Source of the DNA: Bradyrhizobiaceae bacterium
GTDB taxonomy: Bacteria > Pseudomonadota > Alphaproteobacteria > Rhizobiales > Xanthobacteraceae
Direction: 5' to 3'
Length of the DNA: 64,000 nucleotides
Assembly: GCA_020853885.1 (NCBI GenBank)
Contig: JADYXZ010000020.1
Coordinates: 378,707-442,706, forward strand
Position 1 is the stretch's first letter. Each line of letters starts with the position of its first letter. Made by a program: the position numbers and the translations under genes. The notes under the pieces are model-generated. The model was not told the origin of the DNA, made no database searches, and saw only the letters and a list, made by a program, of their open reading frames with translations. Positions 1 through 64,000 of the stretch are shown here, piece after piece.

Positions 1-387
1 GGACTGGTGGTGCCGGTGGTGCGCGACGCCGACCAGATCTCCATCGCCGAGATCGAGAAGAAGATCGCCGATTCCGCCAAGCGCGCGCGCGAGGGCAAGC
101 TTTCGATCGACGAGATGCAGGGCGGCACCTTCACGATCACCAACGGCGGCATCTACGGATCGCTGCTGTCGACGCCGATCCTGAACGCGCCGCAGTCGGG
201 CATCCTCGGCATGCACCGCATCGAGGAGCGGCCGGTGGCGGTGAAGGGGCAGGTGGTGATCAAGCCGATGATGTACCTCGCGCTGTCCTATGACCACCGC
301 ATCGTCGACGGCCGCGAGGCTGTGACGTTCCTGGTGCGGGTGAAAGAGAATCTGGAAGACCCGGCGCGGCTGGTGCTGGATTTGTGA
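1..387 (+). CDS. sucB: Dihydrolipoamide succinyltransferase (2-oxoglutarate dehydrogenase E2), C-terminal fragment; 5' end lies outside the window
   Basis: The frame is open from base 1. The catalytic-domain motif [33 protein letters not shown] is present, and lpdA follows. Confidence 0.9.
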
Positions 388-390
388 TTC

Positions 391-545
391 TTCCCCTCTC
401 CCCGTTTACGGGGAGAGGGTGCCGAGCGAGCGACAGCGAGCGAGGCGGGAGAGGGGCCTTCGCGGCTTTCCATGCCCCTCTCCCGGCTCGCATCTCACGT
501 CGTTCGATGCTCGCCACCCTCTCCCCGCAAGCGGGGAGAGGGGAA
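391..545. repeat. Three consecutive hairpins built on a CCCTCTCCCC / GGGGAGAGGG core (REP-like palindromic element cluster)
   Basis: Hairpins: cccctctccccg-ttta-cggggagaggg (393-419); gggagaggggc...gcccctctccc (447-484); ccctctccccg-caa-gcggggagagggg (517-543). The cluster fills the sucB-lpdA spacer. Confidence 0.8.
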
Positions 546-564
546 AGTCTGACGGAGCATTGTT

Positions 565-1965
565 ATGGCCTACGACCTTGTCGTGATCGGCACCGGACCC
601 GGCGGCTATGTGTGCGCGATCCGCGCGGCGCAGCTCGGGATGAAAGTCGCCGTGGTCGAGAAGGACAAGACCTTCGGCGGGACGTGCCTCAACGTCGGCT
701 GCATCCCGTCGAAGGCGCTGCTCTACGCCTCGCATCTCTTCGAGGACGCGGGCCACGCGTTCGCCGGCATGGGCATCGGCGTGTCGAAGCCGAAACTCGA
801 TCTCGCGCAGATGATGAAGTTCAAGGACGAGGGCGTCGACGGCAACGTCAAGGGCGTCGATTTCCTGTTCCGCAAGAACAAGATCGACGCGTTCCGCGGC
901 AAGGGCCGCATCGCGGCGCCGGGCAAAGTGGAAGTTGCGACCGGCAACGGCAAGAACGAGACGATCGAAACGAAGGCGATCGTGATCGCCACCGGCTCCG
1001 ACGTGGCGCGGCTCTCCGGCATCGAGATCGACGAGAAGCGGGTGGTGTCGTCCACCGGCGCGCTGGCGCTGCCGAAGGTGCCGGAGCGGCTCCTGGTGGT
1101 CGGCGCGGGCGTGATCGGGCTCGAGCTCGGCTCGGTGTGGCGGCGGCTCGGCGCGAAGGTCGAGGTGGTGGAATTCCTCGACCGCATCCTGCCGGGCATG
1201 GATGGCGAGATCGCGCGGCAGTTCCAGCGCGTCCAGGAGAAGCAGGGGATCAAGTTCCGCCTCGGCGCCAAGATCACCGGCATCGACGGCAAGGGCAAGA
1301 CGCTGAAGGCGTCGGTCGAGCCTGCGAACGGCGGCAAGGCGGAGACGCTCGAAGCCGACGCCGTGCTCGTCGCCATCGGCCGCGTGCCCTACACGGACGG
1401 GCTCGGGCTCGCGGAAGCGGGCGTTGCGCTCGACAACAGGAAGCGCGTCGTGGTCGACGCGCACTACCAGACGAACGTGGCGGGCATCTTCGCCATCGGC
1501 GACGTGATCGCGGGGCCGATGCTCGCGCACAAGGCGGAGGACGAGGGCGTCGCGGTCGCGGAAATCCTCGCGGGCCACGCGGGCCACGTGAACTACGACG
1601 CGATCCCGAACGTGATCTACACCTTCCCCGAGGTGGCGTCGGTCGGCAAGACCGAGGAAGAACTGAAGGCCGCGGGCATCCAGTACCGCGCCGGCAAGTT
1701 CCCGTTCACCGCGAACGGCCGCGCCAAGGTCAACCGGACGACCGAGGGCTTCGTGAAGATTCTTGCAGACGCAGAGACCGACCGCGTCTATGGCGTGCAC
1801 ATCATCGGCGCGGACGCCGGCACGCTGATCGGCGAGGTGACGCTCGCGATCGAGATCGGCGCTTCGGCCGAGGACATCGCGCGCACCTGCCACGCGCATC
1901 CGACGACGTCGGAGGCGGTGAAGGAAGCCGCGCTCGCCGTCGACGGACGGCCGATTCACATGTGA
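565..1965 (+). CDS. lpdA: Dihydrolipoyl dehydrogenase (E3)
   Basis: 466 aa. Has the FAD motif GTGPGGY, the redox-active GGTCLNVGCIPSK, and a C-terminal HAHPT interface motif. Confidence 0.95.
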   Translation: MAYDLVVIGTGPGGYVCAIRAAQLGMKVAVVEKDKTFGGTCLNVGCIPSKALLYASHLFEDAGHAFAGMGIGVSKPKLDLAQMMKFKDEGVDGNVKGVDFLFRKNKIDAFRGKGRIAAPGKVEVATGNGKNETIETKAIVIATGSDVARLSGIEIDEKRVVSSTGALALPKVPERLLVVGAGVIGLELGSVWRRLGAKVEVVEFLDRILPGMDGEIARQFQRVQEKQGIKFRLGAKITGIDGKGKTLKASVEPANGGKAETLEADAVLVAIGRVPYTDGLGLAEAGVALDNRKRVVVDAHYQTNVAGIFAIGDVIAGPMLAHKAEDEGVAVAEILAGHAGHVNYDAIPNVIYTFPEVASVGKTEEELKAAGIQYRAGKFPFTANGRAKVNRTTEGFVKILADAETDRVYGVHIIGADAGTLIGEVTLAIEIGASAEDIARTCHAHPTTSEAVKEAALAVDGRPIHM

Positions 1966-1974
1966 TCAAAATAA

Positions 1975-1998
1975 GGCCCGGGGCGTTTGCCCCGGGCC
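1975..1998. terminator. GC-rich hairpin between convergent lpdA and a small minus-strand ORF; a T-run follows it on the minus strand
   Basis: The hairpin is ggcccggggc-gttt-gccccgggcc. On the minus strand it is followed by TTATTTTGA. Confidence 0.55.
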
Positions 1999-2016
1999 GA
2001 ACAGGCTTCTGGCAGC

Positions 2017-2163
2017 TCAGTTCTGCGCCGGCTTCGAGATCGGCGCTTCCGCCGTCGTCGTCGGCTTGGACATGTCGACCGACTTGGCGCCCGGGCAGGC
2101 ATAGGCCGCACCGGCAAACGCCACGAAGGCCGTTGCTGCAAGAATCGTCGTCAGCTTGCGCAT
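2017..2163 (-). CDS. Small secreted peptide (48 aa), absent from the ORF track because it is under 60 aa
   Basis: Hand translation gives MRKLTTILAATAFVAFAGAAYACPGAKSVDMSKPTTTAEAPISKPAQN. A GGAGA Shine-Dalgarno lies 7 nt upstream of the ATG, the N-terminus is signal-peptide-like, and a terminator hairpin lies downstream. Confidence 0.45.
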   Translation of the reverse strand: MRKLTTILAATAFVAFAGAAYACPGAKSVDMSKPTTTAEAPISKPAQN

Positions 2164-2275
2164 CGGATCGTCTCCTGTTGCAGCAGAAGCGGCACATACC
2201 GCTTTGCCGATGAAAGTCTAACCGCGCGTGGCGACCGGCAGAAGGCTGGATGGACGTTCGTAACGGAAACGTGTT

Positions 2276-3283
2276 TCAGCCGCGGGCGCGGGGGTGCGCC
2301 GCGCGATAGGCCTCGATCAAACTGGTGGCATCGACGGCGGTGTAGATCTGCGTCGTCGCGAGCGAGGCGTGGCCGAGCAGTTCCTGGATCGAGCGCAGGT
2401 CGCCGCCGCGGGCGAGCAGGTGCGTGGCGAAGGAATGGCGCAGCGCGTGTGGCGTCGCCGTGTCGGGCAGGCCGAGCGCGCCGCGCAGGCGCTCCATGGC
2501 AAGCTGCACCACGCGCGGCGAGAGCGGGCCGCCCTTCTCGCCGCGGAAGAGCGGGCCGTCCGATACGAGATCGAACGGGCAGAGCGAGATGTATTCGGCG
2601 ATCGCCTGCGCCACCTGCGGCAGCACCGGCACCATGCGCTTCTTCGCGCCCTTGCCGAGCACGGTGATGGTGTCGCCGGAGCCGGGCGCCGGCGCGTCGC
2701 GGCGCTTGAGGCCGAGCGCTTCGGAGATGCGCAGACCCGAGCCGTAGAGGAGCGCCAGCACCGCCGCGTCGCGCGCGAGCACCCAGGGCGCGCGTTCCTC
2801 GCCGGCGCGGCTTGCGGGATCGGCGACGTTGCGGGCGGCGGAAACGGAAAGCGGCTTCGGTAGCGTGCGTGCGATCTTCGGCGCGCGCACGGCGGCGAGC
2901 GCCGCCACCTTGCCGCTGCCCTCGCGCTCGAGAAAGCGCGCGAAGGAGCGGGCGGCGGCGAGCGAGCGTATCAGCGTGCGCGGCTCGATGCCATTGCTGC
3001 GGCGCTCCGCGAGATAGGCGCGCACGTCGGCGGGCTCGAGGCGGGAGAGACCGGCGAGCTTCGGCCTGCCGCCGAGATGCTCGGCGAGGAAGCCGAGGAA
3101 GCCCGCGACGTCGCGGCCGTAGGCTTCGAGCGTCTTCGGCGAGAGCCGGCGCTCGTGGGCGATGAAGCCGAGCCAGCGGCGCGCCTCGGCGGCGACATCC
3201 TTTGCCGCGACTGCGGCGATCGACGCCGCTGCGATCGTGAGCGGATCGTGGTCCTTGTCGTCCTTTGCCGCTTCTCTTGACAT
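2276..3283 (-). CDS. xerC: Tyrosine site-specific recombinase XerC-type
   Basis: 335 aa. N-terminal SAM-like region WLGFIAHERRLSPKTLEAYGRDV; C-terminal catalytic HALRHSFATHLL...LGHASLATTQIYT. Confidence 0.8.
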   Translation of the reverse strand: MSREAAKDDKDHDPLTIAAASIAAVAAKDVAAEARRWLGFIAHERRLSPKTLEAYGRDVAGFLGFLAEHLGGRPKLAGLSRLEPADVRAYLAERRSNGIEPRTLIRSLAAARSFARFLEREGSGKVAALAAVRAPKIARTLPKPLSVSAARNVADPASRAGEERAPWVLARDAAVLALLYGSGLRISEALGLKRRDAPAPGSGDTITVLGKGAKKRMVPVLPQVAQAIAEYISLCPFDLVSDGPLFRGEKGGPLSPRVVQLAMERLRGALGLPDTATPHALRHSFATHLLARGGDLRSIQELLGHASLATTQIYTAVDATSLIEAYRAAHPRARG

Positions 3284-3339
3284 GGCAGGCAGGATGTCAG
3301 CCGATCCTTTCGGAACGATTGATTCCGGAGCCGCAGCGC

Positions 3340-5505
3340 ATGACCGAGCGCACCGTCGATGTTCTCGTGCCGGTGGCGGTCGATGCGCCCTATACCTACC
3401 GCATTCCCGAAGGCTTGGCGCTCTTGCCGGGCGCGATCGTGGCCGCGCCCCTCGGGAACCGGCGGGTGATCGGCTGCGTGTGGCCGGCGGGCCGGGCGCG
3501 GGTGCCGGCGGGCGCGAGGCTCAAGGCGGTCTCCGCGCCGCTCGACGTGCCGCCGTTCCCGGCGGAATTCGTGCGCTTCATCGACTGGGTCGCCGACTAC
3601 ACGCTCGCCCCGCGCGGCATGGTGCTGCGCATGGCGCTGCGCTTCGACGAGCGCGGGGAAGCGGCGCGCGTCGGCGTGCGGATCGCAGGCGGGGTGCCGA
3701 AGCGCAAGACCGCCGCCCGCGAGCGCGTGCTCGCGCTCATGGCCGACGGGCTCGTACGCGCGAAGGCCGACGCCGCGCGCGAAGCGGGGGTCACGCCCAC
3801 GGTGATCTCGGGTCTTGTCGACGAAGGTGCCTTGGAGATCGTGGAACTGCCGCCGGAGCCGGTGGCGCGGCCGCCCGATCCCGATTACGCGCAGCCGGAA
3901 TTGACGGAAGCGCAGGCAAGTGCTGCGAGCACCTTGCGCGAAGCGGCCGCCGCTGGCGGCTTTTCCGTACATCTCCTCGACGGTGTCACCGGCTCGGGCA
4001 AGACCGAGGTCTATTTCGAAGCCGTCGCCGAGGCGATCCGGCGCGGCAGGCAGGCGCTCATTCTCCTGCCGGAAATCGCGCTGACCACGGCATTTCTCGA
4101 CCGCTTCGCAGAACGTTTCGGCGTGCGGCCGGCGGAATGGCATTCGCAGGTGTCGCCGCGCAAACGGGCGCGGACGTGGGAGGCGGTGGCGAAGGGCGAG
4201 GTCGCCGTGGTCGCCGGCGCGCGCTCGGCGCTGTTCCTGCCGTTCCAGCGGCTCGGCCTCATCGTGGTCGATGAGGAGCACGATCCCGCCTACAAGCAGG
4301 AAGACGGCGTGCACTATCACGCGCGCGACATGGCGGTGGTGCGCGGCTCGCTCGCCGGCTTGCCCGTCGTGCTGTCGTCGGCGACGCCGTCGATCGAAAC
4401 CGAAGTCAATGCGCGGCGCGGGCGCTACCAGCGGCTCGAATTGCCGGAGCGGTTCAGCGGCAGCGCCGTGCCGCCGCTTGAGGCCATCGATCTGCGCACG
4501 GAAGGCCCGCCGCGCGGGCGCTGGATCGCGCCGCGGCTGGAAGCGGCCGTGCGGGAAACGCTCGCGCGCGGCGAGCAGGCGCTGCTGTTCCTCAACCGGC
4601 GCGGCTACGCGCCGCTCACGCTCTGCCGCACCTGCGGGCACCGGATGCGCTGCCCGAACTGCGAGGCGTGGCTCGTGGAGCACCGCTACCGGCAGCAGCT
4701 CAGCTGCCACCATTGCGGCTTCACCATGCCGCCGCCGGCGGCCTGCCCGAAATGCGAGACGAAAGATTCCTTCGTCGCGTGCGGGCCGGGCGTCGAGCGG
4801 CTGGAAGAAGAAGCGCGCAAGCTCTTCCCCGAGGCGCGCACGCAGGTGCTGTCGAGCGACCTGTCCGGCGGCGTCGAGCGGCTGCAGGCGGAGCTTGCGG
4901 CGATCACGCGCGGCGAGGTGGACATCGTGATCGGCACCCAGCTCGTCGCCAAGGGCCATCACTTTCCGTCGCTGGCGCTCGTGGGCGTCGTGGACGCCGA
5001 TCTCGGGCTCGGCTACGGCGACCCGCGCGCGGCGGAGCGCACGTTCCAGCTCCTGCATCAGGTGGTGGGCCGCGCGGGCCGCGAGGCGGCGGCGGGGCGC
5101 GGGCTCCTGCAGACGCACCAGCCGGAGCATCCGGTGATGCAGGCGCTGATTGCGGGCGACCGCAACGCCTTCTACAGCCGGGAAATCGCCGAGCGCGAGG
5201 AGGCGGGCCTGCCGCCGTTCTTCCGGCTCGCGAGCCTGATCGTTTCCGCGAAGGACGGCCCGGCGGCGGAGGGCCATGCGCGGCGGCTTGCGGCCACGGC
5301 CCCCCGCAATGAAGAGGTGCGCATCCTCGGGCCGGCGGAAGCACCGCTTGCGCTCGTGCGCGGGCGGCGGCGCTGGCGGTTGCTCGCCAAATCTCCGCGC
5401 AATTTCGACCTTTCCGGCTACCTGCGCGCCTGGCTCGCGGCCGGCCCGAAGGTGACGGGAAGCCTGCAGGTGACGGTCGACGTGGACCCGCAAAGCTTCC
5501 TGTAA
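3340..5505 (+). CDS. priA: Primosomal protein N' (replication restart helicase PriA)
   Basis: Has Walker A GVTGSGKT, a DEEHD box, and the Cys-rich zinc motif CRTCGHRMRCPNCEAWLVEH...CHHCG...CPKC. The start is taken at the ATG of MTERTVDVLVP; the track ORF begins at 3265. Confidence 0.9.
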   Translation: MTERTVDVLVPVAVDAPYTYRIPEGLALLPGAIVAAPLGNRRVIGCVWPAGRARVPAGARLKAVSAPLDVPPFPAEFVRFIDWVADYTLAPRGMVLRMALRFDERGEAARVGVRIAGGVPKRKTAARERVLALMADGLVRAKADAAREAGVTPTVISGLVDEGALEIVELPPEPVARPPDPDYAQPELTEAQASAASTLREAAAAGGFSVHLLDGVTGSGKTEVYFEAVAEAIRRGRQALILLPEIALTTAFLDRFAERFGVRPAEWHSQVSPRKRARTWEAVAKGEVAVVAGARSALFLPFQRLGLIVVDEEHDPAYKQEDGVHYHARDMAVVRGSLAGLPVVLSSATPSIETEVNARRGRYQRLELPERFSGSAVPPLEAIDLRTEGPPRGRWIAPRLEAAVRETLARGEQALLFLNRRGYAPLTLCRTCGHRMRCPNCEAWLVEHRYRQQLSCHHCGFTMPPPAACPKCETKDSFVACGPGVERLEEEARKLFPEARTQVLSSDLSGGVERLQAELAAITRGEVDIVIGTQLVAKGHHFPSLALVGVVDADLGLGYGDPRAAERTFQLLHQVVGRAGREAAAGRGLLQTHQPEHPVMQALIAGDRNAFYSREIAEREEAGLPPFFRLASLIVSAKDGPAAEGHARRLAATAPRNEEVRILGPAEAPLALVRGRRRWRLLAKSPRNFDLSGYLRAWLAAGPKVTGSLQVTVDVDPQSFL

Positions 5506-5745
5506 TTGCCTGAAAAATCGGCGCGGCCGCCAGTTGGTCGCACCCTTGAAAACCCGCGTCCCGCAGGGCTTTTCGCCATCTTTTCCGGCATTCTCCGTGT
5601 TGCGCCACGGAAACGGCTATGTTACGAACCGCGCGCTTTCGGGGGGCGCGAGGAAGCGCGCGTCCTTCTCCAAAACGACCGTCCGTACGGCATAACCGGG
5701 CCTCCGCCGCGGGCGACGCGTGGAGCCAACCCTCAGGGAAGAATC

Positions 5746-7832
<2,087 letters not shown>

Positions 7833-7841
7833 TTTTCGAGG

Positions 7842-7926
7842 CGTCATGGCCGGGCTTGTCCCGGCCATCCACGCCTTGAAGCAGAAAAAGAAGACGTGGA
7901 TGCCCGCGACAAGCGCGGGCATGACG
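7842..7926. repeat. Inverted pair of ~32-nt REP units (cgtcatgGCCGGGcttgtCCCGGCcatccacg and its near-identical reverse complement) inside the atp operon
   Basis: Compare 7842-7873 with the reverse complement of 7894-7925. Each unit also contains its own hairpin. Confidence 0.75.
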
Positions 7927-7968
7927 GGAAAAGGGAAAGGCCGGTTTCGGCTGCGACGGTAAGATCGA

Positions 7969-8844
7969 ATGGCCAGTCTGAAGGAATTGCGCAACCGCAT
8001 CGCCTCGGTGAAGGCGACGCAGAAGATCACCAAGGCGATGCAGATGGTCGCCGCGGCGAAGCTCAGGCGCGCGCAGGCGGCCGCGGAATCCGCGCGGCCC
8101 TATGCCGAGCGGATGGAGCGGATGCTCGGTAATATCGCGGCGAGCGTCACGCCGACGCCGGAATCGCCGAAGCTGCTCGTCGGCACCGGCAAGAGCGACG
8201 TGCATCTCCTGCTTGTCTGCACCGCCGAGCGTGGGCTTTGCGGCGCGTTCAACTCGCAGATCGTCCGCCTCGCCCGCGAGCGGGCGAACGCGCTGCAGGC
8301 CGAGGGCAAGACGGTCAAGTTCCTGTGCGTCGGCCGCAAGGGCTTCGAGCAACTGCGGCGCCAGTACGAGAAGCAGATTCTCGAAGTGGTGGACCTGCGC
8401 GCCGCGCGCACGCTCGGCTACGAGCACGCGGCCGACATCGCGCAGAAGGTCGTCGCGCGCTTCGAGGCCGGCGAGTTCGACATCTGCACGCTGTTCTATT
8501 CGCGCTTCAAGTCGGTGATCTCGCAGATTCCGACGGCACAGCAGATCATTCCGCCGGTGTTCGAGCAGAAGGACACGGGCAGCGGCGGCGCGGTCTATGA
8601 GTACGAGCCGGACGAGGAAGAGATTCTCGGCGAGCTGCTGCCGCGCAATCTGGCGACGCAAGTCTTCCGCGCGCTGCTGGAGAACGCCGCGAGCGAGCAA
8701 GGCGCGCGCATGAGCGCCATGGACAACGCCACGCGCAACGCCGGCGACATGATCCGCAGACAAACGATCATTTACAACCGCACCCGTCAGGCGATGATCA
8801 CCAAGGAACTGATCGAGATCATCTCCGGCGCGGAAGCGCTCTAA
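7969..8844 (+). CDS. atpG: F1F0 ATP synthase subunit gamma
   Basis: 291 aa. N-terminus [36 protein letters not shown]; C-terminus [15 protein letters not shown]. Confidence 0.95.
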
Positions 8845-10305
<1,461 letters not shown>

Positions 10306-10313
10306 GACAGCGG

Positions 10314-10589
10314 ATGCAGATTCTCGGCCGACAACGGAATGCCATGCTGGCCTTTCTCGTCGTCGGCCTGCTGATCGGCGCGCTCGCCGGTTACCTGACG
10401 CGGCCCGAGTCGGCGGAGATCAGGATCGGGCCGGTGCAGATCGAGGTGACGGGCAAAGGCATCGCGCGCGACAGCGGCGGGGAATTGACGTCGAGCCAGG
10501 TGCAGCACATCGCGTTGATCACGCTGATCGGCGGCATCATCGGACTGGGGTTCGGCTACGCGGCCGAGCGCGGCAAGCTCAAAGGTTGA
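10314..10589 (+). CDS. Small two-TM membrane protein encoded between atpD and atpC
   Basis: An AGGA lies 6 nt upstream of ATG 10314 (alternative ATG at 10344). Two hydrophobic helices: AFLVVGLLIGALAGYL and ALITLIGGIIGLGFGYA. Confidence 0.6.
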   Translation: MQILGRQRNAMLAFLVVGLLIGALAGYLTRPESAEIRIGPVQIEVTGKGIARDSGGELTSSQVQHIALITLIGGIIGLGFGYAAERGKLKG

Positions 10590-10602
10590 ACGGCGGTAGG
10601 AA

Positions 10603-11019
10603 ATGGCAAGCTTTGCGTTTGAACTCGTTTCGCCCACGCGTCTCGTTTTTTCGGGCGAGGTGGAGCAGGTCGACGTGCCGGGCGCCGAGGGCGACTTCGG
10701 CGTGCTTGCGGGTCACGCGCCGTTCATCACGCCGCTTAGGCCCGGCGTGCTCACCGTGCGCAACGGCAGTGAGACGAAGCGGCTGTTCGTGAAGGACGGC
10801 TTCGCCGAGGTGAACCAGAAGGGGCTGACGGTGCTCGCCGAGACCGCGGTTGCGGTCGAGGAGATCGAGCGCGACGCGTTCGCCACCGCGATCAAGGAAG
10901 CGGAGCAGGCGGTTACCGAGGCAAAGGACGAAGCGGCGCGCTGGCAGGCGGTCGCGGCCGTCGAGCAGTTGAAGGCCGCGGCGGCGCAGGTCGGCGCGGG
11001 CGGCGCCGCGGCGCATTAA
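10603..11019 (+). CDS. atpC: F1F0 ATP synthase subunit epsilon
   Basis: 138 aa. FELVSP...VPGAEGDFGVLAGHAP is typical of epsilon. Confidence 0.93.
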   Translation: MASFAFELVSPTRLVFSGEVEQVDVPGAEGDFGVLAGHAPFITPLRPGVLTVRNGSETKRLFVKDGFAEVNQKGLTVLAETAVAVEEIERDAFATAIKEAEQAVTEAKDEAARWQAVAAVEQLKAAAAQVGAGGAAAH

Positions 11020-11034
11020 GCGCATCCATTCCGC

Positions 11035-11117
11035 TCATTCCCGCGTAAGCGGGAATCCAGTGCCACAAATATCGAATCCACAATTTGCCCTGGGTCCCCG
11101 CTTACGCGGGGACGAGC
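11035..11117. repeat. Two REP-like hairpins (cattcccgcg-taa-gcgggaatc and gtccccgc-ttac-gcggggac)
   Basis: Palindromes at 11035-11061 and 11091-11117, downstream of atpC and of convergent rppH. Confidence 0.7.
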
Positions 11118-11133
11118 GGTGTATGAGCGATGT

Positions 11134-11634
11134 CTATCGCGCGAACGCGCGGAACTCGTCGATCACCTGCTCATAGACCTTGCGCTTGAACGGCACGACG
11201 AGCTCCGGCAGCCGCTCCAGCTTCTCCCAGCGCCACTCGACGAACTCCGGCTCATGGCCGCCGGCCGGATGCAGCACGTCGATCTCCGATTCCTTGCCGG
11301 TGAAGCGCAGCGCGTACCATTTCTGCGTCTGGCCGCGGAACTTTCCCTTCCATGCCTGGCTGACGATGTCGCGCGGGATGTCGTAGGAGAGCCAGCTTTT
11401 CGATTCGGCGAGCTTCTCGATCGAGGTGACGTTGGTCTCTTCGTACAGCTCGCGCAGCGCCGCGGGCCAGGGATCTTCCTCCCTGTCGACGCCGCCCTGC
11501 GGCATCTGCCAGGCATGCGTCATGTCCACGTGCTCCGGCCCTTCCGTGCGGCGGCCGATGAACACGCGGCCCTTGCGGTTGAACAGCATGATGCCGACGC
11601 ACGGGCGATAGGGGAGATTTTCGTAATCGGCCAT
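11134..11634 (-). CDS. rppH: RNA pyrophosphohydrolase (Nudix)
   Basis: 166 aa. N-terminus [21 protein letters not shown] and Nudix box [22 protein letters not shown]. Confidence 0.9.
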
Positions 11635-11662
11635 GGCGTTCGTGCGGGGGAAAGCGGATGCC

Positions 11663-12832
11663 TCAGCTCTGCTTAGACCGCGCGACCAGCGTGCTCAAGG
11701 GGACGATGCGGACGCCGCGGCCTTCTGCGGCTTTCGCCCAGCGCGCGATGCGCTCGATGGAGACCGGCAGGACGCCCGCGCTGCCGATGGCGAACCCCTT
11801 GTCGCCGGCCTGCCGCTCGAGCCGTTCGAGCGCGGCGTCGATATCGGCCCAGTTCGGCTTCGCATCGATGACGACGTCGGCCTTGAGATAGGCGCCCTTG
11901 GTTTCGGCGGCGACCTTTGCCGTCATGCTGCGCGCCGACGTGCCGTCATCGAAATAGAGCAGTCCGCGTGCGGCAATCTCGGCGAGGACTGGGCGGAATG
12001 CCTCCGCATTGGCGGTGAGGCGGGCGCCCATGAAGTTGGTCACGCCGGCATAGCCCTGCGCGCGGCTCAGAAACCAGTACAGGCGGTCGAGGTTCTCCAC
12101 CGGCCGCAGGCTGGAAAGCAGCGTCTGCGGGCCGGGGTCGTTGTCGGGATAGTCGAACGGCTCCATCGGCAATTGCAGCAGCACCTCATGGCCGGCGCCG
12201 CGCGCCCGCGCCACCCAGCGCGGCAGTTCCGTGCTGTAGGGGACGAACGCGAACGTTGTACCCTTCGGCAGCTTGGCGATCGCTTCGCCGGTCGCGGTGG
12301 CGCTGACGCCGAGGCCGCCGACCACGATCACGATTTGCGGACCCTTGCGGCTCGCCGCGTTCGGGTCGGCGCGGGAATAGGCGTCGAGCGGCCGCGTGCC
12401 GTCTTCGGCGATGCGCGGGATGGCGCCGTGACGGGACACTTCGCTGAGGCGCGCATCGATCGGCGGGGCGGCGCCGACCGCTTCGTCGCCGCCGTCGGCG
12501 CCGGGGTGCACGGCGACCTCGGTGCGCGCGCCGCTCTTGCCGTCGATGACGGTGACGATCCTGTTCTCGGCGCCGGCCGCCGCGTCCTCTTTCCGCTTGC
12601 CGGACCCGGGCAAGACCGGGGAAGCGGTTCTGGAGGCGGGAGCCTCGATGGCGACGCGAACAACCGGCTCGCCGCCGAGCGGCGCATCGACGATGACCAC
12701 CCAGGCCAGCGCGACCAGGATCGCCAGCGCGAACGCGCCGGATATGGCAAGCAAGAGCGGCTGCGTCCAGCGGCCCGACCGGCCGCCGGATCGTCTCGGG
12801 GCCAGCGGCGTGGAGAGTTCGTCGGGCGCCAC
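11663..12832 (-). CDS. Divergent polysaccharide deacetylase family protein (YibQ-like), N-terminal TM anchor
   Basis: The core reads [11 protein letters not shown]...FAFVPY...[29 protein letters not shown] 12832 is the first canonical start downstream of the ctpA stop; the track ORF extends to 13051. Confidence 0.78.
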
Positions 12833-12935
12833 GGTGCGATCCCTGCTGCGAATCGCGGCCAGCTTACCACGGGGCCCAAAGCGAAACCCCGCCCGGTATT
12901 CGCGGGCGGGGTCTGACTTGGCTGCGTTGCGGCGG

Positions 12936-14273
12936 TCAGTTCGGAACCGGCACCTTCGGATTCGGCGGGAAGGCCGAGTGCTTTTGCGTGCCGCGCAGGA
13001 GGTCGAGCGCAAGATGCAGCTGCTTGTCGTCCTTCGCGTCCGGCGGGACATAGGCGGGCGAGCCGCCCTTCTCCTCCTCCTTGTCGCCGGCCGACAGGTG
13101 GCCGCGCAGGGAGGATTCGCCGCGGGTCTCGATCTTGCCCTTCAGCTCTTCCGGCAGGTCCTGGATCAGCTCGATGTCGGGGGCGATGCCCTTGGCCTGA
13201 ATCGAGCGGCCGGATGGCGTGTAGTAGCGCGCGGTGGTGAGCTTGAGCGCGCCGAAGGAGCTCACCGGAATCACCGTCTGCACCGAGCCCTTGCCGAACG
13301 AACGGCTGCCGAGCAGCGTCGCGCGCTTGTGGTCCTGCAGGGCGCCGGCGACGATCTCCGAGGCCGAGGCCGAGCCGCCGTTGATCAGGACGATCAGCGG
13401 CTTGCCGCTGGTCAGGTCGCCGGTGCGGGCGTTGAAGCGCTGCGTGTCGTCGGGGTTGCGGCCGCGCGTCGAGACGATCTCGCCGCGCTCGAGGAAGGCG
13501 TCGGTCACCGAGATCGCCTGATCGAGCAGGCCGCCGCCGTTGTTGCGCAGGTCGACGACGTAGCCCTTGAGCTTGTCGGCGGGGATCTGCTTGTTGAGAT
13601 CGGCGATGCCGGTGCGCAACTGCTCGATCGTGCGCTCGCCCTGGAAGCTCGTGATGCGGACATAGGCGATGTCGTCGCCTTCGACGCGGGTGCGCACGTT
13701 GCGGATCGAGATGATCTCGCGGACGATCGTCACCTCGACCGGCTTCTCGATGCCCTTGCGGTCGATCCGCAGGCGGATCGAGGAGTTCACCGGTCCGCGC
13801 ATCTTGTCGACCGCCTGTTCGAGGGTGAGGCCTTTGACCGGCTCGTCGTCGAGATGGGTGATGAGATCGTTCGGCTGGATGCCGGCGCGGTGCGCCGGCG
13901 TGCCGTCCATCGGCGACACGACCTTGACGAGGCCGTTCTCCATGGTGACCTCGATGCCGAGCCCGCCGAACTCGCCGCGGGTCTGGGTCTGCATGTCGCG
14001 GAAATTCTTGATGTCGAGGAAGGCCGAGTGCGGATCGAGCGACTGCAGCATGCCGTTGACGGCCGCTTCGATCATCTTCGCTTCGTCGGGCTTCTCGACG
14101 TACTGCGCGCGGACGTGCTCGAACACGTCGCCGAACAGGTTGAGCTGGCGATAGACGTCGGAGCTTGCCGCATTCGCCGTCGCATTGATCAGCATGCGAG
14201 GCTGGATGGCGACGACGGCGACGAGTGCGCCGGCTGCCACGCCCAACAGAAACAACGAGGTTCTCTTCATCAT
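12936..14273 (-). CDS. ctpA: Carboxy-terminal processing protease (S41)
   Basis: PDZ plus S41 core, with GGLLDQAI and INGGSASASEIVAGALQDHKRA. Start ATG 14273 overlaps the envC-like stop (ATGA). Confidence 0.92.
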   Translation of the reverse strand: MMKRTSLFLLGVAAGALVAVVAIQPRMLINATANAASSDVYRQLNLFGDVFEHVRAQYVEKPDEAKMIEAAVNGMLQSLDPHSAFLDIKNFRDMQTQTRGEFGGLGIEVTMENGLVKVVSPMDGTPAHRAGIQPNDLITHLDDEPVKGLTLEQAVDKMRGPVNSSIRLRIDRKGIEKPVEVTIVREIISIRNVRTRVEGDDIAYVRITSFQGERTIEQLRTGIADLNKQIPADKLKGYVVDLRNNGGGLLDQAISVTDAFLERGEIVSTRGRNPDDTQRFNARTGDLTSGKPLIVLINGGSASASEIVAGALQDHKRATLLGSRSFGKGSVQTVIPVSSFGALKLTTARYYTPSGRSIQAKGIAPDIELIQDLPEELKGKIETRGESSLRGHLSAGDKEEEKGGSPAYVPPDAKDDKQLHLALDLLRGTQKHSAFPPNPKVPVPN

Positions 14274-15676
14274 CCGCGCGCCTTTTCGCTGTCGGTTTCG
14301 GCCCACCAGGGCGTTGGATCGATCGGGTTCCCGTCCTTGCGGAACTCGATATAAAGCGTGGGTTTCGAAGCACTTACCTCCGCGTCGGAGGCCGCCTTCG
14401 GTCCGCTTCCCATCACCGCCACGGGTTCTCCGGTGAGCACGAACTGCCCGAGTTCTACCGTGATCCGTTCCATGCCCGCCAATAAAATATGATATCCGCC
14501 GCCGCCATTGATGATCAATAGCCGGCCATAGGAGCGGAACAATCCTGCGTAAACGACCCAGCCGTCGCAGGGTGCGGTGACCTGCGCGCCGGCGCGGGTC
14601 GCGACCTGAACGCCCTTCTCGCTGCCGCCGGCGCCGTCCGGGGCGCCGAAGTCACGAATGCGTGTTCCCGTGACGGGCAGCGGCAACTGGCCCTTGGCCT
14701 GCGCGAAGGCGATGGCGGGCGTGATCCGCGCGGGGTCGCTGATGGCGGCGACCGTCTTTTTGGCTTCCGCCTCGCGGCGCGCGGCTTCGGCGGCCTTGGC
14801 CGCGCTCTCGATCTCTTTCTCCATGCGCGCGACGAGTTCCGAGACGGTTTCGACCTGCCGGGCGAGCGCTTGCGAGCGTGTGCGCTCGGCGTCGAGCGAT
14901 TTCTCGGTGTCGGACTGCCGGCGCTGGCGCTCTTCGACCAGCGCGGTCAGGCGCGTGCGTTCGAGATCGAGGCCGGCGCGGTCCTCGGCAAGGGCGGCCC
15001 GTTCGGTCATGATCTCCCGGCGCACGCGCGCAAGTTCGGTCAGATCGGCAACGAGCGTCTCCGCTTCGGCGCGGAGCTCGGGAACCACCGCGCCGAGCAG
15101 CATCGCCGAACGGATCGAAGCGAGCGCGTCGTCCGGCTTCAGGACGATCGCCGGCGCCGGCTGCCGCGACAGCCGCGCGACGGCGGCCAGCACTTCGGCA
15201 AGCACGGCGCGGCGCGATTCCAGCGAAGTGCGGATGCTTTTCTCGCGCGCGTCGAGCGGCGGGATGCGCGCTTCGGCGGCGCTCAGGCGGCCTTCGATCG
15301 CCTTGGTGCGGGCGGCGGCATCGACCAGCGTCTGCGAAAGCTTCTTTCGGTCGTTCTTGAGGATCTCGAGCTCGGCCTTGAGCTTGGCTTCAGCCGCCTT
15401 GCGGCGCTCAAGGTCGCTGCGAAGGATTTCCAGCTCGCGCTGGCGTTCCGCCTTCTCGACCTCACGGGCGCTTTGCGGCGGCTCCTGTGCGTGCAGGACC
15501 GCCGGTGCAAACGGCGTCAGGGCGACGGCCAAAGCCAGCGCGCCGCCCCGGCCGATTCTGGCCGGGTGGAATCCGCGTGCTGCGCGGCGGATTGTGGTCT
15601 CAGGCGCGGTGATAGGGGTGTCCCGACAGGATGGTGATGGCGCGGTAAATCTGTTCAGCCAGCAAAATGCGGACAA
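14270..15676 (-). CDS. Murein hydrolase activator EnvC-like / M23 (LytM) peptidase family protein with long coiled coil
   Basis: Coiled-coil-rich middle and a C-terminal LytM-like region GWVVYAGLFRSYGRLLIINGGGGYHILLAGM. The start is uncertain: TTG 15676 overlaps rlmH by 77 nt. Confidence 0.82.
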   Translation of the reverse strand: MSAFCWLNRFTAPSPSCRDTPITAPETTIRRAARGFHPARIGRGGALALAVALTPFAPAVLHAQEPPQSAREVEKAERQRELEILRSDLERRKAAEAKLKAELEILKNDRKKLSQTLVDAAARTKAIEGRLSAAEARIPPLDAREKSIRTSLESRRAVLAEVLAAVARLSRQPAPAIVLKPDDALASIRSAMLLGAVVPELRAEAETLVADLTELARVRREIMTERAALAEDRAGLDLERTRLTALVEERQRRQSDTEKSLDAERTRSQALARQVETVSELVARMEKEIESAAKAAEAARREAEAKKTVAAISDPARITPAIAFAQAKGQLPLPVTGTRIRDFGAPDGAGGSEKGVQVATRAGAQVTAPCDGWVVYAGLFRSYGRLLIINGGGGYHILLAGMERITVELGQFVLTGEPVAVMGSGPKAASDAEVSASKPTLYIEFRKDGNPIDPTPWWAETDSEKARG

Positions 15677-16082
15677 TCTGGTGCGGAAACGTGGCGGCCC
15701 CGTACGAAATTGTGAGATCCGCGCCGCTCTGGATGGAACTGGTTAACCCGTCGGCCCCGCCGATCAGGAATGCGGCGGCCGGCGTGCCCTGGTCGCGGAA
15801 GGCGGCGAGGCGGTTCGCAAACTCCTGGCTGGCGAGGTTCCGGCCGCGCGAATCGAGGACGATCCGCCGTGTGCCTTTGGGAACGGAGGCTTCGAGCTTG
15901 GCGGTTTCTTCCGCCACCCGGTCGCCGGGCCGGCGGGCGGCGCTTTCGGGAATTTCCACGATTTCCAGCGGCGCCAGGCTCACCGCCCGGCCCGCCGCAT
16001 TGGCGCGCTCGACGTAGCGGTCGAGCAACTCGCGTTCGGGGCCGGCCTTCAGCCGGCCGACCGCCGCGATCAGCAGCCGCAT
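15600..16082 (-). CDS. rlmH: 23S rRNA (pseudouridine1915-N3)-methyltransferase
   Basis: 160 aa SPOUT protein, with FLIGGADGL and FPHQIVRILLAEQIYRA. Confidence 0.93.
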   Translation of the reverse strand: MRLLIAAVGRLKAGPERELLDRYVERANAAGRAVSLAPLEIVEIPESAARRPGDRVAEETAKLEASVPKGTRRIVLDSRGRNLASQEFANRLAAFRDQGTPAAAFLIGGADGLTSSIQSGADLTISYGAATFPHQIVRILLAEQIYRAITILSGHPYHRA

Positions 16083-16098
16083 GTTCCCCTTCGACCGG

Positions 16099-16611
16099 TC
16101 AGTCCGCGATCGGCCGGGCGCGCGCCCACATCTTCTCGAGATTGTAGAAGGCGCGCACTTCCGGCCGGAATACGTGGACGATCACGTCGCCGGCGTCGAT
16201 GACGACCCAGTCGCAGTGCGGCACACCTTCCGCCCGGATGCCGGAGATGCCGGCATCGTCGAGCGCCTCGATCAACCGTTCGGAGATCGCCGCGACATGG
16301 CGATTCGATCCGCCGGAGGCGATCACCATGTGATCCGCCAGCGTGGACTTCCCTTTGAGGTCGATCGTGGTGGTGTCTGCCGCCTTGCTGTCGTCGAGGC
16401 GGGCGAGGATCAGGGCGAGCGTTTCGTCGGGGCTTGGACGTCCCCGGGAAACGGGGGCGGGCCGCTTGCGGGCCGCTACGTTCAACGTGGGTGACAGGGC
16501 TTCTAGCCTCTCGTGCTGGTTACGCCTGGACGTTCGCGACTCAGCAGCGCCGCGGCGTCCCGTGAAGGATATCGGCTTGCGCTTAATGGATTCAACCCTC
16601 GGCGGGGGCAT
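16099..16611 (-). CDS. rsfS: Ribosome silencing factor RsfS (N-terminal extension or start uncertain)
   Basis: The core reads DLKGKSTLADHMVIASGGSNRHVAAI...DWVVIDAGDVIVHVFRPEVRAFYNLEKMW. ATG 16611 overlaps the nadD end by 20 nt. Confidence 0.85.
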   Translation of the reverse strand: MPPPRVESIKRKPISFTGRRGAAESRTSRRNQHERLEALSPTLNVAARKRPAPVSRGRPSPDETLALILARLDDSKAADTTTIDLKGKSTLADHMVIASGGSNRHVAAISERLIEALDDAGISGIRAEGVPHCDWVVIDAGDVIVHVFRPEVRAFYNLEKMWARARPIAD

Positions 16612-17200
16612 GGGTTGCCGAAAGTCTTAATGCGGTCGAAGACTGCGGCGACTTCAGGCCGTGCAGGAAGACCCAGGCCGGCGGCTTTTGCAGCGGCAGG
16701 ACGGCGGCGTTGCGCTCCGGAATGCGGGCGGCGGCGAGCGTCCGGGCGGCGGGCGAGGCGGCGGCCTTCGCCGTCCAGCCGCCGCGGTCGATCACCGCGA
16801 TGGGAATGAGGCCGGCGAGCTCGCGCCAGCGTTTCCAGCGATGGAACTCGGCGAGGATGTCCGCGCCGATCACCAACACGAAGCGCACCGAAGGAAAGCA
16901 TGCCTTGATTTGCGACACGGTGTCATAGGTGAATCGCGTGCCGATCATAGCTTCGATTCCTGTCACTTGGATGAAAGGGCTCGCCGCGACCTCCCGGGCG
17001 CTGGCGATGCGCGCTTCCAGCGGCGGCAGGCCGCGCGTGTCCTTCAGGGGATTGCCGGGGCTCACCAGCCACCAGACCCGGTCGAGGCCGAGCCGCTTGC
17101 AGGCAAGGAGCGAGGCCGCGCGGTGGGCGTCGTGGGCCGGATTGAAGCTGCCGCCGAACAGCCCGATGCGCATGCCGGGCGACGCGAGCGGAAATCTCAC
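16592..17200 (-). CDS. nadD: Nicotinate-nucleotide adenylyltransferase
   Basis: Has [14 protein letters not shown] (the H/TxGH motif). GTG 17200 overlaps the proA stop (GTGA); the alternative ATG is at 17173. Confidence 0.9.
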
Positions 17201-18495
17201 GGCCTGATCTGTCCCGACCCGCGCACGCGGTACTTGAACGAGGTGAGCTGCTCGACGCCGACGGGGCCGCGCGCGTGCAGGCGGCCGGTGGCGATGCCGA
17301 TCTCGGCGCCGAAGCCGAACTCGCCGCCGTCGGCGAACTGCGTCGAGGCGTTGTGCAGGACGATGGCGGAATCCACTTCGTGCAGGAATTTCTCGGCGGC
17401 CGCCGTGTCGTCGGTGACGATCGAGTCGGTGTGGTGCGTGCCGTAACGCTCGATGTGGTCGATCGCGGCCTCTACGCCGTCGACGACCTTCACCGAAAGG
17501 ATGGCGTCGAGATACTCGGTGGACCAGTCCTGCTCCGTCGCCGGCACGACGCGCCTGTCGGCGGCGCGCGTCGGCTCGTCGCCGCGGATCTCGCAGCCAG
17601 CGTCGATCAGCATCTCGACGAGCGGCTGCAAGTGCGTCGAAGCCGCCGCGCGATCGACGAGCAGCGTCTCGGCTGCGCCGCAGACGCCGGGGCGGCGCAT
17701 CTTGGCGTTCAGCACGATCTTCTTCGCGGCGTCGAGATCGGCCGGCGCATGCACATAGACGTGGCAGATGCCTTCGAGGTGCGCGAACACGGGCACGCGC
17801 GCCTCGGCCTCGACGCGGCCGACCAGCGCCTTGCCGCCGCGCGGCACCACGACGTCGATCATGCCGCCGAGACCGGAGAGCAATTCGCCGACGGCGGCGC
17901 GGTCGCGCGTCGGCACGAGCTGGATCGCGTCGGCGGGCAGGCCCTCGCTTTCGAGGCCCTTGACGAGCGCACGGTGGATCGCGCGCGAGGAATGGAAGCT
18001 TTCGGAGCCCCCGCGCAGGATCACGGCGTTGCCCGCCTTGACGCAGAGCGCGCCGGCGTCGGCGGTGACGTTGGGGCGGCTCTCGTAGATCACGGCGATG
18101 ACGCCCAAGGGCGTGCGCACGCGCTCGATCTTCAGGCCGTTCGGACGCTCCCAGGAGGCGATCACCGTTCCGACCGGATCGGGGAGCGCGGCGACAACAT
18201 CCACGCCTTCGGCCATCGCCTCGACGCGCTTGGCATCGAGCGACAGCCGGTCGCGGAACGCGGGCGTGAGCTTCTCCTTGTCGGCGGATGCAAGATCCTC
18301 CGCGTTCGCCTGCAGGATCGCCGAGGCGCTGTCGCGGATCGCTTGCGCCGCCGCCCTGAGCGCGGCGGTCTTCTTCGCCGGATCGGCGAGCGCGAGCCTG
18401 CGCTCGGCCGCGCGGGCGCGGCGGCCCATCTCGCGCATCAACGCGGCCACGTCGCCGTTCGCTTCGACCTTCTCCAGCTTGGCGCTCATGCTCAT
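17197..18495 (-). CDS. proA: Gamma-glutamyl phosphate reductase
   Basis: 432 aa of the aldehyde dehydrogenase-like ProA family. Its start overlaps the proB stop by 4 nt. Confidence 0.95.
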
Positions 18496-19622
18496 TCTCC
18501 CGCGATCACGAGGTCGTCGCGGTGAACCATCTCGCTGCGGCCACGATAGCCCAGAATCGTCTCGATCCGCTCGCTGTTCTGGCCGACCAGCCGCTCGGCG
18601 TCCTCTTTATCATAGGCGACGAGGCCGCGGCCGACCTCGGCCCCTTCGGGGCCGCGGATCAGCACGGCGTCACCTCTGGCAAACGTGCCTTCGACGCGGA
18701 CGACACCCGCAGGCAGGAGGCTCTTGCCGCGGCGAAGGGCGGCGACCGCGCCCGCGTCCACGTGGATCGCGCCCTTGGGCTCGAGGCTGCCGCCGATCCA
18801 TTTCTTGCGCGCGGTGATGGGATTGGCCGCGGTGAGAAACCAGGTGCAGGGTCCGCCTTCGGCAATCGCGCGGAGCGGATGCAGCTTGTGGCCGGCCGCG
18901 ATCACCATGTGCACGCCGGCGGCCGTGGCGATCTTCGCGGCTTCGATCTTGGTGCGCATGCCGCCGCGGGAAAGCTCGGAGCCGGCCGCACCCGCCATTC
19001 GTTCGATCTCGGCGGTGACGCGGGGCACGACGGGAACGAGCTTCGCATCCCTGTTCTCGTTCGGCGGGGCGTCATAGAGGCCGTCGACATCGGAGAGCAG
19101 CACGAGGAGATCGGCGCTCATCATCGTCGCAACGCGGGCGCCGAGGCGGTCGTTGTCGCCGTAGCGGATTTCCGTCGTGGCGACGGTGTCGTTCTCGTTG
19201 ATGATGGGAACGGCGCGAAGCTCGAGCAGCTTTGCGATCGTCGAGCGCGCGTTGAGATAGCGGCGGCGCTCTTCGGTGTCGCCCAGCGTCAGCAGCACCT
19301 GCGCGCCGGTGAGGCCGTGCCTCGCCAGCGCATCGAACCACACGCGGGCGAGCGCGATCTGGCCGACGGCGGCCGCGGCCTGGCTCTCCTCGAGCTTCAG
19401 CGCGCCGCGGGCGAGCTTCAGCACGTTGCGGCCCATGGCGATCGCGCCGGACGACACGACCAGGAGCTCGTCGCCGGCCTTCGCCCGCTCCGCGACGTCG
19501 TCCACCAGCGCATCGAGCCATTCGCGGCGCAGCACGCCCTTGGCGGAGTCGACGAGGAGCGACGATCCCACCTTGACGACGATGCGCCGGAAATCGGCGA
19601 GTTTGGGCGTTTGCGCGGACAT
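18492..19622 (-). CDS. proB: Glutamate 5-kinase (with PUA domain)
   Basis: [13 protein letters not shown] amino-acid kinase N-terminus and a PUA-like C-terminus. The start is taken at ATG 19622 (MSAQTPKL); the track ORF extends to 19748. Confidence 0.92.
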
Positions 19623-19676
19623 AAGGGCAGGAGGGATAGGCGGGATTTGGCGCGGAGCCAAGCCACCCCCGTTAAC

Positions 19677-19838
19677 CGTCACCCTGAGGTGCGAGCCGCA
19701 CCGATCTCGGGTAACCCCGATCGGAGTTAAACGGGCGCAAGTCGGCAACAGCCGACTTGCGTGCGGCGAGCCTCGAAGGGTGAACGGCCCGCGCCGTCAT
19801 CCTTCGAGGGCCGCTTCGCGGCCACCTCAGGATGACGG
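19677..19838. repeat. REP cluster of the gtcaYCC-tgaggtg ... cctcgaa-GGRtgac family (one interrupted unit plus one inverted unit)
   Basis: The interrupted unit is gtcaccctgaggtgcgagc (19678-) ... gagcctcgaagggtgaac. The inverted unit is gtcatccttcgagg...cacctcaggatgac (19797-19836). The same family occurs at 47692-47812. Confidence 0.75.
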
Positions 19839-19860
19839 TTATTCTTTCGGGCCGGGCTAC

Positions 19861-21633
19861 TTAAACCCCGTGGCTCTGCAGCCAGGCTTCGAGCGCGGCC
19901 ACCTGCCAGAGCTTGGAATTGCCCTTGGGCGTCAGGTGCGCCTCGGGCGCGGCGAGCAGCCGGTCCACGTAGTCCTGGCGGAAGACGCCGCGCCCGCGCG
20001 CCTTGCTGCTCTCCAGCATGCCGCGCACGAAGTCGAGATAGGGCCCGCGCAGGTATTTGAGGGCAGGGACCGGGAAGTAGCCCTTCGGCCGGTCGATCAC
20101 CTCAACGGGGACGACCTTGCGGGCGGCTTCCTTCAGGATGTGCTTGCCGCCGTGCTTCACCTTCAGGTCCGCGGGCACGCGGGCGGCCAGTTCGACCAGC
20201 TCGTGATCGAGGAAGGGGACGCGCGCTTCCAACCCGTGCGCCATGGTCATGTTGTCGACGCGCTTCACCGGGTCGTCGACCATCATGATCTTCTGGTCGA
20301 GCTCGAGCGTCTTGTCGATCGCCTTTGTCGCGGCCGATTGCTCAAAGAAGGTATCCACCAGTTCGCGGCTCGCGTCGCCGTTCATGAGCTCCGGCGCGAC
20401 GACTTCGGCCATCTCTTCGTGGCCGCGGTCGAAATAGACCTCGGCATACTGGCCGGCGGGATCGTTGGTGCGCAGCATTGCCGGATACCAGTGATAGCCG
20501 CCGAACACCTCGTCGGCGCCCTGGCCGCTCTGTGCGACCTTCACGTGCTTCGAAACCTCTTCCGAAAGTAGATAGAAGGCGACCGTGTCGTGGCTGACCA
20601 TGGGCTCGCTCATGGCTTCGATCGCTTTCGGCAGCGCGTCGAGCATGCGCGAGGCATCGATGTGGATCTGCTGGTGGTCGGTGCCGAAACGTCTGGCGAC
20701 GATGTCGGAATATTTGAATTCGTCGCCTGCGACGCCGCCGACGCTATCAAAGCCGATGGAAAAGGTTTTCAGGTCCTTGTGCCCGCGCTCGGCAAGGAGC
20801 GCCACGATCAGCGAGGAGTCGAGCCCGCCGGAGAGCAAGACGCCCACCGGCACGTCGGCGATGCGGCGGCGTTCGACCGCCGCGCGCATGGCGTCGAGTA
20901 CGGCGTCGCGCCAGTCGTCCTCGCTCATGCCGCGGTCCTCGCGGCGCGGGCCGATGGAAACGTCCCAGTAGGTCTGTTCGTTGCGGCGGCCGTCGGGCTC
21001 GATCGTTAGGATCGTCGCGGGCGGCAGCTTCTGCACGCCCTTGAGGATCGTCCGCGGCGCGGGGACCACGGCGTGCAGCGAGAGATAGTTGTGCAGCCCG
21101 GCCGGATCGATGCGCGTGTCCACGCCGCCGCCGGCCAAGAGCGCGGGCAAGGTGGATGCGAAGCGCAGGCCGCCCGGCACTTCGGCGAGATAGAGCGGCT
21201 TGATGCCGAGCCGGTCGCGCACGAGGAAGACGCGGCGCGTGTCGCGCTCCCAGACGGCAAAGGCGAACATGCCGCGGAAGCGCTCGACGCAGCGCGGCCC
21301 CCAGGCGTGCCACGCCTTGAGGATCACCTCGGTGTCGCCGCCGGAGAAGAAGCGATAGCCCTTGGCGCGCAGTTCGCGCTGCAATTCGCGGAAATTGTAG
21401 ATGCAGCCGTTGAAGGCGAGCACGAGGCCGAGCTCGGGGTCGCTCATGGGCTGCTGCGCGGCGGGGCTGAGATCGAGGATGCTCAGGCGCCGGTGCGCGA
21501 GCGCGACGTTGGACTGGGAGAAGAAGCCGCCGGCGTCGGGGCCGCGCGGCTCCATTTGCTCGGCCATCTTCTGGTGCGTTGCGAGGTCCGGATGGCCGCT
21601 GTCGAATCGGACTTCGCCGCTTAGGCCACACAT
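19861..21633 (-). CDS. Glutamine-hydrolysing asparagine synthase family amidotransferase (AsnB/AsnO-type)
   Basis: 590 aa. Has an N-terminal nucleophile Cys (MCGLSGE), an Ntn GATase domain, and the PP-loop LLSGGLDSS. Confidence 0.9.
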   Translation of the reverse strand: MCGLSGEVRFDSGHPDLATHQKMAEQMEPRGPDAGGFFSQSNVALAHRRLSILDLSPAAQQPMSDPELGLVLAFNGCIYNFRELQRELRAKGYRFFSGGDTEVILKAWHAWGPRCVERFRGMFAFAVWERDTRRVFLVRDRLGIKPLYLAEVPGGLRFASTLPALLAGGGVDTRIDPAGLHNYLSLHAVVPAPRTILKGVQKLPPATILTIEPDGRRNEQTYWDVSIGPRREDRGMSEDDWRDAVLDAMRAAVERRRIADVPVGVLLSGGLDSSLIVALLAERGHKDLKTFSIGFDSVGGVAGDEFKYSDIVARRFGTDHQQIHIDASRMLDALPKAIEAMSEPMVSHDTVAFYLLSEEVSKHVKVAQSGQGADEVFGGYHWYPAMLRTNDPAGQYAEVYFDRGHEEMAEVVAPELMNGDASRELVDTFFEQSAATKAIDKTLELDQKIMMVDDPVKRVDNMTMAHGLEARVPFLDHELVELAARVPADLKVKHGGKHILKEAARKVVPVEVIDRPKGYFPVPALKYLRGPYLDFVRGMLESSKARGRGVFRQDYVDRLLAAPEAHLTPKGNSKLWQVAALEAWLQSHGV

Positions 21634-21885
21634 GATTGAGACGCGAGGGAACCCAACGATGGATTCCGCGCGGGGTCATTTCCTTTCGTGTTTCGCTCCG
21701 ATCGCGGAACGATCGATGCAACGGGCGCAACATCGTTCTCGGTGAATTTCAGCGAATGCCCGTTTATACAAAAATATAGTGAGTGAATGTGGCGAGGATG
21801 CGCTCTGACTCAGCGTCAACGAAGTGGTGAAGGATAGGACGATTATCCTGCTTCAGGCCCCCTCAGTTACTTTGATGGACTTTGC

Positions 21886-22911
21886 TCATACGTTGCGAGC
21901 GCCGAGCAGCCCATCGTGAATGTATTTTGGATCGAATTCATCTATTGCCGTCATAGGGTCGATCGGATCCCCCCACAATCTCCGTCTCTCGACTTCCGGC
22001 AGGGACCAAAATGCGCCGAGGGAGGTAGTATTCGCGAAATGCCGCCAGAGTTCTGGGTTCTCAATAATCCGGCTGAGAGATGTACGAGCAATATGCTCGA
22101 CGATGGCCTCTTTCTTTAGAAGATCCAATCTCACCTCGCGATCGAAGTTTTCCAAATATCTATTTTCGTGCAAGTGCTCGACCGCGCTCCGCACATCATA
22201 AATCTCGGCCATCAAATCGTGATGTCGAGGGCCGATGAACACTTCACTTCGGCTCTTGAAGTGTCGCTTCGTCTCACCACGACTTGGCAAGATGAGTCCA
22301 TCGATGCACCGGGAATATTGGTGGAGCCTTTCAAGAATATCAGGCGTGGTGCGTGTTTCCTGATAAAGGTGGAGCACGCGGAAAAAGCGCCAAGTGCCGT
22401 TCGGTATTGGCGCATCACCAAACATTTTGATCTTGCCCGCGATCCGCGCGCCGGTCGCCAAATCCTTTGCGGTTAGTGCCGGATAGGGTCTGAATGCGCA
22501 GGGTACCGGGATTTCAAAGTCGCCTTGCTGTCGAAAGTCTATTTCGCCCTTGTGCCGCGAACCAGTGAGAACGACAGGTCTATGCGCGGGGGCAAATGTA
22601 CTCGCGAGCAATAGGCCTGCATAAAAGAGGGAGACGAGGCGCTGAAGCAATTGGTTCTCACTGTCGAGAACGTCAGGTCGCTCTGATTTTATTTTGCTGA
22701 GTAAGAAAAGATTTGCTGCTTCCACCTCTTCAGTGCGTATCGTTCCAAGCCATTCCCTCCAATGTGATGGCACCTGAAAATGTGGTTCACTCACAACCCA
22801 TAGGCTGGGTGCAATTAATCCGTTTGGGAGATTATTCTCGACCTTCACGTCTAGACCGACAAAGGCGTACTTCTCACCTTCGGCAATCCAATCTACTCGC
22901 TCTCTAGCCAC
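21886..22911 (-). CDS. Hypothetical protein, 341 aa, AT-richer gene; C-terminal helical region with Rx4H (HEPN-like) motif
   Basis: This is the only long ORF in a region of visibly lower G+C. I recognise no family. The motif YDVRSAVEHLHENRY lies at residues 239-252. Confidence 0.7.
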   Translation of the reverse strand: MARERVDWIAEGEKYAFVGLDVKVENNLPNGLIAPSLWVVSEPHFQVPSHWREWLGTIRTEEVEAANLFLLSKIKSERPDVLDSENQLLQRLVSLFYAGLLLASTFAPAHRPVVLTGSRHKGEIDFRQQGDFEIPVPCAFRPYPALTAKDLATGARIAGKIKMFGDAPIPNGTWRFFRVLHLYQETRTTPDILERLHQYSRCIDGLILPSRGETKRHFKSRSEVFIGPRHHDLMAEIYDVRSAVEHLHENRYLENFDREVRLDLLKKEAIVEHIARTSLSRIIENPELWRHFANTTSLGAFWSLPEVERRRLWGDPIDPMTAIDEFDPKYIHDGLLGARNV

Positions 22912-22942
22912 TATTTTCTCCCGATCGTTATGAATCTGCCCG

Positions 22943-22948
22943 TATAAT
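22943..22948 (+). promoter_or_regulatory. TATAAT hexamer (possible -10) in the 80-bp divergent spacer of the islet
   Basis: The exact TATAAT lies 44 nt upstream of ATG 22992. No -35 element was evaluated. Confidence 0.25.
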
Positions 22949-22991
22949 TGCAGGGACGCCGTACATTGGTCTGTAAAACAACGGACAAGGT

Positions 22992-23564
22992 ATGGAATTT
23001 ATAGCTGTAACGATCATTTTGCTTTTCCTTCTGGCCCTAGCTGGAAAGTCGCGACGGCGTTTTTACGGTCCATCTCCAAGGACGCGTTCTCGGCTGCTTC
23101 AGCTTGGCCAGCAGCAAGGGCGCGACCTGACAGATGTTGGGCAACAACTGCACGCCGTTATGGCAGGTTCGTTCAACAGGCAGCGTGTGTTGAGCCCTTC
23201 AGAGTATCGTGTCTTCCAGATCGTCGAAGATGAAGTCGCGGCGCAACGTGCCGGCTATCGTGTCTTCGCGCAGACCAGCCTTGGCGAAATCCTTTCGTCG
23301 AACGATCGGGAGGCCTATAGCTCAATCAACAGCAAGCGCGTCGATATTCTCGTTATCGATTCCGGCGGTTGGCCATTCTTGGCTGTCGAGTTTCAAGGCG
23401 ATGGTCACTATCAAGGTACGGCGGCCGCGCGGGACGCCGTAAAAAAGGAAGCCCTACGTAAAGCTGGTGTCCGATACTTGGAATTCGGCGCAGCCGACAC
23501 CCCGGATCAAATAAAGTCTCGCCTCCGCGAACTCTTTGCCCAAGGGCGGGCAGGAGCGAGCTAG
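22992..23564 (+). CDS. DUF2726 domain protein (PD-(D/E)xK nuclease-like fold) with N-terminal TM helix
   Basis: N-terminal TM helix MEFIAVTIILLFLLALAG, then SEYRVFQIVED...SKRVDILVIDSGGWPFLAVEFQGDGHY...RDAVKKEALRKAGVRYLEF, which matches the DUF2726 pattern. Confidence 0.78.
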   Translation: MEFIAVTIILLFLLALAGKSRRRFYGPSPRTRSRLLQLGQQQGRDLTDVGQQLHAVMAGSFNRQRVLSPSEYRVFQIVEDEVAAQRAGYRVFAQTSLGEILSSNDREAYSSINSKRVDILVIDSGGWPFLAVEFQGDGHYQGTAAARDAVKKEALRKAGVRYLEFGAADTPDQIKSRLRELFAQGRAGAS

Positions 23565-23566
23565 CA

Positions 23567-25233
<1,667 letters not shown>

Positions 25234-25354
25234 GGCGGGCTCCTCCAAACGCGAAGGGGAGACGCAACCCGTCTCCCCTTTGATCTGGACCCGCTTTCTC
25301 GAAGGTCCCCCGGTTCGACGAGTGCCGGTGGGATCCTTCGCTGATCTCCACCGC

Positions 25355-25627
25355 TTATTTGGCCGTAGCCTCCTGCATCGGGACTACCGACACGGTGACG
25401 CGGTCTTTCGCATGGGCGCGGAATTCCACGGCACCTTCCACGAGCGCAAAGAGGGTATGGTCCTTGCCCATGCCGACATTTGCGCCGGGGTGCCATTTGG
25501 TGCCCCGCTGGCGCACAATGATGTTGCCGGGGATCACCTGCTCCCCGCCAAAACACTTCACGCCGAGCCGGCGACCTGCCGAGTCGCGGCCGTTACGCGA
25601 AGATCCACCTGCTTTCTTGTGTGCCAT
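25355..25627 (-). CDS. rpmA: 50S ribosomal protein L27
   Basis: [24 protein letters not shown]. Confidence 0.97.
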
Positions 25628-25688
25628 TTCGAACTCCAAATATCGTCAGTCTATACACCAGATTCGTGACGGGCTCGTTCACTTCTTT

Positions 25689-26189
25689 TTACTTTTTCTT
25701 GCCCTTGGCCGGAGCCTTTGCTTTCGCCCCGCTTTTTGCCGGCGTTTTCGCCTTGGCCTTGGTCTTGGCGGCCTTGGGCTTCGCGGCTGCTTCCTCGCCC
25801 TCGGTGGCCTTGGACTCGGTCTTGGCTTCCGCCTTCGGCTTCGGCGCGGCCTTGGGCTTTGCCGTCAGCGAGGGCTGCCTGCCGTCGGTGAGGATCTCGG
25901 TGATCCGCACGACGGTGAAGTCGTCGCGATAGCCGCGCTTGCGCTTGGAGTTCTGGCGGCGCCGTTTCTTGAAGGCGATGACGGTGCGGCCGCGGCCCGC
26001 GCGCACGACCTCGGCGGCGACCGTCGCGCCCGCGACCGTCGGCGCGCCCACCACGGGGCTGTCGCCGCCCAGCATGAGGACCGGGAAGGTGACGATCTCG
26101 CCGGGCTTGGCCGTGAGCTTGCCGACCCGGAGGACCTCGTCGGCGGCGACCCGAAATTGCTTCCCGCCCGTCTGAATGACCGCGAACAT
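25689..26189 (-). CDS. rplU: 50S ribosomal protein L21 with Lys/Ala/Pro-rich C-terminal extension
   Basis: [14 protein letters not shown]... L21 core, followed by the tail [13 protein letters not shown]...[12 protein letters not shown]. Coordinates are derived from the ORF track frame. Confidence 0.93.
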
Positions 26190-26562
26190 CTTGATTTTCC
26201 AAGGGTTTGTCGGGCACCGCGCGCCCAGCAACAAAGCGCGCGGGCCGTGAGACCCGCGCTTTTGCAGGGGTTATGGCCGCGCGGCCGGAGCCTGTCAAGA
26301 AAAGGGCGCGGGGCTTTATTCATTGCCCCGGCGGGGGTCTCGGGGCCGAAGCAAGCAAGGCGAGGCCCCGGCGCTGCTTGCACCGGTGGCCTGCGCTTCG
26401 CCCCGTCGGCGCGGCGCGGGAACGAGCGGCGTGTCCCGATGCGATCGGAATCCGCTTCAATGCTTGCATTCGCGCCGGCCCGCCGTACATCGCAGAACGG
26501 AACGCGCCCGCGTCTCCTTGTGCCGCGGGAGACGCTTGGCTAAGTTCCGCGCGCCGCAGTGC

Positions 26563-26652
26563 GGAGAGGTGGCTGAGTGGTTGAAAGCACCGCACTCGAA
26601 ATGCGGCATACGGGTAACCGTATCGTGGGTTCGAATCCCACCCTCTCCGCCA
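26563..26652 (+). tRNA. tRNA-Ser (anticodon CGA), long variable arm, encoded CCA
   Basis: Acceptor stem GGAGAGG/CCTCTCC; anticodon stem-loop CCGCA-CT-CGA-AA-TGCGG; long variable arm; T-arm GTGGG-TTCGAAT-CCCAC. Ends are +/-1 nt. Confidence 0.9.
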
Positions 26653-27013
26653 GCGACAGCAACGTTCTCCCTTGGCCGATTCTCTCCCGATAGATTCAGC
26701 CGCCGCAGAATCCCGGCTGCACCATCGACAGTCTGCGCCGTCCGACGGATGTGATCGAGACTCTCGCTCTCCGCTGCGACGAGCTCATGCCGACGGCATG
26801 CAATCGTATGAGCCAAGAAATTGCAGCTTCCGTCTGTGCGCAGTGCGGACGTGCGCTGCCGCTGCGACTTAGTCGACTCCGGTGTCCGGTCTCTTCAAAG
26901 CCGCAGCGAGAATCCCTAAAGTGCACCGCCCGGCAAAGCCGGGCATGCCGCGACGTGGTGGACGACAAGCCGCCGTGCAGCGGGCGCGTACAGGCGGGGA
27001 GTGACAAGCTGGC

Positions 27014-28534
27014 ATGAGCGGCAAGCAGATCGGATTTGTGGACACCACGTTCCGCGATGGCTCGCAGAGCCTGTGGGCCATGGGAATGCGCAGCGGCATG
27101 ATGGAGGCGATGGCGGAGGACCTCGACAAGGTCGGTTTCGACGTCATCGAGGTTCCCGGCAATTCGATTCATTTCAAGAAGCTCATCCGCGATCTCAAGG
27201 AAAATCCATGGGATCTGATGCGCATGCTGGCGAGCAAGATGCCGCGCACGCCGAAGAGCTGCATGGGCAGCAATTTCAATCTCAATCCGTTCGGGACGCC
27301 GACGCCGCCGGCGCTTGGCAAGCTGTTCTGGACGCTGCAGGCCGAGATCGGCGCCGTCAACCGGCTGCAGCTCACGTCGAACACGGCCGATCAAATCACG
27401 CGCGTGTTTCCGACGTTTATTCCGTTCATCAAGGGATTGGGAATCAAGGTCGCCTGCGCCCTGTCGTTCAGCATTTCGCCCCGCCACACCGACGAGAGCT
27501 ACATCGAAAAGACCAAGGCGCTGGTCGCGCTGAATCCCGACGTCATCTATCTCAAGGATCAGGGCGGGCTGCTCACCGTCGACCGCATCCGCACCCTGAT
27601 CCCGGCGATCGTCAACCATGCCGCCGGCATTCCGTTCGAGCTGCATTCGCACTGCACGACGGGCCTCGCGCCGCTGGTCTACATGGAAGCGCTGAAGCTC
27701 GGCGTGACCGTGCTGCACACGGGCGTGCCGCCGCTCGCCGACGGCTCGGCGCAGCCGTCGATCCTCAGTGTCGCGCGCAATGCGCGACTGCTCGGCTACA
27801 CGCCCAAGGTGGACGAAACGCTGTTGCAGTCGCTCTCCGGCCGCCTGCATGCGTTCGCGGAGCAGGACGGCATGCCGATCGGCCGTCCTCTGCCCTACGA
27901 CTGCGCGCAGTACGTCCATCAGATCCCGGGCGGCGTGATCTCGAACTTGAAGTTCCAGCTCGCAGAGCTGCACCTGCAGCATCGTTTGCAGGAGGTGATC
28001 GACGAATGCGTGACGATCCACCGCGAGTTCGGCTACCCGATCATGATCACGCCGTACTCGCAGTTCGTCGGCACGCAAGCGGCGCTCAATGTCGCGACCG
28101 GCGAGCGCTACAAGGTGGTGATCGACGAGCTCATCCGCTTCGCGCAGGGCGTCTTCGGCGAGGATTCCGGCTACCGGTGGATGGACGAGAATCTGAAGGA
28201 CCGGCTGGTGAACAGCGCCCGCGCCAAAGAGCTTTCCGTGCTCGACCGGCGGCCGCTCGACGACCGCTCGATCGAGGAGCTGCGCGCAACGCTTGCAGGG
28301 CCGGGCGTGTCGGACGAAGAGCTGCTGATGCGCACCATCATGCAGGGCACGCGCGAGATCGACGCCATGCGTGCGGCCGGTGCGCCCAAGCGCTACTTCA
28401 CGAGCAACATGCCGATCGTCACGCTGCTCGATCAACTGAACAAACAGTCCAAGGTGCGCTACGTCAGCATCCAGCGCGGCAGCGAAAGCGTCGTGCTGCA
28501 GCGGCGCGGTGCGTCGGCGGCCTCAATCCATTGA
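27014..28534 (+). CDS. Biotin-dependent carboxylase, carboxyltransferase subunit (5S / oxaloacetate decarboxylase alpha-like, HMGL-like TIM barrel); no fused biotinyl domain
   Basis: IGFVDTTFRDGSQSL N-terminus typical of the pyruvate carboxylase/OadA carboxyltransferase domain. 506 aa, ending without an AMKM motif. Confidence 0.82.
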   Translation: MSGKQIGFVDTTFRDGSQSLWAMGMRSGMMEAMAEDLDKVGFDVIEVPGNSIHFKKLIRDLKENPWDLMRMLASKMPRTPKSCMGSNFNLNPFGTPTPPALGKLFWTLQAEIGAVNRLQLTSNTADQITRVFPTFIPFIKGLGIKVACALSFSISPRHTDESYIEKTKALVALNPDVIYLKDQGGLLTVDRIRTLIPAIVNHAAGIPFELHSHCTTGLAPLVYMEALKLGVTVLHTGVPPLADGSAQPSILSVARNARLLGYTPKVDETLLQSLSGRLHAFAEQDGMPIGRPLPYDCAQYVHQIPGGVISNLKFQLAELHLQHRLQEVIDECVTIHREFGYPIMITPYSQFVGTQAALNVATGERYKVVIDELIRFAQGVFGEDSGYRWMDENLKDRLVNSARAKELSVLDRRPLDDRSIEELRATLAGPGVSDEELLMRTIMQGTREIDAMRAAGAPKRYFTSNMPIVTLLDQLNKQSKVRYVSIQRGSESVVLQRRGASAASIH

Positions 28535-28568
28535 TCTCAATCGTGAAGCAACACCTCAGGAAACGTCC

Positions 28569-29084
28569 ATGAGTCACCCCTTCAGCTCGCTCAGCGAGGC
28601 CGACATCCGCCAGCTCACGCAGCTGATCGACAGCCTCGAGCGTTCGGCCTTCGATTTCCTGCAGGTGCAGGTCGGCGACCTCAAGGTCACGGTCGGCAAG
28701 GGAGACCCCGCGATGCTTGCCGCGCCTGTGGCAACGCCTCCGGCTGCGCCGGCCGCCGCCGCGCCTGCTGCTGCGCCGGTTGCTGCTGCCTCGCCGCCGG
28801 CAGCGGCTGCGAAGCCTGCATCGGCGCCGGCCGCGGAAGCGGGAACCATCGACATCACCTCGCCGCTGCTTGGCGTGTTCTATGCGCAGGCCGAGCCCGG
28901 CGCGCCACCGTTCGTCACCGTCGGCGCCGAAGTGCGCGAAGACACCACCGTCGCGCTGGTCGAAGTCATGAAGACGTTCAACGCGGTGCCGGCCGGGCGC
29001 CGCGGCATGATCACGGAAGTCTGCGCGCAGAATGCGCAGCTCGTCGAATTCGGCCAGGTATTGTTTCGGCTGCGGCCCGCGTGA
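28569..29084 (+). CDS. Biotin carboxyl carrier protein (AccB-type)
   Basis: Ala/Pro linker, then the biotinyl domain with the VEVMKTFN attachment-lysine motif. An AGGAAA SD precedes ATG 28569. Confidence 0.85.
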   Translation: MSHPFSSLSEADIRQLTQLIDSLERSAFDFLQVQVGDLKVTVGKGDPAMLAAPVATPPAAPAAAAPAAAPVAAASPPAAAAKPASAPAAEAGTIDITSPLLGVFYAQAEPGAPPFVTVGAEVREDTTVALVEVMKTFNAVPAGRRGMITEVCAQNAQLVEFGQVLFRLRPA

Positions 29085-29115
29085 GCCGCATTCCTGACCA
29101 GTTGAAAGCTGCAAC

Positions 29116-30507
29116 GTGGCGCTGTCCCGGGTCCTGATCGCAAACCGCGGCGAGATCGCTGTGCGGTTGATCCGCGCCTGCCAGGATCTCGGCCTCGCCA
29201 CCGTGGTCGCGGTGTCGGAGGCGGATCGCGACAGCCTGCCCGCACAGCTTGCCGATCGCGCCGTCTGCATCGGCCCGGCGCGCTCGAGCGACAGCTATCT
29301 CAATCCGAAGGCCATCGTGGCGGCGGCGCTCGGCACGCAGTGCGACGCCGTGCATCCCGGCTACGGGTTTCTGGCGGAATCGCCTTCGCTTGCCGACGCT
29401 TGCGCGGCCGCGGGGCTGACGTTCGTCGGGCCGCGCGCGGAGCACTTGCACAGCATGGGCAACAAGATCGAGGCGCGTAGCTTGGCGCGCAGCCTCGGCG
29501 TGCCGACGCTGCCCGGATCGGACAGAATCCAGTCCGCTCAGGAAGCGATGGAGGTCGCCGGGCGGGTCGGATTTCCCGTGATGATCAAGGCCGCCGCCGG
29601 CGGCGGCGGCCGCGGCATGAAGGTAATCACGCGGGCCGAGGATCTGCCGCAGGCAATCGTGTCGGCTGCGGCCGAGGCGGGCGCCGCGTTCGGGGATTCG
29701 ACGCTCTATATCGAGCACTACGTCGCCAACGCACGCCACATCGAGGTGCAGGTGCTCGGCGACGGCGCCGGCCATGTCATCCACCTCGGCGAGCGCGACT
29801 GCTCGCTGCAGCGCCGCCACCAGAAGCTGATCGAAGAGGCGCCGGCGCCGGGCATTCCCGCCGCGCTGCGCGAACAGATTCATGCCGCCGCGATCAGGCT
29901 CGTCGGCCATATGAACTATCTCAGCGCCGGCACCGTCGAATTTCTCTTCGATTGCGACACGCGGGAGTTCTATTTCCTCGAGATGAATACCCGTATCCAG
30001 GTCGAGCATCCGGTGACGGAGATGCTGACCGGGGTCGATCTCGTCGCCGAGCAGCTGCGCATCGCCGGCGGCGAGGGGCTGCGCTTTTCGCAGCGCGATA
30101 TCGGCTTTTACGGCCACGTGGTCGAATGCCGGCTGACCGCCGAGCAACCCGAGCACGACTTCCGCCCCAATGCCGGAAAAATCACGCAATGGGATCCGCC
30201 GGCGGGCCCCAACATTCGCCTCGATACCCACTGCTACGCCGGTTACAGCGTGCCGATATTCTACGACTCGCTGCTGGCGAAGCTGATTGTCCACGGCGTC
30301 GACCGGCCGGATGCGCTCGCCCGGGCCAGCCGCGCGTTGCGCCGCTTCCGGATCGGCGGTGTCGGCACCAATGCGGCATTCGCCGCCTTCGTGCTGGACA
30401 GCCCCGAGTTCTCGGAGGGAAGGCTTGACACGCGGCTTGCCGAGACGCTGATCGCGCGGTTTGTCCGGCAGGAGAGCGCTACGCCGACAGGCGCCGATCG
30501 GATTTGA
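29116..30507 (+). CDS. Biotin carboxylase (AccC-type, ATP-grasp)
   Basis: RVLIANRGEIAVRLIRAC, GYGFLAE, the Gly-rich loop GGGGRGM, and EMNTRIQVEHPVTE. Confidence 0.92.
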   Translation: MALSRVLIANRGEIAVRLIRACQDLGLATVVAVSEADRDSLPAQLADRAVCIGPARSSDSYLNPKAIVAAALGTQCDAVHPGYGFLAESPSLADACAAAGLTFVGPRAEHLHSMGNKIEARSLARSLGVPTLPGSDRIQSAQEAMEVAGRVGFPVMIKAAAGGGGRGMKVITRAEDLPQAIVSAAAEAGAAFGDSTLYIEHYVANARHIEVQVLGDGAGHVIHLGERDCSLQRRHQKLIEEAPAPGIPAALREQIHAAAIRLVGHMNYLSAGTVEFLFDCDTREFYFLEMNTRIQVEHPVTEMLTGVDLVAEQLRIAGGEGLRFSQRDIGFYGHVVECRLTAEQPEHDFRPNAGKITQWDPPAGPNIRLDTHCYAGYSVPIFYDSLLAKLIVHGVDRPDALARASRALRRFRIGGVGTNAAFAAFVLDSPEFSEGRLDTRLAETLIARFVRQESATPTGADRI

Positions 30508-30605
30508 TCCCCGCTGGGTCTGCGCCCGGCTACCGGCGCATGCCGGCGCTTGGTATCATTTTTCTTCGGGGAAGGACTGGGCGGTGCTGGCCAAGGGAGG
30601 ACAGC

Positions 30606-30899
30606 ATGCCGACATTCATTTGCGCGTTGGGTTGGACCGAGCAGGGCATCCGCACGGTGAAGGACGTCCCGAAGCGCGCACAGGCGGCGCGCGATCTCGC
30701 CAAGAAGGTTGGCGTGGAAATCAAACAGGTTTTTCTCACGTCGGGAGACGACGATCTGCTCGTCATCGTCGATGCGCCGAACGGCGACAATGTCGCGAAA
30801 TTCGCGCTCGCCCTGAGCTCGGCCGGCAACGTGCGCACCCGCACCGCGCGCGCGTGGTCCGAGTCGGAAATGAACAAGCTGATTTCCGAGTTGCCGTAG
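30606..30899 (+). CDS. GYD domain-containing protein
   Basis: 97 aa. MPTFICALGWTEQG... with GDDDLLVIVDAPN follows the GYD family pattern. A GGGAGGA SD lies upstream. Confidence 0.78.
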   Translation: MPTFICALGWTEQGIRTVKDVPKRAQAARDLAKKVGVEIKQVFLTSGDDDLLVIVDAPNGDNVAKFALALSSAGNVRTRTARAWSESEMNKLISELP

Positions 30900-30928
30900 C
30901 GTCCGCGGGGCGCTGAACGCTTTTCATG

Positions 30929-30982
30929 GTCATTCCGGGCCCGCCGCGCTTGTATTCGGCGCGCGCGGCGTCCCGGAATGAC
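30929..30982. repeat. REP-like palindrome gtcattccggg ... cccggaatgac
   Basis: 11-nt perfect inverted arms flank a GC-rich internal palindrome, downstream of the GYD gene. Confidence 0.6.
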
Positions 30983-31609
30983 GAAAGTTGAATCGCTTAT
31001 TCCCGCCTGTTCCCGTGCAAGCATCTGAATGCGCGACCGATTTCTTTCCTGAGGAAAAAGTTACGCCCCCTCCTGTGCGGCGGGCTTACAATTCTCGCGT
31101 CCTGATCCACGCGAGGGGCGCTACCGGTGCGACCTGTGGTGCGGATCGGGAACGGCGCCCGCTGTCGTGCCTCGCAAGCACGGCACCGGGAGCTGCGGGG
31201 TTCCGCCCGGCGGCATTAAGACCGCCTGCCAGGAGCTGGCTGAGAGCGGGCCGACTGGACGGAAGTCCGACTGGCCTCGGGAAAAGCGCGGCCCGCAGCT
31301 GAAGACGCCGTGATGGAGCGCCGCAAGGCGCGCGGTCAGCGTCATTGGCCGCGGCGCGTCCCGCAAGGGACGCGAACACGATGCAGCGCCAACCGGCGCT
31401 CCATCCCCTCACTTGAAGTGAGGGAAACTGACGAAACCTCGGGCGGAATTCCGCCGCGAGAACGGGAACGGCTGTTGGAGAATTGAATCGACGAGAAACT
31501 CGGCGCTCGACGGCAGCGCCGGTCAGCCCATCCGCACGGCGTGCTATTCTCTGCCACATTCTCGACTCAACTGATTCGCGCTCCCCGGCGCGAGGGTCGG
31601 GAGGCGACC

Positions 31610-32593
31610 TTGTCCAAACCACGGCCCGACCGCGTGCCTGAGCATTCGCCATCGCGTCTGCCGCCGAACCTGCCGCAGTCGACGGTCCGCGAGATCGCGT
31701 CGTGGCTGGTCGGCCATACGGTCGAGTCGGTTGAGCGGGAGCTGATCCTGCACACGCTCGCGCATTGCTCCGGCAATCGCCTGTGGACCGCCAGCATTCT
31801 CGGGATTCCGGCCGGTGCGCTCGAGGAAAAGCTCCGCGGCTACGCGGAGCAGGGCTTCGCCGTTCCCGAGCCGGGCGATGCGCTCGCTGAAGACGGCGAG
31901 ATCGAAGAAGCCGATCTCGAAGAGGACGACGGCAGCGCCGATCCGGCGCCGCCAGCCGAAAGCGGGCAGCCGGGCGCCGAGGAACTGCCGGGGCAATTCC
32001 AGTCCGGCAAGAGGGGTGGCGCGCGCTGGGTGGCCGCGATTGCAGCGGCGGCCGTCGCCGCGGGCGCGATCGGCTTCCACATGGCCGGTGGCAGCGAGGC
32101 GATCGCCGCACTGTTCGGGGCCGATCCGGCGCCGGTCGTTGCGGTGTCGGTGCCCGAAAAGCCCGTATCGCCGCCGCAGGCAGCCGCGCCCGCAAAGGGC
32201 GAGCCGGAGGTGAAGGCGGCAAGCGTGGAGGAAGCACCGAAGGCGGCGCAGGTCCCGGTAAGGACCGAGCCCGCTGCAGCCGCGCCGGCGGTAATGCCGG
32301 TGCAGGCCGAAAACCCCATGCAGATCGAACGCGAGCCCGGCGAAGGTGCGGGCGGCGACGCCACCACGATCACGGCGGCCATCGAGCCAGAAGACCCGCT
32401 CGAGCTGCCGCAGTCGGCGCCATTGCCGGTTGCCAGGCCATCGCTGGAACAGCTCGTGCGGCCGAGGGCGGCGCCACGCGCCGCGCAAGCGAAGGAAGCC
32501 GCCGAAGCGAATCCTTTGCGATTCTTGTTCCCGTTCGGAAACCGTGCCGGCGGTCCCGGCGCCGGACCGGTCTGCTGCGATCGTGCGGACTGA
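31610..32593 (+). CDS. Membrane-anchored protein with N-terminal Fis-type HTH and Pro/Ala/Glu-rich C-terminal region
   Basis: VERELILHTLAHCSGNRLWTASILGIPAGALEEKLRGY resembles the Fis/NtrC C-terminal HTH. The TM helix is WVAAIAAAAVAAGAIGF. TTG 31610 is preceded by GGGAGG; the track ORF starts at 31541. Confidence 0.6.
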   Translation: MSKPRPDRVPEHSPSRLPPNLPQSTVREIASWLVGHTVESVERELILHTLAHCSGNRLWTASILGIPAGALEEKLRGYAEQGFAVPEPGDALAEDGEIEEADLEEDDGSADPAPPAESGQPGAEELPGQFQSGKRGGARWVAAIAAAAVAAGAIGFHMAGGSEAIAALFGADPAPVVAVSVPEKPVSPPQAAAPAKGEPEVKAASVEEAPKAAQVPVRTEPAAAAPAVMPVQAENPMQIEREPGEGAGGDATTITAAIEPEDPLELPQSAPLPVARPSLEQLVRPRAAPRAAQAKEAAEANPLRFLFPFGNRAGGPGAGPVCCDRAD

Positions 32594-32618
32594 AGCCGGG
32601 TCGCCCCGTTTCGGCCTG

Positions 32619-32924
32619 CTACGGTTTGACCGGCGTGGCCGGGCGCGCGAGGCCGGCGGGCAACGGAGCAGGATGCGTTTTCGACAGCAGCTCGACTGCC
32701 GCCGCGACCTTCTCACGCTGTCTGCGCTTCGCGTATTCGGCGAGGCGCCCATAGACGAGCGCAAGCTCCAAGGTCACGCGTTTCGCTTGGTGATCCTGCA
32801 GGGATTCCGCTAAGGACAGCGCTTCCTGCACCTGGCTACGCCAGTGCTGCTCGTCGCCGACGACATCCATTTCACGCCTCGCCACATCTACGCACATCGT
32901 GCGTCTCGCCGATTCGCGCCGCAA
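32619..32924 (-). CDS. Hypothetical small protein (start uncertain)
   Basis: 101-aa ORF convergent with the HTH gene. Codon third positions are mostly G/C, and I recognise no family. Confidence 0.35.
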   Translation of the reverse strand: MRRESARRTMCVDVARREMDVVGDEQHWRSQVQEALSLAESLQDHQAKRVTLELALVYGRLAEYAKRRQREKVAAAVELLSKTHPAPLPAGLARPATPVKP

Positions 32925-33106
32925 GCGCCAGCCGTGCGAAGCGGCGAACCTGTGGATTAGCTGCGCTGCGTCGAACGATTATTCGATTGCGGATATGCGT
33001 TTAGCTGCGGGCCGCGAGCGGGAAACTTATGCACAGGGCCTCGCAGGCGTTGCGCGGCGCGCGAGTTCGCGCTCGCGCCGTGACTCGAGGCGCGGATCGC
33101 GGGTTG

Positions 33107-34108
33107 TCAGAAATGTGTCGCGAGAAACTTTTCGAGCGTGACGGGCTCGGCGTGCAGCAGCGGCTCGTGCAGCGGCTTGCCGGGAAACTCGCTCGCCTCG
33201 AAGAACCACTTGGCGTGCGCCGGCAGGCCCCAGAGCTGCGAGCGGCGCGTGTCGGTGAGGTCCCAGCGCAGCGGCGTGTGGTTCACGTCGATCGCCTGGT
33301 AGTGCGCATTGAAGAGCTCGATCCGGTGCCCGTCCGGATCGCGGAAATAGACGAACAGCGCGTTGCCGATGCCGTGGCGGCCGGGGCCGCGCTCGAAGTG
33401 CCTGCCGAAGCCGAGGCTGCCGGCGACGTCGCAGACATGGATGATGTCGCGCGTCTCCGGCACGGTATAGGCGAAGTGGTGCAGCCGCGGGCCGCGGCCG
33501 TTGGAAAAGACGACGTCGTGCGGGTTGCCCTTGCGCTGCAGCCAGGCGCCCCAGATCTCGTCCTTGCCGTCGGTCGCCGTGTACTCGGTGAGGCGGAAGC
33601 CGAGGGCGAGGTAGAACTCCATCGCGCGTTGCACGTCGTGGGTGACGAGCTGGAAATGATCGAGCCGCATGGGGCTCGCGCCCTTGTAGAGCTCGAATTT
33701 CTGCAGGCTGGGCGGCAGCTCATCCATCACCGCGCAGAGCTCGAGCGGCATGCCCACGTTGTCGTCGACGTGCAGCGTGCGGCCTTGGTGCGGGACTTCC
33801 GCCCAGCGCACCGGATGACCGAGGCGGGTGAAGTGGTCCGCGGCCTTGTCGAGGTCCTCGTCGGTGAACACGCGCAGCCCGATGCGCTCGCAAACCGAGG
33901 CTGAGTCCGTGCGGTGAAAAACGAGGCTGTGGTGGGAACGCTCCTCGATGCCGCGCAGATACAGCGCGTCGCGGTCCTGATTGCTCGGCAGGAAGCCGAG
34001 CACGTCGCAGTAGAAGGCGCGGGTGGCGCCGAGGTCGCGGGCGGTGAGCACCGCGTGGCTGGCGCGGGTGATGTTGAAGGGCGGGGTGACGATCGCGTTC
34101 GGGATCAC
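33107..34108 (-). CDS. Extradiol ring-cleavage dioxygenase, two-domain VOC/glyoxalase superfamily (catechol or homoprotocatechuate 2,3-dioxygenase-like)
   Basis: 333 aa with two glyoxalase-like modules (RASHAVLTARDL...; RLDHFQLVTHDV...HHFAY...). The start overlaps the upstream amidohydrolase stop (ATGA). Confidence 0.82.
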   Translation of the reverse strand: MIPNAIVTPPFNITRASHAVLTARDLGATRAFYCDVLGFLPSNQDRDALYLRGIEERSHHSLVFHRTDSASVCERIGLRVFTDEDLDKAADHFTRLGHPVRWAEVPHQGRTLHVDDNVGMPLELCAVMDELPPSLQKFELYKGASPMRLDHFQLVTHDVQRAMEFYLALGFRLTEYTATDGKDEIWGAWLQRKGNPHDVVFSNGRGPRLHHFAYTVPETRDIIHVCDVAGSLGFGRHFERGPGRHGIGNALFVYFRDPDGHRIELFNAHYQAIDVNHTPLRWDLTDTRRSQLWGLPAHAKWFFEASEFPGKPLHEPLLHAEPVTLEKFLATHF

Positions 34109-35013
34109 GCTGCCGCCTTCGCCTCCGGCCGGAGCTTGAGGAGCTTGATCGCGTTCTCCTTCATGATCAGCGGGCGGACTTCCGGCTTGATCGGCAGCTT
34201 CTCGAAGTCGGCGAGCCAGCGGTCGGGCGACAGCGCCGGATAGTCGGTGCCGAAGAGGACGCGGTTCTTCAGCAGCGTGTTCGAGTACTGCACCAGATTC
34301 TGCGGGAAGTATTTCGGCGACCAGCCGGAGAGGTCGATGTAGGTGTTCGGCTTGTGGGTGGCGACGGAGAGCGCCTCCTCCTGCCAGGGGAAGGAGGGAT
34401 GCGCCATGACGATCCGCATGTTCGGGAAGTCGGCGGCGACGTCGTCAAGATACATCGGATTCGAATACTTCAGGCGAAGGCCGAAGCCGCCGGGCGCGCC
34501 GGCGCCGGCGCCGGTCTGGCCGGTATGGAAGAGCGCGACCAGCCCCGCCGCCTCGATCACTTCGTAGAGCGGGTAGGCGATCTTGTCGTTGGGATAGAAG
34601 CCCTGCGTGGTCGGGTGGAACTTGAAACCAAGGACGCCGTAGTCCTCGATCATGCGCACGGCCTCGCGCACGCCCATCTTGCCCTTGTGGGGATCGACGG
34701 ACGCGAAGGGGATCAGCACGTCGTTGTACTCGTGGGCGGTCTCGGCGATCTCCTCGTTGGCGACGCGGGTGATGCCCATCTCGCACTCGGAATCGATCGT
34801 GAAGATGACGGCGGCCATCTTCCGCTCGCGGTAATACCGCGCGACCTCGGCGATCGAGGGCCGGTGCATTTCCTTGAAGTATTTCTCCATCGCCTGGTCG
34901 AAGGCGATGGCGCAGGGATCGCGGGGGGCGCGGGAGGAGACTTCGGCGTGGGTGTGCACGTCGATGGCGACAATCTCGTCCAGGTTCAGCTTGGGTTGGT
35001 ACTTAGCCATCAA
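34105..35013 (-). CDS. Amidohydrolase_2 family protein (ACMSD/LigW-type metal-dependent hydrolase or non-oxidative decarboxylase)
   Basis: IDVHTHAE metal motif near the N-terminus, then ...MAHPSFPW..., then the FGTDYP C-terminal motif. Confidence 0.82.
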   Translation of the reverse strand: MMAKYQPKLNLDEIVAIDVHTHAEVSSRAPRDPCAIAFDQAMEKYFKEMHRPSIAEVARYYRERKMAAVIFTIDSECEMGITRVANEEIAETAHEYNDVLIPFASVDPHKGKMGVREAVRMIEDYGVLGFKFHPTTQGFYPNDKIAYPLYEVIEAAGLVALFHTGQTGAGAGAPGGFGLRLKYSNPMYLDDVAADFPNMRIVMAHPSFPWQEEALSVATHKPNTYIDLSGWSPKYFPQNLVQYSNTLLKNRVLFGTDYPALSPDRWLADFEKLPIKPEVRPLIMKENAIKLLKLRPEAKAAA

Positions 35014-35106
35014 TCCGCCTCGGTCCGTTAGGGGTCAAACGGGCTAATACTACATGCGGATTTGGGCGGGAACCTTGCCGTTCGCTCCGCGTTCGCACGC
35101 ACCCGA

Positions 35107-35418
35107 ATGGAACGAATGTTGGGCAAGGACATTATCCGTGCGCATGCACGGCGAGATTATGAGGAAGGAAAGGTGGACGGAGCCTATCTGCGGGCGGTGG
35201 CGAGAGCCTGTCACGACCTGTCGACTGAATGTTTCGATCTGACGGTGGCAGGAAAGCTGCGCGGCCTTGGCGACAGCCTCGAGGCCAAGGCGAGCGAACT
35301 CGACGAAGCCGCGCGAAACGAAGGGGCCGACGCGGTCGGCCGCTGGGTGCGGCAAATTCGCCCGACCCTGCTGGCGTGGCTGCGCGAGCGGCTCAGCGCG
35401 CATGGAGCCCACCGGTAG
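35107..35418 (+). CDS. Hypothetical helical protein (103 aa)
   Basis: The ORF has plausible codon usage, but I recognise no family. The ATG at MERMLGK was chosen as start. Confidence 0.4.
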   Translation: MERMLGKDIIRAHARRDYEEGKVDGAYLRAVARACHDLSTECFDLTVAGKLRGLGDSLEAKASELDEAARNEGADAVGRWVRQIRPTLLAWLRERLSAHGAHR

Positions 35419-35727
35419 GGAAGCGCGGACCGGCGGTGGGGAAGCGGACCGGGCCGCCCCGGGGGCTGCTTTCTTGATTCGTATCAAAGAAATTCGCGGT
35501 GATGGGCGCCAATCTGCGGCGGCTGGCCGAGAGGGCAGGGCCTCGGCCGGCATCGGCGGTCCCGGCCGAACGACGTCATCGCTCCGGCCGGGGCCGTTCC
35601 CGCCCAGCCGCGCATTACAACAAATTCATCCACGTTCCGCTCAATCGTCGGTGATCGGCCGCCATCCGCCTTACTTTGCGCGGCCATCGTCCCTATTTCC
35701 TCAGCATCGTTTCCGCGGGGCTCAGCA

Positions 35728-36000
35728 ATGACGCAGCAATATCAGGTTCGCTTCCTACAGATTCCGCGATGGCTCGCCATCGTGGCCGGCGCGCTGTCGG
35801 TCGCGTTTGCGATCGCGTTGTTTCTGCTGAGCCTCACGGTGTTCCTGCTCGTGCTGCCGGTGATCGCGGTCGCCGGCGCGCTCTATTATTTCTTCGGCCT
35901 GCCGCGCGCCGCGCGCAAGGCGCAACGCGAGGCGGAGGCGCGGATCATCGAGGGCGAGTACCGGGTGGTGCAGTCCGAACGGATCGAGCGGGACCGCTAG
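35728..36000 (+). CDS. Small membrane protein (2 TM), 90 aa
   Basis: Two hydrophobic helices, WLAIVAGALSVAFAIALFLL and LTVFLLVLPVIAVAGALYYFF, followed by a charged tail. Confidence 0.5.
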   Translation: MTQQYQVRFLQIPRWLAIVAGALSVAFAIALFLLSLTVFLLVLPVIAVAGALYYFFGLPRAARKAQREAEARIIEGEYRVVQSERIERDR

Positions 36001-36106
36001 CGCTCATAGCCACTCGCGTCGTAGCGGAATCCGTGCGCCTTCAGCGCCTGATGCAACGCCGGGGCGGTGGCTGAATAGGGCGGCTTGAGCCTCTTTCGCT
36101 CGATCG

Positions 36107-37846
36107 CTATCCGGGCTCGGGCGTCTGTGCCTCCCGCCGGTTCATTTCGGCGCGCTCGGCGGCGACTTCGTCGAGGCGCTGGCGCAGTTCGGCGTAGCGG
36201 CCGATGAACTTGTCGAAGTCGTCCTTGCCGAGCGTCAGGAACAGGCAATAGTCGATGGCCGTGACATCGGCGATGCGGCGGGCGCCGGTGAGAAGCGCCA
36301 TCTCGCCGAAGAAGTCGCCGGGGCCGAGCTGGATCTTCTTGCCGCCGACGGCAACCTCGACCGCGCCGGAAGAGATGAAGAACATCTCGTTGCCGACGTC
36401 GCCCGCGCGGATGACGCGCTCGCCGGGAGCCGCCGAGCGCGGCTTGAACAGCGTGAGCAGTTCGGCGCGCTGATCGGCGGTGAGATCGCCGAATATGGCG
36501 AACTTGCTCATCAGTTGTGTCGGCTGCAGGCCGAGCTTGGCCGCGGGCTCGGCATGCTGCCGCAGCTCGGAGAGCTTGCGGTCGAGCCGCGCGAGGCGGG
36601 CGCGCCGAGCGGGTTCGCCGCGGGCGAGCAGGTCGAGCATTGCATTGATCCAGTCGGTCAGCGGTCTCACGGTGGCGAATGCGAGCGGGTTGAGCGTGAT
36701 GGACAAGAGGGCGCCGGCCAGAATCAGGTCCTTGCCTTCGGACGGCAGCAGGCCGAGCGCGATGCCGAGCCCGGCCAGAATAAAGGAAAATTCGCCGACC
36801 TGCGCGAGGCTCGCGGAAACCAGCGTGGCCGTGGAGATCGGGTATCCCAGCAGGAGAACGATGGCGAAGGCGGCCACCGACTTGCCGACCAGGATGATCA
36901 GAAGGACGGCAATCACCTCGATCGGCTCGCGGACGATGATCGAGGGATCGAACAGCATGCCGACCGAGACGAAGAACAGAACGGCGAAGGCGTTCTGCAG
37001 CGGCAGTGATTCTTCGGCGGCACGATGGCTGAGCTCGGATTTCGCGAGCACGATGCCGGCGCAGAACGCACCGAGCGCGAACGAGACGTCGAACAGCTTG
37101 GCGGAGCCGTAGGCGATGCCGAGCGCGATCGCGAGCACGGACAACGTGAACAGCTCGTGCGAGCCGGTGCGCGCCGCCTGACTGAGCAGCCAAGGCACGA
37201 TGCGCGGTCCGAGCATCAGGATGATGGCGCCGAAGACGCCGACCTTGCCGAGCGTGATCGCGACCGTCAGTAGGAGCTGTCCGTCGATGCCGCCCGCGCT
37301 GCCGTCGGGCGTCTTGCCGCCGAGCAGGCCGGCCAGCGCCGGCAGCAGGACGAGCGTCAGGACCATGGCGAGGTCCTCGACGATCAGCCAGCCGACGGCG
37401 ATGCGTCCGTTGGCCGTGCCGAGCGTATTGCGTTCGTCGAGCGCGCGCAGCAGCACGACGGTGCTGGCGACGGAAAGCGCGAGCCCGAGCACAAGGCCGC
37501 CGCCGAGCGTCCAGCCCCAGCTCATGGCGATGACGACACCGATCGCGGTGGCGACCGCGATCTGGCCGACGGCGCCGGGAATGGCGATCCAGCGCACGGC
37601 CAGAAGATCCGCCGTCGAAAAGTGCAGGCCGACACCGAACATCAGCAGGATGACGCCGACCTCGGAAAGTTCGGTGGCGAGGTGGGCGTCGACGGCAGGC
37701 CCGGGCGTGTAGGGGCCGACGATGATGCCGGCGACGAGATAGCCGACGAGCGGCGGCAGGCGCAGGCGGCTGGCAATGAAGCCGCACGCGAAAGCCAGGA
37801 CCAGGCCGAGCACGATCGTGACCAAGAGCGGTGTTTCGTGCGGCAT
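36107..37846 (-). CDS. CPA2 (Kef/YbaL-type) monovalent cation:proton antiporter fused to a C-terminal cyclic-nucleotide-binding domain
   Basis: The N-terminal ~390 aa are polytopic with LPPLVGYLVAGIIVGP. The C-terminal region GDVGNEMFFISSGAVEV...GDFFGEMALLTGARRIADVTA is a CAP/cNMP-binding signature. Confidence 0.9.
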   Translation of the reverse strand: MPHETPLLVTIVLGLVLAFACGFIASRLRLPPLVGYLVAGIIVGPYTPGPAVDAHLATELSEVGVILLMFGVGLHFSTADLLAVRWIAIPGAVGQIAVATAIGVVIAMSWGWTLGGGLVLGLALSVASTVVLLRALDERNTLGTANGRIAVGWLIVEDLAMVLTLVLLPALAGLLGGKTPDGSAGGIDGQLLLTVAITLGKVGVFGAIILMLGPRIVPWLLSQAARTGSHELFTLSVLAIALGIAYGSAKLFDVSFALGAFCAGIVLAKSELSHRAAEESLPLQNAFAVLFFVSVGMLFDPSIIVREPIEVIAVLLIILVGKSVAAFAIVLLLGYPISTATLVSASLAQVGEFSFILAGLGIALGLLPSEGKDLILAGALLSITLNPLAFATVRPLTDWINAMLDLLARGEPARRARLARLDRKLSELRQHAEPAAKLGLQPTQLMSKFAIFGDLTADQRAELLTLFKPRSAAPGERVIRAGDVGNEMFFISSGAVEVAVGGKKIQLGPGDFFGEMALLTGARRIADVTAIDYCLFLTLGKDDFDKFIGRYAELRQRLDEVAAERAEMNRREAQTPEPG

Positions 37847-37940
37847 GGGTCTCCCGTTTTCCTCGTCCGCGACCGGGGATCAATGCACGTTTCAGGCCAT
37901 CCGCTCAACTCGTTCTTGCCCACCGTTGCCTTGACAGGGC

Positions 37941-40193
37941 GTGCCGAATGCCAACGATCTTGCGTTCGGGGTTGGTGCCATGCCCGTTCGCGCAAGGTTC
38001 ATGTTCATCGTTCTGGTGGGCGGTATCATCGCCGCCGCCGTGGCCATTCGCATGGCGGACCCCTTCATCATTCAGGCACTGCGGCTGATCGCATTCGACA
38101 CCTACCAGCGCCTCACCCCCCAACACTACGACCCCGACAGTCCCGTCCGGGTAGTCGACATTGACGAAGTTTCGCTGGCGAAGCTCGGCCAATGGCCCTG
38201 GCCGCGCACGGTCATGCGCGATCTGGTGAACCGGCTGGGCGGCCTTGGGGCGGCGGCCATCGCCTTCGACATCCAGTTCGCCGAGGCCGACCGGACCTCG
38301 CTCGAGCAGATCGCCCGCCGGCTGCCGCAGGAAGAGGCGGGGCGGCTCGCGGACATGATCATCGGCAACCTGACCAACGATGAATTTTTCGCCGCCGCCC
38401 TGAGAACCACGCCTAGCGTGCTGGCGATGGCGCTTTCACCCAACGGGGAGTTTGCGTTCAAGCCGAAAGCGGGCTTCGCCATCGCCGGCGACGATCCGCG
38501 TCCGTTCATTCCGAACTTCCGCGGCAGCGCCGGTAATCTTCCCATGCTCGAACAGGCGGCGTCCGGCGTCGGCTCGATCAACTGGATTCCGGACCGCGAT
38601 CAGGTACTGCGCCGCGTGGCGCTGATCTATCGGGTCGGCGACACGTTCGTGCCGACGCTGTTCATGGAGGCGCTCCGGGTGGCACAAGGTGCGTCGACCT
38701 ATGTGCTGAAGGCGTCGAATGCGAGCGGCGAGGGCGCGTTCGGACAGCATTCGGGGCTCAATCACATCCGCGTCGGTGATCTTGAAATTCCCACCGACGC
38801 CGACGGCGCGATCTGGCTGAAGTTTCGCCCGACCGCGCCGAAGGCATTCATCTCCGCGGCCGACGTGCTTGCCGGCGCGGTCTCGCAAGACGAGATCGAG
38901 GGAAGGATCATCCTCATCGGGTCGAGCGCGCCGGGCCTCCTCGACCTGCGCGCGACGCCGCTCGACGCGGTGGTGCCGGGCGTCGAAATCATCGCGCAAT
39001 CGATCGAGCACGTGGTCGCCGGCCGGTTCCTGACCCGGCCGGACTATGCGCTCGCGCTCGAACAGGCGGTCATCATTGCCTTCGGCATTCTCATTGCGCT
39101 GGTACTGGCGAAGGTGTCCGCGCGCGCGGCCGGCCTGATGGGCTTCTTCGCCATCTCCAGCCTGCTCGTTGGCGGCTGGCTCAGCTTCGACTATCTCGGG
39201 CTGCTGCTCGATCCGCTCTATCCGGCGCTCGCCCTTCTCCTGCTCACGGCGATCGCGACCTTCTATGTCTATCGGCAGGTGGAGGTGCAGCGCGGGGAGG
39301 TGCGGCGCGCATTCAGCCGCTACGTGTCGCCGGATGTCGTCAACGAACTGATCGTCAATCCCGACAAGCTCGAGCTCGGCGGCGAGATCAGGGAGCTAAC
39401 GCTCCTTTTCTGCGACGTGCGCAATTTCACGTCGATCTCGGAGCGGCTGAGCGCCACGGAGCTCACGCGTTTCATCAACGAGCTCTTGACGCCGCTGAGC
39501 GACGTGATCCTCCGCCACCGCGGCACGATCGACAAATACATGGGCGACGCGATCATGGCGTTTTGGAACGCGCCGCTGGCGTTGCCCGAGCACGCCGCTG
39601 CGGCGTGCCGTTCCGCCATCGACATGGCGGCGCGGATGCGGGAGCTTAACGAGCGCTGGCGCAAGGAGGCGGAAGCGGCGGGGCGGCCCTTTCAGGAAGT
39701 GCGGATCGGCATCGGCATCAATACAGGGGCCTGCTGCGTCGGCAATCTCGGGTCGGTGCAGCGGTTCGACTATTCGGCGATTGGCGACGAGGTGAACGTC
39801 GCCTCGCGCTTCGAGGGGCTGGCCAAGGTCTATGGGCTGACCGCGATCGTCGGCGAGCGGACGGTCCGGGCGGCGCCAGAATTCCCCGCCCTCGAGCTCG
39901 ATCTCGTGCGCGTGAAAGGGCGCGCGGCGCCGGCGCCGATCTATACCTTCAGCAACCTGCTGGGGGACAACGCGAATCGAATCGCCCGGCTGCAGGAGGC
40001 GCATACAGGCTTCCTGCGCGCCTATCGGGAAGGCCACTGGGATGAGGCGCGCAGAGCGATCGGGGAGTGCCGCAGCTTCGAGATCGCGGGTCTTGCGTAC
40101 TACTACTCGGTCTTCGAGAAGCGGATCGCGGCCTATCGCGTGAGTCCGCCGCCGCAGGACTGGGGCGGCGTGTTCACAGCGGAAGAAAAGTAG
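37941..40193 (+). CDS. CHASE2 sensor domain-containing class III adenylate/guanylate cyclase
   Basis: CHASE2 motif VVDIDEVSLAKLGQWPWPR, then TM helices, then the cyclase core LLFCDVRNFTSISE...GTIDKYMGDAIMAFWNAP...GDEVNVASR. The alternative start is ATG 37980. Confidence 0.9.
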   Translation: MPNANDLAFGVGAMPVRARFMFIVLVGGIIAAAVAIRMADPFIIQALRLIAFDTYQRLTPQHYDPDSPVRVVDIDEVSLAKLGQWPWPRTVMRDLVNRLGGLGAAAIAFDIQFAEADRTSLEQIARRLPQEEAGRLADMIIGNLTNDEFFAAALRTTPSVLAMALSPNGEFAFKPKAGFAIAGDDPRPFIPNFRGSAGNLPMLEQAASGVGSINWIPDRDQVLRRVALIYRVGDTFVPTLFMEALRVAQGASTYVLKASNASGEGAFGQHSGLNHIRVGDLEIPTDADGAIWLKFRPTAPKAFISAADVLAGAVSQDEIEGRIILIGSSAPGLLDLRATPLDAVVPGVEIIAQSIEHVVAGRFLTRPDYALALEQAVIIAFGILIALVLAKVSARAAGLMGFFAISSLLVGGWLSFDYLGLLLDPLYPALALLLLTAIATFYVYRQVEVQRGEVRRAFSRYVSPDVVNELIVNPDKLELGGEIRELTLLFCDVRNFTSISERLSATELTRFINELLTPLSDVILRHRGTIDKYMGDAIMAFWNAPLALPEHAAAACRSAIDMAARMRELNERWRKEAEAAGRPFQEVRIGIGINTGACCVGNLGSVQRFDYSAIGDEVNVASRFEGLAKVYGLTAIVGERTVRAAPEFPALELDLVRVKGRAAPAPIYTFSNLLGDNANRIARLQEAHTGFLRAYREGHWDEARRAIGECRSFEIAGLAYYYSVFEKRIAAYRVSPPPQDWGGVFTAEEK

Positions 40194-40236
40194 TTGCGGC
40201 GGATGTTCGAATGCGGATGATGCGGAAGCGTCCGCC

Positions 40237-40650
40237 GTGCAGATGAAGGAACCAATCTTGTCGTCCCAAGTCCAGCTCGTTCTCGCGGCGCTCTTGATCC
40301 TGCAGATCAAGCATTTCGTGGCCGATTTCGTTCTGCAGACGCCGTACCAGTTTCTCAACAAGGGAATATACGGCCACCCCGGCGGGATCATTCATGCCGG
40401 AATCCATGCCATCGGCAGCCTGCTCGCCTTCTTTGTCATCACGCCGTCACTGCGGCTCGGGCTCGCGATCTTCGTCTGCGAGCTCGTGGTGCACTACCAC
40501 ATCGACTGGCTGAAAGAGGGCACGGTCAAGCGGCAGCAATGGGTTTTTCCGCAGGCCGAGTTCTGGTGGACATTCGGCGCCGACCAGGTCCTGCATCAAC
40601 TGACGTATCTCGCGATGGCGGGGGCGCTCGCCTGGGGCGCGGGCCTGTAG
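40237..40650 (+). CDS. DUF3307 domain membrane protein
   Basis: The IKHFVADFVLQT motif and a later HYHIDW are typical of DUF3307. Confidence 0.72.
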   Translation: MQMKEPILSSQVQLVLAALLILQIKHFVADFVLQTPYQFLNKGIYGHPGGIIHAGIHAIGSLLAFFVITPSLRLGLAIFVCELVVHYHIDWLKEGTVKRQQWVFPQAEFWWTFGADQVLHQLTYLAMAGALAWGAGL

Positions 40651-40676
40651 CTCACTCGTCGAAGCGGACAGCGGAT

Positions 40677-41822
40677 TCAGTGGCGCGACACCAGCATCAG
40701 GGTCGCGATGTGGTTGTCGTAGTCGCGCGCCGCGAGGTTCGAGTTGTTGCGCTCGAAGCGGTAGTCGGCGCGCAGATCGGTCTGATAGCCCATCACCTGA
40801 TGGAAGATCACGGTTGCACCGGGGACGACCGTGAGATCGCGCCGCTTCACCTCCACCGGCGGGATGACGGCTAGGTCGGCGGTCGGTCTGTAGTTGCGGC
40901 GGCTCACGGCGATGCTGCCGCCGACCGACACCTGCTCCAGCACGCGGCGATAATATTCGATCTTGCCGCCATATTCGGTGAAGCGGCCGGGCTGCACCTG
41001 CTCGGACGGCGTGAGCAGCGAGAAGCCGGTGCCGCCGATGTCGCTCCAGCGCAGCCAGGGCGTCAGGATGAAGACGTCGCCCTCGCCGAGCACGTTCGGA
41101 AACGAGAACTTGCCGGTGATGTCGGCAAACGCGCCGTCGTTGGACGGGAAGAAGTCATTGTAGGCGCGATAGCCGCCGCGCACGCGCACCATGTAGAACG
41201 CCCCTTCCAGATAGCTCTCGAAGGTGAGGTTCGCCGTCGCCTCGTTGAAGAAATGGCGGTGATCGAAATAGGCGGAGCCGCCGCCGAGTGCCGCATGCAT
41301 CGCGATGGTCGGCGTGACGTCGATCACCGGGCCGGTATAGGCGCCCGCATAGCCGTAGCTCAGGTCGCCGCTGTCGAAATAGATGTCGCCGAGCAGTTGC
41401 ACGAAGGTACGCCAGCGGGAGGCGTCGCCGAACTTGCGTTCGTCGCGGACCGTCACGCGCGCCAGCACAAGACCGGAATCGCTTTCGTCGGCGTTCAGCC
41501 GGCGGGGGTTTGATTCCCAGCCGGCGCCAAGCTCGGCGAGCACTTGCGTCGTGTCGGGCTGGAGCTTGCGGCGGATGCGCTGCAGCGCGCGATGCACGTC
41601 CGGGTGGTTCGGGTCGTTGACGAGCACGCGCTCGTAGGCGGAGAGCGCCTTGCGCAGCTCGCCGCGCTGTTCGGCGAGTTGGGCGTAGCGGAAATTGAGC
41701 TCGGAGTTGGTCGGGTTGCGGAGGATCTGGGCGTACAGCCGCTTCAGCTCGTCGGCGCTCACCGCCGACGCAAGTGAAGACAAGACCACCGCCAGGACGG
41801 CAAGCCGAAAGAACCGCGCCAC
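40677..41822 (-). CDS. Secreted protein with N-terminal TPR-like helical pair and C-terminal region with beta-barrel-like alternating pattern (putative outer-membrane protein)
   Basis: Signal peptide MARFFRLAVLAVVLSSLASAVSA-DE. The segment NFRYAQLAEQRGELRKALSAYERVLVNDPNHPDV is TPR-like. The remaining ~280 aa are rich in Y/G/R/D strand-like segments. GTG start after an AGGGGG SD. Confidence 0.72.
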   Translation of the reverse strand: MARFFRLAVLAVVLSSLASAVSADELKRLYAQILRNPTNSELNFRYAQLAEQRGELRKALSAYERVLVNDPNHPDVHRALQRIRRKLQPDTTQVLAELGAGWESNPRRLNADESDSGLVLARVTVRDERKFGDASRWRTFVQLLGDIYFDSGDLSYGYAGAYTGPVIDVTPTIAMHAALGGGSAYFDHRHFFNEATANLTFESYLEGAFYMVRVRGGYRAYNDFFPSNDGAFADITGKFSFPNVLGEGDVFILTPWLRWSDIGGTGFSLLTPSEQVQPGRFTEYGGKIEYYRRVLEQVSVGGSIAVSRRNYRPTADLAVIPPVEVKRRDLTVVPGATVIFHQVMGYQTDLRADYRFERNNSNLAARDYDNHIATLMLVSRH

Positions 41823-42066
41823 CCGAACCCCCTAAACGGCCGACCGCCGATCGAGACGGGTCAACATACTTTCCCGACCTGTCGAAACCAACATGGTGGT
41901 AACGAAGGAGAAAATCCGATGCAGCCGTGCCACACCCGCGGGAAAGGTAAAATTCCGACGTAAGTACCGCGGCTTACGCCTGAGCCGGGCGGCCCGACCG
42001 GCTGCGGCTGCGCCGTTGGCTGGCGAATCGTGTGCAAACCGGACCGAAAGAACGGACGCGCCGGCG

Positions 42067-43176
42067 CTATTTCCCGGCCGGCGCTTTCTGCGGCGTGCCG
42101 CGTTGCGGCTCCGGCTTGGCTGCGGGGTCTGCCGCATCGCCATCGTCGTCCGCCGGGTCATCGGGCGCGTCGCCGACGACGAAACAGGCGTGATAGAGCT
42201 CGCGCGGAATTTCCTTGTTCACCGCGCAATCGTGGATCGGCCGCAGATCTTCCTCGAGGCGGTAGTACATGTAAGGCCCGATCAGGAAGCGGCTCGCGCC
42301 GTCCGGCGATCCGCCGAAGCGGTCGATCTTGCCCTCGAGGCTCGGGTCGGCCTGGAGGATGGCCTGGCGCAGCTCATCGCTCTTGAGGAAGTTGTCGGGC
42401 AGTTGATCGAACGGCCCGTCGAAATAGTTGTTCACGCTGCTGCCGCCCTCGAACACGCCGATCAGAATCTTCCGCTTGAGCCGGTGCTCGTCATAGAAGG
42501 CGAAGCCGGTGCGCCGCGCGATCAGGATGCGGTTGGTGATGCGGGACGGAAACAGCTCGTCGGCGACCTTGATCGTCTCGTCGAGAATGTAGTGAAAGAT
42601 TTTCAGGCGCTTGTTGAAGACGAGGAAGAAACGAATGCCCGACTCGTCGAATACCGGGCCGAGGTATTGGTCGTCGGGGCCGAGCGCGGTCTTCGGCGGC
42701 GTCACTTTCGACAGATCGTTGAGCGCGAAGACGACGCTCTTCGCGCCGAGCGTCACGCGATAGACCAGCGGCTCGAGGCGCTCGACGTTGATGCCGTCCT
42801 CCTTGCCGAACACGCTGTAGTTCACCGCGTCGTCCTTCTGCCATTCGGTCAGCTCGACAAAATAAGCGAAGTGCAGCTTGCCTTCGTCGCGGTCCTTGGC
42901 GTCGAGGCGGATGTTGCCGGCGTAGCGCGTTCCGTTGTGGTAGAAATAAAAATAATAATAGTTCTCCGTTGGATAGACGCGCACGCGATCCGGCAGGCTC
43001 TCCAGCACGAACGCGAGCATCCCCTTCGGATCGTCGAGCGGCAGCACGGTCTTGCGCAAGACGTCCTCGATATATTGTTCGTTGGTGTAGAGACGCGGAC
43101 GATCCGCCGCGCTGGCGGATGCCATGACGAAGCTGCCCGCAAGCAGCGTGATGAGCGCAACGCAGACCCTGCTCAT
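42067..43176 (-). CDS. Secreted hypothetical protein, 369 aa, acidic Pro/Asp-rich tail
   Basis: Signal peptide MSRVCVALITLLAGSFVMASASA-AD. Contains the aromatic run YPTENYYYFYFYHNGTRYAGN. I recognise no family. Confidence 0.72.
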   Translation of the reverse strand: MSRVCVALITLLAGSFVMASASAADRPRLYTNEQYIEDVLRKTVLPLDDPKGMLAFVLESLPDRVRVYPTENYYYFYFYHNGTRYAGNIRLDAKDRDEGKLHFAYFVELTEWQKDDAVNYSVFGKEDGINVERLEPLVYRVTLGAKSVVFALNDLSKVTPPKTALGPDDQYLGPVFDESGIRFFLVFNKRLKIFHYILDETIKVADELFPSRITNRILIARRTGFAFYDEHRLKRKILIGVFEGGSSVNNYFDGPFDQLPDNFLKSDELRQAILQADPSLEGKIDRFGGSPDGASRFLIGPYMYYRLEEDLRPIHDCAVNKEIPRELYHACFVVGDAPDDPADDDGDAADPAAKPEPQRGTPQKAPAGK

Positions 43177-43258
43177 GCTCGATCTGTCCGGTTCGCCGGG
43201 TTCCTGTCGGCTATAAGCATGCCCGCTTTCGGAACGTTCCCGGCGTGCGTCCCGGCGG

Positions 43259-46200
43259 CTATCGGCGCCGCCGGGAGTCCTCGTCGTCTGACGGCTGCTT
43301 CTGTTCCAGTGTTTCCGACTTGGCCTTGTCGTGCTGCCGCGTTTTCTGCTGCTGTTGCTGGACTTTCGGCTGCGGGGGTTGCTGCACCTTGGGCGGCTGC
43401 TGAATCTTGAGCTGTTGCGGCTGCACCTTCGGCTGCGGGGGTTGCTGCACCTTGGGCGGCTGCTGAATCTTGAGCTGTTGCGGCTGCACCTTCGGCTGCG
43501 GCGCTTGCTGCAGCTTCGGCGCCGGCGGCTGGGTGATCTGCGGCTTGATCTTCGCCGAGACGTCCGGTGCGTGCACCGGCGGTTTCGGTTGGATCTTCAC
43601 CTTCTGGTCGGCAGCTGACTGCGCCACCGTGTGAGCCGGCTTCGGTGCCGGGAGCTTTATGTCCTTCTCGGCAGCACTCTTGGCAGGCGCGTGGACCGGC
43701 GGCTTCGGCTGGATCTTCACCTTCTGGTCGGCAGCGGACTGCGCCACCGTGTGAGCCGGCTTCGGTGCCGGGAGCTTTATGTCCTTCTCGGCAGCGCTCT
43801 TGGCGGGCGCGTGGACCGGCGGTTTGGGTTCGATCTTCACCTTCTGGTCGGCTATGGACTGCGCCACCGTATGAGCCGGCTTGGGCGCCGGGAGCTTCAC
43901 GTCCTTTTCGATCACGCTCATCTGCGGCGTGTGCACCGGCTTCGGGAGCGGCTGCTTCAGGCCCTTCTCGGCGGCGCTCTTCACCAGCGTGTGGACCGGA
44001 ACCGGCTCCGGAATTTTCAGGCCCTTGTCGACGGCGCTCTTGATCTGCGTGTGCACCGGTTTCGGCTCGGGCTGCTTGAAGCCCTTGTCGATGATGCTCT
44101 TCGCGACCGTGTGCACGGGCTTGGGATCCGGGAGCTTGAGCTTGTCGAGCAGGCTCTGCTTGGCGTTGTGCGAGCCGAACTGCTTGTGGCTGTTCTGCAG
44201 CAGATGGATTTTGGACGCTTTCGCGAAATGGCTCGCCACCGGCTGATGCGATCCGAACTTGTTGTGCGTGGCCTTGCTCGAGTGCGAGCCGAACTTGTTG
44301 TGGCTCCAGTTCAGATTGTGCGAGGCGTACTGGTAATGGCTCCAGTATTGCTGGTGCGAGCCATAGCGAATGTGGCTCATGGCCGGCCAATGCGACGCAA
44401 AGCGGTAGTGGCTCTGCTGCTGGCCGTGCGAGCCATAGCGCGAATGGCTGAAGGCGGGGTCGTGGCCGGGCTCGGCGATCAGCACCGGCGGCGGAGGCGG
44501 CAGGATGTAGGTGACGGCTGCCGGCGCCACGGCGCAGGTCTGGAAGACTGCGATGTCGCCGACGAGGGTCGCGTCGTTGCGCACGAACTCGTCGGTGACC
44601 GGCACGCCCGCCGGCGTCAGGTTGATGTTGATGTCGATCAGGTATGCTTCGTCGATGCCGACTGCCGTCGTCTGTCCGGAGGGGTCGATCTGTTCCGGCG
44701 CAAGGCCGAACGCGGCCGCCGGCGCCACTTCGGCATAGAAATCCTCGCGCAGGCCTTGTACGCCGTGCACTTCGGAATCGTCACCGGTCTCTTCACCGTT
44801 GATCGGGGGCAGGTTGCATGGGCCGTCCGGGGAGCACAATGAATCGCCGGTAATCCAGACGTAGTTGTCCGGCTGGTTCTGGTTCGCCGACCAGCGATTA
44901 GAATAACCCGGACCGAAGGAAGCGCCGCCCGCGCAATTTGCGCGCATGCGCGGCTCGCCTTCGTTGCCGCGGTCGTAGGAGCCGACGTCGTAACGGCCGA
45001 TGGGGCGCCAGACGCCGTCCTGATGCAACTCGTAGCGCAGCGTGCGCGCCTCATGCGGCGTCGCAAACGGGTTCTGCTCGCCGAGCCCCAAGTTGCGCAT
45101 GCCTCCGCGTTCCGCGACGAGCATCAAGGGCAGGCCCTCGCAGGTGGGGAAGGCGATGTCGCTCACCGGCTGGCTATGGCCGGCGCGGGCAATGGCTTCC
45201 GGGCTTGTGAAGAAATCCGGCAGCAGGAATTCACGGCGGACGCTGGTCGTGTTGAAGGCGCCGTCGGCGGTAAGGCCGACCGACCAGACGGAATTGCGCT
45301 TGTCCTCGTCATTGGCCGCGTCCCACGCCTGGCGATCAAACTGGGGTCCGCTCCAGACGGCGTAGAAGAGGCGGACTTCGCCGCTCGCCCTGTTGCGCCA
45401 GACGCCGACGCCCCAAACGCGGCGTCCGGACGGCGCGAGATTCCAGCACTCCGGCGAATTTTCGAAGCGGCCGGCCGGGCAGTCGGCGACCTGCGCGCGG
45501 CTCGCCGGGTCGAACGGGATCGGCGCGAGGCTGCCCTGCCGGTTCGCGCCCGCGTCGAAGAAGTTCGCGCGTCCGCGAACGCCGTGATCATAGACGCCGA
45601 GATCGGCACCGTCCGCGGCGCGGATGCGGTGGATCATGCCGGTTTCGAGATCGGAGACGTAGAGCTGCCGGTTCCAGCGGTCGTAGGTGATGTTGCCGAG
45701 CGAGGCGCCGGTATTCTGCCGCCCGCCGAGGGCGATCTGCGCGAATAGCTGCGGCTGATAATTGCTGGAAGCGCTGAGACGGTAGATCGCGCCGGGGCCG
45801 CCGGGACCCCACATGCCGGGCTGCCAATTCTGGTTGTCCGGTGTCCGGTGCAGCCCGAAGGCCGCGGTCGCGGCGACATAGATGTTCGGCCGCTGGGCAT
45901 CGTCAAAGGCAACGCCGAAGATCTGTCCCACGTCGGCGGCGGTCACGAACGCGCGCTGCGGCTCGCTGATCCAGTGCTGGCCCTGCGGCGGCTGGTTCGG
46001 ATTGCGTAGATCAATAACGCTGCCGACGACACCGCCCGGATTGATCACCTGCAGTGGCGCGCCACCCGGTCCGGGGACCGCCATCGTGCCGGAGAACCGC
46101 GTCACGAACGCTTCGCCGGGACGCGGCGGAAGCTGCTGCTGCGCGGCTGCCGGAGCGGTGAGCGCGAACAGGGCCGCGGCCGCAAGCGCAGTTGCCGCCG

Positions 46201-46273
46201 AACGCGGACCGAAATTCTTGCAGGCATGGTCGGACGTCGATCGAACCGCAATTCGAAAGCCGATGGCGTTCAT
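43259..46273 (-). CDS. Large secreted protein (~1004 aa): ~640-aa N-terminal globular region plus a His-rich short-repeat block, 20-aa KPVHT repeats and a Gln/Pro/Lys repeat tail
   Basis: Signal peptide ...ATALAAAALFALTAPAAA-QQ after ATG 46273 (the track ORF begins at 46381). The repeat structure can be read directly in both protein and DNA. Confidence 0.8.
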   Translation of the reverse strand: MNAIGFRIAVRSTSDHACKNFGPRSAATALAAAALFALTAPAAAQQQLPPRPGEAFVTRFSGTMAVPGPGGAPLQVINPGGVVGSVIDLRNPNQPPQGQHWISEPQRAFVTAADVGQIFGVAFDDAQRPNIYVAATAAFGLHRTPDNQNWQPGMWGPGGPGAIYRLSASSNYQPQLFAQIALGGRQNTGASLGNITYDRWNRQLYVSDLETGMIHRIRAADGADLGVYDHGVRGRANFFDAGANRQGSLAPIPFDPASRAQVADCPAGRFENSPECWNLAPSGRRVWGVGVWRNRASGEVRLFYAVWSGPQFDRQAWDAANDEDKRNSVWSVGLTADGAFNTTSVRREFLLPDFFTSPEAIARAGHSQPVSDIAFPTCEGLPLMLVAERGGMRNLGLGEQNPFATPHEARTLRYELHQDGVWRPIGRYDVGSYDRGNEGEPRMRANCAGGASFGPGYSNRWSANQNQPDNYVWITGDSLCSPDGPCNLPPINGEETGDDSEVHGVQGLREDFYAEVAPAAAFGLAPEQIDPSGQTTAVGIDEAYLIDININLTPAGVPVTDEFVRNDATLVGDIAVFQTCAVAPAAVTYILPPPPPVLIAEPGHDPAFSHSRYGSHGQQQSHYRFASHWPAMSHIRYGSHQQYWSHYQYASHNLNWSHNKFGSHSSKATHNKFGSHQPVASHFAKASKIHLLQNSHKQFGSHNAKQSLLDKLKLPDPKPVHTVAKSIIDKGFKQPEPKPVHTQIKSAVDKGLKIPEPVPVHTLVKSAAEKGLKQPLPKPVHTPQMSVIEKDVKLPAPKPAHTVAQSIADQKVKIEPKPPVHAPAKSAAEKDIKLPAPKPAHTVAQSAADQKVKIQPKPPVHAPAKSAAEKDIKLPAPKPAHTVAQSAADQKVKIQPKPPVHAPDVSAKIKPQITQPPAPKLQQAPQPKVQPQQLKIQQPPKVQQPPQPKVQPQQLKIQQPPKVQQPPQPKVQQQQQKTRQHDKAKSETLEQKQPSDDEDSRRRR
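43363..43520 (-). repeat. 63-bp in-frame tandem repeat (about 2.3 copies) encoding VQPQQLKIQQPPKVQQPPQPK
   Basis: The string tcggctgcggggg recurs at 43366, 43429 and 43492 (period 63). The first two copies are essentially identical. Confidence 0.85.
43571..44130 (-). repeat. 60-bp periodic in-frame tandem repeats (about 9-10 units). The first three 120-bp super-units are near-identical.
   Basis: gtg[c/g]acc recurs at 43571, 43691, 43811, 43931, 43991, 44051 and 44111. Units 43571-43690 and 43691-43810 differ at only a few positions. Confidence 0.9.
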
Positions 46274-46664
46274 TTGTGTTTTCCAGGCAGGAGGCGGGAA
46301 AGCGGGCGTGCAGTTATCCGTGGCGAAGCATAGAGGCCATTTGCTAACGGTGGAAGTCATCGCCGAGGCCGAATGAACCATCCATGAACGGCGGCGGCGC
46401 TTTTCTAGGACTTTGTTCTGATTGCAGTTTCCGGGTGCCGGGTTGGGCGGTCAGCGGGCAGCGACCTCCTGCGAAACCGCTCCGATTCCCGCCGGCGGGT
46501 TCGTCGTGCGGACGCGAAAGCTGCGTGGTTGCGCGGTTTGTGCGGTCTGTGCAATCAAACATTGCCTTCCTGTCCCGCGCACTTGCCGGCCCTGTTTCGG
46601 CCGTGCGCAAAACCAACGATGATCGGGCGCACACGGAGCGCCGGCGCACGCAAGGAGAAACATC

Positions 46665-47687
46665 ATGCGGATCGACGCCTTCAATCACTTCTTCCCAAAG
46701 AAATACTACGAGAAGATGGGCGAGGTCGGCGCCGGCCTGAAGGACATGTTCAACCGCACGCGTGCGATCCCGTGCATTCACGATCTCGACGAGCGCTTCC
46801 GCGTGATGGACATGTTCTCCGATTACGCGCAGATTCTGTCGCTGCCGGCGCCGCGGCTTGAGGTGATCGCCAAGGGCGATCCGAAGATCGCGCTTGAGCT
46901 CGCGAAGATCGGCAATGACGGACTGGCCGAGCTGGTCGCCAAGCATCCCGACCGCTTCCCCGCGTTCATCGCGCAGGCGCCGATGGTCGCGAGCGATGCG
47001 GGCTCCGCGGAAGTGGAACGTTCGATCAAGGAGCTCGGCGCCGTCGGCGCGCAGATCTACACGAACGTCGGCGGCAAGCCGCTCGACCGGCCCGAGTTCG
47101 AATCCTTCTTCGCCACGATGCACAAACTCGACAAGCCGATCTGGATGCACCCTGACCGGCCGGCGACGCATCCCGATTATCAGGACGAGCAGAAGTCGCT
47201 TTACGAAATCTGGTGGACGTTCGGCTGGCCGTACGAGACGAGCGTCGCGATGGCACGGCTCGTGTTCTCCAAGGTGATCGACAAATATCCGAACCTGAAA
47301 ATCATTGCGCACCATCTCGGCGCGATGGTGCCGTTCTTCGAGGGGCGCGTGGGGCCCGGCTGGGATCAGCTCGGCGCGCGCACTTCCGACGAAGACTACG
47401 TCGCGCTGCGCAAGAGCCTGAAGAAGCGGCCACTCGACTATTTCAAGGATTTCTACGCCGACAGCGCCGTGTTCGGCTCGAAGGCGGCGACCGAGTGCGG
47501 ACTCGCGTTCTATGGGGTCGATCACGTGGTGTTCGCGTCCGACAGTCCGTTCGATCCGGAGAAGGGTCCGGCCTACATTCGCGAGACGATCAAGATTCTC
47601 GACGCGCTGCCGCTCAGCAAGGACGAACGCGAAAAGATCTATTTCAAGAACATCGAGAAGCTGACGGGCAAGAAGTTCGTCAAATAA
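46665..47687 (+). CDS. Amidohydrolase_2 family protein (ACMSD-like)
   Basis: 340 aa. MRIDAFNHFFP... with ...IAHHLGAMVPFFEGR... and ...FASDSPFD follows the PF04909-type pattern. It is a paralogous family member of 34105-35013. Confidence 0.82.
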   Translation: MRIDAFNHFFPKKYYEKMGEVGAGLKDMFNRTRAIPCIHDLDERFRVMDMFSDYAQILSLPAPRLEVIAKGDPKIALELAKIGNDGLAELVAKHPDRFPAFIAQAPMVASDAGSAEVERSIKELGAVGAQIYTNVGGKPLDRPEFESFFATMHKLDKPIWMHPDRPATHPDYQDEQKSLYEIWWTFGWPYETSVAMARLVFSKVIDKYPNLKIIAHHLGAMVPFFEGRVGPGWDQLGARTSDEDYVALRKSLKKRPLDYFKDFYADSAVFGSKAATECGLAFYGVDHVVFASDSPFDPEKGPAYIRETIKILDALPLSKDEREKIYFKNIEKLTGKKFVK

Positions 47688-47691
47688 GGTC

Positions 47692-47812
47692 GTCACCCCG
47701 AGGTGCGAGCGAGCGCAGCGAGCGAGCGTCGAAGGGTGACAATCGATAGCAGGTCAATTACGGGCGTCATCCTTCGAGGCTCGGGGCTTCGCGCCTCGCA
47801 CCTCAGGATGAC
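47692..47812. repeat. Two REP units of the gtcaYCC...GGRtgac family in inverted orientation
   Basis: Unit 1 is gtcaccccgaggtgcgagcgagcgcagcgagcgagcgtcgaagggtgac (47692-47740). Unit 2 is gtcatccttcgaggctcggggcttcgcgcctcgcacctcaggatgac (47766-47812). Confidence 0.8.
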
Positions 47813-47819
47813 GCCGTTT

Positions 47820-49547
47820 TCAATACGGCGTGATGACGTTGACGAGCGCCTGGCGCTTTTCCTTCACCACCGCGTCGCGGGCGCGCGCGAGCACTTCCGG
47901 CAGGTCCTGCGGCCTCTCCACCCGCGCGCCGAAGCCGCCCTGCGCCTTGACGAACTCGTCGTAGGGCGGGCTCGGGTCGAGATCGGCGAGGAAGCGGCCG
48001 TCGTCCTCGCCGGCAGCGCCGTCCTGGAACATGGAGAGCGTGGCGCGGCGCACGGCGCCGTAGCGGCTGTTGTTGAAGATGATCGTCAGCACCGGGAGCT
48101 TGTAGCGCTCGGCGACCCAGTGGCTCACGGTCGGATTGGTGAACATGTAGGTGCCGTCGCCGAGCGTGGCGACGACGAGCTTCTCGGGTGCGGCGAGCTT
48201 CGCGCCAAGTGCTGCGCCAAGACCCCAGCCGAGGCCGCCCGCGGTGCTCGATCCGAAATAGGTGCCCGGCTTCTCGCGCGGGCAGTGCTCGAGCGACAGC
48301 GGGTATTCGTTGAAGATCACCGCGTCGAGCCCAACGGCGTCGCCGACGCACTTGCTTGCATAGGGAACGGTGATCTTGTCGCTCTGTGCTGCCGCCGCCT
48401 GCCCCGCCTTCGAGCGGCGCGCATTCGACTGTTCGCTGAGCCGCTGGAAGCGCGCGGAAATCCTGCCCGCATCGGGCGCGGCCTTGGCGAGCGCGGCGTC
48501 GAGCGCGGCGATCGCGTTCCTTGCGCTCGCGGTGATCGTGAGGTCGCTCGGGAAGCTGCGGATCGGATAGCGGACGAAGGCCGGGTCCTCGCCCATATGG
48601 GCGAACTTGCAGCCGGCGCGCGGCGTGTGGTCGATGGGGAACCAGGGCACTTCGCATTCGAGCAGGATCGCCACATCGGCCTCGGCGAGTAGCGCGCCCG
48701 GATCGAAGCCCTGGTGCATCGGGTGGGTGCTCGGCAGGTTCAGGTAGCGCGTGTTGAAGGAGACGACCGGCACGGCCCAGCGCTCGGCGAATTTTGCGAG
48801 CAGCTCGACCGCGTGCGGCTCGCGGCCCGCGGCCGCGGTGATCAGCACCGGGTTCTCCGCGTCCGCGATCCAGCGGGCGAGCTTCTCGATCGACGCGGGA
48901 TCGGGATAGGGCGAGGCGGCGACGGCGCGCGGTTGCACCGGCTCGATCGGGCCGTCGAGTTCGGCCGACAGCGGCTCGCGCGGCAGCGCGAGATAGACCG
49001 GGCCGCGCGGCGATGTCATCGCGACTTCTAGCGCGCGGGAGACCACGTCGCCGACCTGACCCGGCACGCGCAGCTCGTAATCCCATTTCACCAGCTCGCG
49101 CACCATGCCGGCCTGGTCGAACATCTCCTGGCCCCAGTGGATCTGGCGCATGCGGCCGCCGAACTGGCCGCTTTCGGTAATCGGCGTGCGGCCGGCGGCG
49201 AGCAGGAACGGCGCGCGGTCGCGCGAGAGGTTGGCAAGATTGTTGATCGTGTTGGCAGTGCCGACGTTCACGTGCACCATCACCGCTTGCGGGCGGCCGT
49301 TCATCAGATAGGCGCCATGCGCCATGGCGACCGCGAGGTTCTCGTGGGTGACGAGCACGGGCTGCGGCACCGGCCTGTTGGTCTTCTGCGCGCGGGTGAA
49401 GGCTTCGACAACGGGCGGAAAATCGGTGCCCGGATTGCAGAAGAAGTAGTCAACGCCGTGCGCGGCGAGCGCCGACAGGAACAGCTCACCGGCGATCGGC
49501 GGACGCGCCGGCTTCTCGTGCTTCTGCGCCGTCGGCCTCGCGCTCAT
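47820..49547 (-). CDS. Thiamine pyrophosphate-dependent enzyme (acetolactate synthase large-subunit-like family)
   Basis: N-terminal TPP Pyr domain GELFLSALAAHGVDYFFCNPGTDF, and C-terminal GGLGWGLGAALGAK...LGDGTYMF. The start is at ATG 49547; the track ORF is longer. Confidence 0.85.
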   Translation of the reverse strand: MSARPTAQKHEKPARPPIAGELFLSALAAHGVDYFFCNPGTDFPPVVEAFTRAQKTNRPVPQPVLVTHENLAVAMAHGAYLMNGRPQAVMVHVNVGTANTINNLANLSRDRAPFLLAAGRTPITESGQFGGRMRQIHWGQEMFDQAGMVRELVKWDYELRVPGQVGDVVSRALEVAMTSPRGPVYLALPREPLSAELDGPIEPVQPRAVAASPYPDPASIEKLARWIADAENPVLITAAAGREPHAVELLAKFAERWAVPVVSFNTRYLNLPSTHPMHQGFDPGALLAEADVAILLECEVPWFPIDHTPRAGCKFAHMGEDPAFVRYPIRSFPSDLTITASARNAIAALDAALAKAAPDAGRISARFQRLSEQSNARRSKAGQAAAAQSDKITVPYASKCVGDAVGLDAVIFNEYPLSLEHCPREKPGTYFGSSTAGGLGWGLGAALGAKLAAPEKLVVATLGDGTYMFTNPTVSHWVAERYKLPVLTIIFNNSRYGAVRRATLSMFQDGAAGEDDGRFLADLDPSPPYDEFVKAQGGFGARVERPQDLPEVLARARDAVVKEKRQALVNVITPY

Positions 49548-49666
49548 GCTGGACGCTCCCGTGGACCTTGCATTTGTGCTTGGATGAATTCGCGTGTCTT
49601 CTAGCCGACGGTGGTTGTCAAAACAACGGCTGGTACAGCAACCCAGTCCCGCGAAAGCTTCCCGAC

Positions 49667-50605
49667 ATGAGACCGCCCGCGCTCGTCGCCGATATCGGTG
49701 CAACAACCAGCCGGTTTGCGCTCGTGCGTTCGGATGGCGCACTGGATGTTGTGCGCGCCATCGCCAACGACGAGGCGGAAGACCTGGCCGCAGTCATGCA
49801 CGCGGCGCTGCACGCGAGCGGTGCCGTGCGTCCCACCGTCTGCGTGCTGGCGGTCGCCGGGCCGGTGGAAGGCGATGAGGTCGCGCTCACCAATCGGAAA
49901 TGGTCGTTCTCCCAGCGCGTCTTGCGCAAGGCGCTGAAGCTCACCCGCCTCGTCGTCGTGAACGACTTCGTCGCGGCGGCGCATGCGCTGCCCACGCTGC
50001 GCTCGACGGATCTCGTGAGCGTGGGCGGCGGGCGCAGCGAGCTGCGCGGGACCATGCTCGTGTGCGGGCCGGGCACCGGCTTCGGCGCCGCCACGCTGCA
50101 GCGGCAGAGCGGCAAGCCGCGCGCCATTGCCAGCGAGGCGGGGCACATGCGGCTGGGTGCGGCGACCGCCGACGAGGCGCGGGTGGTGGCGCATCTCGTG
50201 CGCGACGCGGGAGCCGTCACGGTCGAACACCTGCTGTCAGGGCAGGGATTGGTGCGGCTGCACCGCGTGCTGAGCGGGGAGCAGGCGACGACCAGGCAGA
50301 TCATCGAGGCGGCGCGGCTCGGCAAGAACGCGGCCCGGGAAACGGTGCACGCCTTCCTGCGGCTCTATGGGCGCATTGCCGGCGATCTCGCGCTCGCCTT
50401 CGATGCGCGCGGCGGCGTGTTTCTCGCCGGCGGGGTCGGGCGCGTGCTTGCGCCGTTCTATTCATCGTCGCCGTTCCGCGCGGCGTTCGAGGAACATCCG
50501 CCTTACGAAGCACGGCTTGCGGCGATTCCGACGCATGTGATCGTGCACGCGGCGCCGGGTCTGCTCGGGGCCGCGGCGATTGCGCGGACGATCCGGCGCC
50601 GCTGA
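49667..50605 (+). CDS. glk: Glucokinase
   Basis: LVADIGATTSRFAL, VAGPV, VVNDFVAAA, GPGTGFG: Glk-family pattern. The start is at ATG 49667. Confidence 0.8.
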   Translation: MRPPALVADIGATTSRFALVRSDGALDVVRAIANDEAEDLAAVMHAALHASGAVRPTVCVLAVAGPVEGDEVALTNRKWSFSQRVLRKALKLTRLVVVNDFVAAAHALPTLRSTDLVSVGGGRSELRGTMLVCGPGTGFGAATLQRQSGKPRAIASEAGHMRLGAATADEARVVAHLVRDAGAVTVEHLLSGQGLVRLHRVLSGEQATTRQIIEAARLGKNAARETVHAFLRLYGRIAGDLALAFDARGGVFLAGGVGRVLAPFYSSSPFRAAFEEHPPYEARLAAIPTHVIVHAAPGLLGAAAIARTIRRR

Positions 50606-50607
50606 CC

Positions 50608-51159
50608 TCAGAGGCCGAGTTCGGCGAAGGCGTCGGCGTGGTGGCGGGCGGCGTCGTCGCTGAAGCAGCAATAGATCACGTGCGGGACGGCGCGGCTGGC
50701 GCCGGCTTCGGCGAGTACGGTGGACACCGCAAGCCGCGCCGCACGGTCGGCGGGGAAGCGATAGATGCCGGTGGAGATCGCGGGGAACGCGATCGAGCCG
50801 AGGCCGTGTTCGCGGGCGAGCGCGAGCGAAGTGCGGTAGCAGCCGGCAAGGAGATCGTCCTCGCCGCGCGCGCCGCCGCTCCACACCGGGCCGACGGCGT
50901 GGATGACGTGGCGCGCGGGCAAGCGGTAGCCGCGGGTGATCTTCGCCGAGCCGGTCGGGCAGCCGCCGAGTGTCTTGCATTCTTCCAGCAGTTCGGGGCC
51001 GGCGGCGTGGTGGATCGCGCCGTCGACACCGCCGCCGCCCAAGAGCGACGTGTTGGCGGCATTGACGATCGCGTCGACGCGAAGTTGCGTGATGTCGCCG
51101 ACGACAATCTCGAGGCGCGTGCCGTGCGTCTCGGCGAGGGAATGCGGGCGTGGCTGCAT
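50608..51159 (-). CDS. Macro domain protein (O-acetyl-ADP-ribose deacetylase, YmdB-like)
   Basis: [36 protein letters not shown] and [15 protein letters not shown]. Confidence 0.88.
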
Positions 51160-51192
51160 GCGCGCGATTTTATCCGCCGCGCGCTCCCGTCG

Positions 51193-52239
51193 CTAGGCGA
51201 CCTCTTTCATCGGATCAAGCGTGGCGCGGCGGCCGAGCGCGGCGAAGTTCTTCTTCAGGAAGGCGTCGGCAGCGTCGCGGCCGAGATCGCGCAGATGCAG
51301 AAAGAACGGCCACTCGGTGTTGAACTTCGAGCTGGAGTTGAGGTCCGCGAGTTCCTCGCTGCCGGCGATGCGGTGGAGCCGCAGGCTGTGCTGCCCGCTC
51401 TTGCCGGTCCAGCGGCGGATCATGCCGCCTTCGATCAGGCGGCGGACGAAGCCGATCGCTCGGAATTCGGAAAGGAGCGAGGCATTGAACGTGATCTCGT
51501 TGATGCGGTTCAGGATCTCGCGGGCGGTCTGCGGGGTGCCCGCGCGCTTGATCGGGTTGGTCTGCACGAGGATCACGTCGTCGGTGCTAGTCGCACGGAA
51601 GAACGGATAGAGCGGCGGGTTGCCGACGTAGCCGCCGTCCCAATAGGGCGTGCCGTCGATCTCGACGGCCTGAAAGAGGAACGGGAGACAAGCCGACGCC
51701 ATTACCGCGTCGGCCGTGATCTCCTCGGTGCGGAAAATGCGCGCCTTGCCGGTGCGGACGTTGGTGGCGGAGATGAACAGCTTGAGCTTGCGGCAGGCGC
51801 GGACCGCCTCGAAGTCCACTTCGCGCTCGAGGATCTCGCGCAGCGGATTGATGTTGAACGGATTGAAATCGTAAGGCGACAGGAAGCGGCTGGCGACATC
51901 GAGCGCGAGAAACGCCGGATTGTGATCGAGCGACCAGTTGCCGAGGAAACGATCCATCAGGCTGCGCTGGATCGGGCTCATGCGGCCGTCGCGGGAGACC
52001 GCGCGCCAGAATTTCTGCAGGGCTTCGCGTGCGCCTTCGCTGCCGCCCTGCTCGAAGCCGGACGCGAACACAACCGCGTTCATCGCGCCCGCGCTCGTGC
52101 CGGAGATGCCGTCGAAGGCGAGGCGGTCGTCCTCGAGCAGGCGGTCGAGCACGCCCCAGGTGAAGGCGCCGTGCGCGCCGCCGCCTTGCAGCGCGAGGTT
52201 CACGATCTTCTGCGGGCGGAGGAGCTTGCGGATGACCAT
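51193..52239 (-). CDS. Patatin-like phospholipase family protein
   Basis: Oxyanion GGGAHGAF and nucleophile elbow GTSAGA. The start is at ATG 52239; the longer track ORF overlaps bdhA. Confidence 0.85.
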   Translation of the reverse strand: MVIRKLLRPQKIVNLALQGGGAHGAFTWGVLDRLLEDDRLAFDGISGTSAGAMNAVVFASGFEQGGSEGAREALQKFWRAVSRDGRMSPIQRSLMDRFLGNWSLDHNPAFLALDVASRFLSPYDFNPFNINPLREILEREVDFEAVRACRKLKLFISATNVRTGKARIFRTEEITADAVMASACLPFLFQAVEIDGTPYWDGGYVGNPPLYPFFRATSTDDVILVQTNPIKRAGTPQTAREILNRINEITFNASLLSEFRAIGFVRRLIEGGMIRRWTGKSGQHSLRLHRIAGSEELADLNSSSKFNTEWPFFLHLRDLGRDAADAFLKKNFAALGRRATLDPMKEVA

Positions 52240-52261
52240 TGGCTGCGCGGCGTCTCCTGCA

Positions 52262-53044
52262 TCAGGTGGCGGTCCAGCCGCCGTCGATCGGCAGGCTGGC
52301 GCCGGTGATGGTGGCGGCCGCGTCGCTGCACAGGAACACGGCGAGGCCGCCGATGCTGTCGGGCTTCGTGAAGGCGTGCATCGGCTGCTTTTCCGAGAGG
52401 AGCGCGAGCTTCTCCTCATCGATCGTCTTGTGCGAGGCCGCGGCGCGGGCGACGATCTGCTGCTCAACGAGCGGCGTCAGCACCCAGCCGGGGCAGATGG
52501 CGTTGCAGGTGATGCCCGTATTGGCGGCTTCCAGCGCGACGACCTTCGTGAGTCCGATCACGCCGTGCTTCGACGCCACATAGGCGGCCTTCTGGACGCT
52601 CGCGACCAGTCCGTGCGCGGAGGCGATGTTGATGATGCGGCCCCATTTGCGCGCCTTCATGCCGGGGACGGCGGCGCGGGTCGCGTGGAAGGCGGAGGAA
52701 AGGTTGATCGCGATGACGGCGTTCCACTTCTCGACCGAGAACTCCTCCACCGGCGCGACGTGCTGGATGCCGGCGTTGTTGACGAGCACGTCGAGGGCGC
52801 CGAAGCGCTTCTCCGCTTCGGCGATCATCGCCGCGATTTCGTCGGGCCGGGTCATGTCGGCTGGCGAATAGGCGACCTCGACCTTATGTTCCTTCGCGAT
52901 GCCGGCGCGCAGCGCTTCGATCTCGCCCTTTTCGCCGAATCCGTTCAGGGTGACGTTGGCACCGGCTCCGGCGAGGGCGCGGGCAATGGCCGCCCCGATG
53001 CCGCTCGTGGAGCCGGTGATGAGTGCGCTCTTTCCCTTCAGCAA
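52262..53044 (-). CDS. bdhA: 3-hydroxybutyrate dehydrogenase (SDR)
   Basis: 260 aa with TGSTSGIG and YVASKHGVIGLTK. The TTG start is preceded by a GGAGGA SD. Confidence 0.88.
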   Translation of the reverse strand: MLKGKSALITGSTSGIGAAIARALAGAGANVTLNGFGEKGEIEALRAGIAKEHKVEVAYSPADMTRPDEIAAMIAEAEKRFGALDVLVNNAGIQHVAPVEEFSVEKWNAVIAINLSSAFHATRAAVPGMKARKWGRIINIASAHGLVASVQKAAYVASKHGVIGLTKVVALEAANTGITCNAICPGWVLTPLVEQQIVARAAASHKTIDEEKLALLSEKQPMHAFTKPDSIGGLAVFLCSDAAATITGASLPIDGGWTAT

Positions 53045-53152
53045 GGCCGTCCTCCGTGCGAATCTTTCCGGTGATTGTGCAGCGCAACATAAAGCCCGGG
53101 CGGCGGTTTCTCAAGGGCGATACGAGCGATACAATGTTCGTGGAAAACATCG

Positions 53153-53647
53153 ATGAAATCAGGATTTCCAGCCCCCGGCCATGACCATGCGCAGTGCGTC
53201 GCCGACACGCTGACGCGCGCCGAAGAGGCGTGCGAGGAGAGCGGCCGCCGGCTGACGCCGCTGCGGCGGCGGGTGCTCGAAGCGCTCGCGGAGAGCCATG
53301 CGCCGCTCGGCGCCTACGAGATAGTCGACCGCCTGAAGCAATCGGGCGACCAGGCGCCGGCGATGTCGGTCTATCGCGTGCTCGATTTCCTGGTGTCGGA
53401 AGGGCTCGCGCACCGGATCGAGAGCCGCAATGCCTTTCTCGCCTGCAATCGCGGACACGACACCGAAGGAGTTGTCGTGTTCCTGTTGTGCGAGCGTTGT
53501 GGAACGGTGGCAGAAGTGACGTCGGGCGCGGTCGGCCGCGACCTCGCGCGTGCGGCAGGCGCGGTCGGTTTCGAGACGCGCACGCCGGTGCTGGAGATCA
53601 AGGGCCTGTGCGAGAGCTGCCGCCGCGCCGACGCGTTGAAGCGATGA
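53153..53647 (+). CDS. zur: Fur-family metalloregulator, Zur-like
   Basis: Winged-helix [13 protein letters not shown]...GAYEI, and C-terminal CxxC pairs (CERCG ... CESC). Confidence 0.75.
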
Positions 53648-54912
53648 TGCTGCAAAAGCCCGAAGTGCGTTCAACAAGTCTTGCGCCGCGCCGGCGGTCG
53701 GTGGCGGTGCGCGTCGGCGACGTCACGGTCGGCGGCGATGCGCCGATCGTCGTGCAGTCGATGACGAACACCGACACCGCCGACGTGGAGGCGACGGCGC
53801 GGCAGGTGGCGGCGCTCGCGCGCGCAGGCTCGGAGCTCGTGCGCATCACGGTCGACCGCAACGAAGCGGCCGCCGCAGTGCCGAAAATTAAAGAGCGGCT
53901 CCTGCAGATGGGCGTGAACGTGCCGCTCATCGGCGACTTCCATTACATCGGCCACCAACTGCTCGCCGACCACCCGGCCTGCGCCGAGGCGCTCGACAAG
54001 TATCGGGTCAACCCCGGCAATGTCGGCTTCAAGGAGAAGAAGGACAAGCAGTTCGGCGCAATCGTCGAGACGGCGCTGAAATATGCAAAGCCGATCCGCA
54101 TCGGCGCGAACTGGGGCTCGCTCGACCAGGCGCTACTCACGCAGCTCATGGACGAGAATGCGCGGCTGTCCGAGCCGATGGATGCGCGGGAGGTCACGCG
54201 CGAGGCCATGGTCCTGTCGGCGTTGCTCTCGGCGTCGTTCGCGGAGGACCTCGGCCTGCCGCGCAACCGCATCATCCTTTCCGCGAAGGTTTCCGCCGTG
54301 CAGGACCTGATCGCGGTCTATGACGAGCTTGCGCGGCGCTCGGACTATGCGCTGCACCTCGGCCTCACCGAAGCCGGTATGGGCTCGAAGGGTATCGTCG
54401 CCTCGAGTGCGGCGCTCGGCGTGCTGCTGCAGCGGGGGATCGGCGACACGGTCCGCATTTCGCTCACCCCGGAACCGGGCGGCGACCGGACGCTCGAAGT
54501 GCAGGTGGCGCAGGAGCTTCTGCAGACGATGGGCTTCCGCGCGTTCGTGCCGCTCGTCGCCGCGTGCCCCGGCTGCGGACGGACGACCTCGACCACGTTC
54601 CAGGAGCTTGCGAGCGACGTGCAGGGCTTCATCCGCGCGCGCATGCCGGAATGGAAGAAGCGGTATCCCGGCGTGGAGACGCTGTCGGTCGCGGTGATGG
54701 GCTGCATCGTCAACGGGCCGGGCGAGTCGAAGCACGCCGACATCGGCATTTCGCTGCCCGGCACCGGCGAGCAGCCGACGGCGCCAGTCTTCATCGACGG
54801 CAAGAAGGCGGCGACCTTGCGCGGCCCGACGCTTGCCGCCGATTTCAAGCAGATGGTCGAGGACTACGTGGCGCGGCGCTTCGGCGTGAGCGCGCGGCCC
54901 GCGGCGGAGTGA
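53644..54912 (+). CDS. ispG: 4-hydroxy-3-methylbut-2-en-1-yl diphosphate synthase
   Basis: [25 protein letters not shown] and [11 protein letters not shown] 53644 overlaps the zur stop (ATGA). Confidence 0.95.
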
Positions 54913-54915
54913 TCC

Positions 54916-55854
54916 CTATTTTTCACGGGCGGCGACGTAGCGGGCGCATTCGCGCAGCATGTCGGCGCGCGGCCCGAAGGGCGTGAGGGCTGCTTCGGCC
55001 GTACCGATCAGTTCGGCGAGCCGCTTGCGTGCGCCGTCGACGCCCAGTGCCGAAACGAGGGTGGCCTTGCCGCGGCTGGCGTCCTTGGCGGTGGTCTTGC
55101 CGAGGCTTGCGGCATCGCCTTCGGCATCGAGCAGATCGTCGGCAATCTGGAAGGCGAGGCCGAGCGCGCGGGCGTAATCGGCGAGCGCGCTGCGTTCCTG
55201 TTCGCGCGCCCTGCCGAGCATGGCGCCGCCTTCGCACACGGCTGCGAGCAATGCGCCGGTCTTCATCGCCTGTAATTTTTCGATCTCCGCCAGCGAAAGC
55301 GCGAGCGGGCGGCGATCGGCGGCGAAGCGTCCTTCCGCCTCGAGATCGAGCATCTGGCCGCCGGCCATGCCGCCGACGCCGGACGCGCGCGCCAACAGCG
55401 CGATCAGTGCGACGCGCGTTTCGGAATCCGCCTGCAGATTGGCAAGCAGGTCGAAGGCGAGAGTGAGGAGAGAATCGCCCGCAAGGATCGCGGTCGCTTC
55501 GTCGAAGGCAATGTGCGTCGTCGGCCGGCCGCGGCGCAGATCGTCGTCGTCCATCGCCGGCAGGTCGTCGTGGATGAGCGAATAGCAATGCACGCACTCG
55601 AATGCCGCCGCGGCGGGCAATGCTGTGGCCTCGGCTACGCCGAAGAGGGCGGCGGACTCGATGAGCAGGAACGGACGAATGCGCTTGCCGCCGGTCGCGC
55701 CGTGGCGCATGGCCGCAAGCAAACGCGCAGGCCGGCCGATCTCGCCGGGCCTCAGCGCGCCGCCAAGCTCCGCCATCAACGCAGTCTCTGTCGCGGCGGC
55801 GACCGCATCGAGACGGCGCAACAGGGTTTGCGAAGGCGCGGCGACAGGCTTCAT
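54916..55854 (-). CDS. ispA: Polyprenyl (farnesyl/geranylgeranyl) diphosphate synthase
   Basis: First DDxxD region YSLIHDDLPAMDDDDLRRGRPT, and second FQIADDLLD. Confidence 0.85.
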   Translation of the reverse strand: MKPVAAPSQTLLRRLDAVAAATETALMAELGGALRPGEIGRPARLLAAMRHGATGGKRIRPFLLIESAALFGVAEATALPAAAAFECVHCYSLIHDDLPAMDDDDLRRGRPTTHIAFDEATAILAGDSLLTLAFDLLANLQADSETRVALIALLARASGVGGMAGGQMLDLEAEGRFAADRRPLALSLAEIEKLQAMKTGALLAAVCEGGAMLGRAREQERSALADYARALGLAFQIADDLLDAEGDAASLGKTTAKDASRGKATLVSALGVDGARKRLAELIGTAEAALTPFGPRADMLRECARYVAAREK

Positions 55855-55957
55855 CGGGCTACCCGGTTCGCCGCCGCATGCCCGAGCGGGTTCGCCGGGT
55901 CAAGCGGGACAGACCGCCCTATTTTCGCTCCGAAGCGGCCGCAGCTAAGCTTTCCTC

Positions 55958-56641
55958 ATGCTACGGCGGCTCTTCAGGATCGCCGGCTGGATTGCCGGCA
56001 CGATCGCTCTCGCATTCGTCGTGCTGGTCGCGGCCTATTCATTCGTCCCGCCCGTCTCCACCCTGATGGTATGGCGGTGGGCGACGGGCGAGCGCGTGGT
56101 GCGGCAGTGGCGGCCGATTGAAGCGATCTCGCCGAACCTCGTGCGTGCGGTCGTGGTCGGCGAGGATGCGCGTTTCTGCAATCATTCCGGCGTCGACTGG
56201 ATCGAGGTACGGGCGGCAATCGCGGATGCGGACGAGCTCGCGGACGCACGCGGCGCGTCGACCATTGCCATGCAGACGGCGCGCAACCTGTTTCTCTGGC
56301 CGAGCCGGCAGGTGGTGCGGAAGATCATGGAGGTGCCAATTGCTTATGTCCTGACGCTTGCGTGGCCGCAGCGCCGCCTCCTCGAGGTCTATCTCAACAT
56401 CGTGGAGTGGGGCCCGAACGGCGAGTTCGGTGCAGAGGCCGCCGCACGGCGCGCGTTCGGCAGGAGCGCGCGCAACCTCACGCCCTATGAGGCGGCGCTA
56501 CTCGCGAGCTCGCTGCCCAATCCCGTGCGGCGCAACGCCGCCCGGCCGGGGCCCGGCCTGCGGCGGGTCGCGGAACGCAATCTCGCCGGCGTCGCCGCCG
56601 ACGGCGGCAACGCCATCGAATGTCTCGATTTACGGCGTTAA
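55958..56641 (+). CDS. mtgA: Monofunctional biosynthetic peptidoglycan transglycosylase
   Basis: 227 aa. N-terminal TM helix, then the GT51 motifs VVGEDARFCNHSGVDW and RKIMEVPIA. Confidence 0.9.
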   Translation: MLRRLFRIAGWIAGTIALAFVVLVAAYSFVPPVSTLMVWRWATGERVVRQWRPIEAISPNLVRAVVVGEDARFCNHSGVDWIEVRAAIADADELADARGASTIAMQTARNLFLWPSRQVVRKIMEVPIAYVLTLAWPQRRLLEVYLNIVEWGPNGEFGAEAAARRAFGRSARNLTPYEAALLASSLPNPVRRNAARPGPGLRRVAERNLAGVAADGGNAIECLDLRR

Positions 56642-56732
56642 ATCCGGAGTTGGCGCAGGCCGCCGCAATCCTCTATAAGCCCGCCGACCCATCCACATGC
56701 CCGCGCGCGGGCCCGAATTCCGGGAGACGGAA

Positions 56733-56918
56733 ATGGCCGTTCCGAAGCGAAAAACCAGCCCGTCCCGCCGCGGCATGCGCCGCTCGGCGGACGCCCTGAA
56801 GCAGCCGACCTATGTCGAGGACAAGGATTCGGGCGAACTGCGTCGCCCGCACCACATCGACCTGAAAACCGGCAAATATCGCGGCCGGCAGATTTTGAAG
56901 CCCAAGTCCGAGGTGTAA
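56733..56918 (+). CDS. rpmF: 50S ribosomal protein L32
   Basis: [23 protein letters not shown]. Confidence 0.95.
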
Positions 56919-56972
56919 GATCGGGCGGCCGGGGAGTTCCGGAGGGCGTCAACGTTCCGCGCGGGGGCTGCC

Positions 56973-57386
56973 ATGCTGGCCAATTTTCCGCTCTTCCTGA
57001 TCTCCTTCGCGATCTACAACATGATCGTGTTCCTCACGCCCGGCGTGGTGTGGAGCGACGTGTTGCTGAACGTGCCGATGCAGTCGGGTGCGGTGTGGGC
57101 GATCACGCTCGGCGACGCGCTGATCGCGCTGTCGCTGATCTTCCTGTTCGTGGAAGTGCTGAAGGCGACGCGCACCACCAACCATTCGGTGTTCGATCAT
57201 CTCCTGTCGACGATCGTGTTCATCGCGGCGCTTGTCGAGTTCCTGCTGGTGCCGCAGGCCGCGACGTCGGTGTTCGCGATCCTGTTGTTGATCGCCCTGA
57301 TCGACGTGCTCGGCGGCTGGTCGGTGTCGTTCCGCGCGGCGCGGCGCGATCTCACCGTTGAGGCCATGCCCGACGCGATGCCCTGA
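56973..57386 (+). CDS. Hypothetical polytopic membrane protein (137 aa)
   Basis: Four hydrophobic segments. I recognise no family. Confidence 0.6.
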   Translation: MLANFPLFLISFAIYNMIVFLTPGVVWSDVLLNVPMQSGAVWAITLGDALIALSLIFLFVEVLKATRTTNHSVFDHLLSTIVFIAALVEFLLVPQAATSVFAILLLIALIDVLGGWSVSFRAARRDLTVEAMPDAMP

Positions 57387-57395
57387 GGGCCTCGC

Positions 57396-57716
57396 TCAGA
57401 GGTCCTGTCCGGCGCGCCTGCGGGCGGCAGCCGGCAATTCGCTCATGGTCCGGTAAAGCTTCGCGGTCGATTGCGGATCCGCGCGCCGGCGGGTGCGCGC
57501 CACCGGCAGATTCTCGGCCCCTGCCACGAGTTGCGCGATGAGCGCCGCCGCCGGCCGCACGCGGTGGACGGACGCCGTGGCGCGACGATCGTGCGGAACC
57601 GGCACAACGGCGGGCAGGGACGGCTTTGCCGCGTTGGCGGCCTCGTGCGCCTCGCCAGCAGCCGTGTCCCGCCGGTGGAGACCTACGCCAGTGCTGAGAC
57701 TTGCAGAAATGCGCAT
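57396..57716 (-). CDS. Hypothetical protein (106 aa), weak call
   Basis: The ORF has G/C-rich third positions and lies between a membrane-protein gene and phaR. I recognise no family. Confidence 0.3.
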   Translation of the reverse strand: MRISASLSTGVGLHRRDTAAGEAHEAANAAKPSLPAVVPVPHDRRATASVHRVRPAAALIAQLVAGAENLPVARTRRRADPQSTAKLYRTMSELPAAARRRAGQDL

Positions 57717-57841
57717 CGCGTCCGTCTCGATTCGGGACAGAGTCCTGTCGATGCCAACAGCAATGCAATTGCTGAGCCGCCCGCACGCGCGGCAGCGCCG
57801 GCCTTAACGATGCTGAAGAATGGCGCGCGAGTAGCGCGGCG

Positions 57842-58411
57842 TCAGTTTTTGTCGCCCGACTTCTCGGTGAGCCGCTCGAGCCGCTTGCTCATCTCCGCGA
57901 CCTGGCGCTTCAGCTCGTCGATGTCCTGCCCGCCCGCGGGCGGCTCGCCAGCGCCTTCCTTCTGCGCGAACGGAAGGAACATGGAGAAGGCGCGCTCGAA
58001 CATTTCCATGTTGCGGCGGACCTGGTCCTCCAGCACGCCGAAGGTGCCGACGCCGAACGTCTTCGTTAATTGCTCGCGATACTTTTCCTGCTCCTTGGTG
58101 AAGGTGTCGATCGACACTTCCAGGTAGCGCGGCAGGAGCATCTGCATGCTGTCGCCATAGAAGCGGATCACCTGCCGCAGGAACGTGATCGGCAGCAGGT
58201 TCTGGCCCTTGTTTTCCTGCTCGAAAATGATCTGCGTCAGCACCGAGCGGGTGATGTCCTCGCCGGTCTTGGCGTCATAGACGACGAAATCCTCGCCTTC
58301 CTTCACCATGACAGCCAGGTCTTCGAGCGTGACGTAGGTGCTCGTACCCGTGTTGTAGAGGCGCCGGTTGGCGTACTTCTTGATCGTGACGGGTTCCTGG
58401 CTCTTGCTCAT
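57842..58411 (-). CDS. phaR: Polyhydroxyalkanoate synthesis repressor PhaR
   Basis: IKKYANRRLYNTGTSTYVTLEDLAVMV...TRSVLTQIIFEQE. Confidence 0.93.
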   Translation of the reverse strand: MSKSQEPVTIKKYANRRLYNTGTSTYVTLEDLAVMVKEGEDFVVYDAKTGEDITRSVLTQIIFEQENKGQNLLPITFLRQVIRFYGDSMQMLLPRYLEVSIDTFTKEQEKYREQLTKTFGVGTFGVLEDQVRRNMEMFERAFSMFLPFAQKEGAGEPPAGGQDIDELKRQVAEMSKRLERLTEKSGDKN

Positions 58412-58612
58412 GGTCTTACGGCAGTTCCCGGTTGTTCTCGTCTTCTCCCCAGCAGGTCAGGACCTTAGGACGTTTCGCGGGTGCGGGCTACCGAATTATG
58501 AAGCCCTGTCATGCCTATGGTGCGTGACCTTTTCATATTGACATCGCATTGCATGCCTAACAACGATGGCCTCGACCACGGCGCCGGACGAGCGCCCGAG
58601 GAGGAGATCCCG

Positions 58613-59788
58613 ATGAAAGACGATGTAGTCATTGTCGGCGCGGCACGCACGCCCGTCGGCGCGTTCAACGGCGCCCTGTCGGCGCTGCCCGCGCATGAAC
58701 TCGGCAAGATCGCGATCGAAGCCGCGCTCGCGCGCGCAGGCATCGAAAACAAGCGCGTGTCGGAAGTCATCATGGGACAAATCCTGACGGCCGGGCAAGG
58801 GCAGAATCCGGCGCGGCAGGCGTCGATCGCCGCCAGCATTCCGGTGGAGATTCCCGCCTGGGGCGTCAACCAATTGTGCGGCTCGGGGCTGCGCGCGGTG
58901 GCGCTCGGCTATCAGGCGCTGCTCAACGGCGACTCCGACATCGTGGTGAGCGGCGGACAGGAATCGATGAGCCAGGCGCCGCACTGCGCGCACCTGCGCA
59001 ACGGCACCAAGATGGGCCCGCTCGAGATGGTCGACAGCATGATCAAGGACGGGCTGTGGGACGCCTTCAACGGTTATCACATGGGCAACACCGCGGAGAA
59101 CGTCGCCAAGCAGTGGCAGATCACGCGGCAGATGCAGGACGAGTTCGCCGTCGCCTCGCAGCAGAAGGCGGAAGCCGCGCAGAAGGCGGGACGCTTCAAG
59201 GACGAGATTACGCCGGTGAAGATCACGACGCGCAAGGGCGAGACCGTCGTGGACACGGACGAATATCCGCGGCACGGCACGACGCTCGACACCGTCGCCA
59301 AGCTGAAGCCGGCGTTCCAGAAGGACGGCACGGTCACGGCGGGCAATGCGTCGGGCATCAACGACGGTGCCGCGGCGGTCGTGCTGATGAAGGCGGCGGA
59401 TGCCGCCAAGGAAGGAAAGAAAGTGCTCGCGCGCATCGTGTCGTGGGCGCAGGCGGGCGTCGATCCGGCGATCATGGGCACCGGGCCGATCCCGGCGTCG
59501 CGCGCGGCGCTGAAGAAGGCCGGCTGGAAGCCCGACGATCTTGATCTCATCGAAGCGAACGAGGCATTCGCCGCGCAGGCGTGCGCGGTGAACAAGGACA
59601 TGGGCTGGGACACGGCCAAGGTGAACGTGAACGGCGGCGCGATCGCGATCGGGCATCCGATCGGCGCATCGGGCGCGCGCGTGCTGGTGACGCTGCTCGC
59701 AGAGATGGAAAAGCGCAACGCCAAGCGGGGTCTCGCCACGCTCTGCATCGGCGGCGGCATGGGAATCGCCATGTGCGTCGAGCGGTAA
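58613..59788 (+). CDS. phaA: Acetyl-CoA acetyltransferase (beta-ketothiolase)
   Basis: [12 protein letters not shown], the active-site NQLCGSGL, and C-terminal [15 protein letters not shown]...CIGGGMG. A strong GAGGAGGAG SD lies upstream. Confidence 0.95.
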
Positions 59789-59853
59789 GCTCGGTCGTCG
59801 TTTCGGTTGGCCCCGACGCAGAAGGGCCGCCGGTAAGGGGAGGGGAGTAAAGC

Positions 59854-60579
59854 ATGGCTCGCGTTGCGCTCGTCACGGGCGGCACCCGGGGTATCGGGGC
59901 CGCCATCTCCACGGCATTGAAGCAGGCCGGCTACCGCGTCGCCGCCAACTACGGCGGCAACGACGAAGCGGCAAACAAGTTCAAGGCGGAGACCGGCATT
60001 GCGGTCTTCAAATGGGACGTGAGCTCGTTCGATGCGTGTGCCGACGGCGTGAAGAAGGTGGAGGCGGAGCTCGGGCCGGTCGAGGTGCTCGTCAACAATG
60101 CCGGCATCACGCGCGACTCGATGTTCCACAAGATGAAGGCGGAGCAGTGGAGCGCCGTCATCAACACCAATCTCAGCTCGCTGTTCAACATGTGCCGGCC
60201 GGTGATCGAAGGCATGCGCGACCGCAACTTCGGGCGCATCATCAATATCTCCTCGATCAACGGGCAGAAGGGGCAGATGGGTCAGACGAACTATTCGGCG
60301 GCGAAGGCCGGCGAGATCGGCTTCACCAAGGCGCTCGCGCAGGAGAACGCGAGGAAGGGCGTCACGGTGAACGCGATCTGCCCGGGCTATATCGCGACCG
60401 AAATGGTGCAGGCCGTGCCGAAGGACGTGCTGGAGAAAAACGTCCTGCCGCAGATCCCGGTCGGCCGGCTCGGCGAGCCGGAAGAGGTCGCGCGCTGCGT
60501 CGTGTTCCTCGCGTCGGACGATGCGGGGTTCATCACCGGCTCGACGCTGACGGTGAACGGCGGACAATATCTCGCCTGA
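59854..60579 (+). CDS. phaB: Acetoacetyl-CoA reductase
   Basis: 241 aa SDR with TGGTRGIG, NAGIT and YSAAKAG. It immediately follows phaA. Confidence 0.92.
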   Translation: MARVALVTGGTRGIGAAISTALKQAGYRVAANYGGNDEAANKFKAETGIAVFKWDVSSFDACADGVKKVEAELGPVEVLVNNAGITRDSMFHKMKAEQWSAVINTNLSSLFNMCRPVIEGMRDRNFGRIINISSINGQKGQMGQTNYSAAKAGEIGFTKALAQENARKGVTVNAICPGYIATEMVQAVPKDVLEKNVLPQIPVGRLGEPEEVARCVVFLASDDAGFITGSTLTVNGGQYLA

Positions 60580-60584
60580 GCGTT

Positions 60585-60698
60585 CGCCTCATGGTTCGAG
60601 ACGCCCCCGCACCTCATCCTGAGGAGCCCGACGCCGGACTTGATCCGGCGGAGGGCGTCTCGAAGGACGAGGCGCGGGGGCTCCTCACCATGAGGCGA
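60585..60698. repeat. ~115-bp nested imperfect palindrome (REP-like) downstream of phaB
   Basis: Outer arms tcgcctcatggt / accatgaggcga. Inner arms tcgagacgccc / gggcgtctcga and tgaggagccc / gggctcctca. Confidence 0.7.
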
Positions 60699-60700
60699 GC

Positions 60701-61150
60701 TTAATCCTGCCCCGGCCGGAAGCCCTTCGGCGCGAGCTCGAAGCCGGTGAAATCGAATCCCGGCGCGACGGTGCAGCCGACGAGCGTCCAGTCGCCCTGG
60801 CTTTCCGCCGCCTGCCACGCGTGTGCGGGCACCGCGGCCTGCGGCCGTTCGCCGGCGGGAAGATCGGGTCCGAGCCTGATGCGCTCGATCGGGCCGTCGA
60901 CGTCCGGCGCGATCTCGAGCGTGAGCGCGGCGCCGGCGTAGTAGTGCCAGACTTCCGTTGCATCGACCTTGTGCCAATGCGAGCGCTCGCCCGCACACAG
61001 GAGGAAATAGATCGCCGTCGAGTGCGCGCGCATGTCGGCGAGGTGGTGCAGGTCGCGCATGGTCTCGCGGAAATGACCGCCCTCGGGGTGCGGCCTGAGG
61101 TCGAGCAGGTGGATCACGTCGGCGGCGCGGAGCTTTGGGCGTGAATGCAT
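60701..61150 (-). CDS. Cupin superfamily protein (DUF985-like)
   Basis: 149 aa. LLDLRPHPEGGHFRET...STAIYFLL...SHWHKVDATEVWHYY...GCTVAPGFDFTGFEL. Confidence 0.8.
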   Translation of the reverse strand: MHSRPKLRAADVIHLLDLRPHPEGGHFRETMRDLHHLADMRAHSTAIYFLLCAGERSHWHKVDATEVWHYYAGAALTLEIAPDVDGPIERIRLGPDLPAGERPQAAVPAHAWQAAESQGDWTLVGCTVAPGFDFTGFELAPKGFRPGQD

Positions 61151-61211
61151 CTGGTCAGCCCTTTGTTCTTGAGCATGATCTTTTCCGAAAACCGGTTTCC
61201 ACTTTTCGGGA

Positions 61212-61985
61212 TCATGCTCTGAAGTTGTTCTTCCGCTCGCGGATCTCGGTGAACACGGCGGCGGGGTCCGCGCCCGGCATGCCGATCGCCGCGGCAATCG
61301 CCGGGTCGTCGGCGCGCAGGAACGGATTGGTGGCGCGCTCTTCGGCGAGCGTCGAAGGCACGGTCGGCCTGCCGGTGGCACGCGCCTTCTCGACCTCGGC
61401 GAGACGTGCCTGCAAGGCGGCGTTGTCCGGGTCGACGGTGACGGCAAAGCGGCCGTTCGCCAGCGTGTATTCGTGGCCGCAATAGACGACCGTGTCGCCG
61501 GGCAGCCGGCGCAGCTTCAGGAGCGACTCCCAGAGCACCGAAGCCGGCCGCTCGAAGGCGCGGCCGGCACCGAGCGCGAACAGCGTGTCCGCCGAAAACA
61601 GCAGCTTCTCCTGTTCGAACCAGTAGCAGATGTGGCCGGCGGTGTGGCCGGGGGTGTCGAAGACGCGGGCGCTGAGGCTGCCGACCTTCACCACGTCGGG
61701 TTCGCTCACCTTCTCGTCAAGGGCCGGAATGTCGCCTTCGTTGCGCGGGCCGATTACCTTGGCCTGGTAGCGCTGCTTGAGTGCGGGGATGCCCTGGATG
61801 TGGTCGGCGTGCTTGTGCGTGACGAGCACGTGGGTGAGGTTCCACTTCGCCGCCTCGAGCGCCTTGACGATCGGCTCGGCTTCGGGCGCGTCGACCACGA
61901 GCACCGCGCCGCTCGCGGGGTCGCGCACGATCACCGCGTAGTTGTCCGAGAGGCAGGGCACGAGACGAATTTCCACCGGCATCAT
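61212..61985 (-). CDS. gloB: Hydroxyacylglutathione hydrolase (glyoxalase II)
   Basis: CLSDNYAVIV, the metallo-beta-lactamase motif THKHADHIQG, then TPGHTAGHICY. Confidence 0.92.
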   Translation of the reverse strand: MMPVEIRLVPCLSDNYAVIVRDPASGAVLVVDAPEAEPIVKALEAAKWNLTHVLVTHKHADHIQGIPALKQRYQAKVIGPRNEGDIPALDEKVSEPDVVKVGSLSARVFDTPGHTAGHICYWFEQEKLLFSADTLFALGAGRAFERPASVLWESLLKLRRLPGDTVVYCGHEYTLANGRFAVTVDPDNAALQARLAEVEKARATGRPTVPSTLAEERATNPFLRADDPAIAAAIGMPGADPAAVFTEIRERKNNFRA

Positions 61986-62116
61986 CGCTCCGATTTCATC
62001 ATTGTTTACCGTGAGCGCAAAACCTAACACGCGACCCGTGCGCCGCAACCCGGCGGAAGGCCGTGCATTGAATACGGAGATATGGGAAGGCTATCCTGCA
62101 CGGAACGGATTGCTGC

Positions 62117-62851
62117 ATGTCCCACGACATCGTCGACCTCCGCAGCTTCTACGCGCAGCCGCTCGGGCACGTGGCGCGGCGGCTGATCAACCGTGCGATC
62201 CGCGGGCGCTGGCCCGATCTGCGCGGGACGGCGATCCTCGGCCTCGGCTATCCGACGCCCTATCTCGGCGTGTTCCGCGAAGAGGTGGAGCGGAACTTCG
62301 CCTTCATGCCGGCGACGCAGGGCGTGGTGAAGTGGCCGTCGGCGACGCCGTCGCTCACGGCGCTGGTGCATGAGACGCTGCTGCCGCTGCCCGATGCGTC
62401 GGTCGATCGCGTTCTTGCCGTGCATGCGCTGGAGATGACGGTGGATGCGCGCGATATGCTGCACGAGGTCTGGCGCGTGCTGGCGGCGGGCGGGCGCGTT
62501 CTCATCGTGGTGCCGAACCGCCGGGGCTTGTGGGCGCGCATGGATACGACGCCGTTCGGCTTCGGCCGGCCCTATTCGCGCCGGCAGCTCGTCGATCTCC
62601 TGCGCGAGGCGCTGTTCACGCCGGTCGGCTGGGACGAGGCGCTGTGGGTGCCGCCGTTCGCGCGCACATCGTTCCTGCGCACGGCGGTCGCCTGGGAGCG
62701 GGTCGGCAAGACGCTTTCGCTCCCATTTGCGGGCGTGCATCTCGTGGAAGCGACGAAACAGGTCTGGCGGCCGGTCGCCACGAGGCCGGCCCGCAACCTT
62801 GCGCGCGTGCTCGCGCCGGCGCCGGCGTCACCGGAGCCGGCCGGGATCTGA
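62117..62851 (+). CDS. Class I SAM-dependent methyltransferase
   Basis: 244 aa. ILGLGYP...VDRVLAVHALE...GGRVLIVVPNRRG is a Methyltransf_11-like pattern. Confidence 0.75.
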   Translation: MSHDIVDLRSFYAQPLGHVARRLINRAIRGRWPDLRGTAILGLGYPTPYLGVFREEVERNFAFMPATQGVVKWPSATPSLTALVHETLLPLPDASVDRVLAVHALEMTVDARDMLHEVWRVLAAGGRVLIVVPNRRGLWARMDTTPFGFGRPYSRRQLVDLLREALFTPVGWDEALWVPPFARTSFLRTAVAWERVGKTLSLPFAGVHLVEATKQVWRPVATRPARNLARVLAPAPASPEPAGI

Positions 62852-63505
62852 TTCGCCGGCGTGGCGGGCGCGCGACAGCAGGAACAGCCCCTGCTCGCCG
62901 AACAGATTCCAGAACCACCAGGGTGCGTGCAGGCGTACGGGCCGGCCCCAGCGGTCGAGCGCGAAGCCGCGGTCCATGCGGGCGTCGATCTCGCGCACGA
63001 GCTCGACGAAGTCGCGGATCGTGCAGAAGTGGATGTTCGGCGTCTCGTACCAGGTGTCGTTCAGATGATCGGTGATCGGCATGCGTCCGCGGGAAAGGAG
63101 CTGCAGTCGGATGCGCCAGTGGCCGAAATTCGGAAACGACACGATGACGTGCCGGCCGATGCGCAGCATCTGCTCCAGCACCCAGCGCGGGCGGCGGGTC
63201 GCTTGCAGGGTCTGCGACAGGATCACGTAGTCGAAAGCATCGTCGGGGTAGTCGGCGAGGTCGATGTCGGCGTCGCCCTGAATCACCGCGAGGCCCTTGG
63301 CGACGCCCGCGTTGACGCCCTCGCGGGAAATCTCGATGCCGCGGCCGTCGACGCCCTTGGTCTCGGCAAGCAAGCGCAAAAGCTCGCCGTCGCCGCAGCC
63401 GACGTCGAGCACGCGTGCGCCCGGCTTCACCATCTCGGCCATGAGCACATGGTCGACGCGCCAGGTGGCAGGCGGCTTCTCGGTGCGGTTCAGCATGTGG
63501 TTCAT
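62828..63505 (-). CDS. metW: Methionine biosynthesis protein MetW
   Basis: [13 protein letters not shown]...[14 protein letters not shown]...[13 protein letters not shown]. Confidence 0.9.
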
Positions 63506-64000
63506 GAACCCGCGGAGGGCAGGCCGCGGGCGCGGGCCGCGGCCTCGATGAAGCCGCGGGTGATGTCGAAGAGCTCCGGCTCTTCGAGCAGGAAGGCATC
63601 GTGGCCCTTGTCGCTCTCGATCTCGGCGAAGGAGACCGAAGCGCCCGAAGCGTTCAGCGCATGCACGATCTGCCGCGCGTCGCTCGTCGGGAACAGCCAG
63701 TCGGAGGTGAAGGAGACGACGCAGAAGCGCGAGCGCGATCCCCTGAAGGCGTGGGCGAGCGTGCCGCCGTAGTCGGCGGCGAGGTCGAAATAGTCCATTG
63801 CGCGCGTGATGTAGAGATAGGAATTGGCATCGAAGCGTTCGACGAAGCTCGAGCCCTGGTGGCGCAAATAGGACTCCACCTGGAAGTCGGCGTCGAAGCT
63901 GAAGGTCGGCGCGTCGCGATCCTGGTAGCGGCGGCCGAACTTCCGGTGCAGCGCGGCGTCGGACAGATACGTGATGTGCGCGGCCATGCGCGCGACGGCG
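63502..64000 (-). CDS. metX: Homoserine O-acetyltransferase, C-terminal part; the gene continues beyond the window end
   Basis: [30 protein letters not shown]...SFTSDWLFP...[11 protein letters not shown]. The frame is open to base 64000, and the gene overlaps the metW start by 4 nt. Confidence 0.9.

Follow-up and report, generated by a model that had tools for sequence, protein, structure and literature searches.

Three neighbouring genes on the minus strand of the window, the 64,000-nucleotide stretch of DNA analysed here, encode proteins of 1004, 369 and 381 residues that carry signal-peptide-like N-termini, and their close spacing raises the question of whether they constitute a single export machine. 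The original prediction cast the 381-residue protein as a dedicated outer-membrane translocator, resembling either the Slam proteins of type 11 secretion (T11SS) or PgaA, that exports or displays the 1004-residue protein (the giant), with the 369-residue protein serving as an accessory or chaperone. We addressed this question by examining the structure of the genes, the predicted folds of their products and the composition of related loci.

Gene structure and predicted folds

The gene for the 381-residue protein occupies positions 40677..41822 (minus strand, GTG start), the gene for the 369-residue protein positions 42067..43176 (minus strand, ATG start) and the giant gene positions 43259..46273 (minus strand), yielding 1004 residues when counted from the Met at 46273. 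A longer form of the giant open reading frame (43259..46381, minus strand) would encode 1040 residues, and alignments with giant homologs start at approximately residue 30-37 of this form. The spacers measure 82 bp between the giant and 369-residue genes and 244 bp between the 369-residue gene and the gene for the 381-residue protein, in agreement with the three closely spaced minus-strand genes described originally. All three are real genes, as each has many full-length homologs (at least 165 for the 381-residue protein, at least 3598 for the 369-residue protein and at least 515 for the giant). Judged by eye from the sequence, the N-termini resemble signal peptides with cleavage sites at MARFFRLAVLAVVLSSLASAVSA/DE in the 381-residue protein, MSRVCVALITLLAGSFVMASASA/AD in the 369-residue protein and ...AATALAAAALFALTAPAAA/QQ in the 1004-residue protein. 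No lipobox was seen in any of the three N-termini when read in the same manner, and a hydrophobic N-terminus is retained among the homologs, so that the signal peptides without a lipobox proposed for these proteins are upheld.

The 381-residue protein is predicted to contain, after its signal peptide, about two TPRs (residues 24-87) and a 14-stranded outer-membrane β-barrel (residues 91-380). In its AF2 model (pLDDT 85.9, pTM 0.75), helices span residues 24-87 and 14 long strands span residues 91-380, which sharpens the earlier description of a TPR-like pair followed by a strand-rich region. Foldseek searches with this model retrieved outer-membrane barrels exclusively, and the top TM-scores were obtained for the 14-stranded barrels OmpG and CymA, both of which are monomeric pores; a Pfam scan of the protein returned TPR matches only. 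Outer-membrane proteins (OMPs) usually end in ...RF, and the consensus C-terminus of the barrel family is also ...RF. The family comprises 156 clusters at 50% identity when collected at E<=1e-30. Longer proteins recovered in the profile search were considered as barrel fusions and rejected, as they carry unrelated OMP/OEP domains and no FecR domain and are probably merged gene calls. An in-frame fusion of the barrel to a FecR protein in locus L068 was likewise discarded, as a stop codon separates the two parts.

The 369-residue protein and the giant were originally said to belong to no recognised family, and this description holds: neither matched Pfam, NCBIfam or PHROGs, nor the PDB when searched as a single sequence and as a profile. 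Homologs of the 369-residue protein are typically ~60% identical and none carries a Pfam domain, and their alignment contains 83 invariant columns, including two Cys. The AF2 model of this protein (pLDDT 76.8) has a β-rich core and a disordered Lys/Pro tail at residues 337-369. Searching the model against the PDB and BFVD with Foldseek gave nothing significant (best E ~0.04, TM ~0.1), and the protein would, if this is true, define a new fold family.

The giant was described as His-rich and repetitive, and its layout bears this out. A conserved N-terminal domain of ~560 residues, which is 45-60% identical family-wide, is followed by an SH hexapeptide array, 20-residue repeats and a PQ-rich tail, with the tails being variable among homologs. 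The array (residues 604-702; 44168..44464, minus strand), which was delineated from the protein sequence and an alignment of 34 homologs, consists of 13 phased xx[YFW][GAW]SH hexapeptides in which S/T-H recurs every 6 residues exactly, and its S and H positions show little or no variation among the 34 homologs. Ten 20-residue repeats of the PKPVHT type (43544..44143, minus strand) were defined with TRF and from the protein sequence; TRF resolves this region into 60/120-bp units, of which the 120-bp unit is present in 2.8 copies at 91% identity. Some giant homologs carry a C-terminal Peptidase_S74 domain.

Neighbourhoods of the three genes

The company kept by the barrel gene was counted in 63 genome loci that contain at least 1.5 kb on each side of it. 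In 59 of these loci the barrel gene adjoins a gene encoding a small secreted FecR-domain protein, which lies divergently upstream in 43 of these 59; in most of the other 16 it follows the barrel gene on the same strand after 3-100 bp. These FecR partners are short (median ~270 residues), and some barrel-adjacent FecR proteins carry a C-terminal Peptidase_S74 domain. The 4 loci without a FecR gene are exactly those with the 369-residue and giant genes nearby, and all are from the closest relatives; among 80 metagenome loci anchored on the 369-residue gene, 4 contain all three genes. The expected co-occurrence of the three genes is thus confined to the closest clade, in which 8 related loci share this arrangement, equally oriented, with the giant and 369-residue genes taking the place of the usual FecR neighbour.

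The giant gene and the 369-residue gene also occur together elsewhere. In distant genomes of Hyphomicrobiales (45-52% identity), the giant gene is followed by the 369-residue gene after gaps of 5-82 bp; the flanks are unrelated and the barrel is absent. Among 51 metagenome loci, 23 have the giant gene upstream of the 369-residue gene. In the close relative L009, an opposite-strand gene for a 734-residue FadB-like protein splits the 369-residue homolog from the barrel gene.

The spacer upstream of the barrel gene contains a sigma-70-like promoter footprint, TTGGTT-N17-TATGTT (41863..41891, minus strand). The pattern TTGGyT-N17-TATGTT is kept with the exact 17-nt spacing in all 9 of the orthologous spacers, which are elsewhere unalignable, and this conservation suggests that the footprint serves as the barrel gene's own promoter. 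A generic scan for promoters and terminators gave counts no higher than shuffle level. A 19-nt box, GTGTGGCACGGCTGCATCG (41917..41935, minus strand), is conserved in this clade's 9 loci only and is possibly a regulator site. Three other assignments of the box were rejected: it forms no conserved structure as a terminator hairpin (alifold -0.5), its spacing does not fit a sigma-54 site, and its consensus does not fit a CRP, Clr or FixK site (the latter two judgements being made by eye).

The FadB-like insertion in L009, together with the conserved promoter-like footprint, indicates that the barrel gene and the giant/369 pair are separate units. The three neighbours are probably not one export machine, and from the gene order in these genomes we infer that the giant and 369-residue genes form an independent two-gene operon whose products would be exported by Sec. 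Adjacency and shared orientation by themselves had pointed to a false operon.

These data render it highly improbable that the 381-residue protein is a dedicated Slam/T11SS-like translocator of the giant with the 369-residue protein as its helper. Its TPR and 14-strand architecture is Slam-like, T11SS OMPs usually adjoin the gene of their cargo (PMC12282271), the 8 related loci carry precisely these genes, identically oriented, where the FecR neighbour is otherwise found, and a Peptidase_S74 C-terminus is common to some barrel-adjacent FecR proteins and some giant homologs. Slam-related sequence matches are also found, but they are weak. When checked with the DUF560/SlipAM model (PF04575), the 381-residue protein reaches E=0.15 and 12 bits against a Pfam cut-off of 22; among family members, 13 of 37 and 16 of 76 give any SlipAM match (best E=7.9e-5, all sub-threshold), matches to TPR_Slam (PF24575) recur below threshold across the family, and OMP_b-brl and BBP2_2 of the MBB clan score as well as or better than SlipAM. 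The translocator reading is further opposed by the restriction of co-occurrence to the closest clade, by the widespread giant/369 pairs without a barrel, by the L009 insertion and by the barrel gene's own footprint. In addition, a C-terminal barrel of the TbpBBD or lipoprotein-C type, which would mark a T11SS cargo, is absent from both candidates, as neither the 369-residue nor the 1004-residue protein has a Pfam match and their C-termini are disordered or of low complexity. Of the exporter originally proposed, the TPR and outer-membrane barrel architecture is therefore retained as a prediction, whereas its service to the giant/369 pair is not. As the whole clade keeps the triple, with full-length barrel genes that share 59-88% identity, a functional connection between its members may have arisen recently.

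The barrel gene and its proposed role in CHASE2 signalling

Other neighbours of the barrel gene in the window encode a cyclase, a DUF3307 protein, an antiporter, an amidohydrolase and a TPP enzyme. The first is a 750-residue CHASE2-domain adenylate cyclase (37941..40193, plus strand; Pfam CHASE2 3e-56, Guanylate_cyc 4e-19), and downstream of it lies a gene assigned by Pfam as a DUF3307 small membrane protein (40237..40650, plus strand), which converges on the barrel gene such that their stops are 26 bp apart. The antiporter is a CPA2 cation/proton antiporter with a C-terminal cNMP-binding domain (36107..37846, minus strand; Pfam Na_H_Exchanger 5.9e-50, cNMP_binding 1.8e-18), which is syntenic beside the cyclase in several loci and is a plausible candidate for a cAMP effector. 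Of 50 loci with a barrel homolog, 22 have a CHASE2 adenylate cyclase nearby and 17 contain DUF3307, and approximately half of the loci with barrel and FecR genes have no CHASE2 cyclase within reach. A FecR-domain gene is absent from the 64-kb window and from the four closest loci when searched with tblastn and a family-specific HMM, and the module here is thus incomplete or has its FecR partner located elsewhere.

The explanation that we favour, and consider rather likely, is that the locus joins two unrelated units: a barrel that belongs to a FecR/CHASE2 signalling module and a giant/369 pair that stands apart from it. A rearrangement would have brought the two together in a single Xanthobacteraceae clade, in which the adjacency of the FecR gene was presumably lost. 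CHASE2 cyclases need NsrA for signal perception (PMC7529298, PMC13001267), and by analogy a signalling role may be ascribed to the barrel, whose partners would be the convergent CHASE2 cyclase and DUF3307 and not the products of the upstream genes. Following the NsrA/CyaK example, an external cue would be received at the surface loops or in the lumen of the barrel, and the periplasmic TPRs would relay it to the CHASE2 domain, normally with a small secreted FecR-domain protein as intermediary. Signalling from CHASE2 would cause cAMP to rise, with the adjoining cNMP-gated antiporter as a plausible effector. The explanation is supported by the FecR and CHASE2 neighbours counted above and by cultured bacteria that have the same operon: its order is TPR-OMP, FecR, CHASE2 cyclase, DUF3307 in Paracoccus pAMI5 and TPR-OMP, FecR, CHASE2 cyclase in Shinella. 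Weighing against it are the missing FecR gene, the barrel and FecR loci with no cyclase in reach, the lack of detectable barrel homology to NsrA and the clade-wide retention of the triple. For the giant/369 pair, our guess is an envelope or extracellular fibre that binds metal or surfaces, built from the N-terminal head, the SH-ladder and a Pro/Lys/Gln spacer and accompanied by a conserved partner.

A different account of the FecR association, which we regard as unlikely, is that the barrel family is a T11SS-like secretin, albeit a divergent one, and takes the FecR protein as its cargo. The barrel would display or thread this protein at the outer membrane, and this would couple to the CHASE2 cyclase; in the window, the gene for the cargo would have been relocated or lost. 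The Paracoccus and Shinella operons place FecR proteins between the TPR-OMP and the cyclase. The C-termini of both FecR proteins match TbpB_B_D and FHBP_C below threshold, that of Shinella also matches NHBA of Neisseria (E=0.0036) as well as ~16 PDB chains of fHbp, and the barrel-to-FecR gaps of 3-100 bp indicate co-translation. However, the short FecR partners of the barrel family itself are without a TbpBBD-like domain, the Paracoccus TPR-OMP aligns with the barrel profile in hhalign over its TPRs and nothing else, and every Slam-related match lies under the Pfam cut-offs. Moreover, a FecR domain displayed on the surface would be unable to reach the periplasmic CHASE2 domain. A FecR-handling Slam-like branch, if true, would link outer-membrane protein display to CHASE2/cAMP signalling. 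We see little chance for the variant in which the barrel family is an unrecognised Slam/T11SS-like branch for FecR proteins that has, at this locus, exchanged its cargo for the 369-residue and His-rich clients; such a swap, if true, would amount to a type-11-like system changing its cargo in nature.

It is about as improbable that, in this clade, the barrel gene survives as an orphan remnant of a FecR module since dismantled, or that it encodes a general diffusion pore, and in either case works with none of its neighbours in particular. In keeping with this idea, FecR genes are missing within 20-40 kb, and the monomeric pores OmpG and CymA head the Foldseek results. The gene is nevertheless full length and well conserved in the clade, its upstream elements are maintained, and its synteny with the CHASE2 and DUF3307 genes is kept, all of which argue against it.

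If the barrel does act with CHASE2 cyclases, what is new is a widespread, split NsrA-like version in which a small TPR and 14-strand barrel protein is accompanied by a separate FecR protein. When its members are grouped at 50% identity, this version counts at least 156 clusters in Hyphomicrobiales and their relatives, and it would provide a simpler system for testing communication between a barrel and a CHASE2 cyclase. To our knowledge, NsrA is the sole outer-membrane partner of the CHASE2 sensors studied. The Slam-cargo-like C-terminal barrels on the FecR partners of some lineages hint that type 11 secretion and cAMP signalling may be connected, and a literature search found no paper combining DUF560 and FecR. 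The 369-residue family, with thousands of members, no Pfam entry and no fold match, would merit a family description, as would the SH-hexapeptide protein; both are unannotated envelope proteins.

Relationship to known outer-membrane systems

Several characterised systems combine TPRs with an outer-membrane barrel. BcsC, PgaA and PelB do so and are among the Foldseek matches of the 381-residue model, but they have long TPR arrays, 16-18 strands and adjacent synthase genes, whereas the window protein has about two TPRs, 14 strands and no such gene beside it. The Slam/T11SS proteins (DUF560; PF04575, PF24575) resemble the predicted model, as they also pair an N-terminal periplasmic TPR region with a 14-stranded barrel and are Sec-dependent without an inner-membrane partner (PMC8406197). 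However, the conserved neighbours of the window barrel are signalling proteins, and no adjacent cargo with a C-terminal 8-stranded barrel is present in the window. A gene cluster in Campylobacterota is reported to associate a CHASE2 cyclase with FecR, TPR and outer-membrane proteins (PMC9239204). Compared by description, it differs in that FecR is part of the OMP while a second protein supplies the TPRs, in its phylum, and in its inclusion of a phosphodiesterase, a gene that does not adjoin the barrel gene here.

A close parallel is offered by NsrA of Sinorhizobium meliloti, the outer-membrane co-receptor of the CHASE2 adenylate cyclases CyaK, CyaD1 and CyaD2. This protein of 1219 residues scans as FecR, TPR and C-terminal barrel, and its gene is located directly upstream of CyaK, whereas the window barrel gene converges with its cyclase. 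NsrA is also a single chain with a far larger barrel region (~residues 600-1200, PMC7529298), whereas the window family is split into a 381-residue TPR and 14-strand barrel protein and a separate FecR protein of ~270 residues, with the FecR part missing from the window. When the barrel profile was compared with the single NsrA sequence using hhalign, 41 TPR columns aligned and nothing else (probability 2.6%), and the proposed link is accordingly one of architecture and context, not of detectable barrel homology. In both cases the TPRs precede a C-terminal outer-membrane barrel, a CHASE2 adenylate cyclase gene adjoins the barrel gene in the window and is near it in the 22 homolog loci counted above, and the FecR, TPR and barrel set that NsrA unites in one chain is reproduced, with the help of the neighbouring FecR gene, in 59 of 63 homolog loci.

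The three genes and the neighborhoods of their homologs

Three minus-strand genes in the window had been interpreted as a possible dedicated system for export or surface display. They encode a 381-aa protein with a TPR and beta-barrel layout (40677-41822; hereafter the barrel protein), a 369-aa protein (42067-43176) and a giant protein (43259-46381, with the 1004-aa form starting at the Met at 46273), and are separated by spacers of 82 and 244 bp. The three ORFs are real genes, as each has many full-length homologs, and when read by eye all three N-termini contain a hydrophobic core and an AxA-type site and lack a lipobox; the underlying observation, three genes with signal-peptide-like N-termini, is sound. 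The window corresponds to a Bradyrhizobiaceae/Xanthobacteraceae MAG (P0001 and P0121, 100% identity). Its GC content is high (about 64-70%); it falls to 0.56 at 22001-24000, as compared to 0.64-0.71 elsewhere, and this stretch, together with a tRNA gene at 26563-26649, may mark an island boundary.

Homologs of the barrel protein (28-72% identity) were collected in 80 genome loci from Xanthobacteraceae, Pseudorhodoplanes, Pseudolabrys, Bauldia, Hyphomicrobiaceae, Odyssella, Reyranellales and Rhodospirillaceae, and these loci were queried with the window proteins and with a FecR protein encoded beside a distant barrel homolog. Of these loci, 63 extend at least 1.5 kb to each side of the barrel gene, and in 59 of the 63 a secreted FecR-domain gene (median product length about 270 aa) adjoins it; the FecR gene is divergent and upstream in 43 of these 59 loci, and located downstream on the same strand in the remaining 16, mostly 3-100 bp away. 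Only 4 barrel loci contain the 369-aa and giant genes; these come from the closest relatives and are exactly the loci that contain no FecR gene. Metagenome loci anchored on the 369-aa family agree with this count, as the barrel gene is nearby in 4 of 80, all from close relatives. Co-occurrence of the three genes is thus confined to the closest relatives, and the three-gene export system of the original prediction is most likely an artefact: a rearrangement specific to this clade would have swapped the barrel's FecR neighbor for an unrelated giant/369-aa operon.

The signs also point to separate transcription of the barrel gene rather than to a single transcription unit. In one close relative (locus L009; 72% identity for the barrel, 80% for the 369-aa homolog) an opposite-strand gene for a FadB-like 734-aa protein (7510-9714) separates the two genes. 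Within the clade in which the 369-aa gene is the upstream neighbor, the nine spacers preceding the barrel gene are unalignable except for two blocks. The first, TTGGyT-N17-TATGTT (41863-41891, minus strand), is kept in all nine loci, some 40 nt ahead of the GTG start codon, and its sequence would fit a sigma-70-type promoter. The second is a 19-nt box, GTGTGGCACGGCTGCATCG (41917-41935, minus strand), which is kept in the nine loci of this clade only and is missing upstream of the barrel gene in other clades; considered as a hairpin, it yielded no conserved hairpin among the clade loci.

The 369-aa and giant protein families

Among the 51 metagenome loci with enough sequence, 23 have the giant gene immediately upstream of the 369-aa gene. 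The two genes also occur in this order in distant genomes (45-52% identity), 5-37 bp apart, with the barrel gene absent and the flanks unrelated. About half of the loci have a solitary 369-aa gene, sometimes beside Macro/glucokinase genes, which are also near it in the window. In locus L010, two tandem 369-aa paralogs (637-2948) separate the barrel gene from a giant-protein tail. Conservation is strong throughout the large 369-aa family, with 83 invariant columns, two invariant cysteines and motifs that include YPTENYYYF and DGPFDQLPDNF; its model (pLDDT 76.8) contains a beta-rich core and a disordered basic tail, and has no match in PDB or BFVD.

The 1004-aa protein is built from four parts. 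The first is a conserved N-terminal domain (about 560 aa), for which no known relative was found. Next, after a PPPPP hinge, come 13 xx[YFW][GAW]SH hexapeptides in perfect phase (44168-44464, minus strand), with no or almost no variation in the Ser and His columns among 34 homologs. This array, of which we know no described counterpart, may present its His and Ser residues as a ladder on a repetitive fold. Ten 20-aa PKPVHT repeats and a PQ-rich tail complete the protein; the paired repeat units are encoded by a 120-bp tandem DNA repeat (43569-43959, minus strand; 2.8-3.1 copies, 83-91% identical), and look to have expanded recently at the DNA level. The tails of giant homologs differ widely in length and content, and some (P0294, P0322, P0329 and others) end in a Peptidase_S74 intramolecular-chaperone (endosialidase-chaperone) domain, which suggests that proteins of this family are fibrous and possibly trimeric. 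Some barrel-adjacent FecR proteins also have this C-terminus (L066 1213-2361; L072 11131-12183), which could be a coincidence or a common export/assembly feature. Our guess is that the giant and 369-aa proteins constitute an envelope fibre that binds metals or surfaces, together with its conserved partner.

The barrel protein and its relation to known systems

Pfam and NCBIfam detect only TPRs (residues 30-85) in the 381-aa protein. Its AlphaFold model, based on 37 homologs (pLDDT 85.9), contains TPR helices to residue 87 and then 14 long antiparallel strands that reach the C-terminus. Foldseek searches of the PDB returned outer-membrane barrels exclusively, with the highest TM-scores for the 14-stranded OmpG and CymA and with the TPR-porins BcsC and PelBC also matched, and the last residues of the family consensus are ...RF, a usual ending for outer-membrane proteins. 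These results bear out the TPR and beta-barrel fold that had been guessed. The modeled layout is the same as that of DUF560/T11SS (type 11 secretion) proteins, in which a TPR domain at the N-terminus precedes a 14-strand barrel (PMC8406197). Membership of DUF560 is not established: the protein scores 12 bits against a PF04575 cut-off of 22, weak SlipAM or TPR_Slam matches occur in only a minority of the family, and OMP_b-brl and BBP2_2, other families of the clan, match equally.

The barrel protein is best read, by analogy, as supplying the TPRs and barrel of an NsrA-like receptor module that is split between genes, a reading drawn from its gene neighbors and from related clusters. In the window its stop codon lies 26 bp from that of a small DUF3307 membrane protein gene (40237-40650, plus strand), which comes next after a CHASE2 adenylate cyclase gene; 50 barrel loci extend for 4 kb or more downstream, and of these 22 contain the cyclase and 17 DUF3307. 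In cultured alphaproteobacteria, a TPR-OMP, FecR and CHASE2 cyclase are encoded in this order in operons of Shinella and of Paracoccus pAMI5, the latter continuing with DUF3307. The NsrA gene of Sinorhizobium meliloti is directly upstream of that for the CHASE2 cyclase CyaK, and a domain scan of NsrA reveals FecR, TPRs and a C-terminal barrel; CyaK and CyaD1/D2 need NsrA to perceive the nodule signal (PMC7529298, PMC13001267). A CHASE2 cyclase, a FecR-OMP and a TPR protein are clustered in Campylobacterota (PMC9239204), and Burkholderia has FecR-CHASE2 kinase operons (PMC5192318). DUF3307 consistently follows the cyclase, in the 17 loci and on pAMI5, and may be a fourth component. The gene for a CPA2 Na+/H+-exchanger-type antiporter with a C-terminal cNMP-binding domain (36107-37846, minus strand) adjoins the cyclase gene, and several relatives share this synteny; the antiporter is a candidate cAMP-gated effector and thus a plausible cAMP output, and a cNMP-binding patatin takes its place beside the Paracoccus operon. 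The chief weakness of the NsrA-like reading is the FecR gene, which a family-specific HMM did not find in the window or the four closest loci.

Alternatively, the TPR-OMP and the FecR protein could be linked as in type 11 secretion. In Paracoccus and Shinella, the long FecR proteins flanked by TPR-OMP and CHASE2 genes (L089 5898-7865; L174 3314-5863) have a C-terminal domain with weak TbpB_B_D and FHBP_C matches, and a PDB search links that of Shinella to Neisseria NHBA and to about 16 fHbp chains (E=0.004-0.05); such domains are a T11SS cargo signature (PMC12282271). We found no paper treating DUF560 and FecR together. However, the short FecR partners of the window's barrel family lack this domain, and the secretion lead is therefore kept only as a rival to the NsrA-like module. 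As no homology between the 381-aa and NsrA barrels was found, the link to NsrA is one of working alike rather than of membership. The value of the locus lies in this split module, which resembles both NsrA and Slam, and in two unannotated secreted families.
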